Assembly (NCBI GenBank): GCA_003649205.1
Contig: QMRC01000015.1
Coordinates: 1 to 43,584, forward strand
DNA: 43,584 nt
Source of the DNA: Thermoprotei archaeon
GTDB lineage: Archaea > Thermoproteota > Thermoprotei > Thermoproteales > B15-G16
Direction of reading: 5' to 3'
Shown here in pieces: positions 1 through 43,584 of this stretch. Both the position numbers and the translations under genes were made by a program. Positions within the stretch are counted from its first letter, which is position 1. Each line of letters starts with the position of its first letter. The notes below the pieces were generated by a model. The model made no database searches. It saw only the letters and a program-made list of their open reading frames with translations, and had not been told where the DNA came from.

Positions 1-541
1 GCTCTTCTCAATAACTTAGCTACTTCCAATAGATGCCACCTACCTATTAACTCATTCATCTTCATCCACTTCGGATCTCTGTACCAATTCAGTAGTTCAT
101 CTTCTTCAGCTAGTTGATGACCTAGTACTCCAGGAAAACCGTGTACACGATACGTGATCTCAGCTACTTCGTGGAAAATTACGTACTGTTCATAAGGTTG
201 TAGTTTCTGTGAGATCCAGATCTGATTAGGTGGTATCCCTAGCTTTTTTTTGCCGCTCCTGGCTTAACTACCTTACCATTCACTACGACATTGTAACAAG
301 CTATGTAATCAGCTATTATCTCGTGATCTACCCACCTTATCTGAATTCTGTACTGTTTAAGGAATTCTCTCACCTTACTTAACGTTATGTACCCCTCTGG
401 TTTTATGCGTAGTAGTATGATGTAGATTGCTGCTAGTGTGCTGAGTAACTGATTTGGTGCTCTGTCATGTAGTTTCCTGAGTGTAGCTGAGATCAACGTC
501 CTTAGTAAGATAACCACCTTAACTAATGTACTCGGTATCAT
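1..541 (-). pseudogene. Frameshifted CDS (hypothetical protein with an HExxE motif), runs off the window start
   Basis: ORF 541->239 ends ...PGAAKKS* at an A8 run (T244-T251 on +). The -1 frame continues open to position 1: KLGIPPNQIWISQKLQPYEQYVIFHEVAEITYRVHGFPGVLGHQLAEEDELL... Confidence 0.65.
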
Positions 542-643
542 GGTTATTGCCTGAAGTTGGAAGTCTATTGTTTGAAGTAGCTATGTGATTTCCTATCTGT
601 GATTAGTTTATTAGTTCGATAGTTTCTTCTTTAACTTGCATTC

Positions 644-697
644 TCATGATGAGAATGGTGCCCTCGTGATTGGTGATGAGTAGGTCGGCGGCTGATT
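644..697 (+). ncRNA. Box C/D guide sRNA
   Basis: C ATGATGA 646-652, D' GTGA 666-669, C' GTGATGA 673-679, D CTGA 692-695; 12-13 nt guides; intergenic. Confidence 0.75.
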
Positions 698-774
698 AGC
701 TACCATCGTGTTCGTTTTGTGACTTATGTGATAGCATTTGTTGGGTCAGGATTTTTCACATGTGTAGTAGCTAG

Positions 775-1713
775 CTATTGCTTGAGTACCTCTCTCAACA
801 TTTTCAGTAGTTTCCACTGTATCTGTGCATCGTAGGGTACTGCAGCTACGTTTTTGTGACCTCCTCCACCTAGTTTTCTAGCTATTGAGGCTACATCCAG
901 TACCTTACTAACTAGGGTTGCTTTCATTTCCTCTGGTCTCACTATTATGTAGAGTACAGCATCTGGGTACTTCTCCTCAATTAGTCTCTTGATGTCACTC
1001 ACTAGTATGCGGGAGGTAGGTACCTTAGTTATTACTACCTCATGGCCTTCCACCTCTAGTATGTTCACGTTCTCGAGAGCTTTAGCTAGGTACCTACTGT
1101 ACTCTGGCTCTACCTTCTCAGCTAGTTCTCGTAGGTACTTCTCATCTATCTGTCCGGTAATGAAGTAATTGAGGAGCTTGTACCTCAGTTTCATGTCATT
1201 GAACCACTTGAGTACTTTGTCTATTATGTAGCTCATCTCCATGGAGTGTGTACCGGTATCTGAGTCCCTAGCTAGTTCAATTAGGTAGTTGGTGAAGAGA
1301 TCTAGCGTATGGTCTTTAGCTAAGTACTCAGCTACTACTTCAGCACATGAGTTCTTTTCTGAATTCACCACTAACGTTACTCCCTCAATAGATAGCTTCT
1401 TCCTGACCTCTGGAGACCAGCTGTGATGGTCTATCCACGTAACCTCAATTCCCTGCTTCACGAAGTCTGTTACCACCTTAGCTATGTAGGGTATGGTGTG
1501 TGGTTGTGGACAGAGATCACAGATGAATACCCTATCTACGCTCAGTACTTCTGCTTCTCTGAGGGCTCTCTCCATCATCTTCGGAATCGCTGATACACTG
1601 GAGAACCTACATAGTGTAGTTACGTCATCTACAACACGTTTTAGTGTCCTGATTACTATTGCTGCACACACTATCCCATCTAGATCTAGATGCGTTACTA
1701 CGAGACTACTCAT
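775..1713 (-). CDS. DHH/DHHA1 family phosphoesterase (NrnA/RecJ-like)
   Basis: Motifs THLDLDG, ICD, WIDHH and C-terminal GGGGHKNVA. Confidence 0.9.
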   Translation of the reverse strand: MSSLVVTHLDLDGIVCAAIVIRTLKRVVDDVTTLCRFSSVSAIPKMMERALREAEVLSVDRVFICDLCPQPHTIPYIAKVVTDFVKQGIEVTWIDHHSWSPEVRKKLSIEGVTLVVNSEKNSCAEVVAEYLAKDHTLDLFTNYLIELARDSDTGTHSMEMSYIIDKVLKWFNDMKLRYKLLNYFITGQIDEKYLRELAEKVEPEYSRYLAKALENVNILEVEGHEVVITKVPTSRILVSDIKRLIEEKYPDAVLYIIVRPEEMKATLVSKVLDVASIARKLGGGGHKNVAAVPYDAQIQWKLLKMLREVLKQ

Positions 1714-1724
1714 ACCAACACTAC

Positions 1725-2807
1725 CTACCTTGGTCTATACACGACATTACCTGTCTCCTCGGTAATCCTATATCCACTGTATCCCTTAATCAACCTCTCT
1801 AGCTCGCTACTCTCTAGAAGTTCAATTAACTGCTCTACACTCTTCTTACGTAATTTCTGGACGGGTACCACAAAGTCATACCATTCCCACGTTAGGTGAA
1901 TGTACTTAAGTCCATACCTCTCAGCTACATACCTAAGTAGTACACCTACATCTGCTTCACCACTAACTATTGCTCTAGCTACCTCCTCATGAGTTTTAAC
2001 CTCCCTACCGTAACCAATGATCCTTCTCCTGACCTCACGAACACTAGTACCTAGCTCCTTAGCACACTGCTCGATTAGGTACTCTATGTACATCCTCGTA
2101 CCTGAACCTAAATTCCTATTAACGAAGCGATAGCCCTGTATCACAACGTCTAGAAAGCATCTAATATCTAGCTCTGGTCTAAATCCAAGGACTAACTCTC
2201 TCTGATACCCTCGAATAACTACTACTCGATCTTCTAACCAGTAGTTTCTCAGGTACGTGATGTTGTACATTCTTGTCTGTGGATCGTAGAGGTGCGAGGT
2301 CGCTACATCACCTTCACCTATCATGAGTAGTGAGAGACCACCAGCAGAACCCACCCAAGAGATCTCTACACTAAGTCCACGCTTACTCTCTAGGTACCTA
2401 GCAATTACACTAAGTAATGGATCGTGACTACCAACGATATGTAGGTCAGGTACCACAATATATGAGGTACTCTCCTGAATCCACTTAATACCCTCCAGGT
2501 ACTTTCTATAGAGCCTCAACAGAGCTCTACCTTCCTCGGTTAATCTAGCCCCACCACCCCTCACTCCACCACGTTTCCTCTCAAGTAGCTTAACACCGAG
2601 AATGTTCTCAGCTCTCGAAATAAGTTCCCAAGCACTGGAGTATGGTATGCCTATGGCCTTTGAAGCGGCTAATATAGATCCACACTCCTCCACTAGATGA
2701 AGGAGAACTAGAACCCTACTATCAAGTACCTCCCCATTATCTAGCTCAAGTACGAGATCTACTCTTGGTCTCAATCTCCTCAATAAGTTATTATTAGACG
2801 TACTCAC
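1725..2807 (-). CDS. ModE-type HTH regulator fused to a molybdate/tungstate PBP-like domain
   Basis: N-terminal GSILAASKAIGIPYSSAW...ERKRGG..GGGARLT (ModE HTH); C-terminal GSHD, GSAGGL, FVNRNLGSGTR, THEEVA...GEADVG, EWYDF. Confidence 0.85.
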   Translation of the reverse strand: MSTSNNNLLRRLRPRVDLVLELDNGEVLDSRVLVLLHLVEECGSILAASKAIGIPYSSAWELISRAENILGVKLLERKRGGVRGGGARLTEEGRALLRLYRKYLEGIKWIQESTSYIVVPDLHIVGSHDPLLSVIARYLESKRGLSVEISWVGSAGGLSLLMIGEGDVATSHLYDPQTRMYNITYLRNYWLEDRVVVIRGYQRELVLGFRPELDIRCFLDVVIQGYRFVNRNLGSGTRMYIEYLIEQCAKELGTSVREVRRRIIGYGREVKTHEEVARAIVSGEADVGVLLRYVAERYGLKYIHLTWEWYDFVVPVQKLRKKSVEQLIELLESSELERLIKGYSGYRITEETGNVVYRPR

Positions 2808-2824
2808 ATAAACACCTCACCAGT

Positions 2825-2877
2825 AATCAGCAAGGCTAAACCTCCTCATCACTCAGGGGGAAAGCTGTTCATCACCA
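2825..2877 (-). ncRNA. Box C/D guide sRNA, probably targeting 23S rRNA
   Basis: Minus strand reads GTGATGA-acagctttcccc-CTGA-GTGATGA-ggaggtttagccttg-CTGA; guides complement GGGAAAGCUG and CAAGGCUAAA, recalled as conserved neighbouring 23S domain I sequences. Confidence 0.88.
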
Positions 2878-2906
2878 AACTAGTACTCGCTACCTACGCC
2901 CTAAAG

Positions 2907-3866
2907 TTACTTACTCACGTAGAGGACTTGTAGATAGGTAGTTGGTACTAGCAGTACACGGTCTAGTACTGCTATGATGCTCAGTAACTTATCTAGAGAT
3001 AAGTTCAGTGGTAGTGGTAGTGCTGGTCTCTTACCTAGCTCGATGTACTTGATAGGTGCTGTAGGTGGTAACTTACCTAGCTCACGTGCTTTCTCAATAG
3101 CTAGATCGAGATCACCAATAGCATCTACGAGCCCTACCTTAACTGCATCTCTACCACAGAAGATAGATGCGTTAAGTATCTCATTCAGGTACTTCTTATC
3201 TAGCTTATCTCCTCTCTCCTTAAGCACTGCATCTACGAATACCTTGTATGTGGTGTTAACTATTCGCTCAAGAATTGTCTTTTCTTCACTACTCAGCTCT
3301 CTAAAGGGACTTGCAATATCCTTGTACTTACCTGACTTAAGTACTATGACCTCTATACCTAGCTTTTCAAGTAATTTTCTGTAGTTCACGACCGTTACAA
3401 CTGAACCTATTGAACCAACGAGAGATGTCGGTGATGCAACTATACAGTCGCCTGATAGAGCTATTAGGTAACCACCGGAGAGAGCACTTTCAGTTACGTA
3501 GACTACGACAGGTATGTTATTCTCCTCCTTGAACTTCCTAATCATCGTGTATATGAGGTAGCTTCCAGTAGCTGAGCCACCGGGACTATTGATCACAAGT
3601 ACTAAAGCACCACAGTTTTCACGTTTAGCTCTCTCTAACAACTCCTTAACATCATCTGGTGATATGTACTTAGTTATTGAGAATACAGGTTTTTCAGTAA
3701 CCACCATTCCGCTTATCTCCATAACACATACGCTTTGTGGCTTCAGAATAGGGATCTCAAACTCAGTTTCTGGAGTAGCTGTTAGTAGTATGTAGGTCAC
3801 TACACCTACCAGGATGCTTACTACGATTGCTAGAGTCATGAACTTCCAGAGAGTACTAAATCTCAT
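2907..3866 (-). CDS. sppA: Signal peptide peptidase SppA (S49)
   Basis: N-terminal TM segment; INSPGGS, ALSGGYLIA, VGSIG, KSGKYKD motifs. Confidence 0.92.
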   Translation of the reverse strand: MRFSTLWKFMTLAIVVSILVGVVTYILLTATPETEFEIPILKPQSVCVMEISGMVVTEKPVFSITKYISPDDVKELLERAKRENCGALVLVINSPGGSATGSYLIYTMIRKFKEENNIPVVVYVTESALSGGYLIALSGDCIVASPTSLVGSIGSVVTVVNYRKLLEKLGIEVIVLKSGKYKDIASPFRELSSEEKTILERIVNTTYKVFVDAVLKERGDKLDKKYLNEILNASIFCGRDAVKVGLVDAIGDLDLAIEKARELGKLPPTAPIKYIELGKRPALPLPLNLSLDKLLSIIAVLDRVLLVPTTYLQVLYVSK

Positions 3867-3882
3867 GTTATCACGTGTTGAC

Positions 3883-4524
3883 TTATTTCTTGAGAGTTTT
3901 TAAGCAAGTCTCAACACATATCGTAGTGGCTTTGATTAGGACGTTTAGTGGTAGGCTTGGTGGTGTAGTTCTTACTCCGAGAGCTGATATCGATCTAGAG
4001 GTCACGTACTCTGTGGCGTATGGTATGTGTATGAAACAGCAGATGGTGTTGAGCTTCTCTGTATTCACTGTGTGTAGCATTATGTAGTACAGGTAATTGC
4101 ATAGGAAAGTTCCTGCGCAGTAGGATACCCTTGCTGGTACTCCACTTCTCCTCAATTCATTGACTATCTCCTTAACCGGTGCATTAGTGAAGTATGCAGG
4201 TGGCCCATTTTCTACCACTGGTACATCTACTAGCTCTACACCGTCGATATCCTTTTCTTCTGAGTCCACTATGTTCAATGCTACTCTCTCTATGTACATC
4301 TCAGTTGATGTAGGTCTTAAACCTATTCCAATTGCTACCTTTGGTCTGATGTCAGTTAGTAACTTAGGTACTTCATTCCTCACAAATTTGTAGGATACTG
4401 GAATTGACCTACCCAGTACTGTGTGATCAAGTATCTTCCTACCATCTAGCTCTTTAGCAATATACTCACTTGGATTTACTTTCTCTCTACCCCAGGAGCT
4501 GAAACCTAGGATGAGTACAGTCAT
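3883..4524 (-). CDS. pcp: Pyroglutamyl-peptidase I (C15)
   Basis: NPS, IERVALN, GPPAYF, catalytic AGTFLCN and FIHIP motifs. Confidence 0.93.
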   Translation of the reverse strand: MTVLILGFSSWGREKVNPSEYIAKELDGRKILDHTVLGRSIPVSYKFVRNEVPKLLTDIRPKVAIGIGLRPTSTEMYIERVALNIVDSEEKDIDGVELVDVPVVENGPPAYFTNAPVKEIVNELRRSGVPARVSYCAGTFLCNYLYYIMLHTVNTEKLNTICCFIHIPYATEYVTSRSISALGVRTTPPSLPLNVLIKATTICVETCLKTLKK

Positions 4525-4551
4525 ATTGTATTACTTAGTGAATGTACAACT

Positions 4552-4607
4552 TATCAGTTGGGTGGCTTTTCTCGTCATCAATCACCGGGGGGCAAGTATC
4601 ATCATCA
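4552..4607 (-). ncRNA. Box C/D guide sRNA, probably targeting 16S rRNA
   Basis: Minus strand reads ATGATGA-tacttgccccccg-GTGA-TTGATGA-cgagaaaagccacccaa-CTGA; guides complement GGGGGGCAAGU and GGUGGCUUUU, resembling adjacent crenarchaeal 16S sequences upstream of the 530 loop. Confidence 0.82.
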
Positions 4608-4683
4608 AGTACAGTGAGTTACTAGGTGGAGTTAAGTTTTTGTCCTTTACTAATATGTGGTGAGAGGTATTGTGTGATTTATC

Positions 4684-6579
4684 ATGAAGTTGATCGAGAA
4701 GTACTTTCCGTACAGTGAGTGGAGGAGGCATCAACGTGAAATTGCTAAGGTAGTGTATAGTGGTATTGTTGAGGGTAAGGTTGTTCTTATTGGTGCTCCG
4801 ACAGGTCTGGGTAAGACTGCTGCTGTTCTAGCTGGTGCTCTAGCAGCTATAGAGGACATGGGTCGTGGCAAGGTATTTTTCCTCGTTAAGACGAAGAACG
4901 AAGCTCAAGCACCTTTCAGAGAGATTAAGGCATTATCTCGTAGAGGTGTTTCAGAGCTAGTTGCTGTGTTTAGGAATAAGAGAGAGATGTGTAGTCTAGA
5001 GTACGCTAGGAGATTGAGCTATGAGGAATTCCTTGAAGAATGTAGGTACCTGACTGAGCATGGTCTCTGTGAGTACGCTAAGAATGTCAAGAGCCTAGGT
5101 ATGGACGAGGTTGAGGAGCTGATACTACAGGCTAGATCACCAAATCACTTCATACAGTTACTGAAGAAGAGAGGATACTGTCCTTATGAGGTATGTAGGG
5201 TGGTAGCCTCCAAAGCTAAGGTCATAATAGGTTCGTATCACTACATCTTCAGTAGTGCTGTGAGGCATGCATTCTTCAACTCCGTGCCTCTAAAGCTAGG
5301 TGACTTAGTTTTGGTAATTGATGAAGCACATAACCTACCTCAGTCGATAATGGATATAGAGACGGCTTCGCTGAGTGAGGTAACGCTGAAGCTAGCTGAG
5401 AAAGAGGTTAAGAAGTATCTTGTCAATCCTGATGAGAAGAGAAGAGCACTATTTGCTCTAAAGACTATAGAGAAGATATTTCGTGATGTGAAGAAGAGAT
5501 TTAGTATTGATGAACTGGAGGGTAGATTGAAGCTTCTTGAAAAGAGCTTTGTTGACGCTGCATTCGAGGGAATATACTACCTAATGGATGTACTACCCAA
5601 GGTAATTCAGAGGAAGAGAGAAGTGTTAGGTTCACCAATAGTCTCTAGCCCCTTGAGGAGGGTAATAGATTTCTATAGGAGGATTGAGAAGACAGGAATT
5701 GAGTACGCGCTCTTTGTCACGTATGAGGAAGGTATTGCAAAGCTCGTGTATAAGTGTGTTGATCCAAGTACTGTCTCCAGGCATGTACTCGATGCTGCAC
5801 ATTCTGCTATTCTCATGAGCGGTACGTTACCTCCACTACAGTACTTCACATCAGTTCTTGGTCTACGTGGAGAACAGATTACTGAACTACGTATCGATAC
5901 TAAGGAGTTCATTCCCAGTGAGAACATTGCTGTCTTCATTCTGACAAATGTCACTACTAGGTATATTGAAAGAAGCGAGGATATGTACAGGAAGATAGCT
6001 ACAGCAATTGCTGAGATACATAGAGTTAGGAAGAGTGGTTGTACCTTAGTCGTTGTACCTTCGTACTCTGTGCTGAGAGGTGTTAAGAGGTATTTACCTG
6101 ATGATTTACCTGTGTTCTCAGAGACTACTGAGACTACTGTTGATGATGTAATCAAGGCGATAGAGGAGAGGAGAGACTTGATCATCATGGCTATCGCTGG
6201 TGGGAAGATAATTGAGGGTGTTGAGTTTAGAGGTAGTACAGGTGAGAACTTCATTAGGACTGTAGTCATTGTTGGTGTTCCGTATCCAGAACCTGATGAC
6301 TTCATCAAGAAGTACTACGACAGCATCAGCTCTAGACTTCTCGACCAGGAACTTGCGTGGAACTGTGTATTTACTGTACCAGCAATGACGAAGGTCAAAC
6401 AAGCTATTGGAAGAGCGTTTAGGTCTGAGAGAGATAGAGCTGTCGTAGTGCTCATGGACTATAGGTATCAAGACCCCAAACTACTTAGCTTACTCTCTGA
6501 TGTCGTTGATCTAGACCGTGTAATCGTAGCTGAAACACTTGATGCTCTAAGTGGGTACTTGAGGAAGTGCCCTATATGA
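4684..6579 (+). CDS. xpd: XPD/Rad3/DinG-family Fe-S DNA helicase
   Basis: Q motif, GAPTGLGKT, four Fe-S Cys including CPYE, DEAHNL, MSGTL, EGVEF, QAIGRAFRSERD. Confidence 0.92.
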   Translation: MKLIEKYFPYSEWRRHQREIAKVVYSGIVEGKVVLIGAPTGLGKTAAVLAGALAAIEDMGRGKVFFLVKTKNEAQAPFREIKALSRRGVSELVAVFRNKREMCSLEYARRLSYEEFLEECRYLTEHGLCEYAKNVKSLGMDEVEELILQARSPNHFIQLLKKRGYCPYEVCRVVASKAKVIIGSYHYIFSSAVRHAFFNSVPLKLGDLVLVIDEAHNLPQSIMDIETASLSEVTLKLAEKEVKKYLVNPDEKRRALFALKTIEKIFRDVKKRFSIDELEGRLKLLEKSFVDAAFEGIYYLMDVLPKVIQRKREVLGSPIVSSPLRRVIDFYRRIEKTGIEYALFVTYEEGIAKLVYKCVDPSTVSRHVLDAAHSAILMSGTLPPLQYFTSVLGLRGEQITELRIDTKEFIPSENIAVFILTNVTTRYIERSEDMYRKIATAIAEIHRVRKSGCTLVVVPSYSVLRGVKRYLPDDLPVFSETTETTVDDVIKAIEERRDLIIMAIAGGKIIEGVEFRGSTGENFIRTVVIVGVPYPEPDDFIKKYYDSISSRLLDQELAWNCVFTVPAMTKVKQAIGRAFRSERDRAVVVLMDYRYQDPKLLSLLSDVVDLDRVIVAETLDALSGYLRKCPI

Positions 6580-7288
6580 GGAATTTACCACAATAGGGAC
6601 AGTAGATGTTGACTTCTCCCAGTGGGAGTTCTCTACCACAGTAAGGACACCTCTTCCTCCGTATACCTGTTGTCTTCTCCTCTACCTTCTGCTGGGGTAG
6701 TGATGGTTGTGTTTTTTCCTCTGCTACTGTTGCTTTTTCAGGTGATGGAGCAACTCTCACAACTCCTTTACTCTCTACAGGGTTTCTCTCCTCTGGTAGC
6801 TGTGGCACCTGTTGCATCGTAGCTCCTTGAGCTGAAGGTGAAGGAGTCGATTGCGCTGATTTATGCGGTGCCGCTTCAGTGGTAGCTATTGGTACTGGTG
6901 TTGGTGCTTGTGCTGGGGCAATGGATTGATGATGTGTTTGGTACTGTAGTGTAGGGTGTTGCACTCTTGATGCTAGGCTGGTTTGAGCAGCTCTAATTGA
7001 GGAGGCCATATCTCTGAATACGGTTACCACGAGTTTAGCTATGTACAAATTAGAAAGTAGTATGAGTGTCGATGCTGACGCTACTAATGCTGTTATCAGT
7101 ATCGTCGTTGTAAATATGTCAAAGCTACCGTTTAGTAGGTACATACTCGATATTATTACTGTTGGTACGAGCACTATCAGTACAGCACCTATGTAGGCAA
7201 TTAGGTAGATCTTCGATAGAGATGATATTATCTCAGCAATTCTACCACGAGTTACCCCTGTTCTACCTCTTGAACGAGTAAATCCCAT
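6572..7288 (-). CDS. Membrane protein with a P/T/A/Q-rich linker and C-terminal zinc ribbon
   Basis: Two TM helices, low-complexity linker, CPYCG...YCPYCG; start moved to ATG 7288, which has GGTGA upstream. Confidence 0.75.
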   Translation of the reverse strand: MGFTRSRGRTGVTRGRIAEIISSLSKIYLIAYIGAVLIVLVPTVIISSMYLLNGSFDIFTTTILITALVASASTLILLSNLYIAKLVVTVFRDMASSIRAAQTSLASRVQHPTLQYQTHHQSIAPAQAPTPVPIATTEAAPHKSAQSTPSPSAQGATMQQVPQLPEERNPVESKGVVRVAPSPEKATVAEEKTQPSLPQQKVEEKTTGIRRKRCPYCGRELPLGEVNIYCPYCGKFLI

Positions 7289-7391
7289 AAAATTCACCAA
7301 GAGGTACTCCAGTAGGTTTTCTGTTCGAGAAGCGTATAGGTTAAATATATTCCTATCTCCCTGAGAATAAGTACTACGTCGAGGAGAGACC

Positions 7392-7760
7392 ATGCTGTGC
7401 TTAAAGTGTGGTAGTGAGGTAGGTTCTATCGGTGAACTTGCTGCTCACGTAGTGAGGTGCCCCTCACAGGTTAATGTGCTCTGTCCAGTATGTAAGGAAA
7501 GAGTTGCTACTGGACAACTACTAATCCACATCCTTCAGAAACATGTATCGAGCTCGGTGTGTCCTCTATGTAGGACTAGGTTTAAGCAATCGAAGCAATT
7601 ACTACCACACCTTAGGGAGCACTTCATAGCTGAGATCGAAAGTAAGGGTGGTAAAAAGTATATTTGCCTTATATGTGGAAGGGATTTCACCTCAAAGAGA
7701 TCAGCTAGAGTTCACGTGTTGAAAGCCCATGAAAAGGGTTGGAAGGAAGAACGTAGTTAG
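7392..7760 (+). CDS. Tandem C2H2/C2HC zinc-finger protein (4 fingers)
   Basis: CLKC..H...C; CPVC..H....H; CPLC...F.....L..H...H; YICLICGRDF.......H....H. Confidence 0.8.
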   Translation: MLCLKCGSEVGSIGELAAHVVRCPSQVNVLCPVCKERVATGQLLIHILQKHVSSSVCPLCRTRFKQSKQLLPHLREHFIAEIESKGGKKYICLICGRDFTSKRSARVHVLKAHEKGWKEERS

Positions 7761-9618
7761 TAAGTTGGATGTACTGATAGTTGCTGAGAAGGATAGCGTG
7801 GCTAGAGCATTTGCCAAGTACCTCGCTGAAGGTAGTATTAGAGTCGCTAGGATACGTGGACTACCGGTCTACGTTTTTAAGCGATATGACACAACGTGGG
7901 CTTCATTCGGTTTGAAAGGACATGTACTCGATTTTGATTTTGAAGAACATCTAAATGTGTGGGATAGTGTTGATCCTAGGGTACTCTTCTTCGCTGAGCC
8001 AAAGCTCATTGTGAGGGAAGAGAGTAGAAGGCACTACGAGGTTCTTAGGTCTCTAGCTAAATTAGTGACAAGAGAGGTCATACTAGCGCTCGATGCTGAT
8101 GCTGAGGGTGAGTGTATTGCATTTGAGGTAATGGATATTGTTAGGAAGGTGAATCCATTTGTCACATTTAAGAGAGCTTGGTTTTCAGCAGTTACGAAGA
8201 ACGATATCTTAAGGGCTATAAACAATTTAAGGGAACCAGATCCACTACTGGCTAGTAAGGCAAAGGCTAGGATGATAGTTGACCTCACGATAGGTGCTGC
8301 ATTCACTAGACTCCTAACTCTCTCTGTAAGGAAGAGAGACCCTACCTTACTGCCTAAGGGGAGATTCTTGAGCTATGGTCCTTGTCAGAGTCCTGTACTA
8401 TTCCTCGTAGTTCAACGAGCACTAGAACGTGAGAACTTCAAGCCTAAGAAGTACTACATGCTTAAGTTGAGAACTGTGATTAATGGTAGGAAGTTAGAGC
8501 TAGTACATGAGAGGATTTACTGGAGTAGAGATGAAGTTGATAGAGTGCTAGAGAGGATTAGGGGTGTTAGAGAAGGTATTGTTGTCAGATCTAGCTGTAA
8601 ACTACATGTTGAGAAACCGCCTATTCCACTTAATACAGTAGAGCTTGAGAAGAGGGCATCGAAGTACTTGAACATAAGGTCTAAGCTATGTATGGAGATA
8701 GCAGAGAGGTTGTATCAGGAAGGATATATCTCGTACCCAAGAACTGAGACAACAATTTACCCGAAGACTTTAGATCTAAGAGCTATTGTTGAGGAGCTAG
8801 CTAACGTCCCTGAGTATAGAGATTATGCTCTCAAGATACTTTCAGCTCCACGAATAGTACCTACACAGGGAGATGAAGATGATAGAGCACACCCACCGAT
8901 ATACCCGACTAAAGCTGCAAGACCAAGTGAGTTTAAGAAGGTGTTTGGACCCTTATGGTTGAAAGCTTGGAAGCTCTATGACTTCATTGTTAGACACTTC
9001 CTAGCTACCTTGAGTAAGCCTGCTATCTTGGAGAGGAGATACCTAGTAGTCAATGTTCGAGGTGTTCCATTTAAGCTAGAGGGTACGATAATTGTGGAGA
9101 AGGGGTATCTGGAGATATACCCCTATGAGAGGATACCAGAGTTTGATGTTCCAATGGTCAAAGAGGGTTCTCGTGTACCTGTACTCGGCATTCAGCTAAT
9201 TGAAGATCGCACGAAACCCCCGGACTACCTCTCTGAAGCTGAATTACTGAGCTTAATGAGGAAGTACGGTATAGGAACTGATGCTACAATGCAGGACCAC
9301 ATACATACCAACGTGGTTAGAGGTTACTTCATCATTAAGAGAGGAAGATGTATACCAACACCACTCGGTAAGACCTTAGCACTCACTCTCTACAGGATAG
9401 TACCTGAGATAGTTAGTCCTGAAGTTAGAGGTAGGATGGAGAGAGAATTCAGCAGGATAGTTGCCGGTGAAAAGAGCATGGAGTCTGTCGTTCATGAGCT
9501 TAAGAGGGAGTTCTTGAAGTACTTTGATAGACTTAGAGAGAAGGAGGGGTTACTAGCTAGTGAACTGATTTCAGCGCTGAGGAAGCAGATGAAGGAAGGG
9601 GTTAGATTGAAGGGGTAA
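7729..9618 (+). CDS. topA: Type IA DNA topoisomerase (archaeal Topo III-like), without C-terminal Zn ribbons
   Basis: TOPRIM VAEK...DADAEGE, SYGPCQSP, active site GYISYPRTE, AHPPIYPT, GIGTDAT. Confidence 0.95.
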   Translation: MKRVGRKNVVSKLDVLIVAEKDSVARAFAKYLAEGSIRVARIRGLPVYVFKRYDTTWASFGLKGHVLDFDFEEHLNVWDSVDPRVLFFAEPKLIVREESRRHYEVLRSLAKLVTREVILALDADAEGECIAFEVMDIVRKVNPFVTFKRAWFSAVTKNDILRAINNLREPDPLLASKAKARMIVDLTIGAAFTRLLTLSVRKRDPTLLPKGRFLSYGPCQSPVLFLVVQRALERENFKPKKYYMLKLRTVINGRKLELVHERIYWSRDEVDRVLERIRGVREGIVVRSSCKLHVEKPPIPLNTVELEKRASKYLNIRSKLCMEIAERLYQEGYISYPRTETTIYPKTLDLRAIVEELANVPEYRDYALKILSAPRIVPTQGDEDDRAHPPIYPTKAARPSEFKKVFGPLWLKAWKLYDFIVRHFLATLSKPAILERRYLVVNVRGVPFKLEGTIIVEKGYLEIYPYERIPEFDVPMVKEGSRVPVLGIQLIEDRTKPPDYLSEAELLSLMRKYGIGTDATMQDHIHTNVVRGYFIIKRGRCIPTPLGKTLALTLYRIVPEIVSPEVRGRMEREFSRIVAGEKSMESVVHELKREFLKYFDRLREKEGLLASELISALRKQMKEGVRLKG

Positions 9619-9619
9619 T

Positions 9620-9680
9620 GGTCTCTGATAGCAGCCCCTCACTCTTCATCGATCTGCTTTGGTACCCCTCTTCATCGACC
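9620..9680 (-). ncRNA. Probable box C/D sRNA with degenerate boxes
   Basis: Minus strand reads TCGATGA-agaggggtaccaaag-CAGA-TCGATGA-agagtgaggggctgctat-CAGA, with GGTC/GACC terminal complementarity. Confidence 0.55.
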
Positions 9681-9714
9681 TAAGTACATAAACCTCCAGT
9701 ACCTAATATCGCTT

Positions 9715-9767
9715 GTGTGATGAAGGCTGGTATTAGGGATTGATGACCGAGGACACCAGGGCTGACT
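9715..9767 (+). ncRNA. Box C/D guide sRNA, probably targeting the 16S 530-loop region
   Basis: C GTGATGA 9717-23, D' GGGA 9736-39, C' TTGATGA 9740-46, D CTGA 9762-65; guide GGCTGGTATTA complements UAAUACCAGCC. Confidence 0.82.
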
Positions 9768-10281
9768 ACTCCCTACTAAGCTTCAGTATCGTCTCTAGAT
9801 CCTTCTTCACAATGTTGTAGGTATCCTCCCTCACTTTACCTGCACTACGCATCTCATCAAGAGTTCTCAGCATTTTCTCAATATCTTCTCTTCGAAATAC
9901 GTACAGAGCATACACCGTATGCATGTGGAACTTTATCGCCTCATCGACTTCTCTAATCATACTCACGACGCTCTCTATCTCCTCCTTCACCTTCCTCATA
10001 GCATCCGTTAACTCATCAACTCTCTTACTATACTCCTCCTCAGTTACTAGACCTAATTCACGCTTAGTAGTCAGTACCTTATACTCCTCCTCAAGTAGTT
10101 CCCTCGAGAGAGTTAAATCTACAAGTTTCTCCAGAAACAGGATCTTCTCCAACTCCCACCTAGAGGCAATTTCAATGACTCTCTTACAGTAGGATTCCCA
10201 CATACTCTTCAATGTACCTATACTCGACTGGTACTTTGAGTAGAGCGACTTTATTAAGTCCATACTTATGGTATATGACAT
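9766..10281 (-). CDS. CdvA-like coiled-coil protein
   Basis: Heptad-rich; repeated motifs KRELGLVTEEEY and MRSAGKVREDTY. Confidence 0.6.
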   Translation of the reverse strand: MSYTISMDLIKSLYSKYQSSIGTLKSMWESYCKRVIEIASRWELEKILFLEKLVDLTLSRELLEEEYKVLTTKRELGLVTEEEYSKRVDELTDAMRKVKEEIESVVSMIREVDEAIKFHMHTVYALYVFRREDIEKMLRTLDEMRSAGKVREDTYNIVKKDLETILKLSRE

Positions 10282-10291
10282 AACTTACACC

Positions 10292-11023
10292 TCACTCAGG
10301 TATTAAGTACATGATTTCGCTGCGGATTTTCTCATAGGTTTGTTCATCTACCTTACCGACATTCCTCAATTCCTCGAGCTTTGTCAGTGCTAACTTGAAC
10401 TTAGCAATGTCAGGTCTAAGTAGTATGGCATGGATTCTCTTCCTATGATCTTGAAGTCTACTCTCTATCTCACGTAACTTACTAACCAAATCCTCTCTAA
10501 CCCTACTTAATTTGCTAACTTTCTCCTCATACCGCCTTAGTAACTCATCAGCTTCTTCTCCAGGTAACCTAATCAACCCAAGGGTTTTACGGACATTTAA
10601 TTCCTCAAGCTTCTGGAGGTAGAACTCCAGTAGTCTCTCTACCTTCCTCAATTCTCTCTCAATATCTTGCTTAATACGGAGCCAGTTAGACATGGTGGAT
10701 ACTATGTGCTCTGCGTAATTCCTCCACATTTCATCAGCTCTCCTAATTCTCTCTTCAACCTCACTTATGGTCCTCAGTAGTAAATCTGCCGGTGTAGAAG
10801 TAGGAGGAAACTCTACTCTTGGTGTAGCTTCCTCAACTTTCTCCTCTGGTTTTGCCTCAGCTACCTTCTCAGGTAAACCCTCCTTAGAAACTCTAGCATA
10901 CGCTGGGCACTCAACAAAATTTGATAGACATGGTTGTAGGAATGGATTAACCTCTCTACCCAGTACACGACACATGTACTTTCTCGTGTCAGGATCAACG
11001 TAGAGGTAGGGACAAACACTCAT
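10292..11023 (-). CDS. CdvA-like coiled-coil protein with an N-terminal 4-Cys domain
   Basis: CPY...C...C...CP N-terminus; LEELNVRKTLGLI and LEELRNVGKVDEQTY motifs, paralogous to the downstream gene. Confidence 0.6.
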   Translation of the reverse strand: MSVCPYLYVDPDTRKYMCRVLGREVNPFLQPCLSNFVECPAYARVSKEGLPEKVAEAKPEEKVEEATPRVEFPPTSTPADLLLRTISEVEERIRRADEMWRNYAEHIVSTMSNWLRIKQDIERELRKVERLLEFYLQKLEELNVRKTLGLIRLPGEEADELLRRYEEKVSKLSRVREDLVSKLREIESRLQDHRKRIHAILLRPDIAKFKLALTKLEELRNVGKVDEQTYEKIRSEIMYLIPE

Positions 11024-11073
11024 CTACAATCCCTAACTAGTACTGAAGAACTGGACCGAAATAAAGTATTTGC

Positions 11074-11349
11074 TTACAGAATACCTCTCCTAACTAGGTA
11101 ACTTCTTATGCTCTCATAGACGTACCCTGGATCAGAGGGTATACCTACTAAGACTTCATCACCATTAATCAACACCTTTGGGTAGGTACCGTCCTCTGGA
11201 ATATCTTTAATCCAATTAATCTCGACCTCTACATCTTCACTAAGTTCAGACCTCAGTATATCAATTACCTCAGTTAGAAACCATAGGTATAGTGTGTACG
11301 TTGCATAGTCTGTCTCAGGTCCAATCACCTTTATAGTTAGCTTCCTCAT
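11074..11349 (-). CDS. Small hypothetical protein, possibly thioredoxin-like fold without CxxC
   Basis: Overlaps the upstream gene stop in an operon; YPKVLINGDEVLVG resembles the Trx-fold cis-Pro segment. Confidence 0.6.
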   Translation of the reverse strand: MRKLTIKVIGPETDYATYTLYLWFLTEVIDILRSELSEDVEVEINWIKDIPEDGTYPKVLINGDEVLVGIPSDPGYVYESIRSYLVRRGIL

Positions 11350-12074
11350 ATTCTACCAAACTTCTTAATATACTCATCACATGCCCTAATGTAGCTATCG
11401 TAATCGCCTATATCGATAAACTCAGCATCATCAGCTATGTATCCATAAACTCTACCACTATCCTTCATAACTCGAGTAACCACTTCATCCATACCAACTA
11501 CTTCACCATCGTTTATGTACTTGAAGATCAATGGTTCGAAGACGTAGATTCCAGTATTTATGAGCATCTCTATCTCGGGTTTCTCCCTCCACTCAATAAC
11601 CTTCATATCCTCATTTAGTACTATATGTCCAAAACGAAGCTTCTCCTTATACCTTGTCAACACCATAGTGACAACAGCACCCTTTCTAAAGTGGAAGTCA
11701 ATTACGTCTCTGAGATTGAGATTTGTCACAACGTCACAGTAGGATAGTATGAATGTTTCATGGACATACGGTTCAGCTATCTTGAGCTGCCCGCCACTGC
11801 CGAGAGGTCTATCTGACCTAATGTACTTGATCCTGATACCAAACTCAGAGCCATCACCGAAGTACGACTCGATGAACTTACTTAGGTACGAGGTCAGTAC
11901 GTAAATCTCCTCAATACCATTATCTCTCATCCACTCAATAATATGTTGGAGGATAGGTTTGGTACCGAGCGGTAGCATGGGTTTTGGCATTATGTAGGTT
12001 AGAGGTCTCATTCGTGTACCTAATCCAGCAGCTAATATGACACCTACACGAACGTCTTTAGTACTCAAGCTCAA
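11346..12074 (-). CDS. Sugar-phosphate nucleotidyltransferase (NTP_transferase)
   Basis: ILAAGLGTRMRPLT..PKPMLP, PLGSGG, REKP, INTGIY, FIDIG. Confidence 0.92.
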   Translation of the reverse strand: MSLSTKDVRVGVILAAGLGTRMRPLTYIMPKPMLPLGTKPILQHIIEWMRDNGIEEIYVLTSYLSKFIESYFGDGSEFGIRIKYIRSDRPLGSGGQLKIAEPYVHETFILSYCDVVTNLNLRDVIDFHFRKGAVVTMVLTRYKEKLRFGHIVLNEDMKVIEWREKPEIEMLINTGIYVFEPLIFKYINDGEVVGMDEVVTRVMKDSGRVYGYIADDAEFIDIGDYDSYIRACDEYIKKFGRI

Positions 12075-12441
12075 TCCCTCTACCTAACTTCTTCAGCTTA
12101 TCCTTGATCTTCATTGCTTCCTTATCCATCTTCATAGCCTCCTCGACAATGTCCTTCACCTTAACCTCCTTCCTCATCTCGATACCACAGGTACCATCTG
12201 GTAGCAGTGCATGGGCTTTACAACCAGCGAACTTACACTTACCTCCTTGACAAAAATCATTAACCCAAGTGCACCAAGCTACTACATTCTTACCTCTCCT
12301 AATGATTCGAAGTGCCTTCTTAAGACAGATGAAGTTACGACAGGTAGGGTTACAAGGCTTTCTTTGAGACACTGTAATCCCCACATCCACCCTCAGTACG
12401 TATTTACGAGGTTTTATTTCTTTACTCACCAGAGAGCTCAA
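12058..12441 (-). CDS. Cys-rich hypothetical protein (putative metal binding)
   Basis: 8 Cys in about 60 aa; overlaps both neighbours; start uncertain. Confidence 0.7.
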   Translation of the reverse strand: MSSLVSKEIKPRKYVLRVDVGITVSQRKPCNPTCRNFICLKKALRIIRRGKNVVAWCTWVNDFCQGGKCKFAGCKAHALLPDGTCGIEMRKEVKVKDIVEEAMKMDKEAMKIKDKLKKLGRGIELEY

Positions 12442-13366
12442 TGCCTAAGTCACTTAGGTACTTAAGTAACTCATCTAGAACAGGTCCCGCTCTAGCGCCT
12501 TTACGCTGGATTTTTATTGAAGCCGCAGCTAGAGCTAGGTAAAGCCTAGATTCAGTACTGTACCTTCTAAGTAGTCCATAGGTGTATGCAGCATCAAACA
12601 CATCACCAGCACCTGTGGGATCAACTACATGAAGTACTGGTGGAATAGACACCTTAACACACCTAATCTGCCCCATATCCCTCCAGTACTCTGCAACTTC
12701 TCCCTTACCAATTCTAGCAACAACTACAATCTGTGGGTAATTAGCTATGAGTTTTCTAGCAGCAGACTCAACATCACTACAGCCAACCAAATTCATTAAC
12801 TCATCAGCACCTATGAAGAGGTACTTAGTGTACCTAAGTACTGGATCTAGGAAGCTCAGTCCTTTACTACAAGCTACAGGACCTGGATCGTACGATGTAG
12901 TGCATCCTCGCTCAGTTGCCACCTTAAATAGTTCGTGAAAATACTTTACCTTCGTACCCGCTGCATGTACGTGAACTACACCTACAAGTGCTCGATCTAG
13001 AGGTACTTCAGGCTCATACCTATTTGCTCCACGATAAGCGAACATAACCTTATCTCCACGTCTCTTCCTGACAACGACAATAACTAAGCCAGTGCGCTCT
13101 CCATGTACTCTCCTAACAAATGAAAGATCTACACAGTATGTCCTTAAGTCTTTCAGAGCGATGTTAGAAAGTAAGTCATCACCAATACAACCTAGAAACC
13201 TCACAGCGACACCTAGCTTAGCCAGCGCCACTGCGTAATTTGCTGCTGAACCACCACCACCAATGTAGAAATCAAGTACCTCAACCTCCCCTGTCTCAGG
13301 TATCTCATCAACAACTACTGTACAATCAACGTTTATATTACCGGATGCTAATACTATGGAGTCCAT
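12422..13366 (-). CDS. PfkB/ribokinase-family carbohydrate or nucleoside kinase
   Basis: GGSAANYA...LG, GCIGDD, YDPG, VVDPTGAGDVF; start placed at ATG 13366. Confidence 0.9.
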   Translation of the reverse strand: MDSIVLASGNINVDCTVVVDEIPETGEVEVLDFYIGGGGSAANYAVALAKLGVAVRFLGCIGDDLLSNIALKDLRTYCVDLSFVRRVHGERTGLVIVVVRKRRGDKVMFAYRGANRYEPEVPLDRALVGVVHVHAAGTKVKYFHELFKVATERGCTTSYDPGPVACSKGLSFLDPVLRYTKYLFIGADELMNLVGCSDVESAARKLIANYPQIVVVARIGKGEVAEYWRDMGQIRCVKVSIPPVLHVVDPTGAGDVFDAAYTYGLLRRYSTESRLYLALAAASIKIQRKGARAGPVLDELLKYLSDLGIELSGE

Positions 13367-13418
13367 GGTAATTTCTTCACGGAAGTAGTATAAATACCAC
13401 CTCTCACTACCCAATACG

Positions 13419-13748
13419 ATGTCTTGGAGACCTTACCTAGTCTTCTTCATACCCCTAAGAGGTAAGCTACCTACGAGGAAGAAGCTATTGTCAGTACTTA
13501 GGAAACACGATGTTAGTGACATTAGGGTAGTTGACGTACCTCTTGAGAACATGTGTACTGTTGTTGCTAGAGAGGGAGTTCACAAGTCAGATATCTGTGC
13601 TCACATTAAGCGAGCTATAAATGCTGAACTACATGTCGAGACTGTGACCATAGCTTACTCACTAGATGATGTGGAGAAGGTGTGTAAGGAATTACGTAAC
13701 CTCTTGGTAGGTATAGAAAAGTCTAAGAGTGAAGAAGTTAGTGAATAA
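13419..13748 (+). CDS. Hypothetical protein
   Basis: ORF with typical codon usage, TATAAATA about 25 nt upstream, 12 nt before the next gene. Confidence 0.6.
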   Translation: MSWRPYLVFFIPLRGKLPTRKKLLSVLRKHDVSDIRVVDVPLENMCTVVAREGVHKSDICAHIKRAINAELHVETVTIAYSLDDVEKVCKELRNLLVGIEKSKSEEVSE

Positions 13749-13760
13749 TGTTGTGAGTTT

Positions 13761-14339
13761 ATGAGTAGTGACGAGTTAACTAGGAAGTTAGCTGAGTTAA
13801 GGTCTCTGCTTGAGGAAAAGATTAGGGAACTGGAATTAGAATTAGAATTACTTAAGCTTTGTCATAGATTGGTTACAGAGGCCCTCAGTAGGAGAACGTT
13901 CAAGAGTGGTTTAGAAGTTCTTCAGGAGAGGGTAGGGGAGACTGCTAGGGTAGAGGAGAAGATTGAGAAGCCTAAAGCTATAAAGGACATCGTGGGTAGG
14001 AAGATTAGTAAGGTATTTGCTAAGGCTTACGTATACGATGACTATGTAAAGATCGTTCCAGAGGAAGAATTTAACGTAGTCACACCACCATTTCAAGCAT
14101 TCTTCATAAATAAGCTACTTGAGGAATTCAGGAAGGAGGATGAAGAGAGTGTTAAGAAAGGTAAATTACCGAGCGATAAGATTCTGAGGTACGAGATTAA
14201 GACAGATGAGAGCGGTAGGATAAAGGAGATCGTAATACACAACTACAATGACGATTTTAGGTTGAGGGAAATTCTGAGAGCACTATCGTGGACCTTTGAG
14301 AAGATGTACGTTAGGAAACACTCATCAGAAACCAGCTAA
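13761..14339 (+). CDS. Hypothetical protein with an N-terminal coiled coil
   Basis: Long ORF with PPFQAFF and LSWTFEKMY motifs; convergent overlap with the ligase gene. Confidence 0.75.
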
Positions 14340-16138
14340 GCTTCTCTCACTACCTTCTTTTGCCTCTTGTACATCTCGATTATCTCCTTAACTGTTGTTG
14401 CTTGCTCTGGTTTCTTATCAAATCTCCACCTACCTGTGAACCTAGGGAATCTTATAGCTAGACCAACACCCTCCTTGATAGCACCGTAACCACAGGTATG
14501 CAGTGGGCTCAGCGTAATTTCAGCACCTATCACCTCAAGGACTATAGCAGGTACAAACCAGACATCTGCCTCAATCTTTGAGTCTACTCTTGGGTGTTTA
14601 TGAGGTATTACGTATGGCTTAAAGATCTCCGGTAATCTAGCTAGATCCTCATCAGTAAACCCACTACCGCACTTACACACAGTCTTGAAGGTGTCGGTCT
14701 CTGGATCGTATGCAGCCAGCAGTAAGGCTCCATAGGTACCACCTCTCTTACCCTTACCCCAGAACGCACCTACAGCAACTAAATCAACTGTATCTGTCAT
14801 CTCGCTCCTGTAATCTCTCTTGAACTTAATCCAGAGCCAACCCCTTGCACCCATCTGATATATGGAATCACCCTTCAGTGACTTACACACTAAACCTTCA
14901 CAACCTTCACTAATTGCTTCATTGAAGAAGAGTTCGAGGTCTTTCGTATTGTCCACTATCCTCCACCTAGCTAGTGATACCCTGTCTGTTTCCTCAACTA
15001 TCTCAATTAGCTTCTTCTTACGCATGAGAAGTGGTGCATCTGTTAGCTCTTCACCATCAACGTATAGACAATCGAAGAGAAAGAGCTTTACTGGGTACAT
15101 CCTCATAGCTTCCTCAACATTGTGCTTCCTCCTTCTATGCATTAGTTCTTGAAATGGTAGTAACTCATCTGTCTCTGGGTTATAAGCTACGATCTCACCT
15201 TCAATAATTGCTTCCTTAGACTTAATGTGCTTCCTAACTAGCTCGCACACATCTGGAAATGCGTGTGTTAGGTTCTCCAGTCTCCTACTGTAGATCACCA
15301 CCTTGTCACCTATCTTATGTATCTGTGCTCTCTCACCATCGTACTTGTACTCAGCAATGCACCTACCACCTAACTTAGCCAGTATCTCTGACGATGAACT
15401 TAACCTCTCAGCTAACATGGGGAGTACAGGAACTCCAGGAGTTATTCTGAACTTCTTAATGCCTTCGATGCCTTCTCGGACTAGTACCTTAGCTATATAC
15501 CCTAGATCTGGATGTACATTGTATGCTCTCTCTAAGATGTCTCTCCTAGCCTTACCACCTGCGAAGGCCTCGGCTAGTGCATCTAGTATAGTCATGTCAG
15601 CAACTCCTAGCCTCAATCTCCCTGTCACAAATCTTAGTATATACTTAGCTTCTCTTGGCGATGCCTCACTGAGAAGAGATGCTAAGAGTGAAATCTTCGT
15701 ATCTTGTGCACCTTCACCAGTAGCTTTAGCTATCTTCATCAAGGTATCGTAGACTCTACCCATGGTTAGTTCGCGAGTAGTAGCCCCTGTAGCACCCAAG
15801 AAATCCAGTATTGAGGTACCTCTCCTCTTACTAGTTAGAACTCTCTCAGCAGCTTCACCTAAATCACCAATCTTCTTGTAAGTCTCCTCAATAGTCCTCA
15901 AACTAACACCGCTAGCTATTGAGAGAGCCCTCATAGCTAACTTCTCACCAATACCAAGTTCCAGACCAACCCAATCAGGTAGTAGCTGACCTTGAATGAA
16001 GTAAATTACCTTATCAATTACCTCGGATGGTGTCTTCTTAAAGAGTAAAACTAGTAACTTCGTCATTTCTGTTCTCTTCGAAGTAGACTCAATAGCTTCC
16101 AGTATCTTGACAACTTCTGAAAACTTAATATCTGCCAC
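14336..16138 (-). CDS. lig: ATP-dependent DNA ligase
   Basis: [42 protein letters not shown]. Confidence 0.97.
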
Positions 16139-16217
16139 AGCAAATCACCACACTCAACTAAGAATATTTATGGGGAAAACTCTTAAAGCTACCGAAACCC
16201 TGTAGACCGGTATCTAC

Positions 16218-16763
16218 TTAGTGCTCAATACCACGTCTCTTCAGCATTAGCTCTAGGTACGTCTCCTCTACTATGTCATCAGTACCTATGCCCAACTTAG
16301 TGAGTAACTTAATCATCTCACTCTTGATAGCCTCTACAGCACTAACATCATTAGTCTCAGTCTCAATCTCAATGAAGTTACCTAATCCCTTAACTGAATC
16401 GAGATTTATAGTGTAGAAACCGTATGTATACACTTCCCTCTCCTTCTCTACTCTAAGAAACTCCGTGAAGCCGAGTGACTTCAGTAAATCAAGCATTTTC
16501 TCCCATGGCTCAACCCTTACATTAATTTCTACTCTTGCCTTCACATCTCTGAAGATCCTAGGTCCCTTGTAGGTAAGGACCCCCTCACCATTTACAATTC
16601 TTAGTCTCAATGCCTCATCAGTTGACTTGAAGTCTCTACTTGGGTGAGATAGGTATACGTCAACGTGGTACTCTCTACGTATTAACTTAGCACCTAGATC
16701 TCTCAACCTTGCAGCTACAGCTCCTCTATCTAGAACCCTAGCCTTAATCTCTACCTCAATCAT
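16218..16763 (-). CDS. cyaB: CYTH-domain protein (class IV adenylate cyclase-like)
   Basis: MIEVEIK, DEALRLR, LTYKGP, VEKERE, GLGNFIEIE; start at ATG 16763. Confidence 0.9.
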   Translation of the reverse strand: MIEVEIKARVLDRGAVAARLRDLGAKLIRREYHVDVYLSHPSRDFKSTDEALRLRIVNGEGVLTYKGPRIFRDVKARVEINVRVEPWEKMLDLLKSLGFTEFLRVEKEREVYTYGFYTINLDSVKGLGNFIEIETETNDVSAVEAIKSEMIKLLTKLGIGTDDIVEETYLELMLKRRGIEH

Positions 16764-16777
16764 GGTAGAAGACCCTA

Positions 16778-17065
16778 TTAATTCTTCAAGTAGACGTGAG
16801 TTCCGAGTGCTTGACCTGGTAGTGCTTTCTTGAAGACCGCAACTACGCAACCAGCTGTTCCATGAGTCTTCACGATCTTTCCGGTAATTTCCTTACCTGT
16901 TGAAGTCTTCCAAATTACCTTTCTACCAATTAGCTTACTAGCTGCCGCTTCATCGTCAATACCCGGGAACTTCAGTATCACGTACCTTGGGTAGCTCTGT
17001 GCGCCTAGCATGAAGTTGACTACGTAGCCTACTCTAGGTAGCTCCTTACTCATTCTGAACCCCAT
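16778..17065 (-). CDS. rpl35ae: 50S ribosomal protein L35Ae (eL33)
   Basis: ASKLIGRKVIW...GKIVKTHG..G.V...F.KALPGQALG. Confidence 0.92.
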   Translation of the reverse strand: MGFRMSKELPRVGYVVNFMLGAQSYPRYVILKFPGIDDEAAASKLIGRKVIWKTSTGKEITGKIVKTHGTAGCVVAVFKKALPGQALGTHVYLKN

Positions 17066-17120
17066 GGTGTGTTAGTGCGCAGGTTTATAAGAAATTCTTT
17101 AAACTACGGTTCAGAGAGCT

Positions 17121-17879
17121 ATGGTCTGTGTAGTGTTTCTTGGTCCTGCGGGTTCTGGAAAGACTACACTAACTAAGACCTTCGGTACGTGGTTGGAGAA
17201 GAGCTTTGAGTACAGGGTAGCGTACGTAAACCTTGATCCAGGAGCTGAAGAAGTACCTTACAGACCGAGCTTCGACATTCGAACCATGATTAGGCTAGTT
17301 GATGTAATGAGGAAATATGGGCTAGGACCTAATGGAGGTATGATAAAGTGCATGGACTTAATGCTAGAGAAATCAGACTACATAGTCAATAGGATAGTTG
17401 AGCTAGATAGAGAGAGCGATTTCGTCCTGGTAGATACTCCAGGACAGATGGAGCCCTTCGTCTTTAGATCTACAGGACCTGCACTCATAGGTAAACTCTC
17501 TCACCTCACTAATTGTGTAGGAGTCATAGTGTTGGATCCGCTCCTCGCTGAGAGAGCACCTGGATTAGTAACGGTTGCATTACTGATGTTACTCATACAG
17601 ATTAGGCTTGGTATCAAGTGTATAGCTGTGATAAATAAGGCTGATCTTACTGAAAAGGTGGAGATAATGGAGTTAATGACTGATCTAGGTAAGTTAGAGG
17701 AAGAGTTACTTGAGGAGAGTAGTGTCGAAGCTGATGTAGCTAGGGGCTGTATAGAGATAGTAAAGGTAGCGATGCCACCCTCTAGAGTAGTCCTGGTATC
17801 AGCTAAGGATGGTACGGGAATGAGTGATCTATACTCGATACTTCACGAAGTGTACTGTGTATGTGGTGATTTAACATAG
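17121..17879 (+). CDS. GPN-loop GTPase
   Basis: GPAGSGKTT, NLDPG, GLGPNG, DTPGQME, NKAD, VSAK; C-terminal CVCGDL. Confidence 0.93.
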   Translation: MVCVVFLGPAGSGKTTLTKTFGTWLEKSFEYRVAYVNLDPGAEEVPYRPSFDIRTMIRLVDVMRKYGLGPNGGMIKCMDLMLEKSDYIVNRIVELDRESDFVLVDTPGQMEPFVFRSTGPALIGKLSHLTNCVGVIVLDPLLAERAPGLVTVALLMLLIQIRLGIKCIAVINKADLTEKVEIMELMTDLGKLEEELLEESSVEADVARGCIEIVKVAMPPSRVVLVSAKDGTGMSDLYSILHEVYCVCGDLT

Positions 17880-17881
17880 AG

Positions 17882-18637
17882 TTACGTCATGACCTCGATA
17901 CCAACTTGCCTACATATTTCTGAAACTAGTTCGGGATACTTCTTCTTGACAATAGGATTTAGGTAAACCATCCTCTCAATAACTTCTCCCTCAGGTTCAA
18001 GCTCGTAGAAGATCTGTGCTTGGAATACATATACCTTGACATCACCTCCCTTCCAAGCACTTGGTGGTAACCCAGCTCTAGTACAGGCCTCAGAGAGCAA
18101 AGTCTCAACATCCCATTCGTACTGAATAGCAACCTGTGGAAGGACAATACCTCTTCTCGAGTTCTTCTCTACCAAAACTCCGTGTACACCAAGTACTATG
18201 TTCTCCAGGTACTCAAGTGGTGAAGAGACTTGAAGAAGAGAAGGTTTTGAGAGAACACTCACCTCGAAGACAACATCCTTCAACTCACTAAGTGTTAGTG
18301 GTTGAAACCTGGGATCCTCTGTAGCTGCATATATCGCGGCTAAGATCGTAGAGTGAGTAAGTGGGCAATTAGCTTCTGGAAAACCAACTCTACCCCTTAA
18401 ACTCCTAAAGAAAATACCATCCTTACCTTGGACAATCTTCTCAATAGTGACAAAAACACCAAATCTCTCATTCCGTAACTTACTTGGAGCATCTCTTGGC
18501 TCAATAACTCTACCAAAGGATAGGTACTCCGTAACAGCTGCTCTAGCTAACTTAACCAAGTACTTACCTTCCTCAAGAGTGAGAGGACGAAATAGCTTAA
18601 GCCCCTTCACCATACCTAGGTCACGATAACTATACAT
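17882..18637 (-). CDS. AMMECR1-domain protein (AmmeMemoRadiSam protein A)
   Basis: GVFVT, LRGRVG (canonical LRGCIG), DPRF, EVSVLS, LPQVA, FQAQIF. Confidence 0.9.
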   Translation of the reverse strand: MYSYRDLGMVKGLKLFRPLTLEEGKYLVKLARAAVTEYLSFGRVIEPRDAPSKLRNERFGVFVTIEKIVQGKDGIFFRSLRGRVGFPEANCPLTHSTILAAIYAATEDPRFQPLTLSELKDVVFEVSVLSKPSLLQVSSPLEYLENIVLGVHGVLVEKNSRRGIVLPQVAIQYEWDVETLLSEACTRAGLPPSAWKGGDVKVYVFQAQIFYELEPEGEVIERMVYLNPIVKKKYPELVSEICRQVGIEVMT

Positions 18638-19163
18638 ACACTACGTGACATTTAATGGTTTTTGCCCGCAATCTAATTCTCTTCAGAAATTCACGAATAT
18701 TTCTATGGTGAGAACCACACCAGTACACAGCACCACAATACCTACAAACCCAAAACTCAGTAAATCTCCTCAGGGAACCAGTAGCAACTCTATCAACTAG
18801 CTCTTCCCTTGGAACGAACACTAGAGGAGCACCACACCTAGAGCACCTAGCTCTTCTAGGATCTACCTCTAGCTCTATATGGAAGGTCTCACAAATGAAT
18901 GCAAGCAACTCATCAAGTTCACCACCTTCCTGATATATCACAGGTAACTTAAGTTCAATACATCTACACCACAGACCTCTATCCCTAGTTACGACAACCC
19001 TAGATTCACGAACTGCCATCTCAACAATATCTTCATCACAGAGATCAGGTACGTACTTAGCATCCACCCCCAGCATCCACAACCAACGAGCTAAATCGCC
19101 GAGCATAGCATCAACAACGAATTTAGGATCAAAAGCAGAGACACGAGAGGATACGTAGATCAA
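18630..19163 (-). CDS. Mut7-C RNase-domain protein (PIN fold plus Zn ribbon)
   Basis: FVVDAMLG.LARWL..LG.D, TRDR, RCSRCG...FWVCRYCG.VYW.GSH. Confidence 0.88.
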   Translation of the reverse strand: MIYVSSRVSAFDPKFVVDAMLGDLARWLWMLGVDAKYVPDLCDEDIVEMAVRESRVVVTRDRGLWCRCIELKLPVIYQEGGELDELLAFICETFHIELEVDPRRARCSRCGAPLVFVPREELVDRVATGSLRRFTEFWVCRYCGAVYWCGSHHRNIREFLKRIRLRAKTIKCHVVYV

Positions 19164-19167
19164 GAAG

Positions 19168-21171
19168 TCAACACCTCACACACTCAACGATGCTTGAATT
19201 ACCAGGGAGAAGCTGCATAACCCTATCTACAATAACTCTCCTGTACACCTTCCTAACAACATCATCTACACTACTCATCAAGAAATTAGCAACCTCCTTA
19301 GCAACCCTAGACCTCTCACCACTACCAGGCTCAACAATAACACAGCACACACCCCACCTCCTCATAGCTGATGGCGGTGCAGAAGTGAGCTTCACAGAAT
19401 CACCATACTTAACGAAACCTATAGCTAGCCTAAGCTCTACATTCCTAACGTAATTCCTCTTACCATACACCATAAATGAACCACGAGGAAGGTACTCACC
19501 AGGAGGAGCAGACTTACTAACCTGCTCACCCCAAACCCAAAACACATCAACAACTCTATACCCCATAGACCAAGCTCTAGAGTACGAAGCAGCAAACTGA
19601 GCAGCCTCAGCAATAGTCGAGTCAGGTACAGAACCACCACCACACTTAACAACAACAACTGAACCACCATGAATATCAGCGTGAAAGAATAGATCACGAT
19701 CACTCAAGTACTTCCTAACCAAGACCTCATTCTGAGCAGCATCCTTACCACCGAGCACTAATAGACCATCACTAGATACAAACCACCTAAACCTCTCAAA
19801 CCACTCCTCCCTAACCTCAGGAACGTACTCAACACTAGACCTAACAAACTCCCTAACCTCACCCAACCTAGAACGCAACTCCTCAAGCCTCCTCTCTAAC
19901 TCCCTCAACCTAACTAAAGCAGACTCCCACTTCCTACGAAACTCCCTAGCCTTCTCAAAGTACCTAGAGACAACAGAAGCAGGAGACTCCTTAATAGGTA
20001 CCTCAACCTCACCAACCTCAGGATAGAACACAACAACACAACGTCTCTCAGGAACAAACCTCCTAACACTAACATACACACCTAACTTCGACAACTCATA
20101 CTCAACATCCTCCAACCTAACACAAAAACCAAGTCTCTTAACAACATCCTGAACAGCATACAGCTCATGAAGTCTACTAGAGAGAAACTCCGCAACCCTC
20201 CTATAACGCTCCTCCTTACTACGATACTCCTCAATATCCTCCCTAACCCTCTCAATAACCTCAGAGAGGTCACTAAGTTCCTCACGAATAGCCTCACAAC
20301 TCTCCTCCTCACGAACCTCGAGAGCGAGCTTAGTGAAGTACTCATCAACAGCATCACAGAAGCTATCGTAGACCTTAGCTACGAAACCACTCTCATCGAG
20401 ATGCCTCAACTCAATAGGAACAACAGTAATCCAGGAACCACCTCGATCACAGTAGATACGAGGAGATAGAGAACCCTCACGAACCCTCTTTACTAACTCA
20501 ACCAAGTTACTGTAGATGCAGGAGAGATCACCACGAGAAATAGAATCAACAGTAGAACTCTTATCAATACCACTTAGGTAAACAACCTCCTCAGCAACTT
20601 CACCAGGAACACCAAAACCCCTAACCAGAGCCCTAACAATATCGAGATCAGAGAACCTACTCAAACCAGCTACGAACTCATCTTCATTGAGAGAGAGTAA
20701 ATTACAGGTAAGTGGTGGTGGAACATACTTAAGACCCCTCTTAACAGCTCTATCCCTATACTCAACCTCACGTAGACAAAACTCAACAACACCATCAGAC
20801 CCAACACAGATCACGTTAAACCTCTGAGCAAGCTCAACAACTAGAGAGAGACCAGATCTAAACCTAAGAACACAAATCCTATCGAAATCAATCTGCTCAA
20901 CACCATCGAGAACCGAGTTCCTCAACCTACTACGTAAAAACCTACAGAAGGTAGGTATGACTGTAGGCCACTGAGAAGGAATGTATTTAGTGAACGAAAT
21001 CCTACGAGAATCAAAGCAGAGAAACCTCGAACCACACTCACCCCTAAACCTAAGGTAAAACACATCACCGACCTGATAAACATTGACAAGACGCCAAGAA
21101 ACAACACTACCTAGCTCCCTAACAAGAGCAGCAACATCGAAATTAGTAACACAAACCTTCCTCCTAACCAT
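19168..21171 (-). CDS. rqcH: Ribosome quality-control factor RqcH/NEMF (NFACT)
   Basis: Q.DFDRI, WFERFRWFVSSDG.LVLGGKDA.QNE.LV, FHADIHG, SYSRAW, QVSK.APPGEYL.RGSF. Confidence 0.9.
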   Translation of the reverse strand: MVRRKVCVTNFDVAALVRELGSVVSWRLVNVYQVGDVFYLRFRGECGSRFLCFDSRRISFTKYIPSQWPTVIPTFCRFLRSRLRNSVLDGVEQIDFDRICVLRFRSGLSLVVELAQRFNVICVGSDGVVEFCLREVEYRDRAVKRGLKYVPPPLTCNLLSLNEDEFVAGLSRFSDLDIVRALVRGFGVPGEVAEEVVYLSGIDKSSTVDSISRGDLSCIYSNLVELVKRVREGSLSPRIYCDRGGSWITVVPIELRHLDESGFVAKVYDSFCDAVDEYFTKLALEVREEESCEAIREELSDLSEVIERVREDIEEYRSKEERYRRVAEFLSSRLHELYAVQDVVKRLGFCVRLEDVEYELSKLGVYVSVRRFVPERRCVVVFYPEVGEVEVPIKESPASVVSRYFEKAREFRRKWESALVRLRELERRLEELRSRLGEVREFVRSSVEYVPEVREEWFERFRWFVSSDGLLVLGGKDAAQNEVLVRKYLSDRDLFFHADIHGGSVVVVKCGGGSVPDSTIAEAAQFAASYSRAWSMGYRVVDVFWVWGEQVSKSAPPGEYLPRGSFMVYGKRNYVRNVELRLAIGFVKYGDSVKLTSAPPSAMRRWGVCCVIVEPGSGERSRVAKEVANFLMSSVDDVVRKVYRRVIVDRVMQLLPGNSSIVECVRC

Positions 21172-21291
21172 AGTCACACAACTGAAGCAAACAAAGTATT
21201 TAACCCCTACTCGAACAGGTAACAACCTCAAAATAGAGAGCACAGCACACTCCCAAGATCATAAAGAGCGTAGAGGTAGATAGTAAGTGTA

Positions 21292-21325
21292 GGGAAGGGA
21301 AGGAAAAAGAAGGAGTTAAAAAGTT
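21292..21325 (-). terminator. Pyrimidine/oligo-T terminator of the S-layer-like gene
   Basis: Minus strand TTTTAACTCCTTCTTTTTCCTTCCCTTCCC begins about 20 nt after the stop codon. Confidence 0.5.
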
Positions 21326-21345
21326 TTGAGTAAACTAGTGAGGAT

Positions 21346-24300
21346 TTACCTAGCTGGTGCTCCTGGTGCTAGTAGCCTAGCTAGTCTCTTTCTCCTCCAA
21401 ACACTGTACTCGTATAGCAGTATCACTACTACGATGATACCAATGATCACACCGATGATTATCGTCATTAGCTGCGTGTAGCTGAGTACTACACCGAAGA
21501 TCTCTGCGTAGACACCTGGTAGCACGATCTCTGAGTACACTGTCTTACCTACCTCAACGCTCTTGGTATCAGAACCTCTGAACTCTCTGTAAGCTGCTTC
21601 GATTGTGTACGTTCCTGGTGGCAGTACGAACTCAGCCTTACCACCCTCAGCAACCTTTGTCTCAACAATCATCCCACCGATCTTCACTGTTACCGTTGCA
21701 CCAGGTAGTAGCTGTCCTCTCTCACCCTTAACCGCGACCACTAGCTTACCAGCAACGCTCACTGGTATGGCTGGTGTAGTGATTAGCTCCTCAACACTTG
21801 TCTCAACAGCCTTACCGATCTTAATACCCTTCCACTCCTTAATCGTTACCCTCACCTTACCAGCTGGCACATCTCTTAGGTACAGCTTACCCTCAGAGTT
21901 CAGTGATCTATCTGTTAGCTTGATACCTGGTGCCTCAACATCTACTACTGCACCAGCTAGTGGTACACCGAATGTCTTCTCCACTAGTGCTAGCACTACG
22001 TCGAAGACGTTGCACTCGACAACTGCCTCTATTGTTGGCTTCTCCTTACCTGCACCACCGTGTACAACTACCTTGTGCTCCTTAGCAACCTCAACACCCT
22101 TGTACTTCACGGTTATCTTGTACTCACCTGGTGGTACCTGTGACATTCCTTCTGGTGTTATCTCTGGTATGCGTACCAGTACCTTACCCTCCTTATCGGC
22201 TGTGAACGCCGTTGTTGAACCATCTGGCCACTTGATCTCTACCTCAGCACCTGGTAGTGGTCTACCGTGCTTACCAATTACCGTCACTACTAGGCTATAG
22301 ACGTCAACTCTTACCTTGTAGTAGGTGTGAGCTGTTGCGTTGATCAATCCAGCTGTTACTGCTTCTGGTGGTGTCAGTATCGTAACAGCGATAGCTATTG
22401 GCTTTGGTGGTACTGTCTTGACCTTCCAGTACGACTCAATCTCGTACCTCTCACCGCTCATTCCATAGATGTCTAGATCGTCATCCTTCTTCGTTAGTGT
22501 GACACCTGGTGCTACCAGTAGTGTTGCTGTACCCATGTCATCTGTGAAGTTGATGTATCTGTAGACCGGCTTCTCAGCACCAACTGGTGTAACCGCTACG
22601 ATCATGCCCTTGACCGGTCTGTCGTTCCAGTCTAGTAGTGTTACTCTGACCTTACCAGCTATTGCCAGTGCCTTCATGTCCTTTAGTGTGTACTTCTCGG
22701 TTATCCATGGATACTCAGCTGCCAACTCCTTGTTATGCCATACCGTTACGTTCTGTACATACCATGTCTCTGGTGGTGCTACTGGTAGTGCCGCTGTGAA
22801 CTTACCGACAACAGCCTTGGCCTCATCTGGTACTATGATTGACGAGATGATTCTGTACCTCAGTACTGTACCATCTGTGAACGTTACGTTGAAGAATATT
22901 GGTGCCTCGCTGCTAGCGGTTACTGTTGTTGCCTCACCTACACCTAGTCTTGTACCTGCAATACCTAGTGCAGGTGCTAGATCTGCAATTGCCTCAACAA
23001 CCTCTCCATCCTTGTACTTCACTGCCTCTAGCTTGGCGATCTCAAGCTTCCTAGCTAGTGTCTTCTCGATCTCATCACCGACGTTCTTAATCGTTATCTT
23101 CTCAATTGCTCTAACTGGTACTACTAGCTCATACGTGTCTGTGACTACAGTGATGTTGCGATATGCCTTAGCTACACCAAGTACCTCCTCCGAGAACTCC
23201 TCTAGTGCACTGCTCTTACATGCCTCTGGTGGCCAAATCAACTCGAAGATCTTCTTCTCTGGATCTACCGTGTACAGTATGTTCAGTAGCTCTGTCTCAC
23301 TTAATAGACCTGGTGTGTCCTCTGTACCGTAGATCTCGTACTCTCTTAGATCAGTACCACACTTAATCACACCACCAATAATCGGTATCTTCTTGCACCA
23401 TATTGGTACGTCAATGGCTAGTACACCATCTGCATCTGTTGTACCCTCTGCTACTGCAGTTACGTTGACGTTATCGATTACGATTCTTGGTGTCACTACT
23501 CTAATCTTGTCACCGTCTGCATACCAGCACTTCAATGGCTTCGTCAGTGCATCGAATACATCAGCCTCAGTTACGTCTAACTTGTCCCAGAACGTTATTG
23601 TACCTGTGAATGCTGGTGATAGTACTCTCGCCATGTTTACCTTCACCTTGACCTTTGGTATCGCGTACCCACCTAGCATTGACGTTACCTTGATCAGTAC
23701 CCTCGTTACGTTTGCCTTAATTGGTATTACTGGTAGGCCGTTGTACGTAGCTAGTGCCTTATCTGGTGTCTCTGGTAGCGTTATCGTACCGTTGAATACG
23801 ACTACGCCACCATAGTACACGATTACTGGGTACTTACAACCGCCGATGAATAGGTGTCTGTGTCCAATACCTGTGATGTTCATGCCCTGTCCGCTCTTGA
23901 TCACGAAGATTGCCTTACCGTCCTCTGTTGAACCTGTTAGTATCTTGTACAGTATTGTCCAGTGTAGTCTACACTTCTCTGCAATCTCTAGGTACGTTAC
24001 GTCACCTGTCCTCAGGTACTCTGTTAGGTTACCCTTCCACCAGTCTCTGAACTTCTCAACAAGCTCCTTGAGTCTTGGTGATGTCTTGAGGTATGTTGCG
24101 TTGAACAGCATGAAGTCAGCAGTTATCGTCTCACCTGCGTAGGTGTAGACGTACTTCGTCTCGTTGAATACTAGCGTTACGTTCCAGTACTTGATACCCT
24201 CATCTGTGAATACCTTTGTTGTGTTGAGTACGTAGTCAGGTGATATCTCTGGTGCATAGCCCTTGAGCACGAATATCACGAAGTCGTAGATCTTCTCCGC

Positions 24301-26685
24301 TACGTATGGATCTGGTACGTACTTACCCTCACCAGCTGGTACCTTGAGTAGCTTTGGCTCCTTGAATACTAGGATGTTTGCATCTGGGTTCTTACCTGTT
24401 CTCCAGTCGTATCTCGTGTATGGTGTTGTTAGGTTGGTGTATGCAGCTACTGTTATGTTGTACTCGCCTCTTACGAAGAACTTCGACTCGGTTACTGGTA
24501 CGAAGTAGAATGTTACTTCACCTGCCTTGGTTGTTGCATTCCATGACTCTGTGTAGACCTTCTCATTAGCTGTTACGTTGTAGTAGTACAGTGTTACGTT
24601 TAGACCCCAGATACCTGCTGTTGTACCGTACTTAACTATCTTCAGCGTTACGTGTCTAATTGGGAAGATCAGGTCGATTGGTGGTATTGTCCATGGCTTC
24701 TCTAGCCATGTCTTATTGGCCTCTGCCATAGCTTCCTTAATTGGCTCAATAACACCTTCCTTCTCTAGCTTCTCCTTATCTACTGGCCAGAGTGCAAAGC
24801 CCTTGTATATGATGTAGAACCTCAGTGGTATCTTTGCGTACTCCTCACCAATGTATGGTAGTACTAGCTCTACCTCACCAACACCTGTCTCTGGGTCCCA
24901 GTACGTTACGTATCCAATTGGTCTCCACTCACCATCTAGCTTAGCCTCTACAACTATTAGTGAACCAGGTACGTACTCTAGTGGTACGTAGTCACCACCT
25001 TCCTTCATTAGCGATAGTGCACGTATTGTTAACTTGGCAATACCTACCTTTAATGTCACTGGCTTCTCGACCGTCTCGTTGAATGGTACTACGAACTCTG
25101 TCCAATCTGTTGCTACGTACCTTGGCTCTGCTCTGTACCAGATTCTGACCCAGTACCTGGAGTATGGTAGTATACCGTATGGTACACCCTCCTTCCAGTA
25201 AATTGAGAACCTTGTCGTTGTTTCAGGTGTCGCCACTATTGAGAGCCATGGTGGTAGTGCTACATATCCAGCTTGCTCACCACCTAGGTACGCTGGTGCC
25301 TTAAATGTTGGACCGAAGTAGCTCTTGATCTCTGCTACGAATGGTGTTGTTACTGGTGCTCCAGACATGTCTAGTACACGTATTGCAACTGCACCAACTA
25401 GTGCTGTTACATTTACGTGTAGCTCACTATTGATTAGCTTTAGCCCATATGTTAGGTGTATCTTCTTCTCTCTGACTAGTGGATCTGGTACATAGACATC
25501 GTACTTGACCTCTCCTACATTTACTACCTCTCTCCAGCTCTTAACTGTTAGGTTGAGTGGGGCTCTGTAGACTGTACCGAATACGAATCTCGTCTCATCT
25601 AGCTGCTCTCTAATGACTAGTGTGTAGTTCTTGTCTGTTGGTATTGGTACCTTCCTGAACTCAGCAATACCCGTTGATGTGTGTGTTGAGTTAATTACCT
25701 TACCTTCGTACTGTAGTGCTACCTCTAGGTCTAGTGCACCTGTTATGAAGAGACTTACTGATGATCCATTCGAATAAGTCAAGTTACCTCTTAGGTTCTC
25801 TGGTAGGTACACCTTAATCACTAGCTTTGGTATAACATATGCGTATACTGTTGTATTAATTTTATCTGTTGGTGCTGGGTAGTGCCCTATCCATGACTCG
25901 TTGTAGACTGGTACACCTGCGTGGTACACTGTTAGTACGTACTCCTTAGCTAGTGCTATCTCTGCCTTGTACTTGTCCTCTGTTACTTCGAAGGACTTTA
26001 CGTAGATTCTACTGTAGTTGAAGTACTTGTGGGTATATCCATCATCTGTTGTTACGTCTTCGAATACTACTGTCTTGTTTAGTCTTATCTTGACTGGTAC
26101 ACCAGCTACTGGTTCTGGTGTTACGCCTGACACATCAGCAGGTGGACACATTACGCATATACCAAGTGCTGTTATGTCCTTTAGTGGTAGTTCTGTTGTG
26201 TTGAGGTGTTCAAATAGTTCTGGCCAGGTTACGTGAGTTAGTGTCTCGTTGAGTCCTCTAAATACTAGTACTGTTCCGTCTGGTGCCTTGAATCTCCATA
26301 GGATTGTTATGATGTAGTCTGCGTAGGTTGGTGGTATTAATCTTTCCTTAATCTTTGCGTACTTTTCTAAGTCTGCTAGTGATATCTCGTATGTGTACTC
26401 GATCCAACCTGTCTCATTTGTCTTAATCCAACCTGTATCAATTACTAGTTTCTTACCTGTTGCGTTGAAGACTACTAATCTAACTTCCTGATTGCTGAAT
26501 GCTGCTGCATCTATTGGGTATGTTGCTGCTGTTACGTTTGGTAGGTATAGTCTTGTGTAGAATTTCAGTGTTGCTACTCCTGGTGGTGTGGGGTAGTACT
26601 GGTTTTCTGCTAGGACTATTGCTGATATTGATATTAGAGCTAGGACTAATGTTATTGCGAGTATTTTACTTATGGTCCTACTCAT
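21346..26685 (-). CDS. Large cell-surface/S-layer-like glycoprotein with repeated beta-sandwich (carboxypeptidase-regulatory-like) domains
   Basis: Signal peptide; many N-x-S/T sequons; repeated G.PL.GA.V.V / T..DG / PPG.Y.I.V motifs; C-terminal TM plus RRKR tail; strongly biased codon use. Confidence 0.85.
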   Translation of the reverse strand: MSRTISKILAITLVLALISISAIVLAENQYYPTPPGVATLKFYTRLYLPNVTAATYPIDAAAFSNQEVRLVVFNATGKKLVIDTGWIKTNETGWIEYTYEISLADLEKYAKIKERLIPPTYADYIITILWRFKAPDGTVLVFRGLNETLTHVTWPELFEHLNTTELPLKDITALGICVMCPPADVSGVTPEPVAGVPVKIRLNKTVVFEDVTTDDGYTHKYFNYSRIYVKSFEVTEDKYKAEIALAKEYVLTVYHAGVPVYNESWIGHYPAPTDKINTTVYAYVIPKLVIKVYLPENLRGNLTYSNGSSVSLFITGALDLEVALQYEGKVINSTHTSTGIAEFRKVPIPTDKNYTLVIREQLDETRFVFGTVYRAPLNLTVKSWREVVNVGEVKYDVYVPDPLVREKKIHLTYGLKLINSELHVNVTALVGAVAIRVLDMSGAPVTTPFVAEIKSYFGPTFKAPAYLGGEQAGYVALPPWLSIVATPETTTRFSIYWKEGVPYGILPYSRYWVRIWYRAEPRYVATDWTEFVVPFNETVEKPVTLKVGIAKLTIRALSLMKEGGDYVPLEYVPGSLIVVEAKLDGEWRPIGYVTYWDPETGVGEVELVLPYIGEEYAKIPLRFYIIYKGFALWPVDKEKLEKEGVIEPIKEAMAEANKTWLEKPWTIPPIDLIFPIRHVTLKIVKYGTTAGIWGLNVTLYYYNVTANEKVYTESWNATTKAGEVTFYFVPVTESKFFVRGEYNITVAAYTNLTTPYTRYDWRTGKNPDANILVFKEPKLLKVPAGEGKYVPDPYVAEKIYDFVIFVLKGYAPEISPDYVLNTTKVFTDEGIKYWNVTLVFNETKYVYTYAGETITADFMLFNATYLKTSPRLKELVEKFRDWWKGNLTEYLRTGDVTYLEIAEKCRLHWTILYKILTGSTEDGKAIFVIKSGQGMNITGIGHRHLFIGGCKYPVIVYYGGVVVFNGTITLPETPDKALATYNGLPVIPIKANVTRVLIKVTSMLGGYAIPKVKVKVNMARVLSPAFTGTITFWDKLDVTEADVFDALTKPLKCWYADGDKIRVVTPRIVIDNVNVTAVAEGTTDADGVLAIDVPIWCKKIPIIGGVIKCGTDLREYEIYGTEDTPGLLSETELLNILYTVDPEKKIFELIWPPEACKSSALEEFSEEVLGVAKAYRNITVVTDTYELVVPVRAIEKITIKNVGDEIEKTLARKLEIAKLEAVKYKDGEVVEAIADLAPALGIAGTRLGVGEATTVTASSEAPIFFNVTFTDGTVLRYRIISSIIVPDEAKAVVGKFTAALPVAPPETWYVQNVTVWHNKELAAEYPWITEKYTLKDMKALAIAGKVRVTLLDWNDRPVKGMIVAVTPVGAEKPVYRYINFTDDMGTATLLVAPGVTLTKKDDDLDIYGMSGERYEIESYWKVKTVPPKPIAIAVTILTPPEAVTAGLINATAHTYYKVRVDVYSLVVTVIGKHGRPLPGAEVEIKWPDGSTTAFTADKEGKVLVRIPEITPEGMSQVPPGEYKITVKYKGVEVAKEHKVVVHGGAGKEKPTIEAVVECNVFDVVLALVEKTFGVPLAGAVVDVEAPGIKLTDRSLNSEGKLYLRDVPAGKVRVTIKEWKGIKIGKAVETSVEELITTPAIPVSVAGKLVVAVKGERGQLLPGATVTVKIGGMIVETKVAEGGKAEFVLPPGTYTIEAAYREFRGSDTKSVEVGKTVYSEIVLPGVYAEIFGVVLSYTQLMTIIIGVIIGIIVVVILLYEYSVWRRKRLARLLAPGAPAR

Positions 26686-26848
26686 ACGGACTTCACCCTA
26701 TGAGCTAGATGTCGGTACTGCTCTTTCCTAAGTGTTTTAAATTAGTTTCTTTGGTCTAATTTCTCGACTTGATGTTGGTTTCATGGTCTAATTTTTCGTT
26801 TGGTTGTTCTAAGTCGTTAGGTTTAATTCTCGGTATTGTCTTGGTTGT

Positions 26849-27496
26849 TTGGGTATGTTCAGGGTCTTGGTTACTGATGTTGATGGTGTTTTGACCTGTA
26901 TTAATATCTGGGATTTTCTACATAGGTGTTTCGGTACTAAGGAGAGGGCTAGAGTTCATGAGTTGTGGTATAGGTCTGGTGTGATTGACTATGTTGCTTG
27001 GGCTAAGTTGGATGCTCTCTTGTGGAGAGGTAGGTCTTGGGGTGAGGTTTTGGAGTGTGTTTCCAAGGTTCCTGTTAGGTCTGGTGCTTGTGAGTTGATT
27101 GAGTTTGCTAGGTCTAGGGGTTTGAGGGTTATTGGTGTTTCTGCTGGTCTCGATGTTGTTTACCATGCTCTTGCTCGTGCTGGTGCTGCTCCAGATATCT
27201 TGGTTGCTAATAGGTTGAGGGTTTGTGGTGGGGTTGTTACCGGTGATGTTCTTGTGCTGGTTACTGATAGGAATAAGGGTGTGGTTATGGAGGAGGTTCT
27301 CAAGATGCTTGGTTACTCGTGTAGTGAGGCTATTGTGATTGGTGAAGGTGTCATTGATGTCCCTATGTTGGAGAGAGGTGGTGTTTCTATTGCGTTTAAT
27401 CCTGAGGGTCCTGAGGTTGAGGAGGTTGCTGATTACGTGGTTCGTGGTGATGATTTGAGGGGGGTTCTAGATGTGTTGAAGAAGGTTCTCAGCTAG
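26849..27496 (+). CDS. HAD-superfamily phosphoserine-phosphatase-like hydrolase
   Basis: DVDGVL motif I, VSAG motif II, NKG, GEGVID (degenerate motif IV), IAFNP; likely start ATG 26855. Confidence 0.82.
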   Translation: MGMFRVLVTDVDGVLTCINIWDFLHRCFGTKERARVHELWYRSGVIDYVAWAKLDALLWRGRSWGEVLECVSKVPVRSGACELIEFARSRGLRVIGVSAGLDVVYHALARAGAAPDILVANRLRVCGGVVTGDVLVLVTDRNKGVVMEEVLKMLGYSCSEAIVIGEGVIDVPMLERGGVSIAFNPEGPEVEEVADYVVRGDDLRGVLDVLKKVLS

Positions 27497-28008
27497 CTTG
27501 TCCTCGCTATGATTATGTAGTCCTTACTGTCGTCATCTATGACCTCTACCCTGTATCTGTGAACTAGTAACTTCGTCGCTACCTCTACTGCTAGGTTGCT
27601 GGTTGATTTCGGTACTGTTATTGCTATCTCTGCACCTTCTCTCACTAGGTTCAGTACCTCGTCTAGGTAGTTCATGAGCTCTATCGTCATTACTGTCACT
27701 GCTGTTAGTGTGTTGAAGGTCTTCTTCCTGATGGGTATCTTGGTCATTGTCGCCTGTAGTAGATCTACATTGCTGTGGTGTCTCAACTTTTGCTTCGCTA
27801 TCTCCAGCATGTTTCTCGATATGTCTAGACAGAGTACGTACTTAGCTACTGGTGCTGCTATGAGTGCTAGTGTTCCTGTTCCTGAACCTATGTCTATTAC
27901 TCTCCTCCCTCTTACCTTCACCTTCTCTAGTATGAGTAGGTACTTAGGTATTTGTTCTCTCAGGTAGAGTTTGTCGTATATCTTTGCTAGGTTGTTGTAG
28001 TAATTCAT
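27493..28008 (-). CDS. Class I SAM-dependent methyltransferase
   Basis: YNNLAKIYD, VIDIGSGTG, LDISRNML; the Thr/Ser-rich extension to 28236 is antisense to the next gene. Confidence 0.82.
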   Translation of the reverse strand: MNYYNNLAKIYDKLYLREQIPKYLLILEKVKVRGRRVIDIGSGTGTLALIAAPVAKYVLCLDISRNMLEIAKQKLRHHSNVDLLQATMTKIPIRKKTFNTLTAVTVMTIELMNYLDEVLNLVREGAEIAITVPKSTSNLAVEVATKLLVHRYRVEVIDDDSKDYIIIARTS

Positions 28009-28027
28009 TACTTTTATGAGGTAGTTT

Positions 28028-29089
28028 GTGAGGGGTGTTTGTGTGAGGGTTTTGCTTAGGGATTGTGATTTGGTTGTTGATGTTGTTAGGGGTGTGTTTT
28101 GGGAGGGTGTTGATGTTCTTGTTGAGGATGGTGTAGTTGTTGATGTTGGTTCTGGTTTGGGTATTAGTGCTGATGTTGTTTTGAGTTGTAGTGGTTGTGT
28201 TGTTGTTCCTGCTCTTGTCAATTCATTCTTTGTCATTGGCTCTCCTCCTCGTGGTGTTTCTCCTGAGGATTGGGTTAGGAGTAGGTTGAGGAGTCTTTGT
28301 CGTGAGGGTGTCTCCAGGGTGTTCTGTGTTTCTGAGTTTATTGAGGTTACTTACTTAGTTTCTCGTGATCTCGGTCTTGAGTGTACTGTCTTAGTTCCTG
28401 TTCCTGTTCATGACCCTGTCTCTCTTTGGTCTCGTATTCGTGGGTTGATTGAATTTAGGAGGAGAGGCATCGATGTTGGTCTGTACCTGAGTTGTGTTCC
28501 TGTTCGTCTTGATGTTGTTGATTTACTGTGTTTTGTTAGGGAGAAGTGGGGGTTCCCCATAGCTATCTCCTTCTACAATGAGGTTCGTGATGTTAGGGAT
28601 TCTGTGATTGATGTTGCTAGGCCTGTTATTCCTGGTTCTCTACTGATTGGTTGTTCCCTGTTGACTAGTGGTGAGTACTCTGTTGTTGCTAGGTTGGGTG
28701 GTGTTGTTGTTAAGGTTCCTGAGCTGTGTGGTAGGGTGTGCGGTTCTGTTGGTTCTTACGTATCGTTGATTCGTGGTTGTAGGGTTTGTCTTGGTTCTGG
28801 TTCTGTTGGTTCTCTCTCTTCCTGTATCTACGGTGTCTACGTTGCTAATGTTTGTGAGTTTGGTGTTTCTGATCCTAGGTATGTGCTCAGGTGTGCTGTT
28901 GGTGAGGGGCTTGGTTTTGGTGTTCTCGATGTTGATTGTAGGTGTGATCTAGCTGTTTTCGAGCTAGTGCATCCTCGCCACGTTGTCACCGATACGTGGG
29001 GTACTGTCTTGACTTCTATTGCTAGTAAATCTACTAGGTATGTAGTTACATCGCGTAGAGTCATTTACTCTCGTGGTTCTCGATTTTAG
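28028..29089 (+). CDS. Degenerate amidohydrolase-family protein (SsnA/MtaD-like), metal ligands apparently lost
   Basis: N-terminal DVLVEDG.VVDVG...VVVPALVNSF (normally PG.VN.HTH); C-terminal G.L....RCDL.V. Confidence 0.6.
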   Translation: MRGVCVRVLLRDCDLVVDVVRGVFWEGVDVLVEDGVVVDVGSGLGISADVVLSCSGCVVVPALVNSFFVIGSPPRGVSPEDWVRSRLRSLCREGVSRVFCVSEFIEVTYLVSRDLGLECTVLVPVPVHDPVSLWSRIRGLIEFRRRGIDVGLYLSCVPVRLDVVDLLCFVREKWGFPIAISFYNEVRDVRDSVIDVARPVIPGSLLIGCSLLTSGEYSVVARLGGVVVKVPELCGRVCGSVGSYVSLIRGCRVCLGSGSVGSLSSCIYGVYVANVCEFGVSDPRYVLRCAVGEGLGFGVLDVDCRCDLAVFELVHPRHVVTDTWGTVLTSIASKSTRYVVTSRRVIYSRGSRF

Positions 29090-29136
29090 GTAAAGTACTA
29101 ATACTTGTCTAATGTGCTTGCTCTAGGTGGTGTATC

Positions 29137-30447
29137 TTGAGTCGTGAAAAGAGAGGAGTTCGTGAGATCATTACTGCTGAGGATACTGAAATCGTTGATG
29201 CTTGGGCTAGAAAGATCTTTAACTCACGTGGTGAAGAGACAATAGAGGTCGAGATATACACCGGTACGGGTTATGGTAGAGCTAGTGCACCTTCAGGGGC
29301 TTCTGTAGGTGCTCATGAGGTTGTTGCCTTTCCTGAAGGCGGTATTGATGCTGCTCTAGAGGCCTTTGAGAACATTGTCGCACCTGAGATCATCGGTATG
29401 GATGCTGATGATCAGGAGGGTGTCGATAGGAAGCTGTGGGAGCTAGATGGTACTGGTAACTTCAGTAGGATTGGCGGTGCTACAGCAACGGCAACATCAT
29501 TCGCTGTAGCTAAGGCTGCAGCAGCTACCCATGGCATACCGCTATTCCAGCACCTTGGTGGGGCTATGGCTTGTCTCCTACCGTATCCACTAGGTAATGT
29601 ACTTGGTGGTGGTAAGCACTCTAAGGGGTTGGGACCTGATATTCAGGAAATTCTCGTTATTCCACTTGGTGCGGATTCGATGTACGAAGCTGTGAGAGCT
29701 AACATAGTAGTTCACTCAAGACTACCTAAGGTAATTAGGAAGTACGATCCGTACTTCGCTGGTGGTAGGAATGATGAAGGAGCATGGACTTCGTGCCTAA
29801 GCAATGATAAGGCTCTTGAAGCTGTCTATGAGGTCTGTAGGGAGGTTAGTAGGGAGCTTGGTATTGAGATTAGGATGGGTATTGATGTAGCTGCATCATC
29901 GCTGTGGAATCCTGAGAAGGGTAAATACATCTACATTAGGGATAAGGTTGAGAGAAGTCCTAGGGAACAGCTCGAATACATAACTTCTCTAGTCGAGAAG
30001 TATGACCTAGTATATGTCGAGGATCCATTTCATGAAGAGGACTTCAACTCCTTTGCGGAGTTGAGGGATAGAGTTGGTGATAGATGTATTGTCACTGGTG
30101 ATGATCTCTTCGTAACTAATAGTGAGAGATTGAAGAGAGGTATCGAGGTGAGGGCAGCAAATGGAATAATAATTAAGCCGAATCAGGTAGGTACCATAAC
30201 TAGAGCGTACGAGACCATTACGCTAGCTAAGGAACATGGGTACATACCCATCATGTCCCATAGATCAGGAGAGACTGAGAGTGAAGTCATTGCGCACCTA
30301 GCTGTTGCCTTTGGATGTCCAATAATTAAGACTGGTACTGTTGGTGGTGAGAGGATAGTTAAGTTAAATGAATTGATTAGAGTAGCTGAGTACTTAGGGA
30401 AGAGAGCAAAGATGAATAAAGCACCACTGAGGAAGTTCATGAGGTAA
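29137..30447 (+). CDS. eno: Enolase
   Basis: I.NSRG..T.EVE, APSGAS.G.HE, DEGAW, EDPF.EEDF, GDDLFVTN, KPNQ.GT, SHRSGET. Confidence 0.97.
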   Translation: MSREKRGVREIITAEDTEIVDAWARKIFNSRGEETIEVEIYTGTGYGRASAPSGASVGAHEVVAFPEGGIDAALEAFENIVAPEIIGMDADDQEGVDRKLWELDGTGNFSRIGGATATATSFAVAKAAAATHGIPLFQHLGGAMACLLPYPLGNVLGGGKHSKGLGPDIQEILVIPLGADSMYEAVRANIVVHSRLPKVIRKYDPYFAGGRNDEGAWTSCLSNDKALEAVYEVCREVSRELGIEIRMGIDVAASSLWNPEKGKYIYIRDKVERSPREQLEYITSLVEKYDLVYVEDPFHEEDFNSFAELRDRVGDRCIVTGDDLFVTNSERLKRGIEVRAANGIIIKPNQVGTITRAYETITLAKEHGYIPIMSHRSGETESEVIAHLAVAFGCPIIKTGTVGGERIVKLNELIRVAEYLGKRAKMNKAPLRKFMR

Positions 30448-30451
30448 TTTA

Positions 30452-30465
30452 ACAAGCTTTTTAAG
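30452..30465 (+). promoter_or_regulatory. Putative BRE/TATA upstream of rps2
   Basis: ACAAGC-TTTTTAAG about 25 nt before the ORF start. Confidence 0.4.
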
Positions 30466-30489
30466 TTCACCCAACACTATTTTGAGAGG

Positions 30490-31158
30490 TTGATCTTCAT
30501 GAGCGAGGAGAGAAGAGAAGAAACAACAACTGAAGAGAAGAGACAACCTGAGTTGCTGATCAATCTAGAGACATACCTAGCTGCAGGTGTGAGGATAGGT
30601 ACTCACCTCAGAAGTTCCTACATGATTAAGAGGGGGTTCATATACGGTGTTAGACCTGATGGACTTTGGCTTATTGACTTGAGAAAAATTGATGAGAGGA
30701 TTAGAATAGCTGCTAAGATGATTGCTAGGTACGAACCAAGTAAGGTAGTTGCTGTATCGGCTAGACAGTACGGTCAGAGACCAGTACTCATGTTCTGTAA
30801 GTTCACAGGCGCTAAACCCATCATAGGTAGGTTCATACCAGGAACCTTCACAAACCCAGTACTGAAGACCTATACAGAAGCTGATCTAGTCATAGTTACA
30901 GATCCTAAAGCTGATTCACAGGCAATAGATGAAGCAGCACTCATGGGTATACCAGTGATAGCTCTATGTGATACCGATTCACCAGTAGCCTACGTAGATC
31001 TCATAATACCATGCAACAACAAGGGTAGGAGGTCACTAGCACTCATATACTGGTTGCTGGCAAGGCAAGTACTTAGAGAGAGAGGTGAGTTACCACCGGA
31101 TGGGGATTTACCTGTACCACCTGAAGAATTTGAAGCCAAAACCGTAACAACGATTTAG
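30490..31158 (+). CDS. rps2: 30S ribosomal protein S2 (uS2)
   Basis: [54 protein letters not shown]. Confidence 0.97.
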
Positions 31159-31174
31159 CTATAGAGGTGATTAG

Positions 31175-32026
31175 GTGAAGGTTAGGAGAGCTGCTGTAGC
31201 CGGTTACTTCTACGAAGCTGATCCAGAAGACCTTAGGAGGAGAATTGAGTGGTGCTTTAGACATACACTTGGTCCTGGTAGATTACCTAGTATTAGAGAA
31301 GGTAGGGTAGAGAAGGTACTTGGTCTAGTTAGTCCACATGCAGGGTACATGTACTCAGGACCTGTTGCTGCGCATGGGTATTTACTGCTAGCTGAGGACG
31401 GTGTACCGGATACAGTTATAATAATAGGACCGAATCACACTGGTCTTGGATCTGGTATAGCCATAATGACTGAAGGAGAGTGGGAAACACCGCTAGGTAG
31501 AGTACCTATCGATACTGAGCTAGCTATGGAGATCGTCAAGAAGAGTGGAGTTGTGGACATTGATGAGCTAGCGCATATAAGAGAGCACTCAGTAGAGGTT
31601 CAGATACCATTCCTACAGTACATCTACGGAAGTAGGTTTAAGATCGTCCCAATAACGATGCTAATACAGACACTAGAGGTTGCGAGGGAATTGGGTAATG
31701 CAATAGCTGACTGCATTGCTGATAGAAACGTCATTGTTATAGCTAGTACAGACTTCACGCACTACGAGCCACAGCAAGTAGCTGAGAGAAAGGATAAGCT
31801 AGCTATAGATGCTATTCTCAAGCTATCTGCAGAGGAGCTCTATAGGGTAGTGCATGCTGAAGACATATCGATGTGTGGCTATGGACCAACCATGACGTTG
31901 CTAGTAGCTGCTAGGAGATTAGGTGCTAAGGGCGCTACACTGCTCAAGTACGCTACCTCAGGAGACATAACTGGTGACTATGGAGCTGTTGTCGGGTATG
32001 CAAGTATTGCAGTCTGGAGGAAGTAA
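31175..32026 (+). CDS. MEMO1-family protein (AmmeMemoRadiSam protein B)
   Basis: R.AAVAG.FY, PHAGYMYSG, GPNHTG, EHSVEVQIPF, STDFTHY, SMCGYGP, YATSGD, VVGY. Confidence 0.95.
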   Translation: MKVRRAAVAGYFYEADPEDLRRRIEWCFRHTLGPGRLPSIREGRVEKVLGLVSPHAGYMYSGPVAAHGYLLLAEDGVPDTVIIIGPNHTGLGSGIAIMTEGEWETPLGRVPIDTELAMEIVKKSGVVDIDELAHIREHSVEVQIPFLQYIYGSRFKIVPITMLIQTLEVARELGNAIADCIADRNVIVIASTDFTHYEPQQVAERKDKLAIDAILKLSAEELYRVVHAEDISMCGYGPTMTLLVAARRLGAKGATLLKYATSGDITGDYGAVVGYASIAVWRK

Positions 32027-32837
32027 TGTAGTAGTTATTAAGCTAGGTGGCTCCGCACTAACGGATAAGTCTAGAGGTAGCGGTGGGGTTAGAGCTGAAG
32101 TACTTGAGAACGTAGCTAGTGACCTAAGGTATCTGAGGTCTAGAGGTTTTAGTGTTGTCTTGGTTACTGGTGGTGGTTATGAAGCTCATAAACTTGCTAA
32201 GGAGTATGGTCTAGGCTGTAAATACGTTGATTCTTCTAGGTTTTCAGGTGCTATCCTAACTCACATAGCTGCGGCTAACTTATGTGAGTATGTGTGTAAG
32301 TACCTGTGTGAGCGAGGTATTGCTGCTTCACCTCTTCACCCATTCTCAATGACTGTTCTTTGTGGATGTAATGTGGAGTACTTTCCTATTGATGTTGTTG
32401 AGCAATTACTTGTAAAAGGTGTTGTCCCTGTTCTACATGGTGATGTCTGTCTTGATCGTGAGTACAACTTCTCAATTCTATCCGGTGACGATATCGTTAA
32501 GTACCTCTGTAATGTACTGCTAGGGGTTAGGTGCTGTATCTTCTTAATGGATGTCCCAGGTATCTTACGTGATTCTGGTGATGAAATTTACTCAACTATC
32601 TATGTCTCTGAACTAGATTCCGTGGTTCACGAGGTGATGAGTAGAGGGGGGACTGATAAAACTACTGTAGTTGATGTTACTGGTGGTATTAGGAAGAAAC
32701 TCTACGTAGCTAGAGATATAGCGAGGAGAGGGATCCCTGTATATTTCGCTTCTGGTTTCAGGAAGGGGGTACTGAGGTTAATTGTCGATGGTCTAGGTAC
32801 TGCTGGTAAGGATTTCACGGTGGTGATACCTCAGTGA
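31974..32837 (+). CDS. ipk: Isopentenyl phosphate kinase
   Basis: IKLGGSALTDK, VPVLHGD, ILSGDDI, DVTGGI..K; adjacent to IDI-2; exact start uncertain. Confidence 0.87.
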   Translation: MTMELLSGMQVLQSGGSNVVVIKLGGSALTDKSRGSGGVRAEVLENVASDLRYLRSRGFSVVLVTGGGYEAHKLAKEYGLGCKYVDSSRFSGAILTHIAAANLCEYVCKYLCERGIAASPLHPFSMTVLCGCNVEYFPIDVVEQLLVKGVVPVLHGDVCLDREYNFSILSGDDIVKYLCNVLLGVRCCIFLMDVPGILRDSGDEIYSTIYVSELDSVVHEVMSRGGTDKTTVVDVTGGIRKKLYVARDIARRGIPVYFASGFRKGVLRLIVDGLGTAGKDFTVVIPQ

Positions 32838-33958
32838 CTTCAGTAATTGAGGAGAGGAAGAGAGAACATGTTGAGATTGCTATTCGTGAGAAGGTTGAGT
32901 ACGAAGTTTTAACTACATGGCTTGAGGATGTATACCTCATACATCAAGCAATGCCAACAATATCACCAGCTGAGATATCGACTGAAATCGAGGTCTTCGG
33001 TAAGAAATTGAATGCACCTGTGCTAATTGCTGCGTTAACTGGTGGGTACGATATTGGTAAGAAGTTGAATGCGAATATAGCTAGTGTAGTTGAGGAACTT
33101 GGTTTAGGCATGTACGTTGGAAGTCAGCGTGCTGCTATTGAGAGATCTGAATTACGAGAGAGTTTTGTAGTTGTTAAGGAGTTAGCACCAAGTGCTCTCA
33201 AGATAGCTAACCTTGGTGCGGCACAGCTTAAAGCCGATAAGTTCATTGAGTACTGTAAGACAGCTGTCGACATGATAGATGCTGATGCCATAGCAATTCA
33301 CCTCAATCCACTTCAGGAATATGTTCAACCTGAAGGTGAAGCAGTATCGATGAATATTCTAGACGTCATTAAGCAACTTCGAGAAGAACTCGGTGTACCT
33401 ATTGTGGTTAAGGAGGTTGGGTGCGGTATATCTATGGAGGTAGCTAGGAGGTTAAGTCAGGTAAATGTCGATGCTATTGATGTTGGTGGTGCTGGTGGAA
33501 CTTCATTTGCTAAAATTGAGAGAATTAGAGCTGAGAAACGTGGTAGGTACTTGAAGGCTAAGTTAGCTGAGTTATTTAGTGAGTGGGGTATTCCGACAGC
33601 CGTATCGATATGTGAGGTCAGGTACGTATTCGATGGTTACGTCATTGCCTGCGGTGGCATTAGAACAGGTCTCGATGTAGCTAAGTCCATTGCACTGGGC
33701 TCAGACTTAGCTGCTATAGGTCTTGAAGTTCTTCGAAGAGCTTACGTCAGTAAGACAAGCCTAAGAGAGTACTTGGTACAAGTTATTGAGGGATTGAAGT
33801 TAGCTATGTACCTACTCGATGTTGAGAATATAGAGAAGTTACGTACTGTCCCCTTAGTGCTATCTCCTAGACTACTTACATGGCTTCAGCAGAGAGGTAT
33901 AGACCCTCTGAAGTACATTCATGAAGTTAGGACTAGAGGTGGTATACTACGAAGATAA
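32834..33958 (+). CDS. fni: Type 2 isopentenyl-diphosphate isomerase (IDI-2)
   Basis: RKREH, ALTGG, VGSQRAA, ANLG, HLNPLQE.VQPEG, KEVGCG, GAGGTSF, WGIPT, GGIRTG.D. Confidence 0.96.
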   Translation: MTSVIEERKREHVEIAIREKVEYEVLTTWLEDVYLIHQAMPTISPAEISTEIEVFGKKLNAPVLIAALTGGYDIGKKLNANIASVVEELGLGMYVGSQRAAIERSELRESFVVVKELAPSALKIANLGAAQLKADKFIEYCKTAVDMIDADAIAIHLNPLQEYVQPEGEAVSMNILDVIKQLREELGVPIVVKEVGCGISMEVARRLSQVNVDAIDVGGAGGTSFAKIERIRAEKRGRYLKAKLAELFSEWGIPTAVSICEVRYVFDGYVIACGGIRTGLDVAKSIALGSDLAAIGLEVLRRAYVSKTSLREYLVQVIEGLKLAMYLLDVENIEKLRTVPLVLSPRLLTWLQQRGIDPLKYIHEVRTRGGILRR

Positions 33959-34716
33959 ATGAACTACATAGAGATAGGGTACAGGCCTGCATCGAGGTCT
34001 GGAGTGAATTACTTAAGAGAGGAGAAGTCACGAGAGGAGATGTAGTAGCACTACTTTACCAAGTATACCACAGATATGGTGTGAATCCACTTAGAGGAAA
34101 AGCAGGTAGTGCACTACTGTACGACAAGGAACTAATAACACTGTACATAGTTGGTAGGTACGGCTTAGGGATTACTGAAGAATTAAGTGCATTAGTTGAG
34201 AAGGTATTTGATGTTGAGACTAAGCTCGATCAGCTATATCGAGAACTCAAAGCATCAATTCAGAGAGGAAACATAGGTGAAGTCATCTCGAAGATAAAGG
34301 GTTTAGATGAAGATACCTTCTTCAGATTCCTCAGGTACTGCTTCACACTCTATGCACTTGGCTTCGTAGATGAGGAAGAGTTCCTGAACATCCTCAGAAC
34401 ACTGTACAAAGTACCTGAACTAACATCGAAAGTTCGTAGATTCACGAAGTTCTACGTAGCGTACAAGATGGCTGAACTCATAGCTAGAGGAAGCATAAGG
34501 ACTAGTAGGGAGAAGACACTGTGGAAGAATGTAATAGCTGCTAGTACAGGAATTGAGAAGGCAGTTCCAGAAGACCTACAGATAGCAATCATAGCGAAGA
34601 AGCTCTTCTCAGTTTCAGATCAACTACTTAGGAAGATATTCCCAAGGCTAGAGGCAACATTCAAAGTAAGAAGTGTTGAGGCACATGGAGTTGGGCTTAA
34701 AAATGAGATAGAGTAG
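33955..34716 (+). CDS. DUF2192-like crenarchaeal protein
   Basis: PLRG....LYDKEL..LY.VG.YGLG, FTKFYVAYK.AE.IA.G; the frame is open 42 codons upstream of GTG 34081, back to ATA 33955 overlapping the fni stop. Confidence 0.7.
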   Translation: MNELHRDRVQACIEVWSELLKRGEVTRGDVVALLYQVYHRYGVNPLRGKAGSALLYDKELITLYIVGRYGLGITEELSALVEKVFDVETKLDQLYRELKASIQRGNIGEVISKIKGLDEDTFFRFLRYCFTLYALGFVDEEEFLNILRTLYKVPELTSKVRRFTKFYVAYKMAELIARGSIRTSREKTLWKNVIAASTGIEKAVPEDLQIAIIAKKLFSVSDQLLRKIFPRLEATFKVRSVEAHGVGLKNEIE

Positions 34717-34731
34717 TCTCGAGTAGGGACC

Positions 34732-35259
34732 ATGACAACACCTTACGAACGTGAAATTCTCAAGCTAATAGCTATGGGCTATGACACAGTTGAAGCAATA
34801 TCGAGAGCACTAAACCTAAGTCCATACGACACGTATGAGTTGCTGGAATCGCTAGTAGCACGTGGCTACCTAGTCAAGGAGTGGAGTGGATTCATAGTTA
34901 AGAAACCTAGGTACAAGCTAACTAGCAAGGGATTGGAAGCAATTGGTGAGGTACCTCGTAAATATGAGGTGAGTGAAGTAGTTAGACCAGTACCAACCAT
35001 AGTACCGACCATAGGTAGGGTTCTGACATGGCTTGGACTAGGTCTGGTATTTCTAGGTCTTCTAACGCTCTTCATAGCACCAATCTTCCTTCATACAGGT
35101 AAAATCACTAGTGGTGGAGGAGCAGTAATCTGGATATTCCCGTTCCCACCAGTAGTACTCACAGGACCCGTAAGCACTGCAGTCAGCATCATAGTGCTCA
35201 TATTCACGGCATTAGTAATGTTCCTAGTCTTCAGATTCCTACTCAAAGCCCTTAGGTAG
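34732..35259 (+). CDS. Winged-HTH protein fused to a DUF131-like membrane hairpin
   Basis: N-terminal ISRALNLS......L..L..RGYL...YKLTSKG; C-terminal TM-GGGAVIWIFPFP-TM. Confidence 0.75.
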   Translation: MTTPYEREILKLIAMGYDTVEAISRALNLSPYDTYELLESLVARGYLVKEWSGFIVKKPRYKLTSKGLEAIGEVPRKYEVSEVVRPVPTIVPTIGRVLTWLGLGLVFLGLLTLFIAPIFLHTGKITSGGGAVIWIFPFPPVVLTGPVSTAVSIIVLIFTALVMFLVFRFLLKALR

Positions 35260-35269
35260 TTAGTTAGCT

Positions 35270-35323
35270 AGATGATGAGTAGCAGTCGGTCAGATAGGTG
35301 AAGAAAAGCTGTGCGCACTGACC
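35270..35323 (+). ncRNA. Box C/D guide sRNA
   Basis: C ATGATGA 35272-78, D' CAGA 35291-94, C' GTGAAGA 35298-304, D CTGA 35318-21; 12-13 nt guides. Confidence 0.78.
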
Positions 35324-35570
35324 TCTACACTACAGGTAAACTACAACCCCACAGAAAGTCTCAGGAAAAATATTACTAAACTTCAACCTTAGAGGAACAA
35401 AGTTAGGACTATAGAACTGAAGAATTAACAACGATGAAGAGAAAGATCAGGGGATAAAGAACTCAACAAGTAATTACTGCAACCTGTATCACCGAAGTAA
35501 TACAACCCTGAAACACACCTGCTACCAAGGAGCAGAACTCAAGCAATGAAGAAATAACCTAAAGTAACGA

Positions 35571-35945
35571 TCATAGATGTAGCAAGTACAGCTCAACCTT
35601 CTCCAACTCCTCCGTCCTTAAATTAACTCGATAACCAAGCTTCTCAAGCGCAGTAACACCAAGAAGAACATCAACACCCTCTGGTAACCTCAATCTCTCC
35701 CAAACCTCAATATCACCACCAGTAACCACATCAAACAACCAGATCTCACCAAGACCATACCTAACCTTAATCCTCCTACCATTAGGAAGTACACGCCACC
35801 TCTCATACCTAAACTCAATACCAGTACCTTCAACCACATCAGGTCTAGTAAGTAAGTCACCGTAGAAACCAGTATTGACAAGAGCCTTAACCACAACCTC
35901 ACCCCTAGGACCACGAACCTTAACATCAACTACAACACTACCCAT
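35571..35945 (-). CDS. Clan AA (retropepsin-like) aspartyl-protease-fold protein, D->N variant
   Basis: V.V.GP.G...VKALVNTGF and LLGVTALEKLG; start ATG 35945. Confidence 0.75.
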   Translation of the reverse strand: MGSVVVDVKVRGPRGEVVVKALVNTGFYGDLLTRPDVVEGTGIEFRYERWRVLPNGRRIKVRYGLGEIWLFDVVTGGDIEVWERLRLPEGVDVLLGVTALEKLGYRVNLRTEELEKVELYLLHL

Positions 35946-36111
35946 CAACAACACCCAACAACCATCCAACACAGGAACCTAAATAACGAACTCAAGAACC
36001 ATTGAGCAAGAATCAACAAACTGAAACATTTCTAAACTCGAGGTGCATGTCAGCATTACACAATGTAGCATATTTTCATCTTCGATCGACGTACATATAG
36101 TACAAGCAGAC

Positions 36112-36661
36112 CTAGCTCGAGTATACACGCCACATATGCAGGACACAGTAACGTAGATAACATGCGATGGCAACTACTAGAGATACCAACTCAGGTACTG
36201 CAGCACCCTTTGGAATAGACCAGGTAAAGTGTATAATCCACAACACAATAGCAAGTACAAGACCAGTAATGAGCGTTGTTGACCTATTCCTAAGAGCATT
36301 GTACATCACGAAGATCATTAGAGACAGGAAGACAGATAGAGACTACGAAGTGAGCAAAACCAAGCGAGATATTTAGCACAGCAACGAGCAGCAGAGATAT
36401 CGATACAAGCTGAAGGAGTATGGAGTTAGCTCTGTCAACACGTAGTAGATACAGCACAGAGTACAGAGATAGGAAGTATGCAGAGAGAGCAAGACAGGTA
36501 TTGAGGATTATAGATGGATAACCGAGATCACTGATTGCACTATCCAGTACACTCCACCTTGAGCACATAACCGCTAGAGAAGTTCCAAGGAAAGACATCA
36601 CCACTGGCATTACAGCGAAAATACACACCTTACTCTGCAACCTACACACCACACTATCCAC
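36112..36661 (-). pseudogene. Frameshifted DUF998-like membrane protein
   Basis: SAISDLG...N..L...HFVVS in one frame continues as VFLSLMIF...PKGAAVPELVS in another; break near 36340. Confidence 0.7.
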
Positions 36662-36795
36662 CAGTTGACAGACCTCAGAAATTTAACTCCTCTCCCACAA
36701 TTCACTACGTAGATCTTTCTCACGTAGGTACCTAGCGAACAGTCAATTAGTTTAATTGTGGTGATCCCTACAACACTACGTGAAGGTGGTTCACT

Positions 36796-36924
36796 ATGGT
36801 GAGTAAGGTAGGTAGGGAGGTACGCGTTATCGTTAGGTACGGTAGGTACGTAATCACCAAGAAAATTAGCATTGTCGTACCCGTTAGCGAGAGCGAGGTC
36901 AAGGAGCATGGGTGTAAGAGTTAG
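36796..36924 (+). CDS. 42-aa basic protein not in the ORF track
   Basis: MVSKVGREVRVIVRYGRYVITKKISIVVPVSESEVKEHGCKS*, GAAGGTGG SD upstream, overlaps the next gene start. Confidence 0.5.
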   Translation: MVSKVGREVRVIVRYGRYVITKKISIVVPVSESEVKEHGCKS

Positions 36925-37339
36925 ACTTAGAGTGAAGTTAGGTGATAGAGCTGTAGAGCTCATAGCTCTCGTCAGTAGTGGTGCTGAATCACCAATACCA
37001 CTCCTAGTACTAACTAAGGAAATAGGTCGTGAACTAGGTATATACCCACCACGGAATGCAGATACCTACGAAGCAAAACATGCATCAAGAAACTACACAT
37101 CAGCAGTCTTCGTGTGTAGAGATTTAGCAGAGATAGAGCTCGTAAATGGCGAGGAAGTACTGACAAGAGTTAGAGCATATGTAGGAGTCGACCCAACACT
37201 AGACGAGAGCATAGTGACAGATGCCCTCATAGATGAGTTAGGCATAGTCGTAATCAAGTATAGAGACGGTCTATGGAGACATAGTAGAGACCCATCAAAC
37301 AAAGTGAGAACAAGCGCTGCAGTGAGAACACAGTACTAA
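36908..37339 (+). CDS. Retropepsin-fold protein (ALVSSG variant)
   Basis: VRVRLRV....IALVSSGAE..IP; IDELGIVV....GLWR; paralogue of 38857-39252. Confidence 0.7.
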   Translation: MGVRVRLRVKLGDRAVELIALVSSGAESPIPLLVLTKEIGRELGIYPPRNADTYEAKHASRNYTSAVFVCRDLAEIELVNGEEVLTRVRAYVGVDPTLDESIVTDALIDELGIVVIKYRDGLWRHSRDPSNKVRTSAAVRTQY

Positions 37340-37394
37340 GCCCACAGGAAAACAACCTTCAGGAGGATAGGTCAACCTAGGTCCTACCTGCATT

Positions 37395-37780
37395 ATTACT
37401 TACTTCCCTTCTTCTTGAGTTCCTCTTCCGCCACTGTCCTAAGCATTTACACTAGCTTAATTACATCTCCTCTATAGCTATTGAATAGTTCTGAGCTTTG
37501 ATAAAGTTATGGCAGTAATTTGCCTTAGCCTTTCTGCTATTGCGAAGAGTTTTCCTAATTCTGGTTTCTTTAGTTCTTCAACTAGTTTCTCTACGTAGTG
37601 TTTCCAGTTTTAGTTCTCCAATAGCGTTGAGTAGTGCTGTAACTGCTCTCCAGTACTTCTCACTTGCTTGAACTAGATTCCCTTGTCTGTACCGTTTTTC
37701 ATCTCTTTGAGTAGTACTTCTAGTGGTGTATCTCAGTAACTACCCATCTCCTGTAGTAGCTTGTAGATTTTCTCACATAG
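37395..37780 (-). pseudogene. PaREP1 (HEPN-like) pseudogene
   Basis: Fragments in different frames: YRQGNLVQASEKYWRAVTALLNAIGE / NWKHY.VEKLVEELKKPELGKLFAIAERL / ANYCHNF. Confidence 0.75.
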
Positions 37781-38323
37781 TTGAAGTGTACGTGTAAGCA
37801 CAATTACTGATTAACTAGTAGTCCATTGATGTAGTGTTGAGAATATTTAATTGAGGTTAATTGATATTGATTAAGTTAGATGTATTTTGGATTCCTGAGT
37901 TCTTATATCTTGAGGGAGGTGATGCAGTTAAGTCCGCTTCCATCTCTTCACTTGGCTGCAAATTACTCAAGATATCTCGTTAATATAGGATAGCCCTCAA
38001 ACTTCACACATTCGAAATCACTTTACTACTTAGGAGAGGTTTGGAGAAGTACTACTGAATTATGGTTTACGTAGTTTAAGTGATGGAGAATTACTGAAGT
38101 TAGTGTGAAGCAAGTTCATGAGGTATCAACTATCAGTGATGTACGTAGTACTATGGACCATGTAATGAGTAGATTCACGTCAATCTTCAGTGAGCTAGTG
38201 AGACTCCCTATATTGGGTACTGTACTGTCTAGTAGGTCTTGTGGGGTCTCTTCACGAAAGGTACTAAATCTACGTTACCTCTCAAGAACTTGAAAACTTA
38301 TTACCTTGCATTAACTACCTAAC

Positions 38324-38668
38324 GTGGTGAATCGGTTAATGGGGTTACTTGATAGGGAAGTGACGTTCTTAGGTATTACTATGGAACTTCGATACTGGAT
38401 ATTGGGGCTAATATTTCTTGCACTAGCGATCTTGGGTATTGTACTACGTGAACTATACTCATCTCCTATTGTTGATATCCTTTCAGCAACACTAACATTG
38501 GTGGGTACAGTACTCAGTGTCATGACGTGGATTACTGGTTCAACAAAGAAGCAGATAAGTACCTTAACGAGTAAAGTAGATGAACTTAGGTTAGATATCA
38601 TTAGTGAGTTAAGAGCCATGAGAAGAATTCTTGAGGAGATTAGAGACTTAACTAGGGGATCGAGATAA
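38324..38668 (+). CDS. Small two-TM membrane protein with a C-terminal coiled coil
   Basis: Two hydrophobic segments followed by heptads (LTSKVDELR..I..EL..M..IL.EI..L). Confidence 0.65.
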   Translation: MVNRLMGLLDREVTFLGITMELRYWILGLIFLALAILGIVLRELYSSPIVDILSATLTLVGTVLSVMTWITGSTKKQISTLTSKVDELRLDIISELRAMRRILEEIRDLTRGSR

Positions 38669-38740
38669 ATCACATACCTCCATAGAAGGTATACCTTACT
38701 ACTTGGTACTTCATTAGATATTCAATGAGGAATCTAGAGC

Positions 38741-38851
38741 ATGTCTCGTAAGGTATCTGAAAGAGATTTGAGAATACTGAAGGAGTTTATCTCGAAGATA
38801 ATGCCTTACAAGAAGTTAGGTTACATGAAGAAGGTCATGGTTATTAGGTGA
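38741..38851 (+). CDS. 36-aa basic protein not in the ORF track
   Basis: MSRKVSERDLRILKEFISKIMPYKKLGYMKKVMVIR*; its end (AGGTGA) forms the SD of the next gene. Confidence 0.5.
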   Translation: MSRKVSERDLRILKEFISKIMPYKKLGYMKKVMVIR

Positions 38852-38856
38852 TTTAG

Positions 38857-39252
38857 GTGGCTTGTAGGATTAGGGTCAGAATTAATATTGAGACTACAGC
38901 ACTCGTAAATAGTGGTTTTGAAACTGATACACCAGACATAGTTGTACCCCTCACCATAGCTGAGAAGCTGAATCTATGGCCTCCCAAATCATCAGTTAGT
39001 GCTGTACTCAATACTGGTGGTGAGGTTATTACTCCATACTACGAGAACTGTGGTGAGTTAGAGCTAGTTCTTGAGGATAGAGAACCCAAGAGGATTAGAG
39101 TAAACATAGTAGTTAATCCATACGTTGACGAGGTAGCTCTCAGTGATTACGTATCTAGCGAATTAGGTATCGTACTCTTAGACATCAAGAGAGGACTATG
39201 GAGATTAACAGATGATCCAGTAAATAAAGTTAGAGAGAGCGCTAGAACGTAG
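38857..39252 (+). CDS. Retropepsin-fold protein (ALVNSG variant)
   Basis: TTALVNSGFETDTPDIVVP...AEKL.LWP; SELGIVLLD..RGLWR. Confidence 0.72.
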   Translation: MACRIRVRINIETTALVNSGFETDTPDIVVPLTIAEKLNLWPPKSSVSAVLNTGGEVITPYYENCGELELVLEDREPKRIRVNIVVNPYVDEVALSDYVSSELGIVLLDIKRGLWRLTDDPVNKVRESART

Positions 39253-39547
39253 GAACTTCCTATCACAATAGGCACGTGGTAGTTCATCAGTATCACTACA
39301 TCCATGAATAGGAGCTAAGTTCAGAAGCAACGAGAGCAAAACCTATGAGAATAGATTGAGGGTAGATGGTACCTAAGTCAAGAGAACACGTAAGTAGTAT
39401 CAACAGAGTGACCTAGCTGAAGTAAAGTCACTAAATCACTACCTAATTTTCAATTACTTTCGATAAACCACTAACTCAAACTCAATTTAAGAGAAATCAT
39501 GTAGCGAGAGAATCTCTATAGCTAGGATCCCAGTAGAGAAGCTCAAT

Positions 39548-40050
39548 GTGCCCACTCAAGATGTTGAGGAGAAGATAATTGAGCTCTATAGACGAGGATA
39601 CTCACAGAGAGCAATTGAGAAATTACTGGGAATCAGTAGGAAGACCATTAGGAGAGTACTGTTAAGACACGGCGTAGAGATTCGAGTTCACTACAAGAAG
39701 CTAGATTGGAGTAAACGAGAAACCATAGCATACCTCCTCGGAGTACTTCTCGGAGATGGATATGTGAGAGAAGGAAGATAGAGCTAGAGGAAGCTACAGA
39801 GTTAGGAATCACAGTACGTAACAAAACGCTAGCTGACAAGTTTAAGCAAGCATTGGAAATCACCAGGTTAAAACCATACCTCAACTTATTACTATGCTAG
39901 GCAGGAGTATGCTCACGAGAACTTAGAAATCTCTTCCTTGAATTCAGAGAGAACTCATAGAAAATTCTCAAGTGATCACCTACGTTAATGAGAAGGGATA
40001 CACACTTGGCCAAAGAGCCCACGCACTACTTTCTCAAAGGAATGCAAAGG
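39548..40050 (+). pseudogene. Decayed HTH + LAGLIDADG endonuclease
   Basis: HTH (IIELYRRGYSQRAIEKLLGISRKTIRR), motif 1 AYLLGVLLGDGYV, frameshift near 39770 into ITVRNKTLADKFKQAL, in-frame stops, remnant second motif HYFLKG near 40030. Confidence 0.7.
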
Positions 40051-40181
40051 ATTAGGCATAGCGACTGACCTAAGACCTCGAGAGTGGTAACTTTCTAACA
40101 CATAAAGTCTTGAGCTTTCTTCCAAGAACAGGACGTAAGGTACTTAATTAAACCTTACACATTAAGCGAACACATTAAGTA

Positions 40182-41315
40182 ATGTATGCTATGTATAGGC
40201 TTACGCCTAGGCATGTAAAGACAATGTTAAGTACCTTTTGTTGTCGGTTATGGGATTACGCACGTACCCACATCATGATATTGTCTATTGCTGTTTTACT
40301 GCTGCTTAGTCATTACTTAGTGCCTGATATTTATGTCTGGACAGCTCTATACATTCAAGTATATCTCGTGCTTGTGATGATTTTCATCGTTGTGATACTA
40401 CTTCATGCTATATATAGAGCATACCCCTACGAGCTTTGGCATGGAAAGTTGTTCCAGGTATTTTGTATTCCGCAAGTATTCTCACGTATGAAGCTCAGCT
40501 ACTTCGTGCTCACGTACATATTTGCCTCTGCATTGCTATTAATAGCACTTACTGGGAGACTAGAGCTAGGTCAGAAGGCAGTACTTGCTCAGATACCGTT
40601 CTCAGGTCTCTTGTTCACACTCCAAGAATGGTTCAAGTGGATAGGTTCAACAGGTGAAATCATCGTGACCAGTGCCAGGGATAAGGTCGTGAACGAAGAA
40701 GGTAAGATAGTTGTTGAAGCTGTTACAAGAGGTAATGTGTTGAAGAGAGCTAGAGCATCTATTCGAATGGAGGTCATTGACCATAATGGTAAAGCTCAAG
40801 AGCATCTCAACGATTTCCTCGTAGTAGGAGACTGTGATACATGTAAGCTTAAGAGAGAAAGAGAAGGAGCATGTGAGGAGTTCTCACTATGTGCTAAACG
40901 TGTTGTTGGTGAGTACGTCCCATGGTCTACACCTGAATACCCCATTACAAGATATATTCATAGGCATAAGGCTGAGGTTGGGTTTCCCTGGGTGTATACC
41001 GACTACTGTCACATAACCGATATTACACCTGGTGTTACAGCAAAGATCCTAATTGGGTACATAGATCGCAAGCATAGAGTACTGAAGATCTATAGTGAAT
41101 ATGGTGCACCGGGCCCCAAGTACGATCCATGCTGTAGACCATTAAGAACGTGCATAGACCTTAGGAAACTCTACAGCAAAAAAGCAAAGCTTAAGCTTAT
41201 CTTAACAATATCTGCAGAGAATGCTAAGTACCCTGTGAAAGTGGTACTTGAGGTAGAGCCACAGCAGGAAGGCAGTAATGCATACGTAAAGATAGTTGAC
41301 GTTGTACCTGCGTGA
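40182..41315 (+). CDS. Hypothetical polytopic membrane protein with a Cys-containing C-terminal beta-rich domain
   Basis: About 4 hydrophobic segments followed by a soluble domain with CDTC, C....C, CC....C. Confidence 0.7.
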   Translation: MYAMYRLTPRHVKTMLSTFCCRLWDYARTHIMILSIAVLLLLSHYLVPDIYVWTALYIQVYLVLVMIFIVVILLHAIYRAYPYELWHGKLFQVFCIPQVFSRMKLSYFVLTYIFASALLLIALTGRLELGQKAVLAQIPFSGLLFTLQEWFKWIGSTGEIIVTSARDKVVNEEGKIVVEAVTRGNVLKRARASIRMEVIDHNGKAQEHLNDFLVVGDCDTCKLKREREGACEEFSLCAKRVVGEYVPWSTPEYPITRYIHRHKAEVGFPWVYTDYCHITDITPGVTAKILIGYIDRKHRVLKIYSEYGAPGPKYDPCCRPLRTCIDLRKLYSKKAKLKLILTISAENAKYPVKVVLEVEPQQEGSNAYVKIVDVVPA

Positions 41316-41690
41316 AGAGTAGTATCTCACCTCCATGCCAATAGTAGCTCAAGCCCTTTACAATGAGAGCTTACTCTAGCCACTATGCGGGGTATGTCGA
41401 TCTTGAAGTTTATGTCTCAGCATGTACCCCATTACTCAGGATGTAAGAAGACCTGGGAATACAGATCGTAGTTTTTCTCTTTACAAGGATGCAGCATACT
41501 CATGGCTTGGAAACATGACACATTAAGCATGAGGTTAGGTACGGCTTTAGCTTAGAACCCTTTGCCTTCGTTCAATAGAGTATAGCCGCATGCCATGAAT
41601 ACTCTCCCCTTCACTTCTGGTACCTACTCTAGGTACCACTATTTGGATAACAGATACCTAGAGTGGGTACCTAGTATACCTCGATCGTGA

Positions 41691-41738
41691 GGTGTACCAA
41701 ATGGTGTACCATGTGGTGTACCATACGGTGCACCATAC
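41691..41738. repeat. Four tandem 12-bp repeats GGTGYACCANNN
   Basis: GGTGTACCAAAT GGTGTACCATGT GGTGTACCATAC GGTGCACCATAC. Confidence 0.9.
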
Positions 41739-41779
41739 ATTGCTAAAGACTTATCTTTGAGTACAACATCACCTACTAC

Positions 41780-42117
41780 AGATGATCCCCAGTACCCTTT
41801 AGGGTACTGGGGTGATTCCCTGAGCGTAAGGCGATGAGGGGGAACTTCACCTACCCTAGGGATCTTGAGCGTAACGCAATGAGAGGATGAACTAGGGTAG
41901 GTGAAGGAGAGGGGGTGGGGGACAAGGGACTTCACAGAAACAAACATTGAAAGAACGTGCTAGTAAATCCAGAACACCAACATAGAAACAAACATCGAAA
42001 GGAGTAATGACCTTTAACTCCTGATGACAGACCCTATCCGCTCCCCCCAACCTTACCCAGTAAGGAGCTGGTAAGGTGGGAAGGGGGGCGGATAGGGGAT
42101 GAAAGAGGGGTCTTTTT
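41780..42117 (+). ncRNA. Unclassified K-turn-rich structured RNA
   Basis: Perfect stems 41787-98/41801-12 (12 bp), 41845-59/41892-906 (15 bp), 42032-41/42088-97 (10 bp, extended imperfectly), each bordered by NAUGA/(U)GA K-turn-type motifs on the + strand; ends at a T5 run. Confidence 0.65.
41936..42001 (+). repeat. Two 18-nt direct repeats AGAAACAAACATYGAAAG, 48-nt period
   Basis: 41936-41953 and 41984-42001 with one mismatch; partial copy ACAGAAACAAA at 43350-43360. Confidence 0.7.
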
Positions 42118-43289
42118 GGATCCTCGAGTTTAGGGTGGGGTCTCCAGAATTTAAGGCTTTTCTAAAGTTCATAAAGGACCTCGATACGTTAGCTCTAGAA
42201 GAAGCTAAGAGGATCGATCTTCTCGATAGATTAAAACCAAGACAGCAACGTGAAGTACCTAGTCTAAAGGTTAGAATTGTAACTAATCAAGAGAAGACAC
42301 CACACTATAGATTCGGCCTCTTCCTTGGTGATGGGAAGAGAGCAGTATCGACAAGTTACGAAGCTAAGTATACGGTTTCACGACTTGGAAAGAAAATTGT
42401 CGTACTCTCATCATATCCACAACACGAAGTTAGATTTGGGATCTATAGAAAACTTAGTGGTGGATACACTGTACACTACAACATCACATCAATGATACTT
42501 AATGATAAAGGTGAGAGAAAGATACTACCTGAAGTCACTTGGTATCGAGATCTCAGAGCATCTCTCAAACATTATATCAACTACGTAATTGAATTGTTTA
42601 GACGAAGTAGTGGGGAAATACATGGAGTTCTCCAAGATCTAATACACATAGTAAGGCCAATAGTGAAGACAATATTTGAGTCAGATGATAACATGTATCA
42701 ATTCCTTGCAGGGCTACTTGACTCTGACGGTACAGTAATGAAATCACAGGTAATGCTCTGTATACCAGTAGACAGCGTTGAAGGAATAATCCTTGCACTA
42801 ATACTAGAAGTACTAGGTATACCATACAGTACAGGAGAAAAATCCGGAGAAACATACTTCATACTTCCACTAAGTTCAACAACTATAGTGCAACTGCTTA
42901 GAAAAACCATGAACTACATAGTGAACCCCATAAATAAGAGCAGACTTGAGAAGGAACTTCAAAGACAACATAGAGCACTGAAAATCCTAAACTTACAGGA
43001 CTTCTACAACTTCCTCATGAACGTAAAATTAGACAGCAGAGGAAAACTCGTCTACTACTGTGCCAAAAACACTCTTAAACGACAACTATTGGAAAGCCTA
43101 CTTAAACTACACGAAATCAAAGCAGATACCTCAGACGTCAAAAAGGTCAGAATAAGCTATAAAAGAAATCCACAAAACCTAGAGAAACTCGAGAAGTTGT
43201 ATCAAGACCTAGGACTAGAGATACCAGAAGCAATAAAGAAAGCAAAACAAACACTAACACAAAACAAAACGCTAAGAAATTCCAACTAA
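42099..43289 (+). CDS. Free-standing two-motif LAGLIDADG homing-endonuclease-like protein
   Basis: Motif 1 YRFGLFLGDGK and motif 2 QFLAGLLDSDGTV, both acidic residues intact; no intein splice motifs seen. Confidence 0.82.
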   Translation: MKEGSFWILEFRVGSPEFKAFLKFIKDLDTLALEEAKRIDLLDRLKPRQQREVPSLKVRIVTNQEKTPHYRFGLFLGDGKRAVSTSYEAKYTVSRLGKKIVVLSSYPQHEVRFGIYRKLSGGYTVHYNITSMILNDKGERKILPEVTWYRDLRASLKHYINYVIELFRRSSGEIHGVLQDLIHIVRPIVKTIFESDDNMYQFLAGLLDSDGTVMKSQVMLCIPVDSVEGIILALILEVLGIPYSTGEKSGETYFILPLSSTTIVQLLRKTMNYIVNPINKSRLEKELQRQHRALKILNLQDFYNFLMNVKLDSRGKLVYYCAKNTLKRQLLESLLKLHEIKADTSDVKKVRISYKRNPQNLEKLEKLYQDLGLEIPEAIKKAKQTLTQNKTLRNSN

Positions 43290-43292
43290 ATC

Positions 43293-43319
43293 TCCCCCAC
43301 CCCCAACTTTTCCCTCTCC
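43293..43319. repeat. 3' arm of a long-range inverted repeat enclosing the LAGLIDADG ORF
   Basis: TCCCCCACCCCC (43293-304) is the exact reverse complement of GGGGGTGGGGGA (41911-22); TCTCC (43315-19) can pair with GGAGA (41906-10). Confidence 0.7.
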
Positions 43320-43425
43320 AACCTCAAGCAAGGAGACTCATAAACAAAGACAGAAACAAAGTAAGCATTACTAAACAATCAATAGACAAAGGTAAATGAA
43401 ATGCACAAGTCCGGTAAGATAAATT

Positions 43426-43584
43426 TTACGAAGTCCGTGCTGTTCCGCGCTTGCGACCTGTTCTTCGCGGAGCTATATGCCCCACTTTGGCTCCTGGGGG
43501 TGCTGTGCGTGGTACTGATGTTGATCCGCCGGGGCGTTTTCTTCTTCCTGTTCCGTGTGGGTGTGCGTAGGCGCCCATTGCTAC
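43426..43584 (-). CDS. rpl2: 50S ribosomal protein L2 (uL2), 3' end only
   Basis: Minus-strand translation [52 protein letters not shown] matches the uL2 C-terminus; not in the ORF track. Confidence 0.9.

What the first reader, a model, noticed from the sequence alone, without database searches (positions are those of the whole stretch)
41691..43360. Host-less intron-like element: K-turn-rich structured RNA enclosing a free-standing LAGLIDADG nuclease
Seen in order: 4x12-bp repeats, a possible TATA (about 41750), GC hairpins carrying about 5 K-turn/box C/D-like motifs all on the + strand, a G-rich arm (41911-22), two A-rich 18-mers, a long hairpin over the start codon, an intact 396-aa double-LAGLIDADG ORF, and, 3 nt after its stop, the exact 12-nt complement of the G-rich arm. 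Known: crenarchaeal LAGLIDADG genes usually sit looped out of rRNA introns closed by a long stem with a bulge-helix-bulge, or inside inteins; K-turns bind L7Ae. No rRNA, tRNA or extein flanks this one, and I could not find a clean BHB. Inference: an independently transcribed ncRNA-plus-nuclease unit, such as an orphaned or domesticated intron, a circularising RNP or an RNA-associated endonuclease system.
Basis: partly seen in the sequence, partly recalled or inferred. Interest (0 to 1): 0.85.

Follow-up and report, generated by a model that had tools for sequence, protein, structure and literature searches.

The report
K-turn leader on mobile LAGLIDADG gene
This is one copy of a selfish, stand-alone homing-endonuclease-type gene that an uncultured hot-spring archaeon carries in several places, and it is transcribed behind a previously undescribed, heavily folded RNA leader that other mobile genes in related archaea also use.

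Summary
It is an independent promoter–structured RNA–nuclease unit, but nothing supports an intron.

- **Multi-copy:** my RNA model finds 9 matches to the leader in the window's own genome.
- **Real structure:** 24 of 35 leader base pairs show compensatory changes, and 28 of 32 do so across 17 rows from several families.
- **No known family:** there is no Rfam match.
- **Protein:** the 396-aa ORF has a double-LAGLIDADG fold with both catalytic Asp kept, and belongs to a lineage-restricted family.
- **Present/absent:** units are missing at the matching sites of a congeneric genome in 3 of 3 testable loci. In the window, the segment carrying the unit replaces most of a different LAGLIDADG gene next to ribosomal protein uL2.
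- **Leader and ORF are uncoupled:** two units share 97.4% leader identity but only 31% ORF identity.
- **Other cargo:** the same K-turn module precedes TnpB, HerA-like ATPase or helicase genes and another LAGLIDADG gene elsewhere.
- **CRISPR:** the "A-rich 18-mers" are the host's 17-nt CRISPR repeat, forming a two-repeat, one-spacer mini-array.
- **Not an intron:** no bulge-helix-bulge motif and no host gene were found.
- **Untested:** no RNA data were available.

Best reading: a free-standing homing-endonuclease cassette with a portable leader that probably binds L7Ae.

The parts
41691..41737 (+). Four tandem 12-bp repeats, GGTGTACCAnnn, upstream of the promoter. They are probably an operator for a DNA-binding protein.
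   Evidence: TRF gives period 12, 3.9 copies, 85% matches. Similar arrays stand upstream of the C16-end and C13-start units and at C11:3075. The function is inferred.
41744..41759 (+). A/T-rich TATA-like box.
   Evidence: Read from the sequence. Paralogous and distant copies have TATA boxes 24-33 nt upstream of the RUGA motif that opens the module (by eye). No transcription start data were available.
41772..41924 (+). K-turn module of the leader: P1 at 41787-41812, the P2 K-turn hairpin at 41818-41842, and P3 with two internal GA/GA motifs at 41848-41903.
   Evidence: It scores 157.2 bits on model R1. Covariation is seen at 24 of 35 pairs, with 91.9% of cells paired against 68.3% in shuffles, 0 of 500 shuffles as high. 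Across 17 rows, 28 of 32 pairs covary. There is no Rfam match.
41911..41922 (+). G-arm, the 5' strand of the closing helix.
   Evidence: It is the exact complement of 43293-43304. The motif is confined to these units in the genome. Arm changes in L017 relative to C9 are compensatory.
41937..42001 (+). Mini-CRISPR array: repeat at 41937-41953, 31-nt spacer at 41954-41984, repeat at 41985-42001 with one mismatch.
   Evidence: The 17-nt repeat GAAACAAACATTGAAAG is the repeat of the genome's two large arrays, 73 copies on C4 and 64 on C11. The C11 array lies beside type III-B Cmr genes. No protospacer was found.
42032..42098 (+). Long G+C-rich hairpin (P5) ending at the base before the ATG.
   Evidence: It is predicted at 37 C and at 70 C. 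An equivalent hairpin with a different sequence abuts the ATG in the C6, C9 and L017 units.
42099..43289 (+). 396-aa double-LAGLIDADG protein gene (the end coordinate includes the stop codon).
   Evidence: ORF. Motifs are FGLFLGDGK and FLAGLLDSDGTV, with D78/G79 and D210/G211 invariant in 6 paralogues. The AlphaFold model has pLDDT 79.8. Foldseek hits WhiA, I-WcaI, PI-SceI, I-SceI, I-Tsp061I and I-DmoI. Pfam scores are below threshold: Hom_end 15.9 bits against a cut-off of 21.1.
43293..43319 (+). C-arm (43293-43304) plus a second pyrimidine segment, CCCTCTCC, at 43312-43319. Together they form the 3' strand of the closing helix.
39803..43444 (.). Segment specific to this genome. The congeneric genome G001 has 794 nt of other sequence here, which is the rest of an HTH-LAGLIDADG-zinc-finger gene.
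   Evidence: DNA search against G001, then ORFs and sequence of G001:C67. Pfam LAGLIDADG_3 E = 2e-18 for the G001 gene.
39548..39781 (+). Truncated 5' end (77 aa) of the HTH-LAGLIDADG gene that is intact in G001.
   Evidence: HTH Pfam hits. The sequence ...LLGVLLGDGYVRE continues in G001.
43426..43584 (-). C-terminal tail of ribosomal protein uL2, convergent with the unit.
   Evidence: 91% nucleotide identity to G001:C67. The G001 ORF has Ribosomal_L2_C at E = 1.5e-42. The last residues differ between the two genomes.

Best explanation
The feature is one copy of a lineage-restricted family of free-standing, homing-endonuclease-type LAGLIDADG gene cassettes.

**Layout of the unit**
- It has its own archaeal promoter.
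- The transcript starts with a roughly 150-nt three-hairpin module rich in K-turn motifs.
- A G-rich arm follows.
- In this copy only, a two-repeat, one-spacer CRISPR mini-array comes next.
- A roughly 30-bp hairpin then abuts the start codon.
- The 396-aa ORF follows.
- Three bases after the stop lies a C-rich arm that pairs with the G-rich arm.

**Shown**
- The RNA structure is real and conserved through compensatory change.
- The unit is multi-copy.
- It is present or absent between congeneric genomes.
- It lies beside conserved genes.
- Leader and ORF are exchanged independently.
- The K-turn module is portable and also heads other mobile-element genes: TnpB, ATPase, helicase and another LAGLIDADG type.

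**Inferred**
- The protein cuts cassette-free alleles, and the cassette spreads by repair-driven copying (homing) with turnover and decay.
- The K-turns are bound by L7Ae. Together with the hairpin at the ATG and the 5'-3' closing helix, they stabilise the RNA at high temperature and hold translation of a potentially toxic nuclease down.
- Cas6 would cut at the two repeats. That would release one crRNA and separate the K-turn RNA from the coding part.
For: **Structure**
- Leader fold z = -9.84.
- 24 of 35 pairs compensatory on 7 rows and 28 of 32 on 17 rows. Slid controls give 40-60% of cells paired against 91-92% for the structure.
- About 20 of 221 cells are G-U pairs, and the GA/GA motifs are strand-specific. 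Both favour the + strand RNA over a DNA signal.

**Multi-copy**
- 9 matches to model R1 in the own genome.
- Paralogous ORFs on C6, C9 and C2 at 24-31% identity.
- A decayed copy on C1, with ATG changed to ATA and the frame broken.

**Protein**
- Both catalytic Asp are invariant.
- LAGLIDADG fold.

**Mobility**
- The 1.8-kb segment carrying the C6 unit is absent from G001, where the flanks lie 20 nt apart.
- Window 39803-43444 stands in place of 794 nt of another LAGLIDADG gene in G001.
- C1:327729-331009 is absent from G001.
- This makes 3 of 3 testable loci.

**Neighbours**
- Units lie convergent with uL2 in the window and with eS6 in G001:C29.
- The flanks next to the 3' end of the unit are the diverged ones. 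The uL2 tail differs between genomes. On C6 the right flank is 88% identical and the left flank 97%.

**Modularity**
- The L017 and C9 leaders match at 341 of 350 positions, while their ORFs are 31% identical at the amino-acid level.
- A contig of run X2 matches 41910-42109 with one difference, yet its sequence on either side differs from the window.

**Portability**
- The module precedes a DEAD-box helicase on C8.
- It precedes an HTH-LAGLIDADG gene in G078.
- It precedes TnpB in G089 and G080.

**Precedent**
- L7Ae represses translation through a 5'-UTR K-turn with a GAU bulge (PMC5539422, passages read).
Against: - There are no RNA data, so the transcript's extent, its processing and L7Ae binding are all untested.
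- Nuclease activity and any target site are untested. Pfam LAGLIDADG models score below threshold.
- The top structural match is WhiA, a DNA-binding protein that is not a nuclease.
- One paralogue (C2) is leaderless and syntenic in both genomes, so it looks domesticated.
- No target-site signature or clean element ends were found. The inserted segments are larger than the unit: 1.8 kb on C6 and 3.6 kb in the window, where the segment also holds an unrelated 377-aa ORF.
- In some copies a T-run follows the module (C6, C8, C26), so it may be a separate small RNA there.
- The closing helix is not found in the G078 unit.
- G001 is only 71% complete.
Confidence: 0.55

Rival explanations
1. The unit is intron-derived or mimics pre-rRNA. 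The G-arm and C-arm act like an rRNA processing stem. The splicing endonuclease cuts there, and the excised ORF-bearing RNA is circularised, as for archaeal rRNA introns and circular pre-rRNAs.
For: - A closing helix brackets the cargo in four units, with compensatory arm changes between C9 and L017.
- ORF and flanking RNA evolve independently, as in intron/ORF pairs.
- Model R2 hits the 16S-23S spacer of G115 (E = 7e-8) and G108 (E = 6e-7).
Against: - No bulge-helix-bulge motif was found at a conserved position. With 4-bp flanks there is none in C15, and the hits in other units fall at unrelated places and do little better than shuffles.
- There are no exons.
- The same arms bracket an ATPase plus helicase pair.
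- The spacer hits occur in only 2 of 23 genomes of that family. Two further genomes of the same genus gave none at E <= 1e-4.
- The G115 hit lacks the K-turn hairpin.
Confidence: 0.12
2. The K-turn module is an independent small RNA gene, a new L7Ae-binding sRNA. It merely sits upstream of various genes, and the LAGLIDADG ORF is transcribed separately.
For: - Runs of 4-5 T follow the module in C6, C8, C26 and the C16-start copy.
- The module occurs ahead of unrelated genes.
- A TATA box lies 24-33 nt upstream, so the RNA would begin at the first K-turn, as box C/D RNAs do.
Against: - In the window there is no run of more than three T between 41925 and the ATG.
- There is no second TATA-like box before the ORF (by eye).
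- The G-arm, which is part of the module's 3' end, pairs with a site beyond the stop codon.
- The module is always in the same orientation and directly upstream of an ORF.
Confidence: 0.15
3. These are DNA-level signals. The hairpins and the G-arm/C-arm are recombination or transposition sites acting as DNA, like IS200/IS605-type single-strand hairpins or terminal inverted repeats, and not as RNA.
For: - The module is associated with TnpB elements, including three near-identical copies in G080.
- The inner part of the pre-ATG hairpin is inverted in the decayed C1 copy, which points to recombination between its arms.
Against: - G-U pairs and one-strand K-turn consensus motifs are conserved.
- The insertion boundaries do not coincide with the arms or hairpins. 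The C6 segment starts about 440 nt before the G-arm and ends about 150 nt after the C-arm.
- No transposase lies in the LAGLIDADG units.
Confidence: 0.08
4. The protein is a domesticated LAGLIDADG DNA- or RNA-binding factor, WhiA-like or maturase-like. It works with its own leader RNA and is not a mobile nuclease.
For: - The top fold match is WhiA.
- There are extra N- and C-terminal domains.
- A leaderless paralogue is conserved in synteny.
- LAGLIDADG maturases that bind structured RNA are known (recalled, not from a call).
Against: - The catalytic Asp is kept in both motifs of all six paralogues.
- The units show presence/absence, decay and ORF swapping.
Confidence: 0.1

Closest known systems
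Archaeal rRNA-intron LAGLIDADG homing endonucleases (I-DmoI, I-Tsp061I and relatives)
   Same: Both have the single-chain double-LAGLIDADG fold, and these are among the Foldseek matches. Both come from the same broad group of hyperthermophilic archaea. In both, the ORF is looped out between paired RNA arms and evolves independently of its RNA.
   Different: This unit has no rRNA host and no bulge-helix-bulge motif. It has its own promoter. The protein is about twice as long, with extra terminal domains. Sequence similarity is below Pfam thresholds.
Free-standing homing endonuclease genes of phages (intronless homing; recalled knowledge)
   Same: Both are stand-alone genes with their own promoter, lying in intergenic DNA next to conserved genes. 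Both show presence/absence between close relatives, replacement of one endonuclease gene by another at the same site, and an RNA hairpin at the translation start.
   Different: The host is an archaeal chromosome. The family is LAGLIDADG, not GIY-YIG or HNH. This unit also has a K-turn leader, a 5'-3' closing helix and an embedded CRISPR mini-array. Cleavage has not been shown.
L7Ae 5'-UTR K-turn translational operator (PMC5539422 and PMC6298567; passages of the first read, abstract of the second seen)
   Same: Both have a K-turn with a GAU bulge and tandem G.A pairs in a 5' leader of an archaeal mRNA.
   Different: Here there are several K-turns in a 150-nt module that lies about 175 nt upstream of the ATG. 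They do not overlap a ribosome-binding site, and binding is untested.
Virus- and plasmid-borne mini-CRISPR arrays and solitary repeat units (PMC6858448 and PMC10651486; search listings and abstracts seen)
   Same: Both involve one spacer between two repeats identical to the host's arrays, carried on a mobile unit. Solitary repeats behind a TATA box also occur on the small contigs C26 and C22.
   Different: This array sits inside the leader of an endonuclease gene. Its spacer is 31 nt, against 40-51 nt in the host arrays. No target was found.
Pre-rRNA spacer and processing stems of archaeal rRNA operons
   Same: Both have a hairpin flanked by UGA...UGA plus a CUGA...UGUGA hairpin, seen in the 16S-23S spacer of G108 and G115. 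Both have a long-range helix bracketing the cargo.
   Different: The similarity is weak and sporadic, seen in 2 of 23 genomes of that family. No bulge-helix-bulge motif was found. The window's own genome has no assembled rRNA to compare with.

Membership tests
LAGLIDADG homing endonucleases | Two LAGLIDADG motifs, each ending in a catalytic acidic residue | tested here: met
   The motifs are LFLGDGK and LAGLLDSDG. D78/G79 and D210/G211 are invariant in 6 paralogues.
LAGLIDADG homing endonucleases | Pseudo-dimeric alpha-beta-beta-alpha-beta-beta-alpha fold | tested here: met
   The AlphaFold model has pLDDT 79.8. Foldseek matches WhiA, I-WcaI, PI-SceI, I-SceI, I-Tsp061I and I-DmoI at probability 0.77-1.00, but TM-scores are low, at 0.15-0.47.
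LAGLIDADG homing endonucleases | Curated sequence-family threshold (Pfam) | tested here: not met
   Hom_end scores 15.9 bits against a cut-off of 21.1, and LAGLIDADG_3 scores 14.2 against 22.5. A profile search of PDB gives PI-SceI at E = 0.011.
LAGLIDADG homing endonucleases | Site-specific DNA cleavage and homing | not testable with these tools
   Only indirect evidence exists: presence/absence at 3 of 3 loci and one decayed copy.
Archaeal bulge-helix-bulge intron | Interrupts a host gene (rRNA, tRNA or mRNA exons on both sides) | tested here: not met
   No Rfam or tRNA hits. The flanks are a 377-aa ORF on one side and the uL2 gene on the other strand.
Archaeal bulge-helix-bulge intron | 3-4-3 bulge-helix-bulge at the exon-intron junctions | tested here: not met
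   My scan of leader against 3' flank in 4 units found no motif with 4-bp flanks in C15 and none at a shared position. Relaxed forms were not searched exhaustively.
K-turn (L7Ae-binding motif) | Canonical stem, 3-nt bulge, tandem sheared G.A/A.G, non-canonical stem | tested here: met
   P2 reads CCCU-GA-GC-loop-GC-GAU-GA-GGGG. The GAUGA and GA elements are kept in most copies; C6, G088 and the second G078 copy carry variants. This is motif reading by eye against the recalled consensus.
K-turn (L7Ae-binding motif) | Binding by L7Ae | not testable with these tools
   No RNA-protein tool or data were available.
CRISPR mini-array | Repeats identical to a host array that has cas genes | tested here: met
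   The repeats match 17 of 17 and 16 of 17 positions of the repeat in the arrays on C4 and C11. Cmr2, RAMP and Cmr5 genes lie beside the C11 array.
CRISPR mini-array | Spacer with a target | tested here: not met
   No match in the own genome at up to 7 mismatches, none exact in viral contigs and none in the phage collection.
Any Rfam family | Score at or above the gathering threshold | tested here: not met
   0 matches in the whole window. The best sub-threshold matches are microRNA-type hairpin hits at E = 0.03.

The most novel reading that the evidence does not exclude
The K-turn module is a ribonucleoprotein-forming leader that selfish elements of hyperthermophilic archaea share and exchange. 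These elements include LAGLIDADG genes, TnpB insertion sequences and plasmid or virus ATPases. The leader imitates a pre-rRNA spacer so as to recruit L7Ae and the rRNA-processing machinery, which would stabilise, process or circularise their RNAs or tie their expression to ribosome synthesis. LAGLIDADG ORFs would move in and out of this RNA platform as they do in introns. In effect it would be a host-less, intron-like RNP platform.
Probability: 0.13. Interest if true: 0.85.

Novelty: new variant of a known kind. Interest (0 to 1): 0.68.

Why it matters
Free-standing LAGLIDADG homing-endonuclease genes with their own promoter did not turn up for archaeal chromosomes in my searches. A shared K-turn-rich leader on mobile-element genes did not turn up either (searches found no paper describing either one; supplements were not visible).

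The leader is a new, strongly covarying RNA family absent from Rfam. It links three things that are usually studied apart: L7Ae/K-turn biology, selfish nucleases (LAGLIDADG and TnpB) and CRISPR mini-arrays.

If L7Ae binding is confirmed, mobile elements would be using a core ribosomal and snoRNP protein to control or protect their transcripts. The swappable ORFs would also offer a natural set of thermostable meganuclease-type proteins with different specificities.

Tried and rejected
**Known RNA families.** Rfam at gathering score on the whole window gave nothing. Rfam at E <= 10 on 41500-43584 gave only hairpin-type microRNA noise and U3 at 16 bits against a threshold of 34.

**rRNA leader at the contig end.** Rejected: the end is the uL2 tail. 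The genome has no assembled 16S or 23S rRNA, so its own spacer could not be compared.

**Bulge-helix-bulge scan.** Nothing conserved.

**Box C/D or H/ACA guide RNA.** Rejected by eye. The stems covary instead of carrying guides, there is no 12-nt C-to-D' spacing, and there is no pseudouridylation pocket or ACA box.

**Expression.** No RNA holder was listed. Only contigs of two DNA runs could be laid. Parts without cover in X2 prove nothing.

**Protospacer searches.** All empty.

**Leader in virus and phage collections.** No match.

**Two-K-turn DNA pattern.** It found 1 metagenome contig and 0 in genome contigs.

**Word-based protein search.** It found only the query itself.

**Closing helix in the G078 LAGLIDADG unit.** Not found at 8 nt or more.

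**GAGAATTGAAAG in G078.** It occurs once only, so it is not shown to be a CRISPR repeat there.

**Generic K-turn-hairpin regex over the genome.** Too unspecific to use: 1664 hits against 957 in shuffled sequence.

**Weak model hits not counted as members.** G014, G026, G105, G018, G021 and G023 were not convincing.

**Phylum-wide sample.** No further genome at E <= 1e-4 apart from the weak G021 hit, among 151 searched.


Full report
**1. Observation**

The window is a whole 43,584-base contig (C15) of a 2.07-Mb, 31-contig archaeal genome bin.
- four 12-bp GGTGTACCAnnn repeats at 41691-41737;
- an A/T-rich box at 41744-41759;
- three G+C-rich hairpins with GA/GA (K-turn-type) motifs at 41772-41903;
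- a G-arm at 41911-41922;
- two 17-18-mers at 41937-41953 and 41985-42001;
- a long hairpin at 42032-42098 that ends at the base before the ATG;
- an intact 396-aa ORF at 42099-43289;
- three bases after the stop, the exact 12-nt complement of the G-arm at 43293-43304.

The 341-nt leader folds far better than shuffles: -143.5 against -100.1 +/- 4.4 kcal/mol, z = -9.84, with 0 of 100 shuffles as good. The window has no tRNA and no Rfam match at gathering score. A permissive Rfam scan of 41500-43584 gave only hairpin-type noise.

**2. The protein**

Pfam LAGLIDADG models score below threshold (Hom_end E = 0.014, 15.9 bits against a cut-off of 21.1). Other evidence places the protein in the fold:
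- Two motifs, LFLGDGK and LAGLLDSDG, keep their terminal Asp-Gly in all six paralogues aligned.
- The AlphaFold model has mean pLDDT 79.8.
- It matches WhiA, the PI-SceI and Tli intein endonucleases, I-WcaI, I-SceI, I-Tsp061I and I-DmoI, with high Foldseek probability but low TM-scores.

The family is narrow.
- Of 41 related genomes, only 2 have it: the window's own and a congeneric one, G001.
- A word-indexed search of 5.8 billion proteins found only the query.
- An exhaustive profile search of 1.84 billion representatives found 6 proteins at E <= 1e-30 and 61 at E <= 1e-3.

**3. The unit is multi-copy**

BLAST and a covariance model (R1) find 9 matches to the leader in the own genome.
- C15 is the window copy.
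- C6 and C9 each carry a paralogous LAGLIDADG ORF, at 31% and 27% identity.
- C16-end and C13-start both overlap the C9 contig end by 112-123 identical bases. They are therefore alternative or duplicated upstream joins of the C9 unit.
- C16-start runs off its contig.
- C1 is decayed, with ATG changed to ATA and a broken frame.
- C8 and C26 are described in section 7.

A fourth paralogue (C2) has no leader. It is 97%-type conserved in synteny in G001. Several copies sit at contig ends, which fits repeats breaking the assembly.

**4. The RNA structure is real**

| Alignment | Rows | Pairs with change on both sides | Cells paired | Shuffled | Shuffles as high | 3' partners slid |
|---|---|---|---|---|---|---|
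| A5 | 7 distinct | 24 of 35 | 91.9% | 68.3% | 0 of 500 | 42-60% |
| A8 | 17 | 28 of 32 | 91.4% | 61.0% | 0 of 500 | 40-52% |

- The A8 rows come from several families. Two of them are short reverse-strand matches to the palindromic P1.
- Both alignments were fitted to the model, which favours the structure.
- Even so, the stems have wholly different sequences in different copies. P3, for example, is CACCUACCCUAG/CUAGGGUAGGUG in C15, CUACUCUCAG/CUGAGAGUAG in C9 and CCGCCCGCUC/GAGCGGGC in the C16-start copy.
- About 20 of 221 cells are G-U pairs.
- The conserved motifs make sense only on the + strand RNA. These are RUGA before P1, GKGA after it, and CUGA...GAUGA around the P2 stem.
- P2 reads as a K-turn hairpin: non-canonical stem, GA, 2-3-bp canonical stem, loop, GAU bulge, GA, non-canonical stem. 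This is my reading against the recalled K-turn consensus.
- The same GAU bulge occurs in the L7Ae-bound 5'-UTR K-turn of Sulfolobus (PMC5539422, passages read).

**5. Closing helix**

GGGGTGGGGG occurs in the genome only in the three complete units, each with CCCCCACCCC 1210-1382 nt downstream, within 0-6 nt of the stop codon. The longest perfect complement between leader and 3' flank compares with 200 shuffles as follows:

| Unit | Longest perfect complement (nt) | Shuffle maximum (nt) |
|---|---|---|
| C15 | 12 | 10 |
| C6 | 11 | 11 |
| C9 | 12 | 12 |
| C16-start leader against C11 | 17 | 13 |

- The 17-nt site on C11 lies about 50 nt after a HerA-like ATPase plus DExH-helicase pair. The bracket is therefore not specific to LAGLIDADG cargo.
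- In a metagenome contig (L017) the arm sequences differ from C9 on both sides in a compensatory way: GGGAGGGGTGGGG with CCCCACCCCTCCC.
- No 3-4-3 bulge-helix-bulge motif sits at a shared place.
- The G078 unit has no such helix.

**6. Mobility and modularity**

Three loci could be compared with G001.
- The 1.8-kb segment C6:87318-89118 is absent. Its flanks lie 20 nt apart in G001, in an intergenic site.
- Window 39803-43444 is replaced in G001 by 794 nt. These complete an HTH-LAGLIDADG-zinc-finger gene whose truncated 5' end is the window's ORF 39548-39781.
- C1:327729-331009 is absent.

At a fourth locus (C9) the G001 contig ends at the boundary. A further C9-like unit in G001 lies convergent with ribosomal protein eS6. 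The window unit likewise lies convergent with uL2.

The flank next to the 3' end of the unit is the diverged one in both testable cases. The uL2 tail reads GTARTS in one genome and GVTKQ in the other. On C6 the right flank is 88% identical and the left flank 97%.

Leader and ORF are uncoupled. The L017 and C9 leaders are 341 of 350 identical (97.4%), while their ORFs share 31% amino-acid identity. A 485-nt contig of DNA run X2 matches 41910-42109 with one difference but differs on both sides.

This pattern is what free-standing homing endonuclease genes show in phages (recalled knowledge): presence/absence, decay, replacement of one endonuclease gene by another beside a conserved gene, and swapping.

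**7. The module is portable**

In the own genome, simpler versions of the module (P1, K-turn hairpin, plain P3) lie upstream of other genes:
- a 662-aa DEAD-box helicase on C8 (Pfam DEAD E = 1e-27);
- an unknown ORF on the 4.4-kb contig C26, which is full of ORFans.

The C8 region has no counterpart in G001.

Model R1, trained only on this genome and L017, found matches in other families of the class in 7 of 120 genomes at E <= 0.01. A second model, R2, found 11 of 120 at E <= 0.001. Where the downstream gene could be read:

| Genome and locus | Downstream gene | Pfam evidence |
|---|---|---|
| G078:C28 | HTH-LAGLIDADG | LAGLIDADG_3, E = 4e-9 |
| G089 | TnpB | TNB domain, E = 1.6e-14 |
| G080, two of three near-identical copies | TnpB | OrfB_IS605 plus TNB |
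| G088:C13:3314 | HerA-like ATPase | Below threshold |

- G078:C13, G088:C13:82 and G090 run off contig ends.
- Two hits (G115, G108) lie in the 16S-23S spacer. This holds for only 2 of 23 genomes of that family. It was not seen in two more genomes of the G115 genus.
- A 151-genome sample of the phylum added nothing convincing.
- No match exists in the virus and phage collections.

**8. The 'A-rich 18-mers' are CRISPR repeats**

GAAACAAACATTGAAAG is the 17-nt repeat of two arrays, with 73 copies on C4 and 64 on C11 and spacers of 40-51 nt. The C11 array adjoins Cmr2, RAMP, Cmr5 and CARF-type genes, a type III-B set.

The window leader holds an exact copy, a 31-nt spacer and a copy with one mismatch. 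No target was found in the own genome at up to 7 mismatches, in viral contigs (exact match) or in the phage collection.

Run X2 carries the same mini-array with one spacer difference. Solitary repeats follow TATA boxes on contigs C26 and C22. Mini-arrays and solitary repeats on mobile elements are known (PMC6858448, PMC10651486; listings and abstracts seen).

**9. Verdict**

The best-supported reading, at about 0.55, is a free-standing homing-endonuclease-type LAGLIDADG cassette with a portable K-turn leader.

- **Shown:** the anatomy, the covariation, the copy number, the presence/absence, the modularity and the portability.
- **Inferred:** cleavage and homing, L7Ae binding, translational restraint and RNA stabilisation by the hairpin and closing helix, and Cas6 processing.

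The rivals are given with the tests that would separate them: intron-like or circularising RNA, a separate sRNA gene, DNA-level signals, and a domesticated binding protein.

Supplementary files of papers could not be seen and may list K-turn-bearing transcripts that bear on the L7Ae claim.

Noticed in passing
G000:C4:116628-121111 and G000:C11:39676-43540: The two CRISPR arrays have only a 17-nt conserved repeat, GAAACAAACATTGAAAG, with spacers of 40-51 nt. The bases before it are not conserved. This is unusually short for a CRISPR repeat. Type III-B Cmr genes lie beside the C11 array.
   Followed up: partly
window 39548-39781: This is the truncated 5' end of an HTH-LAGLIDADG-zinc-finger gene that is intact in the congeneric genome G001 (G001:C67). 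The break falls just after the first LAGLIDADG motif.
   Followed up: yes
window 43426-43584 (minus strand): The G+C-rich contig end is the C-terminal tail of ribosomal protein uL2. Its last residues differ from those in G001. Its high depth in run X2 reflects conservation, not rRNA.
   Followed up: yes
G000:C26:75-91 and G000:C22:5249: Solitary CRISPR repeats, one exact and one degenerate, lie a few bases after a TATA box on small ORFan-rich contigs. On C26 the repeat lies upstream of a K-turn module. They may be repeat-mimic RNAs of a mobile element.
   Followed up: partly
G000:C2:247854-248780 and G001:C14: A leaderless LAGLIDADG paralogue is conserved in synteny in both genomes, next to a tRNA gene and a thymidylate-kinase-like gene (named by eye). 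It looks domesticated. The G000 copy has a frame difference at its 5' end.
   Followed up: partly
G000:C1:330123-331000: This is a decayed unit, with the start codon changed to ATA and the ORF broken. The inner part of the pre-ATG hairpin is inverted relative to the C9 copy, which suggests recombination between the hairpin arms.
   Followed up: partly
G000:C16 (36 kb, 39.9% G+C): This low-G+C contig is bounded by outward-facing K-turn units at both ends. The arm complementarity suggests that its start joins C11 ahead of a HerA-like ATPase plus helicase pair. It may be an integrated plasmid or virus.
   Followed up: partly
G000:C16:35219-35656 (minus strand); C11:3075; C15:41691; C16:35897: The 12-bp GGTGTACC repeat arrays occur at four loci. 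On C16 a small protein that looks like a ribbon-helix-helix type (by eye) is divergently encoded upstream. It is a candidate binder.
   Followed up: no
L054 (G115) and L063 (G108), 16S-23S spacers: The rRNA spacer of two genomes of another family holds a hairpin flanked by UG(C)A...GUGA, followed by a CUGA...UGUGA hairpin. This resembles the module.
   Followed up: partly
window 40182-41315: This 377-aa ORF has N-terminal hydrophobic helices, no Pfam match and no paralogue in the genome. It lies inside the genome-specific segment together with the unit.
   Followed up: partly
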